From the IMG/VR virus record IMGVR_UViG_3300014970_000063: a DNA stretch of 3,997 nucleotides. The stretch is one strand, 5' to 3'. The position numbers were made by a program, and so were the translations under genes. Position 1 is the stretch's first letter; the number at the start of each line of letters is the position of its first letter. The notes beneath the pieces were generated by a model. The model searched no databases and was not told the DNA's origin. It saw only the letters and a list, made by a program, of their open reading frames with translations. Positions 1-3,997 of this stretch are shown here, piece after piece. Source of the DNA: a virus. Its lineage: Duplodnaviria; Heunggongvirae; Uroviricota; Caudoviricetes.

Positions 1-288
1 GCTATGGCTGCGCATTCGGGCCACCAGCAGAGGTGGCATTGCTTTTTCGATAGCTGGTAACAACGCCTGAATTTTTTTAACCGCATCAGGGGTGTCTTTC
101 TCCACCCAGCGGAAAATTTTCTGAGTATTGCGAGCCAGGGCTTCCGGATGGCTGTCGTCATACAGTTCCGGGAACGTCATTCCCAGCTCGAAATACGCTT
201 TGGTAATTTTCGCAGCCGGTACTTTTTCGCCGTCCGGATGCGCCCAGGCATTCATCGCCATGCGGATGTGTTCATGCTTGATTTTCAT
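1..288 (-). CDS. CII-like / YdaT-family prophage regulatory protein, partial (first 96 codons; 3' end lies beyond the window start)
   Basis: Minus-strand ATG at 288-286 opens a frame with no stop down to position 1, translating MKIKHEHIRMAMNAWAHPDGEKVPAAKITKAYFELGMTFPELYDDSHPEALARNTQKIFRWVEKDTPDAVKKIQALLPAIEKAMPPLLVARMRSHS. Its start overlaps the upstream Cro-like stop as ATGA (translational coupling). The N-terminus matches my recollection of Rac YdaT (MKIKHEHI...), and the position directly after a Cro-like gene is that of lambda cII / Rac ydaT. The plus-strand track ORFs 128..316 and 148..396 are its shadows. Confidence 0.7.
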   Translation of the reverse strand, partial: MKIKHEHIRMAMNAWAHPDGEKVPAAKITKAYFELGMTFPELYDDSHPEALARNTQKIFRWVEKDTPDAVKKIQALLPAIEKAMPPLLVARMRSHS

Positions 289-539
289 GAATCAACTCCC
301 ATCAGCTTTTTCGTAGTAGTTTTATTCCTGCCAATAGTTAAAATTGCATCGGCAGAAAATAATCCGTTTGATGCAAGAGCGATTTTTTCAGCGTAATTTG
401 TTTCGCCGGTATATTCTGTGCGAGGCAATTTTCCGTTATCCATCCATTTATAGATTGCTCTTTGGCTGACACCACAAACGTCGGCCACAACAGCAACGCG
501 AACGGTTTTGATTACATCTTCAAGTGTTTTCTGGTTCAT
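285..539 (-). CDS. Cro/YdaS/DicC-like small HTH regulator, 84 aa
   Basis: Internal Met 25 of track ORF 285..611(-) is preceded by a strong SD (minus strand GTGAGGGTGAT then ATG, plus coordinates 540-550). The product MNQKTLEDVIKTVRVAVVADVCGVSQRAIYKWMDNGKLPRTEYTGETNYAEKIALASNGLFSADAIL... has a helix-turn-helix and a P...TGET...IA pattern resembling DicC/YdaS-type Cro proteins. It is divergent from the repressor gene. The 24 codons upstream of Met 25 lie inside the promoter region and are taken as non-coding read-through. Confidence 0.8.
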   Translation of the reverse strand: MNQKTLEDVIKTVRVAVVADVCGVSQRAIYKWMDNGKLPRTEYTGETNYAEKIALASNGLFSADAILTIGRNKTTTKKLMGVDS

Positions 540-618
540 ATCACCCTCACAATGTGAACTTTGAGTACATGCTATAACAGAACTGACAGTACATTCAAGA
601 GCGAATATCATTGAACTT
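540..618. promoter_or_regulatory. Divergent promoter/operator region between the Cro-like and repressor genes (OR-like)
   Basis: 79-bp AT-rich intergenic region. It holds two copies of the 13-mer ACTnnnAGTACAT (558-570 and 582-594, cores 24 bp apart). Candidate rightward promoter: -35 CTGACA 583-588, 17-bp spacer, -10 TATCAT 606-611, with ATG at 619. Alternative rightward extended -10 TGcTATAAC 570-578. Candidate leftward promoter on the minus strand: -35 TTGAAT (plus 593-598) and extended -10 TGtTATAGC (plus 571-579). All promoter calls are by eye. Confidence 0.5.
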
Positions 619-1038
619 ATGGTTCATGAAGATAAAGCGCGTAAAGAGTTCGCCAGTAGGCTTGCGCTAGCCTGTGAAAACGCTGGTTATGAACAACATG
701 GAAGGCAGGCAGAAATTGCCCGTCGAATGAAATTAACACCAAAAGCGGTTAGCAAATGGTTTAATGGCGAAACAATTCCTCGCCGGGAGAAATTAAGGGA
801 ATTAGCAACACTAATAGGAACAACACCAACCTATCTTTTGGGAGAGGATACAGAAGAAAGTGGACAGGTACGTTTCTATCAGGAGTTAAATCCAAGACAA
901 AAAATCATCATTGACCTTCTGGACGAGCTCCCTGACAGTGAGACAGATGAACTTTTAAAAACTCTTGAAGAGAAAAAACAGAAGTACAATGCAATTTACG
1001 AAGAGTTAGCACGAAAGAAAAAACAAAAAGCCTCTTAA
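619..1038 (+). CDS. DicA/RacR-like XRE-family HTH repressor (prophage immunity repressor), 139 aa
   Basis: Contains a classic XRE helix-turn-helix (RQAEIARRMKLTPKAVSKWFNGETIPRREKLRELATLIGTTPTYLLGED). The C-terminal domain LNPRQKIIIDLLDELPDSETDELLKTLEEKKQKYNAIYEELARKKKQ parallels the DicA C-terminus as I recall it (LSPKELELLELFNALPESEQDTQLAEMRARVKNFNKLFEELLKARQ). No S24 peptidase domain is present. There is no SD before the ATG, which would fit a leaderless or near-leaderless mRNA. Confidence 0.85.
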   Translation: MVHEDKARKEFASRLALACENAGYEQHGRQAEIARRMKLTPKAVSKWFNGETIPRREKLRELATLIGTTPTYLLGEDTEESGQVRFYQELNPRQKIIIDLLDELPDSETDELLKTLEEKKQKYNAIYEELARKKKQKAS

Positions 1039-1101
1039 ACCAGCATAAATCCGGTAGCGCCTTCCTCCGGGTTTGTGCTTCACTTTATCCCATCTCATTT
1101 T

Positions 1102-1160
1102 TTTACACACAAAATGTACTAAAAGTACTTTACAACAATGAACGCAAAGTACATTATATG
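1102..1160 (+). promoter_or_regulatory. Early-operon promoter with operator repeats downstream of the repressor gene (OL / PdicB-like)
   Basis: T-tract 1096-1104 (UP-element-like), -35 TTTACA 1129-1134, -10 candidates CATTAT 1152-1157 or TACATT 1150-1155. Operator-like motifs: ATGTACT 1114-1120 (inverted copy), AGTACTT 1124-1130 and AGTACAT 1148-1154, the last two with the same 24-bp core spacing seen at 564/588. Confidence 0.5.
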
Positions 1161-1335
1161 CCTGCCACCCACCCCGCCCCACAGAATGCAGGGCAATACT
1201 TCGAGTTACCAGGCAGTGGTCAGGGGTTAAGTAGCCAGCCCGAGGCGTAAGAACATGACGGCAGGGTTCAACTTTAATAACTATGCAGCAGGTTTTTGTT
1301 CCGCTACCCCGGCGTTAAGGGGAAATGAGGTCAGC

Positions 1336-1491
1336 ATGGATACTATCGATCTTGGCAACAGCGAATCTCCGGTATGTGGCGTGTTCCCCAACCAGGACGG
1401 TACGTTCACCGCGATGACGTATACCAAAAGCAAAACGTTTAAAACCGAAAATGGTGCCCGTCGCTGGCTGGAAAGAAACTCAGGTGAGTGA
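1336..1491 (+). CDS. Small prophage protein, 51 aa, YdfA/YdaF-like by size and position
   Basis: ATG at 1336 is preceded by SD GAGG (1327-1330) at 5-nt spacing. Product MDTIDLGNSESPVCGVFPNQDGTFTAMTYTKSKTFKTENGARRWLERNSGE. A 51-aa first gene after the repressor matches Qin ydfA / Rac ydaF in my recollection (lengths recalled, not checked). The upstream in-frame ATG at 1255 (78-aa version) has rare AGG/GGA codons that read better as the SD itself. The stop overlaps the next start (TGAtATG). Confidence 0.6.
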   Translation: MDTIDLGNSESPVCGVFPNQDGTFTAMTYTKSKTFKTENGARRWLERNSGE

Positions 1492-1492
1492 T

Positions 1493-2068
1493 ATGGATTT
1501 CGACACAATCATGGAAAAGGCTTACGAAGAATACTTCGAAGGTCTTGCCGAAGGCGAAGAAGCTCTCAGCTTCAGTGAGTTTAAACAGGCACTCAGAATA
1601 AGAATGTGCTCTCACAATGACGCGGAGCACAAATATGAGAAGCAAAATCAGACCGCAGAAAATTTTGTTCTGGAACCCGGAGAAACGCTTTTCAAAATTC
1701 CCGTTACGTGCCCCATTTGCGGTTTTACATCAGAAGAACTTGACGACTCCTGTAACAATCAGGAAACAACCAAGTATGTCGAAGATGATACCGAGTGCGC
1801 ACTAAGAACGATTATATCCACGAGTCCAAACTCCAGGACCAATAAATCTCACTTTGAGAGGGTGATTAATCCACTCCCCCAAACCAATAAAAAAGATGCC
1901 GGAGGACAAAAAACCCAATGGAACAACGGGATATCTGTCAAAAAAAGACGTTCCATTAAAGACAAACAACGCAGCGCCAACAACTGTAAGCGCTTTATAC
2001 CAGCAATCAATTTTCATGTTCTTAAGCGGATTTATTGGTGGTTGCGACATTGCTTAATGAATCCTTAA
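1493..2068 (+). CDS. Hypothetical protein, 191 aa; acidic N-terminal half with a Cys cluster; 3' half of uncertain coding status
   Basis: ATG at 1493 with SD AGGTGA 7 nt upstream, tightly coupled to the preceding ORF. Codons 1-103 (1493-1801) have G at first codon position in 39 of 103 codons (coding-like) and carry CPICG...DDSC...DTEC. Codons 104-191 (1802-2065) drop to 12 of 88 G at first position, are K/N/Q/R-rich and use rare codons (AGA, AGG, ATA, CTA, CGA). No stop occurs before TAA at 2066-2068. Confidence 0.5.
   Translation: MDFDTIMEKAYEEYFEGLAEGEEALSFSEFKQALRIRMCSHNDAEHKYEKQNQTAENFVLEPGETLFKIPVTCPICGFTSEELDDSCNNQETTKYVEDDTECALRTIISTSPNSRTNKSHFERVINPLPQTNKKDAGGQKTQWNNGISVKKRRSIKDKQRSANNCKRFIPAINFHVLKRIYWWLRHCLMNP
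1802..2050 (-). CDS. Candidate small two-transmembrane-segment membrane protein, 82 aa (or 71 aa from the ATG at 2017); may instead be a shadow ORF
   Basis: The minus-strand ORF is exactly codon-aligned antisense to the 3' half of ORF 1493..2068. Its translation has two hydrophobic segments (WYKALTVVGAALFVFNGTSFF and VVPLGFLSSGIFFIGLGEWI) and G at first codon position in 22 of 82 codons. An AAGGA SD lies 11 nt upstream of the ATG at 2050, inside the inverted repeat 2061-2089. This is a position-analogous ORF to Rac sieB, which I recall as being on the opposite strand; no homology is claimed. Confidence 0.3.
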   Translation of the reverse strand: MSQPPINPLKNMKIDCWYKALTVVGAALFVFNGTSFFDRYPVVPLGFLSSGIFFIGLGEWINHPLKVRFIGPGVWTRGYNRS

Positions 2069-2089
2069 AACTGTGGTGATTTTAAGGAT
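2061..2089. repeat. Perfect 10-bp inverted repeat ATCCTTAAAA-N9-TTTTAAGGAT
   Basis: Read directly from the sequence. It covers the stop codon (2066-2068) of the plus ORF and, on the minus strand, the SD of ORF 1802..2050. No U-tract follows on either strand, so it is not a classical intrinsic terminator. Confidence 0.6.
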
Positions 2090-2129
2090 ACCACCTCGCC
2101 TGACGTGGTTAAAAGCAGGCACACAACAC

Positions 2130-2195
2130 GAAAGCGCACGGCGAAGTTCGTCTCACTGTACGGTGTCGTTAAATTTAATTCGACCGTGCGCTTCC
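2130..2195 (+). other. Long interrupted hairpin (AAGCGCACGG 2132-2141 pairs with CCGTGCGCTT 2184-2193, plus 4 more bp after a 1-nt bulge); candidate RNA processing or structural element
   Basis: 10-bp perfect complementarity plus the flanking CGAA/TTCG pairs, read from the sequence. It lies in a GC-rich segment without convincing ATG-initiated ORFs; the track ORFs 2073..2258 and 2105..2296 start at GTG and are rich in rare codons. Confidence 0.45.
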
Positions 2196-2327
2196 GGTTG
2201 TGGCAACCCGCGAAATGGCGCGGCGGTAAGTATGGCGGGGTTATTCCTTCCCCGTTGAGGACACCGAGTTGTCAGGTTGACCATACGCTTAAGTGACAAC
2301 CCCGCTGCAACGCCCTCTGTTATCAAT

Positions 2328-2385
2328 TTTCTGGTGACGTTTGGCGGTATCAGTTTTACTCCGTGACTGCTCTGCCGCCGTTTTT
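2328..2385 (+). ncRNA. dicF: DicF-like small RNA (prophage-encoded ftsZ antisense sRNA family), about 53 nt plus U-tail
   Basis: TTTCTGGTGACGTTTGGCGGTATCAGTTTTACTCCGTGACTGCTCTGCCGCC(G)TTTTT matches my recollection of E. coli Qin DicF almost base for base, including the GGCGG/CCGCC terminator stem. The genomic context (DicA-like repressor, then YdfA-like ORF, then this sRNA) matches the Qin dicB operon order as recalled. Not confirmed by any search. Confidence 0.7.
2343..2385 (+). terminator. Rho-independent terminator (3' end of the DicF-like sRNA)
   Basis: Stem GGCGGTA (2343-2349) pairs with TGCCGCC (2373-2379), with an inner CAGT/ACTG helix (2351-2354 with 2366-2369), followed by G and TTTTT (2381-2385). 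Confidence 0.65.
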
Positions 2386-2454
2386 AAAGTGAATTTTGTG
2401 ATGCGGTGAATGCGGCTAAGCGCACGCGGAACAGTTAAAACCAAAAACAGTGTT

Positions 2455-2682
2455 ATGGGTGGATTCTCTGTATCCGAAGAGCAGTTAATTGCGCTGAAAG
2501 GAATAAAAAAAGGTACGTTAAAAAAGGTCCGGGAAAAATCGTTTATGGAAGGAAGGGAATATAAGCATGTCGCTCATGACGGTATGCCATGGGATAACAG
2601 TCCATGCTTTTACAACCTGGAAGAAATTGATCGCTGGATTGAGCGCCAGGCATCAGCAAGACCAAGACGTCATCTTACTTGA
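2455..2682 (+). CDS. xis: Excisionase-like protein (lambda Xis-type), 75 aa from the ATG at 2455; the maximal ORF starts at 2410 (90 aa)
   Basis: Sits immediately upstream of and co-oriented with the integrase gene. The core KGTLKKVREKSFMEGREYKHVAHDG resembles the lambda Xis region SLETVRRWVRECRIFPPPVKDGREYLFHES as recalled (shared GREY motif). Neither candidate start has a good SD. The ATG at 2410 lies inside tandem repeats that may be promoter elements, so 2455 is preferred. Confidence 0.6.
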   Translation: MGGFSVSEEQLIALKGIKKGTLKKVREKSFMEGREYKHVAHDGMPWDNSPCFYNLEEIDRWIERQASARPRRHLT

Positions 2683-2716
2683 CTAAAAGCCACACTAACT
2701 AATGAGAGAAGTTGAA

Positions 2717-3997
2717 ATGAAATATCCGACAGGCGTGGAAAACCATGGAGGGAAATTACGTATCTGGTTTGTTTATAAAGGCGTAAGAGTCAGGGAAAAT
2801 CTGGGGGTTCCTGACACAGCAAAAAACAGGCGCGTTGCAGGTGAACTACGCGCCTCTGTTTGTTACGCAATAAAAACTGGTGTTTTCGACTATGCAAAAC
2901 AGTTTCCCTCCTCACGCAATCTGGAAAAATTTGGTGAGGCCCGACAAGATTTAACCATAAAAGAACTGGCTGAAAAATTTCTGGCACTGAAAGAAACTGA
3001 AGTCGCCAAAACATCACTCAACACATACCGTGCCGTCATCAAAAATATCCTGAGCATAATCGGTGAAAAAAATCTTGCCTCATCGATTAATAAAGAAAAA
3101 TTACTGGAGGTTCGTAAAGAGCTACTGACTGGATACCAGATCCCCAAAAGTAACTATATTGTTACACAACCAGGGAGATCGGCTGTAACTGTAAATAATT
3201 ACATGACAAATCTTAACGCCGTGTTCCAGTTTGGTGTTGATAACGGTTACCTGGCAGATAACCCGTTTAAGGGGATCTCGCCATTAAAGGAATCAAGAAC
3301 CATTCCGGATCCTCTTTCGCGGGAGGAATTCATCCGTCTTATCGATGCGTGCAGAAATCAGCAAGCCAAAAATTTATGGTGTGTTTCTGTTTATACTGGC
3401 GTTCGCCCTGGTGAGCTGTGTGCACTTGGATGGGAGGACATAGATCTGAAAAATAGAACAATGATGATCAGGAGAAATTTAGCAAAAGACCGTTTCACGG
3501 TCCCAAAAACACAGGCGGGAACCAATCGGGTCATTCATCTTATTAAGCCAGCAATCGACGCTCTCCGGAGTCAGATGACATTAACGAGACTGAGCAAAGA
3601 GCATATCATTGATGTTCACCTCAGAGAGTATGGCAGAACAGAAAAACATAAATGCACCTTTGTTTTTCAACCTGAAGTGTCAGCGAGAGTAAAAAATTAT
3701 GGTGACCATTTTACCGTTGACTCAATAAGGCAGATGTGGGACGCAGCGATAAAACGTGCCGGACTCCGCCATCGAAAATCATATCAGTCGAGACATACTT
3801 ATGCCTGCTGGTCGCTGACAGCTGGTGCTAACCCGGCATTTATAGCAAACCAGATGGGCCATGCAGATGCGCAAATGGTATTTCAGGTATACGGAAAATG
3901 GATGTCTGAAAACAATAATGCACAGGTAGCTTTGTTAAATACACAGTTAAGCGAGTTTGCCCCAACCATGCCCCATAACGAAGCAATGAAAAATTAA
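2717..3997 (+). CDS. int: Tyrosine recombinase / phage integrase, IntR (Rac)-like, 426 aa
   Basis: Translation from the ATG at 2717 (MKYPTGVENHGGKLRIWFVYKGVRVRENLG...) parallels Rac IntR as recalled (MSKLPTGVEIRGRYIRIWF...). Catalytic signatures are present: box I TGVRPGELCALGWEDIDL, box II SRHTYACWSLTAGANPAFIANQMGH, and the tyrosine in QVYGKW. A purine-rich GAGAGAAG precedes the ATG at 2717. The track start at 2702 adds five residues with no SD. The gene ends at the last base of the window, so the attachment site is expected just beyond it. Confidence 0.92.
   Translation: MKYPTGVENHGGKLRIWFVYKGVRVRENLGVPDTAKNRRVAGELRASVCYAIKTGVFDYAKQFPSSRNLEKFGEARQDLTIKELAEKFLALKETEVAKTSLNTYRAVIKNILSIIGEKNLASSINKEKLLEVRKELLTGYQIPKSNYIVTQPGRSAVTVNNYMTNLNAVFQFGVDNGYLADNPFKGISPLKESRTIPDPLSREEFIRLIDACRNQQAKNLWCVSVYTGVRPGELCALGWEDIDLKNRTMMIRRNLAKDRFTVPKTQAGTNRVIHLIKPAIDALRSQMTLTRLSKEHIIDVHLREYGRTEKHKCTFVFQPEVSARVKNYGDHFTVDSIRQMWDAAIKRAGLRHRKSYQSRHTYACWSLTAGANPAFIANQMGHADAQMVFQVYGKWMSENNNAQVALLNTQLSEFAPTMPHNEAMKN

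What the first reader, a model, noticed from the sequence alone, without database searches (positions are those of the whole stretch)
1..3997. Unusually compact mosaic Rac/Qin-type element: immunity switch only about 1.4 kb from xis-int
In the Rac and Qin layouts as I recall them, the repressor and integrase are separated by several kb of kil, recET and dicB-type genes. Here only two ORFs and one sRNA intervene. The left side is Rac-like (Cro-like plus YdaT-like), the middle Qin-like (YdfA-like, DicF-like), and the integrase IntR-like. This suggests a deletion-reduced cryptic prophage or a small satellite-like integrative element that keeps a derepressible operon.
Basis: inference. Interest (0 to 1): 0.45.

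Follow-up and report, generated by a model that had tools for sequence, protein, structure and literature searches.

The report
Qin-type prophage arm shortened by deletion
This is the immunity-to-integrase arm of a well-known E. coli Qin/Tritos-type lambdoid prophage, and it looks compact only because a roughly 3-kb microhomology deletion removed dicB, ydfD, the exonuclease gene and the start of xis, so it is ordinary prophage decay.

Summary
The repressor gene ends at 1038 and the xis-like ORF starts at 2455, so 1.4 kb separates them. That stretch holds ydfA, a truncated ydfB, an antisense pseudogene and DicF (Rfam 72.5 bits).

The Rac and IntR labels do not hold.
- The repressor is 139/139 identical to CI of the plaque-forming phage Tritos.
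- The integrase is 424/426 identical to that of phage mEp460_ev081 and 99% (nucleotide) to the K-12 intQ remnant. It is only 43% identical to IntR.

In three sequenced phages of this type (Tritos, mEp460_ev081, HannyBb) the same interval is 4.4 kb: ydfABC-dicF-dicB-ydfD-exonuclease-xis-int. The window lacks 3,138 bp relative to Tritos. It lacks 1,073 bp relative to its nearest complete genomes, ET896 and LR-27. The ends join at the 7-bp repeat GTATCCG (2470-2476), which replaces the first 13 xis codons.

The junction is absent from 5,426 complete E. coli genomes. It occurs in one independent metagenome contig, so it is probably real but rare. In ET896 the prophage is a 25.9-kb defective Qin-type element at ydfJ/rspB, not a satellite.

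Verdict: a known prophage with a rare deletion allele. Interest is low.

The parts
1..288 (-). 5' part (96 codons) of a cII-equivalent / YdaT-family regulator gene. It runs off the window.
   Evidence: Pfam YdaT_toxin 2.3e-09. phrog_163 'CII-like transcriptional activator' 1.9e-40. 37% identical to Rac YdaT and 36% to K-12 Qin YdfX.
285..539 (-). cro-like small HTH regulator (84 aa). Its stop overlaps the YdaT-like start by 4 bp.
   Evidence: HTH_17, below the Pfam cut-off. phrog_35 6.8e-14. Annotated as Cro in phage Tritos. No significant similarity to Rac YdaS.
555..627 (.). Three operator-like sites (555-570, 579-594, 611-627) between the divergent cro-like and repressor genes. A promoter-like site at 583-611 (+) points at the repressor gene.
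   Evidence: Pattern TGAAC-N4-AGTACAT: 7 matches against 0.28 expected, reached by 0 of 200 shuffles. 24-bp spacing. Promoter scan.
619..1038 (+). DicA-type CI repressor (139 aa, HTH_3, no peptidase S24 domain).
   Evidence: 139/139 identical to CI of phage Tritos. HTH_3 1.8e-09. NCBIfam DicA subfamily 2e-15, below the cut-off. 29% identical to K-12 DicA.
1114..1157 (+). Two more operator sites (1114-1130, 1139-1154) overlapping a promoter-like site (TTTACA-17-CATTAT, 1129-1157). This is the equivalent of dicBp / pL.
   Evidence: Function inferred from K-12 dicBp (PMC10448788).
1336..1491 (+). ydfA (DUF1391, 51 aa).
   Evidence: Pfam DUF1391 6.7e-26. 94% identical to K-12 YdfA.
1493..1594 (+). 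ydfB remnant. The first 34 codons are 100% identical to K-12 YdfB, after which homology ends.
   Evidence: PGAP annotation 'ydfB, missing C-terminus' in ET896.
1594..2110 (.). 517-bp segment that replaces the ydfB 3' end and ydfC. It is a common alternative module.
   Evidence: Present in 806 of 5,426 complete E. coli genomes. 99.4% identical in phage HannyBb. Not in K-12 Qin.
1730..2050 (-). Pseudogene of a conserved 106-aa three-TM membrane protein, antisense to the operon. It carries TAG at codon 83 (1802-1804) and Y16C in the DYWYKAL motif, which all eight retrieved homologs share.
   Evidence: Full-length homologs at 47-99% identity. They lie next to cI-type repressors in other lambdoid prophages. 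No family hit.
2328..2386 (+). DicF sRNA (53 nt, 2328-2380) with terminator hairpin and T-run. The upstream precursor region from 2111 is conserved with K-12.
   Evidence: RF00039 72.5 bits, E=3e-15. 52/53 identical to K-12 dicF. Hairpin plus UUUUU. Window 2111-2476 is 93% identical to K-12.
2470..2476 (.). Deletion junction: the 7-bp microhomology GTATCCG. It joins DNA 90 bp downstream of dicF to codon 14 of xis.
   Evidence: Window 1-2476 and 2470-3997 match ET896 at places 1,073 bp apart. Six-way alignment with Tritos, ET896 and L004.
2455..2682 (+). xis' fusion ORF (75 aa from ATG 2455, or 90 aa from ATG 2410). The native excisionase sequence starts at 2470. The native N-terminus MSEVIMIVSPGKW is replaced by MGGFS, and I see no Shine-Dalgarno sequence.
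   Evidence: Pfam DUF1233 1.8e-26, but model positions 1-9 are missing. Sequence comparison. This ORF is absent from the protein collections.
2717..3997 (+). Intact IntQ-type tyrosine integrase (426 aa).
   Evidence: Arm-DNA-bind_2 and Phage_integrase. 424/426 identical to mEp460_ev081 Int. 99.05% nucleotide identity to the K-12 intQ remnant. 43% identical to IntR.

Best explanation
The window is the early-left arm of a Qin-type lambdoid prophage. It runs from the immunity region to the integrase. The phage type is that of Tritos, mEp460 and HannyBb, which integrate at the E. coli ydfJ/rspB site.

**How the arm became short.** In sequenced phages of this type the arm reads cII-like, cro, cI, ydfA, ydfB, ydfC or an alternative module, dicF, dicB, ydfD, a 2.5-kb exonuclease gene, xis, int. 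Here an illegitimate (microhomology-mediated) deletion between two copies of GTATCCG removed dicB, ydfD, the exonuclease gene and the first 13 codons of xis.

**What is shown.**
- The gene identities.
- The exact junction.
- The missing DNA: 3,138 bp relative to Tritos and 1,073 bp relative to ET896 and LR-27.
- Repeated operators at both promoter regions.
- An intact DicF.
- An integrase with no frameshift or stop codon.

**What is inferred.**
- The DicA-type repressor binds the five TGAAC-N4-AGTACAT sites and keeps the ydfA-dicF operon off, as DicA does at dicBp in K-12.
- Transcripts that read through the DicF terminator now run directly into xis'-int.
- The N-terminally replaced Xis, which has no visible ribosome-binding site, is weak or dead, so the prophage is likely locked in.
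For: - **Identity to known phages.** The repressor is 139/139 identical to Tritos CI. Tritos is a plaque-forming LF82 prophage whose CI is expressed in the lysogen (PMC9928086). The integrase is 424/426 identical to that of mEp460_ev081. The 517-bp middle module is 99.4% identical to HannyBb.
- **Normal layout.** cI to xis is 4.4 kb in Tritos, mEp460_ev081 and HannyBb. The dicF-to-xis module is intact in 3,409 of 5,426 complete E. coli genomes.
- **The junction.** map it to the base.
- **Locus and size.** ET896 matches the window except for 2 SNPs and the extra 1,073 bp. There the prophage lies between ydfJ' and rspB and is bounded by the 11-bp repeat GAAATCCATAA. It spans 25.9 kb and carries pseudogenised terminase, portal and tail genes.
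- **The junction looks real.** The same 36-mer occurs in an independent metagenome contig with a different ydfB/ydfC module. Another metagenome contig that carries the exact Int protein starts precisely at base 2470.
- **Regulation.** Operators. DicF. dicBp control and DicF processing in K-12: PMC10448788.
Against: - The window's own flanks are not available, so the size and defectiveness of its prophage are extrapolated from ET896 and LR-27.
- Nothing here tests expression, Xis' activity or excision.
- The same junction sits in a second background (8 SNPs in 1.1 kb, and a different left module). It is therefore unclear whether the deletion arose once or more than once.
- The junction was found in none of 5,426 complete genomes, in no GTDB species representative and in no IMG/VR contig. 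The window's source could not be identified.
Confidence: 0.85

Rival explanations
1. The element is a small satellite-like (PICI-type) integrative element. It would keep only an immunity switch, a short derepressible operon and xis-int.
For: Within the window the arm is only 1.4 kb. The window's own flanks are unknown.
Against: - Every module is at least 97% identical to full-size temperate phages or Qin-locus prophages.
- The nearest genomes differ by 2 SNPs and carry a 25.9-kb prophage with Q, lysis genes and terminase, portal and tail remnants.
- The shortness is fully explained by one mapped deletion that cuts into xis. That is not a designed compact architecture.
Confidence: 0.03
2. The junction is an assembly or chimera artefact. 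The true genome would have the ET896-type arrangement.
For: No complete E. coli genome has the junction. The fused xis ORF is absent from 15 billion predicted proteins.
Against: - An identical junction occurs in an independent metagenome assembly with a different neighbouring module.
- A contig break falls exactly at 2470 in a third sample, as expected where deleted and undeleted variants coexist.
- A 7-bp repeat is too short to mislead assemblers.
Confidence: 0.05
3. The window belongs to a still-viable full-length temperate phage that has simply lost accessory early-left genes. Xis' would be functional from ATG 2455.
For: - dicB, ydfD and the exonuclease gene lie in the early-left arm, and I assume from knowledge of lambdoid phages that they are not essential. 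This was not tested here.
- The repressor and integrase genes are intact, and the visible 5' part of the cII-like gene has no stop.
- The fusion keeps the xis reading frame.
Against: - The nearest relatives are defective.
- Xis' lacks the Trp of the GKW motif, which also aligns in the one solved homologue, 2KVV. It also lacks Pfam model positions 1-9, and I see no Shine-Dalgarno sequence.
- The antisense moron gene is also a pseudogene, which suggests general decay.
Confidence: 0.07

Closest known systems
Escherichia phage Tritos (LF82 prophage 3, OV696610; PMC9928086)
   Same: The CI repressor is identical (139/139). The immunity region and dicF are 97.8% identical at nucleotide level. The gene order is the same: cII-like, cro, cI, ydfA, ydfB ... 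dicF ... xis, int. LF82 matches the Tritos dicF-to-xis module at 100% at chromosome position 1.63 Mb.
   Different: Tritos is a 46-kb plaque-forming phage. It carries ydfC, dicB, ydfD, a 2.47-kb exonuclease gene and a full xis. The window lacks 3,138 bp of this and has a different 517-bp module in place of ydfB 3'/ydfC.
Cryptic prophage Qin of E. coli K-12 (dicBF operon)
   Same: The integrase is the same: 99% nucleotide identity to the intQ remnant. ydfA is 94% identical at amino-acid level and DicF is 52/53 identical. The regulatory logic is the same, with DicA/DicC working like CI/Cro. In the window's near-identical relative ET896 the prophage occupies the K-12 Qin site between ydfJ and rspB (PMC10448788).
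   Different: K-12 Qin has a different immunity specificity (DicA is 29% identical). It keeps dicB and ydfD, and it lost xis and the int 5' end to an IS2 insertion. The window keeps int intact but lost dicB, ydfD, the exonuclease gene and the xis 5' end.
Qin-type prophage of E. coli ET896 (NZ_CP100883) and LR-27 (NZ_AP027506)
   Same: ET896 is identical to the window over all 3,997 bases apart from 2 SNPs. LR-27 matches at 100.0% in the same two pieces. Both have the same mosaic of modules.
   Different: They retain 1,073 bp at the junction: dicB, a ydfD'-'exonuclease fusion left by an earlier deletion of about 2 kb, and the first 39 nt of xis.
Cryptic prophage Rac of E. coli K-12
   Same: It has the same general lambdoid layout and shares protein families: an Arm-DNA-bind_2 integrase, YdaT-family and DUF1391.
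   Different: IntR is 43% identical and YdaT 37%. The cro-like protein shows no significant similarity to YdaS. The repressor matches RacR only across the HTH. There is no kilR, recET or sieB in the window. The window is not a Rac module.

Membership tests
Qin/Tritos-type lambdoid prophage early-left arm (dicBF operon) | A DicA-type HTH repressor without a peptidase S24 domain, divergent from a cro-like gene. | tested here: met
   HTH_3 only. DicA subfamily hit at 2e-15, below the cut-off. 100% identical to Tritos CI.
Qin/Tritos-type lambdoid prophage early-left arm (dicBF operon) | Repeated operators at the divergent promoters and at the promoter upstream of ydfA. | tested here: met
   Five sites giving 7 strand matches against 0.28 expected. 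24-bp spacing. Repressor binding itself was not tested.
Qin/Tritos-type lambdoid prophage early-left arm (dicBF operon) | The gene order ydfA-ydfB-ydfC upstream of dicF. | tested here: inconclusive
   ydfA is intact. ydfB is truncated after codon 34. ydfC is replaced by a 517-bp alternative module that is itself common (806 genomes).
Qin/Tritos-type lambdoid prophage early-left arm (dicBF operon) | dicB and ydfD downstream of dicF. | tested here: not met
   Deleted. The junction lies 90 bp after dicF. The arm is a deletion derivative, not a complete dicBF operon.
Qin/Tritos-type lambdoid prophage early-left arm (dicBF operon) | An IntQ-type integrase and integration at ydfJ/rspB with the GAAATCCATAA repeat. 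| tested here: inconclusive
   The integrase criterion is met. The att repeat lies 38 nt beyond the int stop in ET896 and K-12, which is outside the window, so the site cannot be seen here.
DicF RNA (Rfam RF00039) | A covariance-model score above the gathering threshold, with a single-stranded 5' seed and a terminator hairpin. | tested here: met
   72.5 bits against 48, full-length model match. 52/53 identical to K-12 dicF. Fold.
Rac prophage module | Orthologues of IntR, RacR and YdaS/YdaT, plus kilR-recET between the repressor and int. | tested here: not met
   IntR 43%. YdaT 37%. The cro-like protein has no significant match to YdaS. The repressor matches RacR only across the HTH. No kil or recET ORFs in the window.
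Excisionase, DUF1233 family | A full-length domain including the N-terminal Trp motif. | tested here: not met
   The Pfam match starts at model position 10. The native MSEVIMIVSPGKW is replaced. The Trp aligns to the solved homologue 2KVV.
Phage satellite / PICI-like island | A small size bounded by att sites, with no lysis or morphogenesis genes of its own. | not testable with these tools
   The window's flanks are unavailable. The near-identical relative ET896 has a 25.9-kb element with Q, holin, lysozyme and terminase, portal and tail remnants.

The most novel reading that the evidence does not exclude
The dicB-to-xis' deletion may be a selected or recurrent 'domestication' allele rather than a random private loss. 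In one step it removes the two toxic products, DicB and YdfD. It keeps the DicF regulator under the phage repressor. It cripples excision and places xis'-int directly behind the derepressible promoter. Two observations do not exclude this reading. The identical junction occurs in two sequence backgrounds. The breakpoints share an extended imperfect homology (GTATCCGA.G...TTAATTG).
Probability: 0.12. Interest if true: 0.3.

Novelty: already known. Interest (0 to 1): 0.13.

Why it matters
It matters little beyond annotation. The case shows base by base how a common temperate phage type decays into a Qin-like cryptic prophage. It also yields a natural dicF-positive, dicB-negative allele that could help separate DicF effects from DicB effects. 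It corrects the Rac/IntR labelling. It also shows that PGAP names such as 'toxin YdaT' and 'AlpA family' refer here to the cII and cro equivalents of the phage switch.

Tried and rejected
- **Rac origin of the left side and the integrase.** Rejected by protein comparisons.
- **Looking for the window's source or further carriers of the junction.**
  - No complete E. coli genome has it.
  - No GTDB species representative has it, with either a 36-mer or a 20-mer probe.
  - No IMG/VR contig has it.
  - There is one metagenome contig, of which only 1.9 kb is held.
  - Exact look-ups of the fused Xis ORF (90 aa and 75 aa) found nothing.
  - A homology search found no protein covering the fusion's N-terminus.
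- **orf82 as a SieB relative.** It sits in the same position as Rac sieB, but there is no similarity. It has no Pfam, PHROG, NCBIfam or PADLOC hit.
- **The sense 191/205-aa ORF (phrog_35040) as a real gene.** Judged a probable shadow ORF, because the antisense frame is the one conserved out to Yersinia.
- **Other RNA families.** None besides DicF at E<=1.
- **Fold energy of DicF alone.** Not distinctive (z = -1.1). The identification rests on Rfam and sequence identity.
- **Promoter and terminator scan.** It does not exceed shuffled expectation overall. Only the sites that overlap operators are used.

Full report
**What is in the window.**

The ORF list and family scans and Rfam give the following features, left to right:
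- The first 96 codons of a cII-equivalent / YdaT-family gene (1-288, minus strand).
- A cro-like HTH gene (285-539, minus strand) that overlaps the previous gene by 4 bp.
- A 139-aa HTH_3 repressor without a peptidase domain (619-1038).
- ydfA, a DUF1391 gene (1336-1491).
- The first 34 codons of ydfB (1493-1594).
- A 517-bp segment (1594-2110) that is unrelated to K-12 Qin.
- DicF (2329-2380; RF00039 at 72.5 bits against a gathering score of 48; 52/53 identical to K-12 dicF).
- An excisionase-family ORF ending at 2682.
- A 426-aa tyrosine integrase (2717-3997).

The repressor stop and the xis-like ORF are 1.4 kb apart.

**The switch.**

A motif TGAAC-N4-AGTACAT occurs at five places:
- 555-570, 579-594 and 611-627, between the divergent cro-like and repressor genes.
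- 1114-1130 and 1139-1154, where it overlaps a promoter-like TTTACA-17-CATTAT upstream of ydfA.

This gives 7 strand matches against 0.28 expected, and none of 200 shuffles reached that number. Neighbouring sites are 24 bp apart.

This is the sequence signature of a lambda-like OR/OL arrangement. It matches what is known for K-12, where DicA represses dicBp upstream of ydfA and DicA/DicC behave like CI/Cro (PMC10448788). Binding of the repressor to these sites is inferred, not shown.

**What it is related to.**

The repressor is 139/139 identical to CI of phage Tritos. Tritos is a 46-kb plaque-forming prophage of E. coli LF82, and its CI is expressed in the lysogen (PMC9928086).

The integrase is 424/426 identical to that of phage mEp460_ev081. 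It is 99.05% identical at nucleotide level to the K-12 intQ remnant and only 43% identical to IntR of Rac.

Comparisons with Rac give only weak similarity:
- The cro-like protein has no significant similarity to YdaS.
- The repressor matches RacR only across the HTH.
- The YdaT-like fragment is 37% identical to Rac YdaT and 36% identical to K-12 Qin YdfX.

The 517-bp middle segment is 99.4% identical to phage HannyBb. It is present in 806 of 5,426 complete E. coli genomes.

The window is therefore mosaic in the usual lambdoid sense, but all of its modules belong to the Qin/Tritos/mEp460 group. Nothing in it is specifically Rac.

**Why it is compact.**

In Tritos, mEp460_ev081 and HannyBb the arm reads cI, ydfA, ydfB, ydfC or an alternative, dicF, dicB, ydfD, a 2.47-kb exonuclease gene, xis, int. 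The distance from cI to xis is 4.4 kb. The dicF-to-xis module is intact in 3,409 of 5,426 complete genomes.

The best complete-genome matches are ET896 and LR-27. ET896 equals the window apart from 2 SNPs, but in two pieces. Window 1-2476 matches locus positions 20001-22476. Window 2470-3997 matches 23550-25077.

The two pieces overlap by GTATCCG, which is present at both breakpoints in the undeleted sequence.

Relative to ET896 the window lacks 1,073 bp. This stretch holds dicB, a ydfD'-'exonuclease fusion left by an earlier deletion of about 2 kb, and the first 39 nt of xis. Relative to Tritos it lacks 3,138 bp.

The breakpoints also share a looser similarity (GTATCCGA.G...TTAATTG). It is visible in the alignment and in the 111-nt hits.

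**Consequences for xis.**

The native N-terminus MSEVIMIVSPGKW is replaced in frame by MGGFS (from ATG 2455) or by a longer leader (from ATG 2410).

The Pfam DUF1233 match starts at model position 10. The lost Trp aligns with the solved homologue 2KVV. I see no Shine-Dalgarno sequence ahead of either ATG.

I infer that Xis' is weak or inactive. The integrase has no frameshift or stop codon.

**Is the junction real?**

Searches for the junction gave these results:
- No complete E. coli genome spans it.
- No GTDB species representative has it.
- No IMG/VR contig has it.
- The fused ORF is not in the protein collections.

An exact 36-mer match does exist in metagenome contig ERZ772851 NODE_1729. 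That contig carries a K-12-like ydfB and ydfC instead of the 517-bp module. It differs from the window at 8 positions between 2180 and 3284, none of them within 90 bp of the junction.

A further metagenome contig (ERZ1741996 NODE_2165) encodes the exact Int protein and begins precisely at base 2470. An assembly graph would break there if deleted and undeleted variants coexist in the sample.

Other contigs carry the same Int allele with an intact xis (L015 and L016).

The deletion is thus probably real, rare and probably recent. Whether it arose once or repeatedly cannot be decided from these data.

**The element as a whole.**

The window ends at the int stop codon, so att cannot be seen in it.

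In ET896 the prophage lies between a truncated ydfJ and rspB. It is bounded by the 11-bp direct repeat GAAATCCATAA, which also marks the annotated ends of K-12 Qin. It spans 25.9 kb.

It carries Q, holin, lysozyme, hokD, replication genes and pseudogenised terminase, portal and tape-measure genes. That makes it a defective Qin-type prophage, not a satellite.

By extrapolation the window's element is the same minus about 1.07 kb. This step is inferred.

**How it most likely works.**

- The repressor holds both promoters.
- DicB and YdfD, the toxic proteins of the operon, can no longer be produced.
- Transcripts that read through the DicF terminator, which in K-12 reach dicB-ydfD, now enter xis'-int.
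- Excision is probably impaired.

This is ordinary prophage decay, and it fits loss of toxic genes.

**Side observation.**

The minus-strand ORF at 1802-2050 is a nonsense allele of a conserved 106-aa three-TM protein. It has TAG at codon 83 and Y16C in the DYWYKAL motif, which all eight retrieved homologs share.

Full-length homologues range from 99% down to 47% identity, including one in Yersinia. They lie 300-500 bp from cI-type repressors, convergent with them, in otherwise different lambdoid prophages.

The protein matches no curated family. It looks like a moron gene at the position that rex and sieB occupy in other phages.

**Verdict.**

It is partly wrong: the modules are not Rac, the integrase is not IntR-like, and the element is not a satellite.

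Everything here is at least 97% identical to described phages and prophages. The only new item is a rare deletion allele. Interest is low.

Noticed in passing
window 1730-2050 (-): This is a truncated allele (TAG at codon 83, plus Y16C) of a conserved, unannotated 106-aa three-TM protein family. Intact homologues at 47-99% identity, reaching Yersinia, sit next to and convergent with cI-type repressors in diverse lambdoid prophages. The family has no Pfam, PHROG, NCBIfam or PADLOC hit. It may be a moron or exclusion gene. PGAP mostly leaves it unannotated.
   Followed up: partly
window 1493-2068 (+): A 191/205-aa sense ORF is annotated as a protein in phage HannyBb and forms phrog_35040. It looks like a shadow ORF made by read-through from the truncated ydfB across the antisense gene.
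   Followed up: partly
L017 1-30 (ERZ1741996 NODE_2165): This metagenome contig encodes the exact Int protein of the window and begins exactly at the first base of the GTATCCG microhomology. That suggests a graph branch between deleted and undeleted variants in the sample.
   Followed up: partly
L001 22740-23438 (E. coli ET896): The nearest complete genome has its own earlier deletion of about 2 kb that fuses ydfD codon 36 to the last 591 nt of the exonuclease gene. Other genomes (H3-H6) keep an extra 1,727 bp between dicF and xis rather than ET896's 1,073 bp, and K-12 has an IS2 insertion here. This arm therefore appears to decay independently in several lineages.
   Followed up: partly
window 2470-2491; L019 11348-11370 and 14486-14507: The two breakpoints share more than the 7-bp repeat. 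An imperfect similarity GTATCCGA.G...TTAATTG extends over about 20 bp, which could favour recurrent deletion.
   Followed up: no
L006 10287-10427, and contig ends in L005 and L007-L013: Many draft contigs stop within about 40-300 bp beyond the 106-aa gene, and one shows an rve_3 (IS) fragment there. This suggests a frequent IS insertion at the ydfB side of the module.
   Followed up: no
window 2062-2088: A perfect 9-bp inverted repeat (TCCTTAAAA-N9-TTTTAAGGA) lies just upstream of the antisense gene's start, near the right edge of the 517-bp module. Its function is unknown.
   Followed up: no

What the first reader, a model, noticed from the sequence alone, without database searches (positions are those of the whole stretch)
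558..1154. Five copies of a 13-bp motif ACTnnnAGTACAT in the two intergenic regions flanking the repressor gene, with conserved 24-bp spacing
Copies are at 558-570, 582-594, 1114-1126 (inverted), 1118-1130 (AGTACTT variant) and 1142-1154. Apart from the central GTAC, the core AGTACAT is not palindromic. The pairs 564/588 and 1124/1148 are both 24 bp centre to centre, like lambda OR1-OR2. I scanned the whole window for the heptamer and it is otherwise absent, except for one near-match AGTACAA at 983-989 inside the repressor gene. This looks like an OR/OL-type operator set for the DicA-like repressor, overlapping both divergent promoters and the promoter of the downstream operon.
Basis: seen in the sequence. 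Interest (0 to 1): 0.5.

Follow-up and report, generated by a model that had tools for sequence, protein, structure and literature searches.

The report
HK022-type prophage operators, Qin-like switch
The repeated motif is real. It marks five repressor-binding sites of an ordinary lambda-style genetic switch, the type already described for phage HK022. Here the switch sits in a common E. coli prophage whose repressor has swapped its usual self-cleaving tail for a DicA-like one.

Summary
Each site is an imperfect 17-bp palindrome, ATGWACTnnnAGTWCAT, with a 15-bp core TGWACnnnnnGTWCA. Two of the "five copies" are the two halves of one site. A further site, 611-627, lies on the repressor start codon and was missed.

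The true set is OR1 554-570, OR2 578-594, OR3 611-627, OL2 1114-1130 and OL1 1138-1154.

Sequence, spacing (24 and 33 bp) and position relative to the repressor ATG match the annotated oR1-3 and oL1-2 of phage HK022. The PR and PL promoter hexamers match too. The divergent gene is an HK022 Cro homolog (60% identity). The repressor N-terminal domain is HK022-CI-like, but its C-terminal domain is DicA-like with no S24 peptidase.

The same layout recurs in most of 32 loci from Enterobacterales, Vibrio and Pasteurellaceae. K-12 Qin has a different HTH domain and carries a different operator at the same two places.

Verdict: the OR/OL interpretation is supported. This is a new member of a known kind and of modest interest. 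The module is in 1049 of 5426 complete E. coli genomes.

The parts
554..570 (.). OR1: GTGAACTTTGAGTACAT (15-bp core 555-569, perfect TGWACnnnnnGTWCA). It covers the predicted PR start region.
   Evidence: Same offset from the repressor ATG (17-mer start -65, centre -57) as HK022 oR1. Best O1 site has 2 or fewer mismatches in all 32 loci, at this offset in 22 of them.
578..594 (.). OR2: CAGAACTGACAGTACAT, 24 bp from OR1. It lies between the -35 and -10 of PR and contains the -35 of the predicted PRM.
   Evidence: Equivalent to HK022 oR2 (CGGAACTGATAGTACAG). Its departures from the palindrome (C.GAACTGA.AGT) are themselves conserved.
611..627 (.). OR3: TTGAACTTATGGTTCAT, 33 bp from OR2 and centred on the repressor ATG (619). 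Its 15-bp core is identical to HK022 oR1 and oR3.
   Evidence: A site at this spacing (56-58 bp from O1) in 29 of 32 loci at 4 or fewer mismatches.
1114..1130 (.). OL2: ATGTACTAAAAGTACTT. Its right end (CTT) supplies the first bases of the PL -35 hexamer.
   Evidence: HK022 oL has ATGTACTATTGGTACTT. The GTACTT variant is conserved in 18 of the 21 listed locus pairs; the other three read GTTCTT.
1138..1154 (.). OL1: ATGAACGCAAAGTACAT, 24 bp from OL2. It covers the spacer and the -10 of PL.
   Evidence: HK022 oL has ATGAACTTTAAGTACAT.
571..598 (-). PR (dicCp-equivalent), the leftward promoter of the cro-like gene: -35 TTGAAT (598..593), 16-nt spacer, -10 TATAGC (576..571).
   Evidence: Positional homology to the annotated pR -35 and -10 of HK022 (offset +125). 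Conserved columns. It fell below the consensus-scan threshold.
583..611 (+). Predicted PRM, the repressor maintenance promoter: CTGACA, 17 nt, TATCAT. The expected start is at about 618-619, which would give a leaderless repressor mRNA.
   Evidence: 10 of 12 match. The -10 pattern TAT.AT abutting OR3 and the CTGA.A inside OR2 are conserved in 30 loci. Pasteurellaceae versions instead carry AGGTGA after OR3 and an ATG about 19 nt further downstream. The start site is inferred, not mapped.
1129..1157 (+). PL (dicBp-equivalent), the promoter of the ydfA...DicF operon: TTTACA, 17 nt, CATTAT.
   Evidence: Identical in position to the annotated pL -35 and -10 of HK022. Conserved in 21 loci.
619..1038 (+). 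Repressor, 139 aa. The N-terminal five-helix XRE/HTH_3 domain is HK022-CI-like, with recognition helix 41-PKAVSKWF-48. The C-terminal helical domain is DicA-like. There is no S24 peptidase domain.
285..539 (-). Cro-like lytic regulator, 84 aa. RefSeq calls it 'AlpA family'. It is 60% identical to HK022 Cro.
1..288 (-). YdaT-family (CII-analog) gene, N-terminal 96 codons. It runs off the window.
278..295 (.). TTGATTTTCATGAATCAA, a perfect YdaT operator (TTGATTN6AATCAA) on the cro/ydaT junction. It is the probable PRE-equivalent control site.
   Evidence: The consensus and its junction position were footprinted in CP-933P (PMC9986795).
1336..2380 (+). The operon placed under PL/OL: ydfA (1336-1491), a ydfB-like ORF (1493-2068) and DicF sRNA (2329-2380).

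Best explanation
The motif marks five operators of a lambdoid immunity switch of the HK022 type.

**Binding sites.** Each operator is a 15-17 bp imperfect palindrome (core TGWACnnnnnGTWCA). The half-site centres are 10 bp apart, so a dimer of the 139-aa HTH repressor (619-1038) can place its two recognition helices (PKAVSKWF) in successive major grooves. Binding is inferred.

**OR region.** It lies between the divergent repressor and cro-like genes.
- OR1 and OR2 are 24 bp apart. They cover the start, -10, spacer and -35 edge of the leftward promoter PR. They therefore shut off the cro-like gene, the ydaT-like gene and the replication genes behind them.
- OR3 is 33 bp further on. It sits on the +1 and start codon of the repressor's own, probably leaderless, transcript and should give negative autoregulation.

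**OL region.** It lies downstream of the repressor gene. OL2 and OL1 are 24 bp apart and bracket the -35 and -10 of PL, the dicBp equivalent. They silence ydfA, the ydfB-like ORF and DicF, and in related strains also dicB.

**Cro.** The HK022-Cro homolog (285-539) is expected to use the same sites, giving a bistable switch.

**Induction.** The repressor's C-terminal domain is DicA-like and has no S24 autoprotease. Induction is therefore expected to be independent of RecA, through an antirepressor or a Cro-driven flip as described for K-12 DicA.

**Shown here:** site statistics, homology to annotated HK022 operators and promoters, conservation, and the domain make-up of the proteins.
**Inferred:** binding, cooperativity, the PRM start site, and the mode of induction.
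For: - **Statistics.** 5 sites at 2 or fewer mismatches against 0.07 expected, with none at 3 mismatches.
- **Homology to HK022.** Operator centres at -57, -33 and 0 from the repressor ATG are identical to the annotated HK022 and HK75 oR1-3. The oL pair and the pR and pL hexamers coincide. The OR3 core is identical to HK022 oR1 and oR3.
- **Regulators.** The Cro-like protein is 60% identical to HK022 Cro (E 1e-33). The repressor N-terminal domain is 47% identical over 99 aa, with a near-identical recognition helix.
- **Conservation.**
  - 32 loci (162 kb) hold 93 sites at 2 or fewer mismatches against 2.45 expected.
  - T2, G3, A5, C6 and G12, T13, C15, A16 of OR1 are invariant in 32 of 32, while the spacers vary.
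  - The 24+33 bp spacing is kept even where the ATG has moved (Pasteurellaceae).
  - The OL pair with its embedded promoter is found in 21 loci.
- **Contrasts.**
  - K-12 Qin has a different HTH domain. It repeats another operator (TTAGTCATAACTAA-type) at the same two places and lacks this motif (PMC3441716; PMC10448788).
  - 933W CI has S41 in place of P41 and uses CGWAC half-sites in the same layout (PMC3317979).
- **Precedent.** HK022 CI binds adjacent operators cooperatively and loops OL to OR (PMC8053113).
- **Promoter scans.** They place PRM and PL on the operators.
Against: - No binding or expression data exist for this element.
- The comparison loci were retrieved with peptide patterns that include TPKAVSKW. 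All of them therefore share the recognition helix by construction. Conservation of the sites is consistent with the model but is not an independent covariation test.
- OR2 is centred at about -33 of the predicted PRM and overlaps its -35. This differs from lambda (about -42), so activation of PRM by OR2-bound repressor cannot be assumed.
- The C-terminal domain is unrelated to the S24 domain that mediates HK022 CI cooperativity, so cooperative binding at the 24-bp pairs is unproven.
- 933W repressor has the same layout and does not bind cooperatively (PMC5977221).
- The accessory HK022 operators OL3 and OFR are absent.
Confidence: 0.9

Rival explanations
1. The sites are recognised only by the Cro-like protein (285-539), and the 139-aa repressor acts elsewhere or not at all.
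For: The Cro homolog is conserved alongside the sites as consistently as the repressor N-terminal domain. The computation therefore cannot assign the sites to one protein.
Against: - In HK022, 933W and lambda, both CI and Cro use the same operators (PMC8053113, PMC3317979, PMC8630535 for the analogous CP-933P).
- The repressor recognition helix is near-identical to that of HK022 CI.
- 933W CI residues K42 and K46, which are modelled to contact, or were mutated to test contact with, the shared G-W-A-C core, are conserved here.
Confidence: 0.03
2. The repeats are decayed relics in a cryptic prophage. They are recognisable by descent but no longer functional.
For: The window is a degraded Qin-type prophage. 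ydfB is annotated as a pseudogene, there are exonuclease remnants in the related strain, and the window carries a further 1.07-kb deletion.
Against: - Both regulator genes are intact.
- All five sites keep the invariant half-site bases.
- The same module is 97.8% identical in the complete genome of phage Tritos.
- It is held in 1049 of 5426 complete E. coli genomes at 95-100% identity.
- Loss of repression would release DicF, and DicB where present. K-12 dicA shows this is selected against (PMC10448788).
Confidence: 0.04
3. The repeated motif is a by-product of promoter elements or of chance and has no dedicated binding protein.
For: The sites overlap the -35 and -10 hexamers. Two deviations from the palindrome are explained by promoter hexamers: GTACTT makes TTTACA, and CTGACA lies inside OR2.
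Against: - Chance expectation is 0.07-0.17 against 5 observed.
- The invariant bases (TG.AC / GT.CA) are not promoter consensus.
- OR3 extends into the coding sequence.
- Identical half-sites recur at three different promoters and across distant taxa, while the surrounding promoter spacers vary.
Confidence: 0.02
4. The sites are targets of the YdaT-like (CII-analog) protein.
For: A ydaT-family gene lies in the leftward operon.
Against: - YdaT of CP-933P recognises TTGATTN6AATCAA (PMC9986795). That motif is present separately at 278-295.
- HK022 and most other loci that carry the sites have cII or other genes in place of ydaT.
Confidence: 0.01

Closest known systems
Phage HK022 immunity region: CI, Cro, oR1-3, oL1-2(3), pR, pL (GenBank X16093.1; HK75 NC_016160.1). 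HK022 CI binds cooperatively and loops OL to OR (Carlson & Little 1993, as cited in PMC8053113).
   Same: - Same 15-bp operator core, TGWACnnnnnGTWCA. The OR3 core is identical to HK022 oR1 and oR3.
- Same 24-bp and 33-bp spacings.
- Same offsets from the repressor ATG, with OR3 centred on the start codon.
- Same positions for the pR and pL hexamers.
- Homologous Cro (60% identity) and homologous CI DNA-binding domain (47-58% identity, recognition helix PKAVSKWF against PKAISKWF).
   Different: - The repressor C-terminal domain is DicA-like and helical, 139 aa in total. It is not an S24 autoprotease (HK022 CI is 235 aa).
- OL3 (53 bp upstream of OL2) and OFR (beyond cro) are absent.
- The gene after cro is ydaT-type with its own operator, not cII.
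- No nun and no put homology downstream of PL.
- PL drives the ydfA-DicF(-dicB) operon.
E. coli K-12 Qin prophage DicA/DicC switch with operators Oc, Om and Oa and the dicBp operators (Bejar et al. 1986/1988; PMC3441716; PMC10448788)
   Same: - Same chromosomal prophage type and insertion site (next to rspB).
- Same layout: divergent repressor and cro-like genes, then a repressed promoter for ydfA-dicF-dicB.
- Homologous short non-cleavable repressor (29% identity over 112 aa, including the C-terminal domain).
- DNA homology resumes at window 1312, just upstream of ydfA.
   Different: - The HTH domain has a different specificity, and the operator is different (Oc = TTGTTAGTCATAACTAACAA).
- The window motif is absent from K-12 Qin.
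- dicC is unrelated to the HK022-Cro-like gene here.
- K-12 has no ydaT.
Stx phage 933W / phi24B immunity region (OR1-3, OL1-2; PMC3317979, PMC5977221; EF517298.1)
   Same: - Homologous CI N-terminal domain (about 51% identity).
- Same 24+33 bp OR layout, with OR3 on the cI start.
- Only two OL sites.
- 15-bp symmetric operator with the critical G-W-A-C at positions 2-5.
   Different: - The outer base is C, not T (CGWAC).
- The recognition helix starts SKG rather than PKA.
- S24-type C-terminal domain.
- Binding to OR1 and OR2 is reported as non-cooperative.
CP-933P (Rac-like) PaaR2 / YdaS / YdaT switch (PMC8630535, PMC9986795)
   Same: - Cryptic-prophage switch with OR and OL sets and a leaderless repressor gene.
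- YdaT serves as the CII analog.
- Its TTGATTN6AATCAA operator sits at the cro-analog/ydaT junction, as at window 278-295.
   Different: - Different repressor and different operator repeats (GTTTAGTAA-type 18-bp palindromes).
- A toxin-antitoxin pair lies downstream of the repressor.

Membership tests
Lambdoid OR/OL operator set | Several similar 15-20 bp imperfect palindromes, more frequent than chance | tested here: met
   5 sites at 2 or fewer mismatches to ATGWACTNNNAGTWCAT against 0.07 expected, with a gap in the mismatch distribution.
Lambdoid OR/OL operator set | Tripartite OR between the divergent repressor and cro genes, overlapping PR and PRM | tested here: met
   Sites at 554-570, 578-594 and 611-627 lie between the genes at 285-539 (-) and 619-1038 (+). 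They overlap PR by homology to annotated HK022 pR and overlap the predicted PRM.
Lambdoid OR/OL operator set | A second operator cluster downstream of the repressor gene on the promoter of the early-left operon | tested here: met
   Sites 1114-1130 and 1138-1154 bracket TTTACA-17-CATTAT. They are homologous to HK022 oL and pL.
Lambdoid OR/OL operator set | Repressor and Cro physically bind the sites and regulate the promoters | not testable with these tools
   Needs EMSA, footprinting or reporter assays.
HK022 immunity type | Operator sequence and spacing as in HK022 oR1-3 and oL1-2 | tested here: met
   Direct alignment. The OR3 core is identical. Spacings are 24 and 33 bp, and the offsets from the ATG are identical.
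HK022 immunity type | CI-type DNA-binding domain and Cro homologous to those of HK022 | tested here: met
HK022 immunity type | Repressor carries the S24 (LexA-like) autocleavage and oligomerisation domain | tested here: not met
   Pfam finds only HTH domains. The protein is 139 aa and its C-terminal domain aligns to K-12 DicA. S24-bearing relatives are 221-252 aa.
HK022 immunity type | Accessory operators OL3 and OFR | tested here: not met
   No site at 4 or fewer mismatches near 1061 or left of cro. These sites are present in HK022-like loci at +714 and -332.
HK022 immunity type | Functional homoimmunity with HK022 | not testable with these tools
   Predicted from the near-identical recognition helix and shared operator cores. 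Needs plating and repression tests.
K-12 Qin DicA/DicC switch | DicA operator sequence (Oc-type TTGTTAGTCATAACTAACAA) | tested here: not met
   The K-12 intergenic regions carry TTAGTCATAACTAA-type repeats, and the window motif has no hit at 2 or fewer mismatches in 8 kb of K-12 Qin.
K-12 Qin DicA/DicC switch | Short DicA-type repressor upstream of a repressed ydfA-dicF(-dicB) operon in a Qin-type prophage | tested here: met

The most novel reading that the evidence does not exclude
The switch is a natural domain-swap hybrid. It joins an HK022-specificity DNA-binding domain and operator set to a DicA-type, RecA-insensitive C-terminal domain and a YdaT-type CII analog. If so:
- The resident Qin-like prophage, present in about 19% of complete E. 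coli genomes, would give SOS-proof immunity against HK022-immunity phages.
- Conversely, Cro or an antirepressor from such incoming phages could derepress the host-toxic DicF/DicB operon.
- It would also show that 24-bp paired-operator architecture can be served by an unrelated oligomerisation domain.
Probability: 0.4. Interest if true: 0.45.

Novelty: new member of a known kind. Interest (0 to 1): 0.3.

Why it matters
- **A usable map.** The work gives a precise operator and promoter map for an uncharacterised immunity type. That type controls the DicF sRNA, and DicB in related strains, in roughly one in five sequenced E. coli, including O157:H7 strains.
- **Mosaic evolution of the switch.** The operators, the Cro gene and the repressor DNA-binding domain travel together as one unit from Enterobacterales to Vibrio and Pasteurellaceae. 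The repressor's signal-sensing C-terminal half and the CII-analog gene are exchanged.
- **Testable predictions.** The element should be cross-immune with HK022 and should not respond to SOS induction.
- **Limits.** The mechanism is textbook, so the finding is useful for annotation but not surprising.

Tried and rejected
- **Third OL site or OFR-like site.** None in the window at 4 or fewer mismatches. None in the 17-kb ET896 locus at 3 or fewer mismatches to the stricter ATGTACTNNNAGTACAT.
- **AGTACAA at 983-989.** It has no partner half-site and is chance.
- **put-like antiterminator RNA downstream of PL, as in HK022.**
  - No sequence homology beyond the -10.
  - No unusual fold (z = 0.16).
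  - Rfam finds only DicF.
- **The minus-strand 'terminator' at 1152..1125.** This is just the two OL sites pairing with each other.
- **Rem antirepressor.** The small ORF beside hokD in strain ET896 has no similarity to K-12 Rem. No antirepressor was identified.
- **Fold search with the AlphaFold model (pLDDT 82.8).** It found only generic XRE/HTH_3 domains (P22 C2, ImmR, SinR and others). Nothing informative turned up for the C-terminal domain.
- **Literature.** Nothing found on phage Tritos or on an HK022/DicA hybrid repressor. The primary HK022 operator papers are not in the library. HK022 facts therefore rest on GenBank feature tables and on PMC8053113.
- **Likely contaminated loci.** Two retrieved loci carry unlikely taxon labels: a 1-kb 'Streptomyces' contig (L013) and a 'Pseudooceanicola' MAG (L032). 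They are probably contamination or mis-binning. No taxonomic conclusion was drawn from either.

Full report
**1. What the window is**

The window is the immunity-to-integrase end of a Qin-type lambdoid prophage of E. coli.
- It matches strain ET896 at 100% in two pieces, next to rspB.
- The genes are:
  - a ydaT-family gene (1-288, minus strand);
  - a cro-like HTH gene (285-539, minus strand);
  - a 139-aa HTH repressor (619-1038, plus strand);
  - ydfA (1336-1491);
  - a ydfB-like ORF (1493-2068);
  - DicF sRNA (2329-2380; Rfam 72.5 bits);
  - an excisionase (to 2682);
  - an integrase (2717-3997).

**2. Checking the observation**

- ACTNNNAGTACAT with up to 1 mismatch occurs exactly at the five reported places. 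Chance expectation is 0.17, and no shuffle of 200 reached 5.
- Exact AGTACAT occurs only at those places.
- Extending each copy to the left shows the real unit: an imperfect 17-bp palindrome, ATGWACTnnnAGTWCAT.
- The copies at 1114-1126 (-) and 1118-1130 (+) are the two arms of one site.
- 1142-1154 reads ACG, not ACT.
- With the 17-mer and up to 2 mismatches there are five hits: 554-570, 578-594, 611-627, 1114-1130 and 1138-1154. Chance expectation is 0.07.
- No position has 3 mismatches and only three have 4.
- The additional site, 611-627 (TTGAACTTATGGTTCAT), is centred on the repressor ATG at 619.
- The near-match at 983 is noise.

**3. What it is**

*The repressor is a two-part hybrid.*
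- Its first ~80 residues recur at 44-72% identity in S24-peptidase (CI/LexA-type) repressors of 195-240 aa. The stretch TPKAVSKWFNG is invariant.
- tblastn against phages finds HK022 CI (58%) and 933W CI (51%).

*The operators match HK022.* The HK022 and HK75 GenBank records annotate oR1/oR2/oR3, oL1/oL2, pR and pL. Placed side by side, window and HK022 agree base for base in layout.

| Feature | Window | HK022 |
|---|---|---|
| Operator centres from the repressor ATG | -57, -33, 0 | -57, -33, 0 |
| OR1 | GTGAACTTTGAGTACAT | GTGAACTTATGGTTCAT |
| OR2 | CAGAACTGACAGTACAT | CGGAACTGATAGTACAG |
| OR3 | TTGAACTTATGGTTCAT | TTGAACTTATGGTTCAA |
| OL2, PL -35, OL1 | ATGTACTAAAAGTACTTTACAACAATGAACGCAAAGTACAT | ATGTACTATTGGTACTTTACATTAATGAACTTTAAGTACAT |

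*The flanking regulators match too.*
- The divergent gene is an HK022 Cro homolog (60% identity, E 1e-33).
- The repressor C-terminal half aligns with K-12 DicA (29% over 112 aa, E 5e-15).
- It has no S24 domain.
- An AlphaFold model (pLDDT 82.8) shows a five-helix XRE domain followed by three helices, the last one long (106-138). Structure search returns only generic XRE domains.

**4. Conservation**

- A genome scan returned 35 loci. In 32 non-redundant loci (162 kb) there are 93 sites at 2 or fewer mismatches against 2.45 expected. 48 of them lie within 100 bp upstream of the repressor ATG.
- In OR1 the bases T2, G3, A5, C6 and G12, T13, C15, A16 are invariant in 32 of 32 loci, while the central triplet and the flanks vary.
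- The 24+33 bp spacing holds in most loci. In Pasteurellaceae the ATG lies about 19 nt further downstream and an AGGTGA Shine-Dalgarno follows OR3.
- The OL pair with its embedded promoter appears in 21 loci.
- **Caveat.** The scan used peptide patterns that include TPKAVSKW, so all loci share the recognition helix by construction.

Independent contrasts:
- K-12 Qin has a different HTH domain. It lacks the motif and repeats its own operator (Oc-type TTAGTCATAACTAA) in both equivalent intergenic regions. Homology with the window resumes only at 1312.
- 933W/phi24B has a recognition helix that starts SKG. It uses CGWAC half-sites in the same layout. Positions 2-5 (G-W-A-C) have been shown experimentally to be critical (PMC3317979).

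**5. How it most likely works**

- **PR.** By homology to the annotated HK022 promoters, PR is TTGAAT (598..593), 16 nt, TATAGC (576..571). OR1 covers its start and OR2 covers its spacer and -35 edge.
- **PL.** It is TTTACA (1129-1134), 17 nt, CATTAT (1152-1157), bracketed by OL2 and OL1.
- **PRM.**
  - The repressor's own promoter is predicted as CTGACA (583-588), 17 nt, TATCAT (606-611).
  - Both hexamer patterns are conserved across loci.
  - The start would fall at 618-619, giving a leaderless mRNA as in lambda cI and paaR2 (PMC8630535).
  - OR3 would then sit on +1 and give autorepression. This matches the role of OR3 in 933W (PMC5977221).
- **An open point.** OR2 overlaps the predicted PRM -35 (centre about -33), unlike lambda. 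I do not assume activation.
- **Cooperativity and looping.** HK022 CI binds adjacent operators cooperatively and loops OL to OR (PMC8053113). Whether the DicA-type C-terminal domain does the same is unknown.
- **Induction.** With no autoprotease, induction should be RecA-independent, as reported for K-12 DicA through the Rem antirepressor or a DicC-dependent flip (PMC10448788). I found no Rem homolog in the related strain.

**6. Comparison and novelty**

- The element works like, and by sequence belongs to, the HK022 operator/Cro/CI-N-terminal-domain family.
- It fails two HK022 features: the S24 domain, and the accessory OL3 and OFR sites.
- It shares with K-12 Qin the DicA-type C-terminal domain, the regulated ydfA-DicF operon and the chromosomal context, but not the operator sequence.
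- It shares with CP-933P a YdaT-type CII analog and that protein's operator.
- It is therefore a mosaic member of a known kind. I found no paper describing this particular hybrid.
- The module (285-1165) is in 1049 of 5426 complete E. coli genomes and in the complete genome of phage Tritos.

**7. Verdict**

- Novelty: new member of a known kind.
- Interest: about 0.3.

Noticed in passing
window 278-295: TTGATTTTCATGAATCAA is a perfect match to the YdaT operator consensus TTGATTN6AATCAA. That consensus was footprinted in CP-933P at the ydaS/ydaT junction (PMC9986795). Here it sits on the stop of the cro-like gene and the ATG of the ydaT-like gene. It is probably the PRE-equivalent control site.
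   Followed up: partly
window 2470-2476, compared with L001 8477-9549: Relative to strain ET896 the window lacks about 1.07 kb. The missing stretch holds dicB, a ydfD remnant, an exonuclease remnant and the first ~13 codons of xis. The junction is a 7-bp microhomology, GTATCCG. No complete E. coli genome in the collection has the window contiguous. DicF is kept, but the DicB division inhibitor is gone.
   Followed up: partly
window 1493-2068 (+): A 191-aa ORF has a ydfB-like N-terminus and matches phrog_35040 over its full length (E 3e-139). RefSeq annotates only a truncated ydfB pseudogene here. This ~590-bp stretch replaces the ydfB end and ydfC of K-12. Function unknown.
   Followed up: partly
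window 619-627, and the repressor N-termini in L004-L034: The conserved N-terminus Met-Val-His/Gln of these repressors is encoded by the right half-site of OR3 (ATG GTT/GTA CAT/CAA). The operator and the first three codons therefore constrain each other. In Pasteurellaceae, where OR3 lies upstream of the ATG, the proteins start MIT or MNE instead.
   Followed up: partly
L005, L011, L012, L004 (about 53 bp upstream of OL2); L012, L016, L017, L038, L040 (about -332 from the repressor ATG): The S24-type relatives keep additional sites at the positions of HK022 OL3 and OFR. The short DicA-type version in the window has neither. The recombination joint of the C-terminal-domain swap therefore lies between the OL3 position and OL2.
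   Followed up: no
L032 and L034, repressor ORFs at 2501: Two other short repressors (122 and 149 aa) carry the same recognition helix and the same operators. Their C-terminal tails resemble neither DicA nor S24. This suggests repeated replacement of the C-terminal domain. The taxon label of L032 is doubtful.
   Followed up: no

What the first reader, a model, noticed from the sequence alone, without database searches (positions are those of the whole stretch)
1493..2068. 191-aa ORF changes character at about 1800 and is shadowed by a codon-aligned antisense membrane-protein ORF
The first 103 codons look like real coding sequence (38% G at first codon position, acidic, Cys cluster). The last 88 codons look like the antisense of a hydrophobic gene (14% G at first position, K/N/Q/R-rich, many AGA/AGG/ATA/CTA/CGA), yet no stop separates them. 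The minus-strand ORF 1802..2050 ends exactly where the change occurs and encodes two clean hydrophobic helices. Either the plus gene carries an unusual basic tail, or a stop or frameshift has been lost and the real 3' gene is a small opposite-strand membrane protein (superinfection-exclusion, Kil or toxin-like). Neither product is one I recognise.
Basis: partly seen in the sequence, partly recalled or inferred. Interest (0 to 1): 0.6.

Follow-up and report, generated by a model that had tools for sequence, protein, structure and literature searches.

The report
Membrane gene with conserved antisense ORF
A prophage cassette found in about 15% of complete E. coli genomes carries an undescribed small membrane-protein gene on the minus strand (knocked out by a stop codon in this window), and relatives have kept the opposite strand free of stop codons across the whole gene, so this is probably a genuine antisense overlapping gene pair.

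Summary
The plus ORF 1493..2068 has 38% G at first codon positions in codons 1-103 and 14% in codons 104-191. It is exactly codon-aligned with minus ORF 1802..2050.

The minus ORF is a real gene. It belongs to an undescribed family of about 106-aa, three-helix membrane proteins (motifs DYWYK and GLGEWINHP; dN/dS 0.09-0.23; AlphaFold pLDDT 91). No match was found in Pfam, NCBIfam, PHROGs or PADLOC. The intact gene spans 1730..2050. The window allele carries a rare TAG at codon 83 (1802-1804) and a Y16C change, which is why the ORF "ends at 1800".

The plus ORF is a mosaic of three parts:
- 34 codons of ydfB (1493-1594);
- a cassette-encoded head with an IPxxCPxCGF peptide that shows a clear plus-frame coding signature (1595-1729);
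- a read-through of the antisense of the membrane gene (1730-2068).

The tail's amino-acid sequence is unconstrained (dN/dS 0.6-1.7). Yet 11 diverged lineages, down to about 40% identity of the membrane protein, have no TTA, CTA or TCA codon (0 of 134 Leu, 0 of 62 Ser). Outgroup relatives have 5-17 antisense stops.

Most likely the antisense ORF is translated and selected to stay open. Why it is kept open is inferred, not shown.

The parts
1493..1594 (+). N-terminal 34 codons of ydfB. This is backbone of the dicBF (early-left) operon and supplies the start codon and ribosome-binding site of the 191-codon plus ORF.
   Evidence: 96% identical to K-12 ydfB up to window 1593, where homology stops. 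PGAP annotates exactly this stretch as a ydfB pseudogene fragment. phrog_2061 matches residues 1-34, E 3e-21.
1594..2110 (.). Mosaic cassette that replaces the ydfB 3' end and ydfC of K-12-type Qin prophages.
   Evidence: Homology with K-12 and phage Tritos covers 1298-1593 and 2111-2476 only. The cassette is present in 806 of 5426 complete E. coli genomes, nearly all at 99% identity or more, and is mostly unannotated.
1595..1729 (+). Plus-only coding head of the cassette ORF. It ends with the peptide IPVTCPICGF (1697-1726).
   Evidence: In 10 lineages the residues I, P, C, P, C, G and F are invariant while their codons vary synonymously. Third positions vary in 10 of 12 codons, against 4 for first and 3 for second positions. 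The same CPxCG head sits directly before the overlap in environmental relatives L239 and L246.
1730..2050 (-). Gene for a 106-aa three-helix membrane protein of an undescribed family. In this window it is a nonsense allele: TAG at 1802-1804 (codon 83) plus Y16C at 2003-2005.
   Evidence: Intact 106-aa homologues exist. The family has 601 hits and about 370 clusters at 50% identity. dN/dS is 0.09-0.23 with saturated dS. AlphaFold2 gives pLDDT 91.4, with helices 14-32, 42-62 and 85-105 and a hairpin at 66-78. The window's two changes are found only in the window among 55 distinct sequences.
1730..2068 (+). Read-through tail of the plus ORF. It is codon-aligned antisense to the membrane gene plus 6 further codons. 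It is kept open, but its sequence is unconstrained.
   Evidence: No antisense stops in 11 lineages, against 5-17 in outgroups. Plus-frame dN/dS is 0.6-1.7. AlphaFold2 pLDDT is below 50 for residues 39-176 and 181-191, from a shallow alignment.
2085..2121 (.). Conserved 37-nt element immediately upstream of the minus gene. On the minus strand it reads ...TTAACC-16 nt-TGGTATCCT. It is a candidate extended -10 promoter for the minus-strand gene; this is inference only.
   Evidence: Conserved in E. coli, L016 and Yersinia loci. The same element flanks the upstream side of the minus-strand ECs_2282 and sieB cassettes. The consensus promoter scan did not reach its threshold here.

Best explanation
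Window 1594-2110 is a mobile cassette sitting in the early-left (dicBF, pL-type) operon of a Qin/DicA-type lambdoid prophage. It occupies the slot that holds sieB or ECs_2282 in sister prophages.

Its main gene is on the minus strand (1730..2050). It encodes a 106-aa inner-membrane protein with three helices and a beta-hairpin, from a widespread undescribed family. It is presumably expressed from its own promoter in the lysogen, as other accessory ('moron') genes oriented against the lytic operons are. In this window the gene is broken (S83* and Y16C).

On the plus strand an ORF enters the cassette in frame from the ydfB start. It first encodes a short head with a conserved zinc-knuckle-like peptide (P-x-G-...-CPxCG). 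It then continues, codon for codon, through the antisense of the whole membrane gene and stops 6 codons beyond it.

Shown:
- the membrane gene is under strong purifying selection;
- the head is coding in the plus frame;
- the antisense frame has been kept free of stops across a subfamily that has diverged to about 40% identity.

Inferred: ribosomes translate the whole plus ORF, and selection acts on uninterrupted translation rather than on the tail's sequence. The most likely reason is that translation shields the long antisense transcript from Rho-dependent termination. That transcript could then cross the membrane gene, silence it on induction, and reach the downstream genes (dicF onwards).

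The confidence of 0.6 is for the whole package. By part, I put the real but truncated minus gene at about 0.95, a plus ORF that is translated and selected to stay open at about 0.7, and the Rho-shield mechanism at about 0.3.
For: The minus gene is real:
- 106-aa homologues in Yersinia, Edwardsiella, Shewanella, Marinobacter, Desulfobacteraceae and others, with 10 invariant residues over 112 sequences.
- dN/dS 0.09-0.23; differences at minus codon positions 1, 2 and 3 are, for example, 11, 7 and 35.
- A confident fold.
- Constant synteny: convergent with the cI-type repressor.

The plus head is coding: synonymous third-position variation over IPxxCPxCGF, and the head recurs in distant clades.

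The frame is kept open:
- 0 of 134 Leu codons are TTA or CTA and 0 of 62 Ser codons are TCA in 11 open lineages. In Edwardsiella plus outgroups the figures are 89 of 195 and 24 of 82.
- Given each protein sequence and the codon usage of flanking genes, about 4 stops are expected per gene. The chance of none is 0.002-0.04 per enterobacterial lineage and about 0.002-0.09 per environmental lineage (my arithmetic).
- Only 4.5% of 106-codon windows in flanking phage genes are stop-free in this frame.
- dS between lineages is saturated, so they are close to independent trials.
- A neighbour-joining tree places all open lineages in one subfamily.

The start is supplied in frame in two independent mosaic contexts: the ydfB ATG in the window and the ydfA ATG in L020, L104 and L105.

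The plus-strand RNA over the overlap is C-rich relative to G (C/G 1.23). This is weakly compatible with Rho loading if the RNA were untranslated.
Against: - There are no expression data of any kind.
- The tail shows no amino-acid constraint (plus-frame dN/dS 0.6-1.7; Gly GGN third positions vary freely) and no confident fold.
- A few natural E. coli alleles carry a plus-frame stop with an intact minus gene (L090, L119, L121/L122). Interruption is therefore tolerated at least briefly.
- In Edwardsiella the plus ORF ends right after CPICGFTSE, and the antisense frame has 8 stops.
- The sieB cassette in the same slot has no open plus frame across it, so protection from Rho is not a general rule for this operon.
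- L240 and L243 keep the frame open without the CPxCG head.
- The lineages are not fully independent, and the tree rests on about 100 residues.
Confidence: 0.6

Rival explanations
1. The tail is a chance shadow ORF. Only the minus membrane gene, and perhaps the short CPxCG head, matter. The open antisense frame is an accident of codon usage inherited from a common ancestor.
For: The codon-aligned antisense frame is the one most often open by chance; 4.5% of windows in flanking genes are open. Tail dN/dS is about 1. Alleles with plus-frame stops exist. In Edwardsiella the ORF stops right after the head.
Against: Synonymous sites are saturated between lineages (dS 0.7 to above 3), so inheritance cannot preserve openness. 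All 11 lineages lack TTA, CTA and TCA, while relatives use them for 46% of Leu and 29% of Ser codons. The per-lineage chance is 0.002-0.09.
Confidence: 0.15
2. Both products are sequence-specific functional proteins, a classic dual-coding pair. The basic K/N/R-rich tail would be a working domain, for example binding nucleic acid, attached to a zinc knuckle.
For: Conserved head. The ORF length is fairly constant at about 135-165 aa when counted from the nearest Met (my reading of the ORF translations). The antisense of the conserved minus motifs gives conserved plus peptides such as FIPVINFH.
Against: The tail evolves as expected for the antisense of a constrained gene. Synonymous rates in the minus gene are not lowered. 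There is no preference among Gly GGN codons. AlphaFold2 pLDDT is below 50. No family matches.
Confidence: 0.15
3. TTA, CTA and TCA are avoided for a reason that lies in the minus mRNA itself, such as dependence on rare tRNAs or a nuclease site. On this view the plus frame is not translated through the overlap.
For: All three codons end in A after a pyrimidine. Avoidance is complete.
Against: Other rare or A-ending codons are used freely in the same genes (ATA, AGA, CGA, CCA, ACA, GCA). Leu is encoded mostly by CTT, CTC and TTG rather than CTG, so this is not the bias of highly expressed genes. The avoidance coincides with the subfamily that has the plus-strand head.
Confidence: 0.08
4. The 191-aa plus protein is the only real gene and the minus ORF is its shadow.
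For: PGAP and a phage submitter sometimes annotate the plus ORF (WP_000344958, phage HannyBb, phrog_35040).
Against: The minus protein has hundreds of homologues whose antisense frame is closed by 5-17 stops. Minus-frame dN/dS is 0.09-0.23, against 0.6-1.7 for the plus frame. The minus protein has a confident fold.
Confidence: 0.01

Closest known systems
Antisense overlapping gene pairs in bacteria (EHEC ano, asa and others; Pseudomonas aeruginosa olg1/olg2; PMC5960689, PMC6294744, PMC9927249, PMC8850804)
   Same: A long ORF embedded antisense to an established gene on the same stretch of DNA. The case for it rests on the ORF staying open, and the antisense partner has no homologues with a known function.
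   Different: According to their abstracts, those cases rest mainly on RNA-seq and Ribo-seq, and the P. aeruginosa ORFs are described as evolutionarily novel. Here there are no expression data. Instead the ORF stays open across lineages down to about 40% identity of the partner protein. The ORF covers the partner gene completely and extends beyond both ends, and its non-overlapping head is separately conserved. The overlapping part shows no amino-acid constraint.
Prophage accessory ('moron') genes oriented against the early or lytic operons, such as sieB in the same slot of sister prophages
   Same: Same position between the cI-type repressor and the early-left genes, on the opposite strand. 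Both are small membrane proteins. Antisense orientation to the lytic genes is described as characteristic of prophage accessory loci (PMC7067206).
   Different: No sequence or profile similarity to SieB (hhalign probability 0.3%; no Pfam hit). The sieB cassette has no open plus frame across it. The function of this protein is unknown.
YdfB of the K-12 Qin prophage dicBF operon
   Same: The first 34 codons, the start codon, and the tight spacing after ydfA (ydfA stop 1489-1491, ATG at 1493) are the same.
   Different: K-12 YdfB is 42 aa and ends 8 codons after the joint. Here the 3' end is replaced, giving a 191-codon chimera. PGAP usually flags it as a truncated ydfB.
Type I toxin-antitoxin loci (a small hydrophobic protein controlled by a cis-antisense RNA); comparison from general knowledge
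   Same: A small membrane protein gene fully covered by a transcript from the opposite strand.
   Different: The protein has 106 aa and a three-helix fold, rather than a single-helix peptide of under 60 aa. The antisense partner carries a long, conserved-open ORF. Toxicity and RNA pairing control are untested.

Membership tests
DYWYK / GLGEWINHP small membrane protein family (undescribed; defined here) | About 100-110 aa with invariant W17, Y18, E59, W60, N62, H63, P64, R81, G87 and G94 | tested here: met
   The window's reading frame 1730..2050 aligns over its full length at 98-99% identity to P0004 and P0001. The invariant columns come from 112 sequences. The window allele itself has Y16C in the nearly invariant DYWYK and a stop at codon 83.
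DYWYK / GLGEWINHP small membrane protein family (undescribed; defined here) | Three hydrophobic helices with a beta-hairpin between helices 2 and 3 | tested here: met
   AlphaFold2 on 112 sequences: pLDDT 91.4, pTM 0.76, helices 14-32, 42-62 and 85-105, strands 66-71 and 74-78. The truncated window product would lack helix 3.
SieB (superinfection exclusion protein B) | Sequence or profile similarity to SieB | tested here: not met
   No Pfam, NCBIfam or PHROG hit. hhalign of the family profile against the SieB of the sister prophage gives probability 0.3%.
SieB (superinfection exclusion protein B) | Minus-strand position between the repressor and the early-left genes | tested here: met
   Same slot as sieB in E. 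coli FDAARGOS_1283.
Antisense overlapping gene pair | Two long ORFs on opposite strands of the same DNA, both kept open in diverged relatives | tested here: met
   A 321-nt overlap. The antisense frame is stop-free in 11 lineages with saturated dS.
Antisense overlapping gene pair | Purifying selection on both products | tested here: inconclusive
   Minus frame: dN/dS 0.09-0.23. Plus frame: clear constraint in the non-overlapping head, but dN/dS 0.6-1.7 within the overlap. In the overlap only stop avoidance is detectable.
Antisense overlapping gene pair | Both strands transcribed and translated | not testable with these tools
   No expression data were available. A sigma-70-like promoter at 1129-1157 lies upstream of the plus ORF. 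No consensus promoter was found for the minus gene.
YdfB | Full-length similarity to the 42-aa K-12 protein | tested here: not met
   Only residues 1-34 match. PGAP marks it 'incomplete; missing C-terminus'.
Lar-like restriction alleviation / zinc-ribbon proteins | Significant profile match and two CxxC pairs | tested here: not met
   phrog_6422 gives E 0.075 for one relative only. Pfam RUBY_RBDX gives E 0.13. Only one CPxCG is conserved, and the other Cys and His positions vary between lineages.
Known anti-phage defence proteins (PADLOC) | Match to a PADLOC model | tested here: not met
   No hit for four family members. The plus ORF has only a chance-level hit, E 0.03.

The most novel reading that the evidence does not exclude
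The membrane-protein gene and the CPxCG-headed ORF that covers it in antisense form an ancient, mobile two-gene module. Ribosome transit along a sequence-unconstrained antisense ORF is itself the selected function: it makes the antisense transcript resistant to Rho, so that it can switch the membrane protein off, or carry transcription across it. That would be a translation-dependent antisense switch, a mode of control not described for prophage accessory genes or toxin-antitoxin loci.
Probability: 0.25. Interest if true: 0.8.

Novelty: new variant of a known kind. Interest (0 to 1): 0.66.

Why it matters
Long antisense overlapping genes in bacteria are still disputed. Most candidates rest on expression data from one strain and have little evolutionary depth. 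This locus supplies the opposite kind of evidence. The antisense ORF has stayed open across deep divergence. A natural control is available, because Edwardsiella and the outgroup relatives have the frame closed. The ORF also has a separately conserved, non-overlapping head.

The cassette sits in 806 of 5426 complete E. coli genomes and is usually left unannotated or called a ydfB pseudogene. A widespread membrane-protein family and its partner ORF are therefore missing from annotation.

The case is directly testable, because single changes that are silent in the minus gene (TTG to TTA) close the plus frame. It also bears on expression of the dicBF operon (DicF sRNA and the DicB division inhibitor) downstream.

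Tried and rejected
- Family libraries. Pfam, NCBIfam, PHROGs and PADLOC gave nothing for the minus protein. For the plus ORF they gave only phrog_35040 (the same ORF as called in phages) and phrog_2061 (the ydfB head).
- SieB homology: rejected.
- Edwardsiella plus-strand protein (107-117 aa): no relatives among phage records by tblastn and no Pfam hit.
- Protection from Rho as a general rule for antisense cassettes in this operon: not supported, since the sieB cassette has no open plus frame.
- Population data from 55 distinct close E. coli sequences: too few changes to separate the frames (7 minus-synonymous against 4 plus-synonymous).
- Promoter and terminator scan: no consensus promoter for the minus gene, and only a weak minus-strand hairpin at 1553-1534.
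- Gene neighbourhoods of distant family members: no constant partner gene.
- Viral-contig scan with the Yersinia protein: nothing found.

Full report
**Context**

The window is the immunity and early-left region of a Qin/DicA-type lambdoid prophage of E. coli. Its features are:
- a cro/dicC-like gene (285..542, minus strand);
- a dicA-like repressor (619..1038);
- a sigma-70-like promoter at 1129-1157;
- ydfA (1336..1491, DUF1391);
- the ORF in question (1493..2068);
- DicF sRNA (2329-2380, Rfam 72.5 bits);
- an excisionase (DUF1233);
- an integrase.

The window is identical to the prophage of strain ET896 except for a 1073-bp deletion.

**Observation**

G at first codon positions is 0.38 in codons 1-103 and 0.14 in codons 104-191. 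There is an acidic-to-basic shift. The second part has 9 rare Arg, Ile and Leu codons. The plus ORF is exactly codon-aligned with minus ORF 1802..2050.

**The minus ORF is a real gene, but truncated here**

Homologues of the 82-aa product are 105-110 aa long. They read on past the window's stop...GYNRS-S-CALGIIFDILGCFLIVTGVVKFF. The window has CTA at 1802-1804 where relatives have CGA, which gives TAG instead of TCG on the minus strand. It also has Y16C in the nearly invariant DYWYK motif. Among 55 distinct close sequences, both changes are found only in the window. The intact gene is 1730..2050.

The family is large and undescribed:
- 601 hits in the protein database and about 370 clusters at 50% identity.
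- Members occur in Yersinia, Edwardsiella, Shewanella, Marinobacter, Salinimonas, Desulfobacteraceae, Polyangia, Pseudomonas and Herminiimonas.
- Ten residues are invariant over 112 sequences.
- No model exists in Pfam, NCBIfam, PHROGs or PADLOC.

AlphaFold2 gives a confident model (pLDDT 91.4): three helices plus a beta-hairpin. Fold searches returned nothing specific. Between lineages the minus frame has dN/dS 0.09-0.23 with saturated dS.

In enterobacterial prophages the gene always lies convergent with the cI-type repressor, on the strand opposite the early-left operon. That is the slot holding sieB or the ECs_2282 zinc-binding protein in sister prophages. It is not related to SieB.

**The plus ORF is a three-part mosaic**

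1. Codons 1-34 (1493-1594) are ydfB. Homology with K-12 ends at 1593 and resumes at 2111. PGAP therefore usually calls a ydfB pseudogene fragment and leaves the rest unannotated. It sometimes annotates the 191-aa ORF instead.

2. Codons 35-79 (1595-1729) belong to the cassette but lie outside the minus gene. They end in IPVTCPICGF. Across 10 lineages the residues I, P, C, P, C, G and F never change, while their codons vary synonymously. Third positions vary in 10 of 12 codons, against 4 for first and 3 for second positions. This stretch is therefore coding in the plus frame.

3. Codons 80-191 read the antisense of the membrane gene and stop 6 codons beyond it.

In other lineages the same ORF starts from the ydfA ATG (L020, L104, L105) or from its own ATG (L016, Yersinia, L195). 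In L104 and L105 it even runs on in frame into ydfC.

**Is the tail more than a shadow?**

Its amino-acid sequence is not constrained. Plus-frame dN/dS is 1.3-1.7 for close pairs and 0.6-0.8 for distant pairs. Third positions of the minus gene change freely. AlphaFold2 finds no fold (pLDDT 43, from a shallow alignment).

The frame itself, however, is kept open. In this frame a stop arises only from the sense codons TTA, CTA or TCA.
- Eleven lineages have none. They are the E. coli type, L020, L105, L016, Yersinia, L195, and an environmental clade comprising L239, L240, L243, L245 and L246. Their membrane proteins are down to about 40% identical. The totals are 0 of 134 Leu and 0 of 62 Ser codons.
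- Edwardsiella and 12 outgroup relatives use these codons for 89 of 195 Leu and 24 of 82 Ser. They carry 5-17 antisense stops each.
- Given each protein sequence and the codon usage of the flanking genes, about 4 stops are expected per gene. The chance of none is 0.002-0.04 per enterobacterial lineage and about 0.002-0.09 per environmental lineage (my arithmetic from the usage).
- Empirically, only 4.5% of 106-codon windows in flanking phage genes are stop-free in this frame.
- Synonymous sites are saturated between lineages, so openness cannot simply be inherited.
- The Leu codons used are CTT, CTC and TTG rather than CTG. Other rare A-ending codons are used freely. Expression-level codon bias is therefore not the cause.

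**The head is old**

L239 (IPPGFKFTPLHVKCPRCGCDLS) and L246 (LPIGWKFVPNYTHCPSCGAHL) carry a CPxCG head directly before the overlap. It resembles the heads in Edwardsiella (LPLGWDLIKIPVICPICGFTS) and E. coli (EPGETLFKIPVTCPICGFTS).

A neighbour-joining tree places all open lineages in one subfamily of the membrane-protein family. Three departures from the pattern appear within it:
- Edwardsiella keeps the head, but its ORF ends at ...GFTSE*, with only a 9-nt tail-to-tail overlap.
- L248 has 9 antisense stops.
- L240 and L243 have lost the head but keep the frame open.

**Interpretation**

The best reading is an antisense overlapping pair that arose once and has been maintained. The membrane protein is conventionally constrained. 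The partner ORF is selected for a short head and for uninterrupted translation through the overlap.

I propose that translation protects the long antisense transcript from Rho. That transcript could then cross, and perhaps silence, the membrane gene and reach dicF and the downstream genes. This step is inference. The plus-strand RNA is only mildly C-rich over G. The sieB cassette in the same slot lacks such an ORF. A few natural alleles tolerate plus-frame stops.

In this particular window the minus gene is dead and the plus ORF is intact.

**Comparison with known systems**

The closest known category is that of bacterial antisense overlapping genes: EHEC ano and asa and others, and the P. aeruginosa long overlapping genes (PMC5960689, PMC6294744, PMC9927249, PMC8850804). 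The differences are the deep conservation of openness, complete coverage of the partner gene, a conserved non-overlapping head, and the absence of any expression evidence here. The antisense orientation of accessory genes relative to prophage lytic genes is described in PMC7067206.

Noticed in passing
window 2085-2121 (also L005 2010-2046 and L004 from about 2516): A 37-nt element (GGATACCACCTCGCCTGACGTGGTTAAAAGCAGGCAC) lies just upstream of three unrelated minus-strand cassette genes: this membrane gene, ECs_2282 and sieB. It is conserved as far as Yersinia. It contains a CCAC...GTGG hairpin, and on the minus strand a TGGTATCCT sequence resembling an extended -10. It could be a shared promoter, a recombination linker or an RNA element.
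   Followed up: partly
window 2470-2476: The window equals the prophage of E. coli ET896 minus 1073 bp (dicB, a ydfD remnant and an exonuclease remnant). The deletion joins at a 7-bp microhomology. DicF is now followed directly by the excisionase, which has acquired a hybrid N-terminus (MGGFSV...).
   Followed up: partly
window 564, 588, 1114, 1148: The heptamer AGTACAT (or its complement) occurs twice between the divergent cro-like and dicA-like genes and twice around the early-left promoter (1129-1157). These look like repressor operator half-sites at both control regions.
   Followed up: no
L005 1641..1997 (+) over 1776..1982 (-): In the sister prophage that carries the minus-strand ECs_2282 zinc-binding gene, a 118-codon plus-strand ORF also spans that gene completely. 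This may be coincidence, or the same phenomenon in another cassette.
   Followed up: no
L104 1752-2231 and L105 1217-1695: A PaaA2-ParE toxin-antitoxin pair is inserted between the repressor and the CPxCG-headed ORF in some relatives. In Edwardsiella (L103) the membrane gene lies among AbiH and DUF2971 genes. The slot seems to collect defence or addiction cargo.
   Followed up: no
window 2329-2380: DicF sRNA, a full-length Rfam match (72.5 bits), lies 260 nt downstream of the plus ORF stop.
   Followed up: yes
L104 2501-3238 and L105 1890-2705: In these relatives the plus ORF continues in frame through the conserved 37-nt element into ydfC, giving called proteins of 245-271 aa.
   Followed up: partly

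What the first reader, a model, noticed from the sequence alone, without database searches (positions are those of the whole stretch)
2090..2429. GC-rich hairpin-dense non-coding segment with a 14-mer present three times around the DicF-like sRNA
AAGCGCACGGCGAA (2132-2145), its inverted copy CCGTGCGCTT (2184-2193) and AAGCGCACGCGGAA (2418-2431) bracket the sRNA. The first two form a long stem. Further stems occur at CCGCG/CGCGG (2208-2223), CGGGG/CCCCG (2235-2254) and GTTGTCA/TGACAAC (2268-2300). The third 14-mer copy could pair alternatively with the inverted copy. This could be an sRNA precursor-processing structure or a set of protein-binding sites; published DicF biogenesis involves RNase III and RNase E.
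Basis: partly seen in the sequence, partly recalled or inferred. Interest (0 to 1): 0.45.

Follow-up and report, generated by a model that had tools for sequence, protein, structure and literature searches.

The report
Conserved folded RNA domain preceding DicF
The flagged stretch is the untranslated leader of the prophage small RNA DicF: a known RNase III cutting hairpin, then an unannotated, conserved 115-base folded RNA domain found in about four-fifths of E. coli genomes and in phage P1, whose job is still unknown.

Summary

Copies 1 and 2 form a hairpin of about 22 bp (2122-2145/2179-2202). All lineages keep it as a duplex despite different sequences. It coincides with the published RNase III site that creates the 5' end of the 190-nt long form of DicF in K-12.

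The three smaller stems are not independent. With a closing helix, a fourth helix and a 6-bp pseudoknot they form one 115-nt four-way junction (2197-2311). Compensatory changes support it and no conserved ORF crosses it.

This domain matches no Rfam family. It occurs in 4305 of 5426 complete E. coli genomes, in lambdoid phages and in P1/P7, where it is annotated only as 'dicF-like region'. A DicF-type terminator always follows it.

Copy 3 lies in the loop of a second processing hairpin. That hairpin's 3' arm is deleted in this window along with dicB.

The 'precursor-processing' reading holds for the first stem. The function of the conserved domain is open. I favour a cis-acting maturation or stability domain of a pro-sRNA. 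Rivals are a stand-alone RNA and a put-like antiterminator.

The parts
1129..1157 (+). Putative repressor-controlled early-left promoter (dicBp equivalent), source of the transcript that carries the region
   Evidence: Promoter-like site with -35 TTTACA and -10 CATTAT. It lies between the dicA-like repressor gene (619-1038) and ydfA (1336-1491; DUF1391). Ragunathan et al. report no internal promoter in K-12.
2122..2145 (+). Stem A, 5' arm of the upstream RNase III-type hairpin; contains 14-mer copy 1 (2132-2145)
   Evidence: Fold (dG -39.4, z -3.49). Every lineage keeps a duplex of about 20-24 bp with a different sequence.
2179..2202 (+). Stem A, 3' arm; contains the inverted copy (2184-2193). 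The inferred RNase III cut that makes the 5' end of the long (about 190-nt) DicF form falls at about 2192-2197. Its last 6 nt (GUUGUG, 2197-2202) double as the 5' strand of helix P1
   Evidence: K-12 mapping: counting 190 nt back from the terminator U-tract, and counting +813/814 from the predicted dicBp start, both land on L002 4085-4090, which is window 2192-2197.
2197..2311 (+). Conserved 115-nt four-way-junction domain ('module X'). P1 is 2197-2204/2304-2311. H1 is 2208-2212/2219-2223. P2 is 2224-2227/2263-2266. H2 is 2236-2240/2250-2254. H3 is 2268-2274/2294-2300.
   Evidence: The MFE of the isolated domain equals the consensus structure and RNAalifold agrees. In 63 distinct sequences 95.5% of cells are paired, against 32-63% when partners are slid, and 7 pairs change on both sides. 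CM R1 scores 159 bits here and finds one copy per phage genome. There is no Rfam hit.
2230..2235 (+). Pseudoknot 5' strand GUAUGG, in the internal loop between P2 and H2
   Evidence: It pairs with CCAUAC at 2281-2286. Cells are 99.2% paired. The P1 lineage has GCAUGG/CCAUGC, a change on both sides, and two sequences show G-U intermediates.
2275..2293 (+). 19-nt H3 loop GGUUGACCAUACGCUUAAG, nearly invariant; 2281-2286 is the pseudoknot 3' strand
   Evidence: Across 9 lineage representatives, 21 of 25 pseudoknot and H3-loop positions are invariant, against 0 of 22 flank positions and 0 of 13 H2-loop positions. In a sample chosen by a different part of the domain, 112 of 117 instances keep the canonical loop.
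2312..2328 (+). Single-stranded linker GCCCUCUGUUAUCAAUU, ending at the RNase E cut that makes the 53-nt DicF 5' end
   Evidence: The DicF model starts at 2329.
2329..2385 (+). DicF sRNA (RF00039, 2329-2380) with its intrinsic terminator hairpin and U-tract (2381-2385)
   Evidence: 72.5 bits, E 3e-15.
2389..2408 (+). Orphan 5' arm of the downstream RNase III hairpin (stem B). In K-12 it pairs with CACCGCAUCACAAAAUUCAU just upstream of the dicB ribosome-binding site
   Evidence: Sequence of L255 and K-12. The K-12 fold shows a stem of about 28 bp. The complementary arm is absent from the + strand of this window.
2418..2431 (+). 14-mer copy 3, inside what would be the loop of stem B; probably a relic of a duplicated processing hairpin
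   Evidence: It is only weakly paired in the K-12 fold. In cdtI and F1055 the arms of the downstream hairpin resemble those of the upstream one.
2476..2477 (.). Junction of a 1,080-bp deletion, relative to E. coli ET896, that removed dicB, ydfD', exo', the 3' arm of stem B and the start of xis

Best explanation
The segment is the untranslated, processed leader of a DicF-type sRNA in a Qin-type lambdoid prophage.

Transcription starts at the repressor-controlled early-left promoter and runs through ydfA/ydfB' into this region. The new 5' end lies at the foot of a 115-nt domain (2197-2311). That domain folds into a four-way junction locked by a 6-bp pseudoknot. A 17-nt linker, DicF and its terminator follow. 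Together these make the published ~190-nt 'long DicF'. RNase E then cuts at about 2328/2329 and releases the 53-nt sRNA.

GUUGUG (2197-2202) is shared between the RNase III hairpin and the closing helix P1. RNase III cleavage should therefore free this strand and let the junction close.

My preferred function for the domain: it acts in cis as the body of a pro-sRNA. It buries the 5'-monophosphate end, and through its invariant loop it probably binds a host factor. In this way it would set the stability of the long form and the rate or position of RNase E maturation.

Shown: the sequence features, their conservation and covariation, and, from published K-12 work, the two nucleases and the 190-nt and 53-nt species. 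Inferred: the exact cut in this window, the refolding step, and the function of the domain.
For: Identity and context. The region corresponds to the K-12 ydfC-dicF-dicB untranslated interval at 93% identity. DicF is at 2329-2380.

Published processing. The long 190-nt form depends on RNase III and the 53-nt form on RNase E. The long form accumulates when RNase E is inactivated. No internal promoter was found.

Mapping. Two independent counts, 190 nt back from the terminator and +813/814 from the predicted dicBp start, converge on the 3' arm of stem A, 0-5 nt before P1.

Stem A. It is kept as a duplex of 20-24 bp in the Qin, cdtI and F1055/L045 lineages with largely different arm sequences.

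Domain structure. The MFE equals the consensus. Cells are 95.5-96.1% paired, against 30-63% in slid controls. Eight pairs change on both sides, and 0 of 500 shuffles reach the covariation score. H2 exists in at least 7 different, still complementary versions with loops of 9-14 nt and one 23-nt insertion.

Not coding. In every frame the shortest stop-free span through the H3 loop is 90 nt or less across 85 variants. Indels of 1, 3, 4 and 23 nt occur. There are no Pfam hits.

Selection on loop sequence. 21 of 25 pseudoknot and H3-loop positions are invariant across 9 lineages, against 0 of 22 flank positions.

Coupling to an sRNA 3' end. All 118 instances are followed by a hairpin plus U-tract within about 30-85 nt, with at least 8 different seed and terminator alleles.

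Phage P1. The same domain starts 36 nt after the predicted Pban start and a terminator follows it. Termination there would give an RNA of about 180 nt, the same unit without any need for RNase III.

Precedent. Stem-loops guide RNase E processing of 3'-derived sRNAs such as MicL (cited).
Against: The function is inferred. No experiment addresses the domain itself.

Simple hairpins would be enough to guide RNase E or hide a 5' end. A pseudoknotted junction with an invariant 19-nt loop looks over-engineered for that job and suggests some other specific partner.

DicF-type sRNAs exist without the domain in the same operon position. Examples are 'GGUUGUG-AAUAA-CAAC' in 86 viral contigs, many of them in YdfA contexts, and a P1-like plasmid. 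The domain is therefore not needed to make the sRNA.

The family is evolutionarily shallow, with at least 74% identity and all members from phages of Enterobacteriaceae. Many of the double changes trace to a few lineage splits. Most sequences were also collected by exact match to part of the domain; this bias was only partly checked.

The exact RNase III cut is inferred from a length and a predicted start site, not read from the primary figure.

In this window dicB and stem B are deleted, so part of the native context is missing.
Confidence: 0.5

Rival explanations
1. Stand-alone accessory RNA. The domain would be a separate functional RNA, cut out of the operon transcript like a tRNA. RNase III cuts at its 5' foot and RNase E cuts 17 nt after its 3' foot. 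The released RNA of about 135 nt would act in trans by binding or titrating a host protein or RNA through its invariant loop. DicF would simply be its neighbour.
For: The domain is present or absent as a precise cassette between the P1 strands. It is bracketed by nuclease sites. Its closing helix joins both ends, and its loop is more conserved than its stems. It persists in cryptic prophages of 79% of E. coli genomes, with up to 8 copies.
Against: No instance was found away from a DicF-type terminator (118 of 118). No 135-nt species has been reported; published blots used DicF probes. No partner is known, and no Rfam family resembles it.
Confidence: 0.2
2. Put-like cis-acting antiterminator. 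The nascent domain would bind the transcribing RNA polymerase and let it read through the DicF terminator, and through Rho sites in the long untranslated stretch. Downstream early genes could then be expressed without an N protein: dicB, kil, exo, xis and int in lambdoid phages, and the tRNAs and ban in P1.
For: The layout is early promoter, then folded RNA, then intrinsic terminator, as for HK022 putL. In P1 the domain starts 36 nt after the predicted Pban start, ahead of about 2.6 kb that is largely untranslated. cdtI and HannyBb encode Q but have no annotated N. None of 85 domain-bearing loci has a lambda-type or 933W-type N upstream, against 23 of 58 domain-less loci. DicB is expressed from dicBp in vivo, so some read-through happens (abstract).
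Against: There is no sequence or structure similarity to putL or putR (z at most 1.7; no CM hit in the HK022 immunity region). Each phage has only one copy and the rightward operon has none. Thirty of the 35 domain-less, N-less loci have the same YdfA context, so the domain is not a simple substitute for N. A P1-like plasmid keeps the terminator without the domain. The terminated 190-nt RNA is abundant in K-12 and no longer species was detected. There is no boxA or ops element.
Confidence: 0.17
3. Riboswitch-type sensor. The junction would be a ligand-binding aptamer and the DicF terminator its expression platform.
For: The domain has the look of an aptamer: covarying stems, a variable peripheral hairpin, invariant loop and junction nucleotides, a pseudoknot, and a terminator 30-85 nt downstream.
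Against: No conserved alternative pairing links the domain to the terminator. The GGCGGUA similarity to the terminator arm is absent in P1. The terminators and linkers are unrelated among lineages. The domain matches no Rfam riboswitch class. Its narrow phage-only distribution is unusual for metabolite sensors.
Confidence: 0.05
4. No function of its own. The hairpins would be a hitch-hiking remnant, for example of duplicated processing hairpins or of an old gene, preserved only because the prophage module spread recently.
For: The family is shallow, with at least 74% identity. Folding energy is not exceptional (z -1.2). The domain is dispensable in some phages. Stems A and B look like duplicates.
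Against: Conservation is strongly patterned: the loop and pseudoknot are invariant while the flanks and the H2 loop are free. Compensatory changes occur in P1, P2, H2, H3 and the pseudoknot. The domain is retained between unrelated flanks in P1 and in lambdoid phages.
Confidence: 0.06
5. Protein-coding. The region would encode a small ydfC-like protein, using the 61-aa and 63-aa ORFs on the + strand or the 57-aa ORF on the - strand.
For: ORFs at 2073-2258 and 2105-2296 (both with GTG starts) and at 2153-2326 on the minus strand exist. Some phage annotations place 'hypothetical protein' here.
Against: ydfC lies elsewhere in K-12, ending 120 nt before the homologous region, and is absent from this window. 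No frame stays open across variants. A 1-nt indel (CCCCG versus CCCCCG) is common. There are no Pfam hits. Substitutions are compensatory for RNA pairing.
Confidence: 0.02

Closest known systems
Long (190-nt) form of DicF and its RNase III/RNase E processing in E. coli K-12 Qin (Faubladier et al. 1990; Ragunathan et al. 2023, PMC10448788)
   Same: It is the same locus at 93% identity. The same hairpin lies where the RNase III cut maps. The same 53-nt sRNA and terminator are present. The domain described here is the 5' two-thirds of that 190-nt RNA.
   Different: In the papers I could read, the long form is described only as a band and a cleavage position, with no fold or conservation. This window also lacks ydfC, dicB and the downstream RNase III arm.
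'dicF-like region' misc_feature of phage P1/P7 (NC_005856, 68791-68892)
   Same: That feature overlaps the 3' half of the same domain plus the following terminator. CM R1 scores P1 at 91 bits and P7 at 99 bits.
   Different: P1 has no DicF sRNA sequence and no RNase III hairpin there. The domain sits 36 nt after the predicted Pban start and its closing helix is unclear. The label reflects nucleotide similarity to the old dicF GenBank entry, not similarity to the sRNA.
HK022 put RNAs (cis-acting, factor-independent antiterminators; Hwang et al. 2022, PMC9378689)
   Same: Both are folded RNAs with non-canonical tertiary features, lie in early operons of temperate coliphages that lack N, and are followed closely by a terminator.
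   Different: put RNAs are about 70 nt with two stem-loops and occur twice per phage (putL and putR). This domain is a 115-nt four-way junction with a pseudoknot and occurs once per phage. No sequence similarity or CM hit links them. Antitermination activity has not been tested here.
RNase E-matured sRNAs with dispensable or regulatory 5' portions (ArcZ, RprA, MicL, CpxQ; review PMC9438474)
   Same: In both, a longer precursor ends at the sRNA's own terminator and the active 3' fragment is released by RNase E. Adjacent stem-loops can direct the cut.
   Different: To my knowledge, none of those 5' portions is a conserved pseudoknotted junction shared between unrelated operons. None is delivered by an RNase III cut at its foot.
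RNase III processing hairpins of phage early transcripts (lambda N leader, lambda sib, T7 early sites; from general knowledge)
   Same: Stems A and B are long, imperfect dsRNA hairpins that bracket a unit inside a polycistronic early transcript. Stem B ends at the ribosome-binding site of the next gene.
   Different: Here the two hairpins excise a non-coding unit (domain plus sRNA) rather than tuning one mRNA. The base of stem A overlaps a helix of the next structure.

Membership tests
DicF sRNA (Rfam RF00039) | Covariance-model score above the gathering threshold | tested here: met
   2329-2380 scores 72.5 bits against a threshold of 48, E 3e-15. The model covers only these 52 nt; 2090-2328 lies outside it.
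DicF long-form precursor (190 nt, K-12) | Orthologous sequence from the RNase III cut to the DicF terminator | tested here: met
   93% identity to K-12 over window 2111-2460. The domain is 99.1% identical to the MG1655 copy.
DicF long-form precursor (190 nt, K-12) | 5' end produced by RNase III, 53-nt form produced by RNase E | not testable with these tools
   This rests on published Northern blots and primer extension in K-12. Here only the position was mapped, by length and by +813/814 from a predicted start site.
RNase III processing hairpin | About two helical turns (at least 20 bp) of mostly continuous dsRNA | tested here: met
   2122-2145/2179-2202: about 22 bp, dG -39.4, z -3.49.
RNase III processing hairpin | Duplex maintained through sequence change | tested here: met
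   The Qin arms AAGCGCACGG/CCGUGCGCUU, the cdtI arms UGAGGGCAUU/AAGUGCUCUCA and the F1055 arms GAGAGCAUUG/CAGUGCUCUC all pair, at -23 to -40 kcal/mol.
HK022 put antiterminator RNA | Sequence and structure similarity to putL/putR (about 70 nt, two stem-loops) | tested here: not met
   Local alignment z is at most 1.7 against shuffles. CM R1 finds nothing in the HK022 immunity region. The architecture is a four-way junction.
HK022 put antiterminator RNA | One site in each early operon (putL and putR) | tested here: not met
   There is exactly one copy in the complete cdtI and HannyBb genomes, in the leftward operon.
HK022 put antiterminator RNA | Terminator read-through that depends on the RNA polymerase beta' zinc-binding domain | not testable with these tools
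   This needs transcription assays.
Lambda-type nut site / N antitermination | boxA (CGCTCTTA or TGCTCTTTA) plus a boxB hairpin downstream of the promoter, and an N gene | tested here: not met
   There is no boxA-like match on the + strand between 1160 and 2431. None of 85 domain-bearing loci has a lambda-type or 933W-type N upstream. Other N families were not searched.
RfaH ops element | GGCGGTAGNNTG in the non-template strand | tested here: not met
   No match with up to 1 mismatch. GGCGGTAAGTATG carries a 1-nt insertion, and its T covaries as an RNA base pair in P7.
tRNA / tRNA-like element | Cloverleaf recognised by tRNA detectors | tested here: not met
   ARAGORN finds no gene. There is no Rfam tRNA or tmRNA hit at E up to 10.
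Any curated Rfam family (riboswitches, ribozymes, phage RNAs, AgvB, C4) | Covariance-model match | tested here: not met
   DicF is the only match in the window at E up to 1. At E up to 10 on 2110-2330 the only match is c4-a1b1 at 9.3 bits. Nothing covers the domain in P1.
Small protein gene (ydfC-like) | Conserved open reading frame with coding-type substitutions | tested here: not met
   no frame stays open; no Pfam hit; ydfC is elsewhere and is missing here.

The most novel reading that the evidence does not exclude
The 115-nt pseudoknotted four-way junction would be a new class of phage RNA element that acts on the host transcription or RNA-decay machinery. In one version it binds the elongating RNA polymerase and provides N-independent read-through of the DicF terminator, a functional analogue of put that is unrelated to it. 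[quoted passage not shown] Either way, DicF, one of the oldest known sRNAs, would be the tail of a larger two-domain regulatory RNA carried by most E. coli strains and by P1.
Probability: 0.3. Interest if true: 0.8.

Novelty: new variant of a known kind. Interest (0 to 1): 0.55.

Why it matters
DicF has been studied since 1989 and is known to affect cell division, metabolism and EHEC virulence. Its long 190-nt form is still treated as a mere intermediate.

This analysis shows that two-thirds of that RNA is a conserved, tertiary-folded domain. The domain is portable between unrelated phage operons, is unannotated in RefSeq and is absent from Rfam. It is carried, often in several copies, by about 79% of complete E. 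coli genomes.

This turns a vague 'hairpin-rich UTR' into a defined object with testable parts: the closing helix that overlaps the RNase III stem, the pseudoknot and the invariant loop.

If the domain controls sRNA maturation, it is a new layer of DicF regulation. If it modifies RNA polymerase or titrates a host factor, it is a new phage strategy.

At the least, it deserves an Rfam family and an annotation.

Tried and rejected
(1) Genome-contig scan with GCGGCGG-N(35-65)-CAGGTTGACCAT. It was swamped by chance matches in GC-rich genomes.

(2) Homology to put. Short shared motifs (GCGCGGCGG, ACCAUGCG) looked promising, but they are not colinear and not significant.

(3) 'The domain replaces N'. 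The first test looked strong, 0 of 85 against 23 of 58. However, most N-less, domain-less loci share the same YdfA context, so the simple form of the idea is rejected.

(4) tRNA-like element, ops, boxA and AgvB-like anti-GcvB RNA. The CACAACA at 2122-2128 is not conserved in K-12, and AgvB maps to late regions. All rejected.

(5) All-against-all covariation scan. It was too confounded by the few lineages to reveal further tertiary pairs.

(6) The closing helix in P1-type copies could not be settled.

(7) Antiterminator pairing between GGCGGUA of the domain and the terminator's 3' arm appeared in a single-sequence MFE. It is not conserved in P1 or cdtI and is rejected.

(8) Pairing of the H2 loop (UCCUU) with GAGGA is not conserved across H2 variants.

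(9) Papers that would have helped are not held: Faubladier and Bouché 1994, King et al. 2011 and Lobocka et al. 2004. The supplements of Altuvia et al. 2018 are not held either. I therefore cannot exclude that one of these already drew the fold.
Full report
CONTEXT

The window is a Qin-type lambdoid prophage of E. coli. It lies next to rspB in the closest genomes. Its parts, in order:
- a ydaT-like gene and a cro/dicC-like gene on the minus strand;
- a dicA-like repressor gene (619-1038);
- a promoter-like site at 1129-1157;
- ydfA (1336-1491, DUF1391) and a truncated ydfB;
- an unannotated stretch;
- DicF (RF00039, 2329-2380, 72.5 bits);
- excisionase and integrase genes.

The finding (2090-2429) corresponds to the untranslated ydfC-dicF-dicB interval of K-12 Qin. 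The match runs from window 2111 to 2460 at 93% identity and begins 120 nt after the ydfC stop. ydfC itself is absent from this window. Relative to E. coli ET896, the window also lacks 1,080 bp containing dicB, ydfD', exo' and the start of xis. The junction is at 2476/2477.

THE OBSERVATION

- The 9-mer AAGCGCACG occurs at 2132, at 2185 (inverted) and at 2418. The expectation is 0.03, and 0 of 200 shuffles reach three copies.
- Copies 1 and 2 lie in a hairpin of about 22 bp, 2122-2145 with 2179-2202 (dG -39.4 kcal/mol, z -3.49).
- The stems at 2208-2223, 2236-2254 and 2268-2300 are real.
- The segment has 53.5% G+C, against 44.4% for the window.
- Thermodynamics alone is unremarkable: z is -1.55 for the whole segment and -1.2 for the core.

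WHAT THE FIRST STEM IS

Ragunathan et al. (J Bacteriol 2023), confirming Faubladier et al. 1990, show that K-12 makes two DicF species.
- A 53-nt form has a 5' end that needs RNase E.
- A 190-nt form has a 5' end made by RNase III, 'between positions 813 and 814'. It disappears in an rnc mutant and accumulates when RNase E is inactivated.
- No internal promoter was found.

I mapped the RNase III cut in two ways on the K-12 locus. First, 190 nt back from the terminator U-tract gives L002 4085-4089. Second, +813/814 from the start predicted by the dicBp -10 (TAATCT) gives L002 4087-4090. Both fall in CCGUGCGCUUCCGG, the 3' arm of the hairpin, which is window 2192-2197.

Comparative data agree. 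The Qin, cdtI and F1055/L045 lineages all keep a duplex of 20-24 bp at this place, but with largely different arm sequences.

WHAT THE OTHER STEMS ARE

A phage search showed that window ~2197-2319 travels on its own. It occurs without Qin flanks in cdtI, Ayreon, 2H10, Stx2c phages and Salmonella phage F1055. It also occurs in P1/P7, right after the C1-controlled Pban promoter, where the P1 record calls it a 'dicF-like region'.

I collected 63 distinct copies. RNAalifold and the MFE of the isolated window sequence give the same fold:
- closing helix P1, 2197-2204/2304-2311;
- H1, 2208-2212/2219-2223;
- P2, 2224-2227/2263-2266, which encloses H2, 2236-2240/2250-2254;
- H3, 2268-2274/2294-2300, with a 19-nt loop.

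On the alignment, 95.5% of cells pair, against 32-63% when partners are slid by 1-3 columns. Seven pairs change on both sides, and 0 of 500 shuffles reach the covariation score.

H2 is the clearest case. It exists as CGGGG/CCCCG, CUGGG/CCCAG, CUGGGG/CUCCAG, CCAGGUG/CACCUG, CAGGGG/CUCCUG, CGGGU/ACCC and CGAGG/CCUCG. Its loops are 9-14 nt, and one copy has a 23-nt insertion.

A 6-bp pseudoknot joins GUAUGG (2230-2235) to CCAUAC (2281-2286) in the H3 loop. The P1 lineage has GCAUGG/CCAUGC, and two sequences show G-U intermediates. Cells are 99.2% paired.

Conservation is patterned. Across nine lineage representatives, 21 of 25 pseudoknot and H3-loop positions are invariant, against 0 of 22 flank positions and 0 of 13 H2-loop positions. 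Most copies were fetched by an exact match inside the H3 loop. I therefore repeated the sampling with a 19-mer from H1/P2, and 112 of 117 copies still carry the canonical loop.

The domain is not coding.
- No frame stays open across variants.
- A 1-nt indel is common.
- The overlapping ORFs have no Pfam hit.

The domain also matches no known RNA class.
- It matches no Rfam family, even at E up to 10.
- It is not seen as a tRNA.

It is present in 4305 of 5426 complete E. coli genomes, with up to 8 copies, and is never annotated.

ARCHITECTURE OF THE UNIT

In lambdoid contexts the order is:
1. stem A;
2. the domain;
3. a variable 'seed';
4. a terminator hairpin with U-tract;
5. a second long hairpin (stem B);
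6. the ribosome-binding site of the next gene.

This order is seen. All 118 copies are followed by a terminator-like hairpin within about 30-85 nt, with at least eight different seed and terminator alleles.

In K-12, stem B pairs the sequence right after DicF (window 2389-2408) with CACCGCAUCACAAAAUUCAU, just before the dicB Shine-Dalgarno sequence. This fits the published RNase III-made 72-nt DicF 3' end. The window keeps only the 5' arm.

It can pair with the inverted copy at -23 kcal/mol, but the local stem A is far stronger at -36.8 kcal/mol. In F1055 and cdtI the arms of stem B resemble those of stem A (ACACAAC...GAGCAU). Copy 3 is therefore most simply a relic of a duplicated processing hairpin.

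The base of stem A (GUUGUG, 2197-2202) is also the 5' strand of P1. RNase III cleavage should release it so that the junction can close. This step is an inference.

In P1 no hairpin is needed. The predicted Pban start is 36 nt before H1, and termination would give an RNA of about 180 nt, the same unit.

THE DOMAIN IS OPTIONAL

- phiSTEC1589-Stx1c has stem A joined directly to the sRNA through GGUUGUG-AAUAA-CAAC. This is the P1 strands with the core removed. The form occurs in 86 viral contigs.
- Phage 75/02 Stx keeps only the 3' third of the domain.
- A P1-like plasmid lacks the domain but keeps the terminator.

FUNCTION

I tested the attractive idea that the domain is an N-independent, put-like antiterminator.

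In favour:
- The layout is promoter, folded RNA, terminator, as for HK022 putL.
- cdtI and HannyBb have Q but no annotated N.
- None of 85 domain-bearing loci has a lambda-type or 933W-type N upstream, against 23 of 58 domain-less loci.

Against:
- There is no similarity to putL or putR.
- There is one copy per phage and none in the rightward operon.
- Thirty of the 35 N-less, domain-less loci have the same YdfA context.
- The terminated 190-nt RNA is abundant in K-12.
- There is no boxA or ops element.

I therefore rank it third.

The best-supported reading is that the domain is the body of a pro-sRNA.
- It starts at the RNase III-made end.
- It ends 17 nt before the RNase E cut.
- It is always tied to an sRNA-type terminator.
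- Together with DicF it forms the stable long species.

Its likely roles are to hide the 5' monophosphate and, through a factor bound at the invariant loop, to set the stability of the long form and its RNase E maturation. Stem-loop-guided processing of MicL is a precedent.

The closest rival is a stand-alone RNA of about 135 nt, released by the two nucleases and acting in trans. I cannot separate these two readings with sequence data.

NOVELTY AND LIMITS

The RNase III hairpin, the 190-nt species and the RNase E step are published. The fold of the 115-nt domain, its pseudoknot, its spread to P1 and other phages and its prevalence are, as far as my searches reach, not described. They are absent from Rfam 15 and from RefSeq annotation.

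Three older papers that might show a structure are not held.

The family is shallow, so several 'double changes' are single evolutionary events. The RNase III cut in this window is inferred. No function has been tested.

Noticed in passing
window 2476/2477 (and 2455-2682): Relative to E. coli ET896 and LR-27, the window lacks 1,080 bp holding dicB, ydfD', a truncated exonuclease and the first 46 nt of xis. A new ATG at 2455 yields a 75-aa DUF1233 excisionase fusion. No complete genome in the collection has this exact junction.
   Followed up: partly
window 1493-2068 (+) and 1802-2050 (-): The N-terminus of ydfB runs on into a 191-aa ORF (205 aa from an upstream ATG) that contains a CPICG motif. 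Phage HannyBb annotates it as a hypothetical protein. An 82-aa hydrophobic ORF lies antisense to it. Neither has a Pfam hit, and RefSeq leaves about 1600-2330 unannotated.
   Followed up: partly
window 2061-2089: A perfect 10-bp inverted repeat, ATCCTTAAAA / TTTTAAGGAT, with a 9-nt spacer lies just before the region. Its function was not examined.
   Followed up: no
window 2090-2138: This 49-nt piece alone matches Klebsiella phage Kp4866-6, Cronobacter phage phiES15 and Salmonella phage MS2 LVA at 92-100% identity. It may be another mobile segment boundary or element upstream of the RNase III hairpin.
   Followed up: no
window 2122-2128: CACAACA, the consensus target of the GcvB R1 seed used by the phage anti-sRNA AgvB, sits in the 5' arm of stem A. 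K-12 has CAUAACG there, so this is probably chance.
   Followed up: partly
window 2254-2262 vs K-12 L002 ~4430: GTTGAGGAC, in the internal loop 3' of H2, is identical to the sequence that carries the dicB Shine-Dalgarno in K-12, at the end of stem B's 3' arm. The pyrimidine-rich H2 loop (UCCUU/CUCC) could pair with either copy, but this pairing is not conserved in all H2 variants.
   Followed up: partly
loci L005, L009, L014, L039, L045, L069, L108, L146, L253 (downstream of the domain): DicF-family sRNAs come in at least eight alleles, with different 5' seeds and terminator stems but a common ...UUUGGCGG... start of the hairpin. E. albertii has its own allele. The phage recorded as Actinobacillus phage pPE4 carries a tandem duplication of the sRNA unit.
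   Followed up: partly
L262 1240-1300 and L254 1250-1310 (P1-like plasmids): About 250 nt upstream of the domain site there is a remnant, CACCCCCGCTGCAACGAACAGCCA, that resembles the 3' end of the domain plus linker. A post-DicF-like TTTGAAAGTGAAT follows it. This suggests repeated tandem duplication and decay of these units.
   Followed up: no
L358 (IMG/VR contig), domain copy: Rare H3-loop variants exist: CAGGCUGACC in 4 contigs and CAGGUUGGCC in 1. All lie outside the pseudoknot strand. They could guide mutagenesis.
   Followed up: no

What the first reader, a model, noticed from the sequence alone, without database searches (positions are those of the whole stretch)
2328..2385. DicF-like sRNA placed directly upstream of xis-int, with no dicB
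The sequence matches the DicF sRNA as I recall it, and the upstream gene order mirrors the Qin dicB operon. Here, however, the sRNA is followed by the excisionase and integrase genes rather than the DicB division inhibitor. That would make the sRNA the last element of the repressor-controlled early operon, expressed on derepression and able to act on host ftsZ in trans.
Basis: partly seen in the sequence, partly recalled or inferred. Interest (0 to 1): 0.55.

Follow-up and report, generated by a model that had tools for sequence, protein, structure and literature searches.

The report
DicF sRNA in dicB-deleted Qin prophage
This is an ordinary copy of the well-known E. coli prophage small RNA DicF. 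It sits next to the excisionase and integrase genes only because a deletion in a decaying Qin-type prophage removed dicB and its neighbours, not because the phage is organised differently.

Summary
Window 2328-2380 is DicF (Rfam RF00039, 72.5 bits against a gathering score of 48, E 3e-15). It matches K-12 dicF at 52 of 53 bases and keeps the terminator hairpin and U-tract. No dicB is present.

The layout is a deletion scar, not a design. The nearest complete genomes (E. coli ET896 and LR-27) match both flanks at about 99.9% but carry 1,080 extra bases between them: dicB, a ydfD remnant, an exonuclease remnant and the first xis codons. Intact phages such as Tritos read ydfA-ydfB-ydfC-dicF-dicB-ydfD-exo-xis-int.

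The junction lies in a 7-bp microhomology (GTATCCG, 2470-2476). It fuses dicF-dicB spacer sequence in frame to xis, which loses its first 8-13 codons, depending on which start codon is used.

The same junction occurs in E. coli draft genomes and metagenomes at the Qin site beside rspB, on at least three upstream backgrounds. It occurs in none of 5,426 complete genomes and in no phage record.

An engineered K-12 dicF+ ΔdicB operon was only mildly toxic and did not cause filaments. This allele is therefore best read as a detoxified remnant that can still make DicF. Known sRNA, low interest.

The parts
1..288 (-). 5' part (96 codons) of a YdaT-family gene, in the position of lambda cII. It runs off the left end of the window.
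   Evidence: Pfam PF06254 YdaT_toxin, E 2.3e-9. Annotated as 'toxin YdaT family protein' in ET896.
285..539 (-). Cro-position helix-turn-helix regulator (84 aa, annotated as AlpA family). It is unrelated in sequence to K-12 DicC.
   Evidence: Annotation in ET896. Pfam HTH_17 and phrog_35. No BLASTP alignment to DicC.
556..611 (.). Divergent control region. It holds two operator-like repeats (GAACTNNNAGTACAT at 556-570 and 580-594) and a promoter-like site (CTGACA-17-TATCAT, 583-611) facing the repressor gene.
   Evidence: These are consensus matches only; function is inferred.
619..1038 (+). DicA/cI-type repressor (139 aa). It is heteroimmune to K-12 DicA (29% identity, same architecture).
   Evidence: Pfam HTH_3. 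BLASTP to DicA, E 5e-15, 29% identity.
1113..1157 (+). Putative repressor-controlled early-left promoter, the analogue of dicBp / lambda PL. It reads TTTACA-17-CATTAT (1129-1157) and is overlapped by operator-like repeats AAAGTACWTT (1113-1132, 1137-1156).
   Evidence: The same AGTACAT motif appears in the cro/repressor intergenic region. The role is inferred from DicA repression of dicBp in K-12 (bioRxiv 10.1101/708461).
1336..1491 (+). ydfA (DUF1391), the first gene of the operon.
   Evidence: Pfam PF07151, E 2.1e-26. Annotated ydfA in ET896.
1493..2068 (+). ydfB' (the first 34 codons, 1493-1594) running on into a 191-aa ORF. This ORF replaces the ydfB 3' end and ydfC of K-12-type Qin.
   Evidence: PGAP annotates ydfB as a partial gene in ET896. 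phrog_35040 matches over its full length at 462 bits. Window 1591-2110 has no homology to the K-12-type loci.
2111..2327 (+). Conserved untranslated leader upstream of dicF. It includes the sequence around the RNase E-generated 5' end.
   Evidence: About 98% identical to K-12-type loci from about 2180 onward. The 48 nt before dicF are identical to K-12. The 'long untranslated region containing dicF' is described in PMC5069750.
2328..2385 (+). DicF sRNA: the 53-nt body at 2328-2380, the terminator hairpin at 2343-2379 and the U-tract at 2381-2385.
   Evidence: Rfam RF00039, 72.5 bits, E 3e-15. 52/53 identical to K-12. Fold.
2386..2476 (+). Retained proximal part of the dicF-dicB spacer. It still covers the 3' end of the 72-nt RNase III form, at about 2399.
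   Evidence: Identical to ET896, with two SNPs relative to K-12. The 72-nt form is described in PMC5069750.
2470..2476 (.). Deletion junction, the 7-bp microhomology GTATCCG. To its left is dicF-dicB spacer; to its right is xis from the VSEEQ codons onward.
   Evidence: The exact junction was found in L004 and L015-L020.
2410..2682 (+). xis' fusion ORF: 90 aa from ATG 2410, or 75 aa from ATG 2455. Spacer-derived codons replace the native N-terminus (MSEVIMIVSPGKW).
   Evidence: Alignment with native Xis of ET896, Tritos and mEp460. Pfam DUF1233 matches profile positions 10-69 only, at 92 bits against 106.5 for the native protein. The same fusion proteins are in public collections (P0039, P0053, P0054).
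2717..3997 (+). Intact tyrosine integrase (426 aa). The window ends at its stop codon.
   Evidence: Pfam Arm-DNA-bind_2 and Phage_integrase. The 2470-3997 stretch that contains it is 99.5% identical in DNA to phage mEp460_ev081. In relatives it is followed by rspB, the Qin attachment side.

Best explanation
The window is the immunity and early-left region of a Qin-type cryptic lambdoid prophage of E. coli. In relatives with the same sequence, this prophage is integrated next to rspB. It carries a bona fide dicF gene.

The ancestral operon order was repressor-controlled promoter, ydfA, ydfB, ydfC, long leader, dicF, dicB, ydfD, exonuclease, xis, int. An illegitimate deletion occurred between the dicF-dicB spacer and the start of xis, at the microhomology GTATCCG. 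It removed dicB, ydfD and the exonuclease (or their remnants). It fused spacer codons in frame to xis, which lost its first 8-13 codons depending on the start codon used.

How it most likely works, by inference from K-12: the DicA-like repressor keeps the promoter upstream of ydfA off. When transcription does occur, RNase E creates the DicF 5' end and the intrinsic terminator creates the 3' end. The Hfq-bound sRNA then pairs with ftsZ, pykA, xylR and manX mRNAs exactly as K-12 DicF does. Transcripts that read through the terminator now enter xis'-int directly.

DicB, the main toxic product and the MinC/ZipA- and ManYZ-acting protein, is gone, and so is YdfD. Derepression should therefore be far less harmful than in K-12 and probably would not cause filaments. 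The prophage should also have lost DicB-dependent exclusion of lambda-type phages.
For: Identity of DicF.

Deletion origin: ET896 and LR-27 cover 100% of the window in two pieces that span 5,077 bp. In ET896, the 1,080 extra bases hold dicB, ydfD', an exonuclease remnant and the xis start.

Intact order: seen in the sequenced phages Tritos and mEp460_ev081 and in E. coli strain 165.

Usual pairing: dicF and dicB are contiguous in 3,927 of 4,637 complete E. coli genomes with a hit, and in 20 of 39 phage records.

Rarity of the junction: it is absent from all 5,426 complete genomes, and no phage record covers 80% or more of the window.

The junction is real: it is found in a metagenome contig. 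Of the contigs that encode the same fusion Xis, 24 were read and 6 places were shown, including four NCBI E. coli assemblies. In all 6 shown loci the exact junction was verified, no dicB was found by blastn, and the locus lies next to rspB-rspA-ynfA.

Xis truncation.

Functional inference: in K-12, an inducible dicBF operon lacking dicB (F+B-) was largely relieved of growth inhibition and its cells were not filamentous. DicF uses its 3' region for ftsZ and pykA and its 5' end for xylR. Its biogenesis involves RNase E and termination (PMC5069750). DicA represses dicBp, and DicB gives ManYZ-dependent phage resistance (bioRxiv 10.1101/708461).
Against: No expression data exist for this allele. 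The promoter and operators are consensus-level predictions only; the number of promoter-like sites in the window does not exceed that in shuffled sequence. The repressor is only 29% identical to DicA, so its regulation is inferred by position. It is unknown whether the fused Xis is translated or active. The host genome is unknown and may carry other dicF/dicB copies; complete E. coli genomes with a match have a median of 2 matching places. Whether the junction arose once or repeatedly is unresolved.
Confidence: 0.88

Rival explanations
1. One reading: a distinct lambdoid architecture in which DicF is the designed terminal, host-directed element of the early operon, placed directly before a functional xis-int module, with the sRNA alone blocking division.
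For: DicF, a repressor and xis-int are all on one strand with nothing between them. The integrase is intact. The junction is in frame and leaves an ATG-initiated Xis ORF. The allele recurs on several backgrounds.
Against: The Xis N-terminus is replaced by non-coding spacer sequence, and Pfam profile positions 1-9 are lost. Every junction-bearing locus is a cryptic Qin remnant at rspB. All sequenced phages with this xis-int or this dicF keep dicB or kil plus the exonuclease in between. The nearest genome differs only by the 1,080-bp segment, which is flanked by microhomology. In K-12, DicF in the operon context without DicB does not cause filaments.
Confidence: 0.04
2. Assembly or sequence-construction artefact: the window is a chimera of two Qin segments.
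For: No complete E. coli genome has the junction. The window's exact fusion protein was not found by the look-up of encoding contigs. Short-read contigs break exactly at 2470 in one sample (L013).
Against: The identical junction was verified in one metagenome contig and in the 6 loci shown out of 24 contigs read. Those loci include four NCBI assemblies from different projects, with contigs of up to about 280 kb. The window's exact 90-aa product is on record from a JGI/IMG contig.
Confidence: 0.02
3. Silent relic: the dicF copy is intact only because the deletion is recent. It is never expressed at meaningful levels and has no role beyond acting, at most, as a transcription terminator in front of xis'-int.
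For: The natural inducing conditions of the dicBF operon are unknown even in K-12. The repressor gene is intact. The allele is rare, at 0 of 5,426 complete genomes. DicF is also a Rho-independent terminator.
Against: dicF is 52/53 identical to K-12, and the same 52 bases are exact in all junction-bearing haplotypes. Its leader and terminator are intact. The literature reports DicF accumulation under low oxygen in K-12 and EHEC.
Confidence: 0.2

Closest known systems
dicF of the Qin cryptic prophage, E. coli K-12 (dicBF operon: ydfA-ydfB-ydfC-dicF-dicB-ydfD)
   Same: 52/53 bases of the sRNA are identical. The 48-nt upstream flank, the terminator and the U-tract are the same. It sits in the same position downstream of a repressor / cro pair and ydfA-ydfB. 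Relatives occupy the same chromosomal site next to rspB.
   Different: dicB, ydfD and the exonuclease (ydfE) region are absent. ydfC is replaced by an unrelated 516-bp segment. The repressor is only 29% identical to DicA and the cro-like gene is unrelated to DicC. The integrase is intact here but is a pseudogene (intQ) in K-12. xis is a 5'-truncated fusion.
Engineered K-12 strain Plac-dicBF ΔdicB ('F+B-'; Balasubramanian et al. 2016, PMC5069750)
   Same: The operon retains dicF but lacks dicB. It is therefore the closest experimental model for what this allele does when transcribed.
   Different: The laboratory construct keeps ydfD and leaves an FRT scar, and it is driven by Plac. The natural allele also lacks ydfD and the exonuclease, and it places xis'-int directly downstream.
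Intact temperate phages of the same lineage (Escherichia phage Tritos OV696610; mEp460_ev081 LR597641)
   Same: Tritos shares the immunity genes, ydfA, the ydfB start and dicF at 97.8% identity. mEp460_ev081 shares xis-int at 99.5% identity. Gene order and strand are the same.
   Different: Both phages have dicB, ydfD and a 2.5-kb exonuclease VIII gene between dicF and a full-length xis.
DicF-kil modules (phage Evi, Shigella phage 75/02 Stx, Rac-like prophages)
   Same: A DicF-family RNA lies in the early-left operon upstream of recombination and integration genes. In the Rac-like E. coli prophage L010 the Rfam hit reaches 56.2 bits, above the gathering score.
   Different: In those phages DicF is followed by another protein division inhibitor (Kil). 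In the window no protein inhibitor follows at all.

Membership tests
DicF sRNA (Rfam RF00039) | Match to the family covariance model above the curated gathering score, over the full length | tested here: met
   72.5 bits against a gathering score of 48, E 3e-15, model positions 1-52 of 52.
DicF sRNA (Rfam RF00039) | Sequence identity to the experimentally characterised K-12 dicF, including the 5' (xylR) and 3' (ftsZ, pykA) pairing regions | tested here: met
   52/53 identical; the only change is the last base, C to G. The predicted duplex with the K-12 ftsZ leader is the same as for K-12 DicF (-38.9 against -38.5 kcal/mol). The pairing regions are taken from PMC5069750.
DicF sRNA (Rfam RF00039) | 3' Rho-independent terminator hairpin followed by a U-run | tested here: met
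   Hairpin at 2343-2379 with a free energy of -16.6 kcal/mol, then TTTTT at 2381-2385.
DicF sRNA (Rfam RF00039) | A discrete 53/72-nt RNA made by RNase E / RNase III processing, Hfq binding, and repression of ftsZ translation | not testable with these tools
   This needs a Northern blot or RNA-seq plus reporter assays in a carrier strain.
dicBF operon of Qin-type prophages | Divergent cro-like and repressor genes, followed by ydfA-ydfB-ydfC upstream of dicF on the repressor's strand | tested here: met
   The repressor, cro-like gene, ydfA and ydfB' are present in order. The exception is ydfC, which is replaced.
dicBF operon of Qin-type prophages | dicB (62-aa division inhibitor) and ydfD immediately downstream of dicF | tested here: not met
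   There is no DicB match by tblastn. The 1,080 bp that hold dicB and ydfD' in ET896 are missing.
dicBF operon of Qin-type prophages | Integration at the Qin site beside rspB/ynfP | tested here: inconclusive
   The window ends at the integrase stop codon. Contigs with the identical integrase, and all junction-bearing loci, continue into rspB-rspA-ynfA.
DUF1233 excisionase (PF06806) | Full-length domain, profile positions 1-69 | tested here: not met
   Only profile positions 10-69 match. The score falls from 106.5 bits for the native protein to 92 bits, and the N-terminus is replaced by spacer-derived residues.
Tyrosine integrase (lambda Int type) | Arm-binding domain plus an intact catalytic domain | tested here: met
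   PF12167 and PF00589 match over a 426-aa uninterrupted ORF. The 2470-3997 stretch that contains it is 99.5% identical in DNA to phage mEp460_ev081.

The most novel reading that the evidence does not exclude
The dicF-xis' junction may not be a one-off scar. It could be a recurrent deletion, possibly selected. It lies in an imperfect ~22-nt homology (GTATCCG..GC.GTTAATTG). It is found on at least three Qin backgrounds. In the window, the nearest SNPs on both sides match a non-deleted genome (ET896) rather than the other deleted ones. An unrelated larger deletion also ends at the same xis nucleotide. If the deletion arose repeatedly and was retained, it would be a reproducible 'domestication' step. 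That step would strip the toxic proteins DicB and YdfD from Qin while keeping the DicF regulator, and would place xis'-int directly behind the DicF terminator.
Probability: 0.15. Interest if true: 0.35.

Novelty: already known. Interest (0 to 1): 0.15.

Why it matters
It matters little for discovery. DicF, its targets and its prophage context have been characterised since 1989-2016, and this copy is nearly identical to the K-12 gene.

The modest value is as a natural counterpart of the laboratory dicF+ ΔdicB strain. Carrier isolates could show what DicF does alone at native expression levels. They could also show whether losing DicB costs the host its ManYZ-dependent phage exclusion, and how cryptic prophages shed toxic genes while keeping regulatory RNAs.

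There is also a practical warning. Gene adjacency in a short window of a decaying prophage should not be read as operon design without comparison to intact relatives.

Tried and rejected
Searches that found nothing:
- Exact-junction scans of genome contigs (one genome per species) and of viral contigs gave 0 hits. This says little for E. coli strain-level variants.
- The look-up of encoding contigs with the window's own 75-aa and 90-aa Xis products, and with P0054, found nothing. The allele surfaced only through the exact-sequence cluster look-up and the Ala variant P0053.
- Faubladier & Bouché 1994 (PMC205167) is not held in the library, so no statement about its content is relied on.
- Pfam and PHROG searches of the minus-strand ORF 1802-2050 gave nothing.

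Tests that were not informative:
- The RNAduplex score of DicF against the ftsZ leader was not discriminating against mononucleotide shuffles (-38.9 against a mean of -32.2, sd 4.2). The ftsZ argument therefore rests on identity to K-12 DicF, not on energy.
- Folding the 366-nt leader plus spacer gave z = -1.67, which is not significant. No further Rfam family was found in the window.
- The promoter and terminator consensus scans found no more sites than in shuffled sequence. The promoter call is therefore positional inference only.

Readings considered and rejected:
- A designed DicF-terminal operon.
- An assembly chimera.
Both are covered under the rival explanations.

Full report
**1. Observation**

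A scan of the whole window against Rfam 15 gives one significant hit. It is DicF (RF00039) at 2329-2380 on the + strand, over the full model, at 72.5 bits against a gathering score of 48, with E 3e-15. Everything else has E>2.

I aligned the window with the K-12 MG1655 Qin region, where dicF is annotated at 1649382-1649434. That places the 53-nt K-12 gene on window 2328-2380. There is a single difference, at the last base (C to G at 2380). The 48 nt upstream are identical, and the same TTTTT tail follows at 2381-2385.

The RNA folds into the expected terminator hairpin at 2343-2379, with a free energy of -16.6 kcal/mol.

dicB is truly absent. tblastn with K-12 DicB finds nothing better than a 6-residue match at E 0.22. 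The next genes downstream are a DUF1233 excisionase ORF and a 426-aa integrase.

**2. What surrounds it**

The window reads as the immunity and early-left region of a lambdoid prophage, in this order:
- a ydaT-family gene (1-288, minus strand);
- a cro-position helix-turn-helix gene (285-539, minus strand);
- a DicA/cI-type repressor (619-1038);
- ydfA (1336-1491, DUF1391);
- the first 34 codons of ydfB (1493-1594);
- a 516-bp replacement segment;
- the conserved untranslated leader;
- dicF;
- xis';
- int.

The repressor is only 29% identical to DicA, and the cro-like gene is unrelated to DicC. This is therefore a heteroimmune relative of K-12 Qin.

AGTACAT-type repeats occur in both intergenic regions. 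Those upstream of ydfA overlap a TTTACA-17-CATTAT site. That is the pattern expected for OR/OL-like operators, but these are consensus matches only.

**3. Why DicF abuts xis-int**

Megablast against 5,426 complete E. coli genomes finds two genomes, ET896 and LR-27, that cover the whole window at about 100% identity. They do so in two pieces that span 5,077 bp rather than 3,997 bp.

In ET896 the extra 1,080 bp contain dicB, a truncated ydfD, a 3' remnant of the exonuclease gene and the first codons of xis. Base-by-base comparison shows one mismatch on each side. The two matching stretches overlap by 7 bp, GTATCCG, at window 2470-2476.

The sequenced phages Tritos and mEp460_ev081, and ordinary prophages such as the one in E. 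coli strain 165, show the undamaged order. In Tritos and strain 165 it reads repressor, ydfA, ydfB, ydfC, dicF, dicB, ydfD, a 2.5-kb exonuclease VIII gene, xis, int, all on one strand. mEp460_ev081 has the same dicB to int part behind different upstream genes.

The window is therefore a deletion derivative. The deletion also damaged xis. The native N-terminus MSEVIMIVSPGKW is replaced by residues translated from the dicF-dicB spacer (MGGFS, or MRLSARGTVKTKNSVMGGFS). The Pfam DUF1233 match loses profile positions 1-9.

**4. Is the junction real?**

None of the complete genomes spans the junction, and no phage record covers 80% or more of the window. The junction is nevertheless natural.

The 25-mer across it occurs in a metagenome contig. 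The fused Xis proteins are in the 15-billion-sequence collection. The Ala variant is on 33 contigs as the 75-aa form and 44 contigs as the 90-aa form, under NCBI accessions annotated 'excisionase family protein [Escherichia coli]'. The window's exact 90-aa product is on one 9,929-bp JGI/IMG contig.

For the 90-aa Ala variant, 24 encoding contigs were read and 6 places were shown. The six retrieved loci include four NCBI E. coli assemblies. Each of the six carries the same 52 DicF bases, the exact junction and no dicB by blastn. Each is followed by int, rspB, rspA and ynfA, which is the Qin site.

The junction sits on three different upstream backgrounds:
- a K-12-like immunity region with intact ydfB and ydfC;
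- a heavily deleted form;
- the window's heteroimmune form.

The SNPs nearest the junction in the window match the non-deleted ET896 on both sides, rather than the other deleted loci. A separate, larger deletion (L021) ends at the same xis nucleotide. I could not resolve whether this reflects recurrence at a hot spot or one event spread by recombination.

**5. How typical is DicF without DicB?**

dicF and dicB are contiguous in 3,927 of the 4,637 complete genomes that have any match, and in 20 of 39 phage records. Where dicB does not follow directly, I found two other arrangements:
- the FtsZ inhibitor kil follows instead (E. coli CFS3292, phage Evi, Shigella phage 75/02 Stx);
- an isrK + C4 RNA + rha module is inserted ahead of dicB.

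In the undamaged elements examined here, DicF is thus followed by a protein division inhibitor (dicB or kil). The window has none, which again points to decay.

**6. Mechanism (inferred from K-12 work)**

DicA represses the dicBF promoter, which resembles lambda PL (bioRxiv 10.1101/708461). RNase E makes the DicF 5' end. The 3' end comes either from Rho-independent termination (53 nt) or from RNase III cleavage of read-through RNA (72 nt). DicF binds Hfq. It pairs with ftsZ and pykA through its 3' part and with xylR through its 5' end (PMC5069750). It also represses manXYZ.

All of these sequence determinants are intact here. If the operon is transcribed, the same sRNA should be made and should act on the same targets.

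The K-12 experiment most relevant to this allele used an inducible operon with dicF but without dicB. It 'largely relieved growth inhibition', and the cells 'were not filamentous'. The deletion also removes DicB-dependent, ManYZ-mediated resistance to lambda-type phages.

The likely net effect is a detoxified remnant that still encodes the regulator. Read-through from the DicF terminator now runs straight into xis'-int.

**7. Verdict**

The sRNA identity, the operon context and the capacity to act in trans hold. The idea of a distinct architecture with DicF as the designed terminal element, sufficient on its own for filamentation, does not hold.

DicF is a known sRNA, and this is a near-identical copy in a rare deletion allele of a known cryptic prophage. 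Novelty: already known. Interest: low.

The only mildly interesting residue is the possibility that the same deletion recurs or is selected.

Noticed in passing
window 1493-2068 (+) and 1802-2050 (-): The first 34 codons of ydfB continue into a 191-aa ORF that matches phrog_35040 over its full length (462 bits). This ORF replaces the ydfB 3' end and ydfC of K-12-type Qin. PGAP leaves the region unannotated in ET896. An overlapping minus-strand 82-aa hydrophobic ORF has no Pfam or PHROG hit. Which strand codes, if either, is unknown.
   Followed up: partly
window 556-594 and 1113-1157: Operator-like repeats (GAACTNNNAGTACAT and AAAGTACWTT) occur in both the cro/repressor and the repressor/ydfA intergenic regions. 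The second set overlaps a TTTACA-17-CATTAT promoter-like site, an OR/OL-like layout for this heteroimmune repressor.
   Followed up: partly
window 2470-2472; L021 5070-5075: A second, independent Qin deletion (Xis fusion protein P0003, found on 6 contigs) has its right end at the same xis nucleotide (GTA microhomology). Its left end lies about 4.7 kb further upstream, so it removes the whole immunity region and dicF. Several other xis 5' fusions with nearby breakpoints exist (P0007, P0008, P0014, P0017, P0038). This may be a deletion hot spot.
   Followed up: partly
window 2380-2528 compared with L001, L015, L019: The SNPs flanking the junction (G2380, C2404, A2418 and T2528) match the non-deleted genome ET896. 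All other junction-bearing loci have C at 2528. This suggests either recurrent deletion or very short-patch recombination.
   Followed up: partly
L009 4545-5024; L010 4490-4541; L024; L025: DicF-family RNAs occur upstream of kil instead of dicB in Rac-like and Stx phages. In one E. coli prophage, isrK and C4 antisense RNAs plus an rha gene are inserted between dicF and dicB.
   Followed up: partly
window 2105-2293 (+): A 63-aa ORF inside the 'untranslated' leader upstream of dicF matches phrog_8854 (96.8 bits). Some phage annotations therefore call a gene there, while K-12 and PGAP do not. The leader is highly conserved, but its predicted fold is not significantly stable (z = -1.67).
   Followed up: no
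L013 position 1 (= window 2470): A short-read metagenome contig that carries the identical integrase begins exactly at the junction nucleotide. This is consistent with an assembly-graph branch point there, meaning several upstream contexts in one sample.
   Followed up: no
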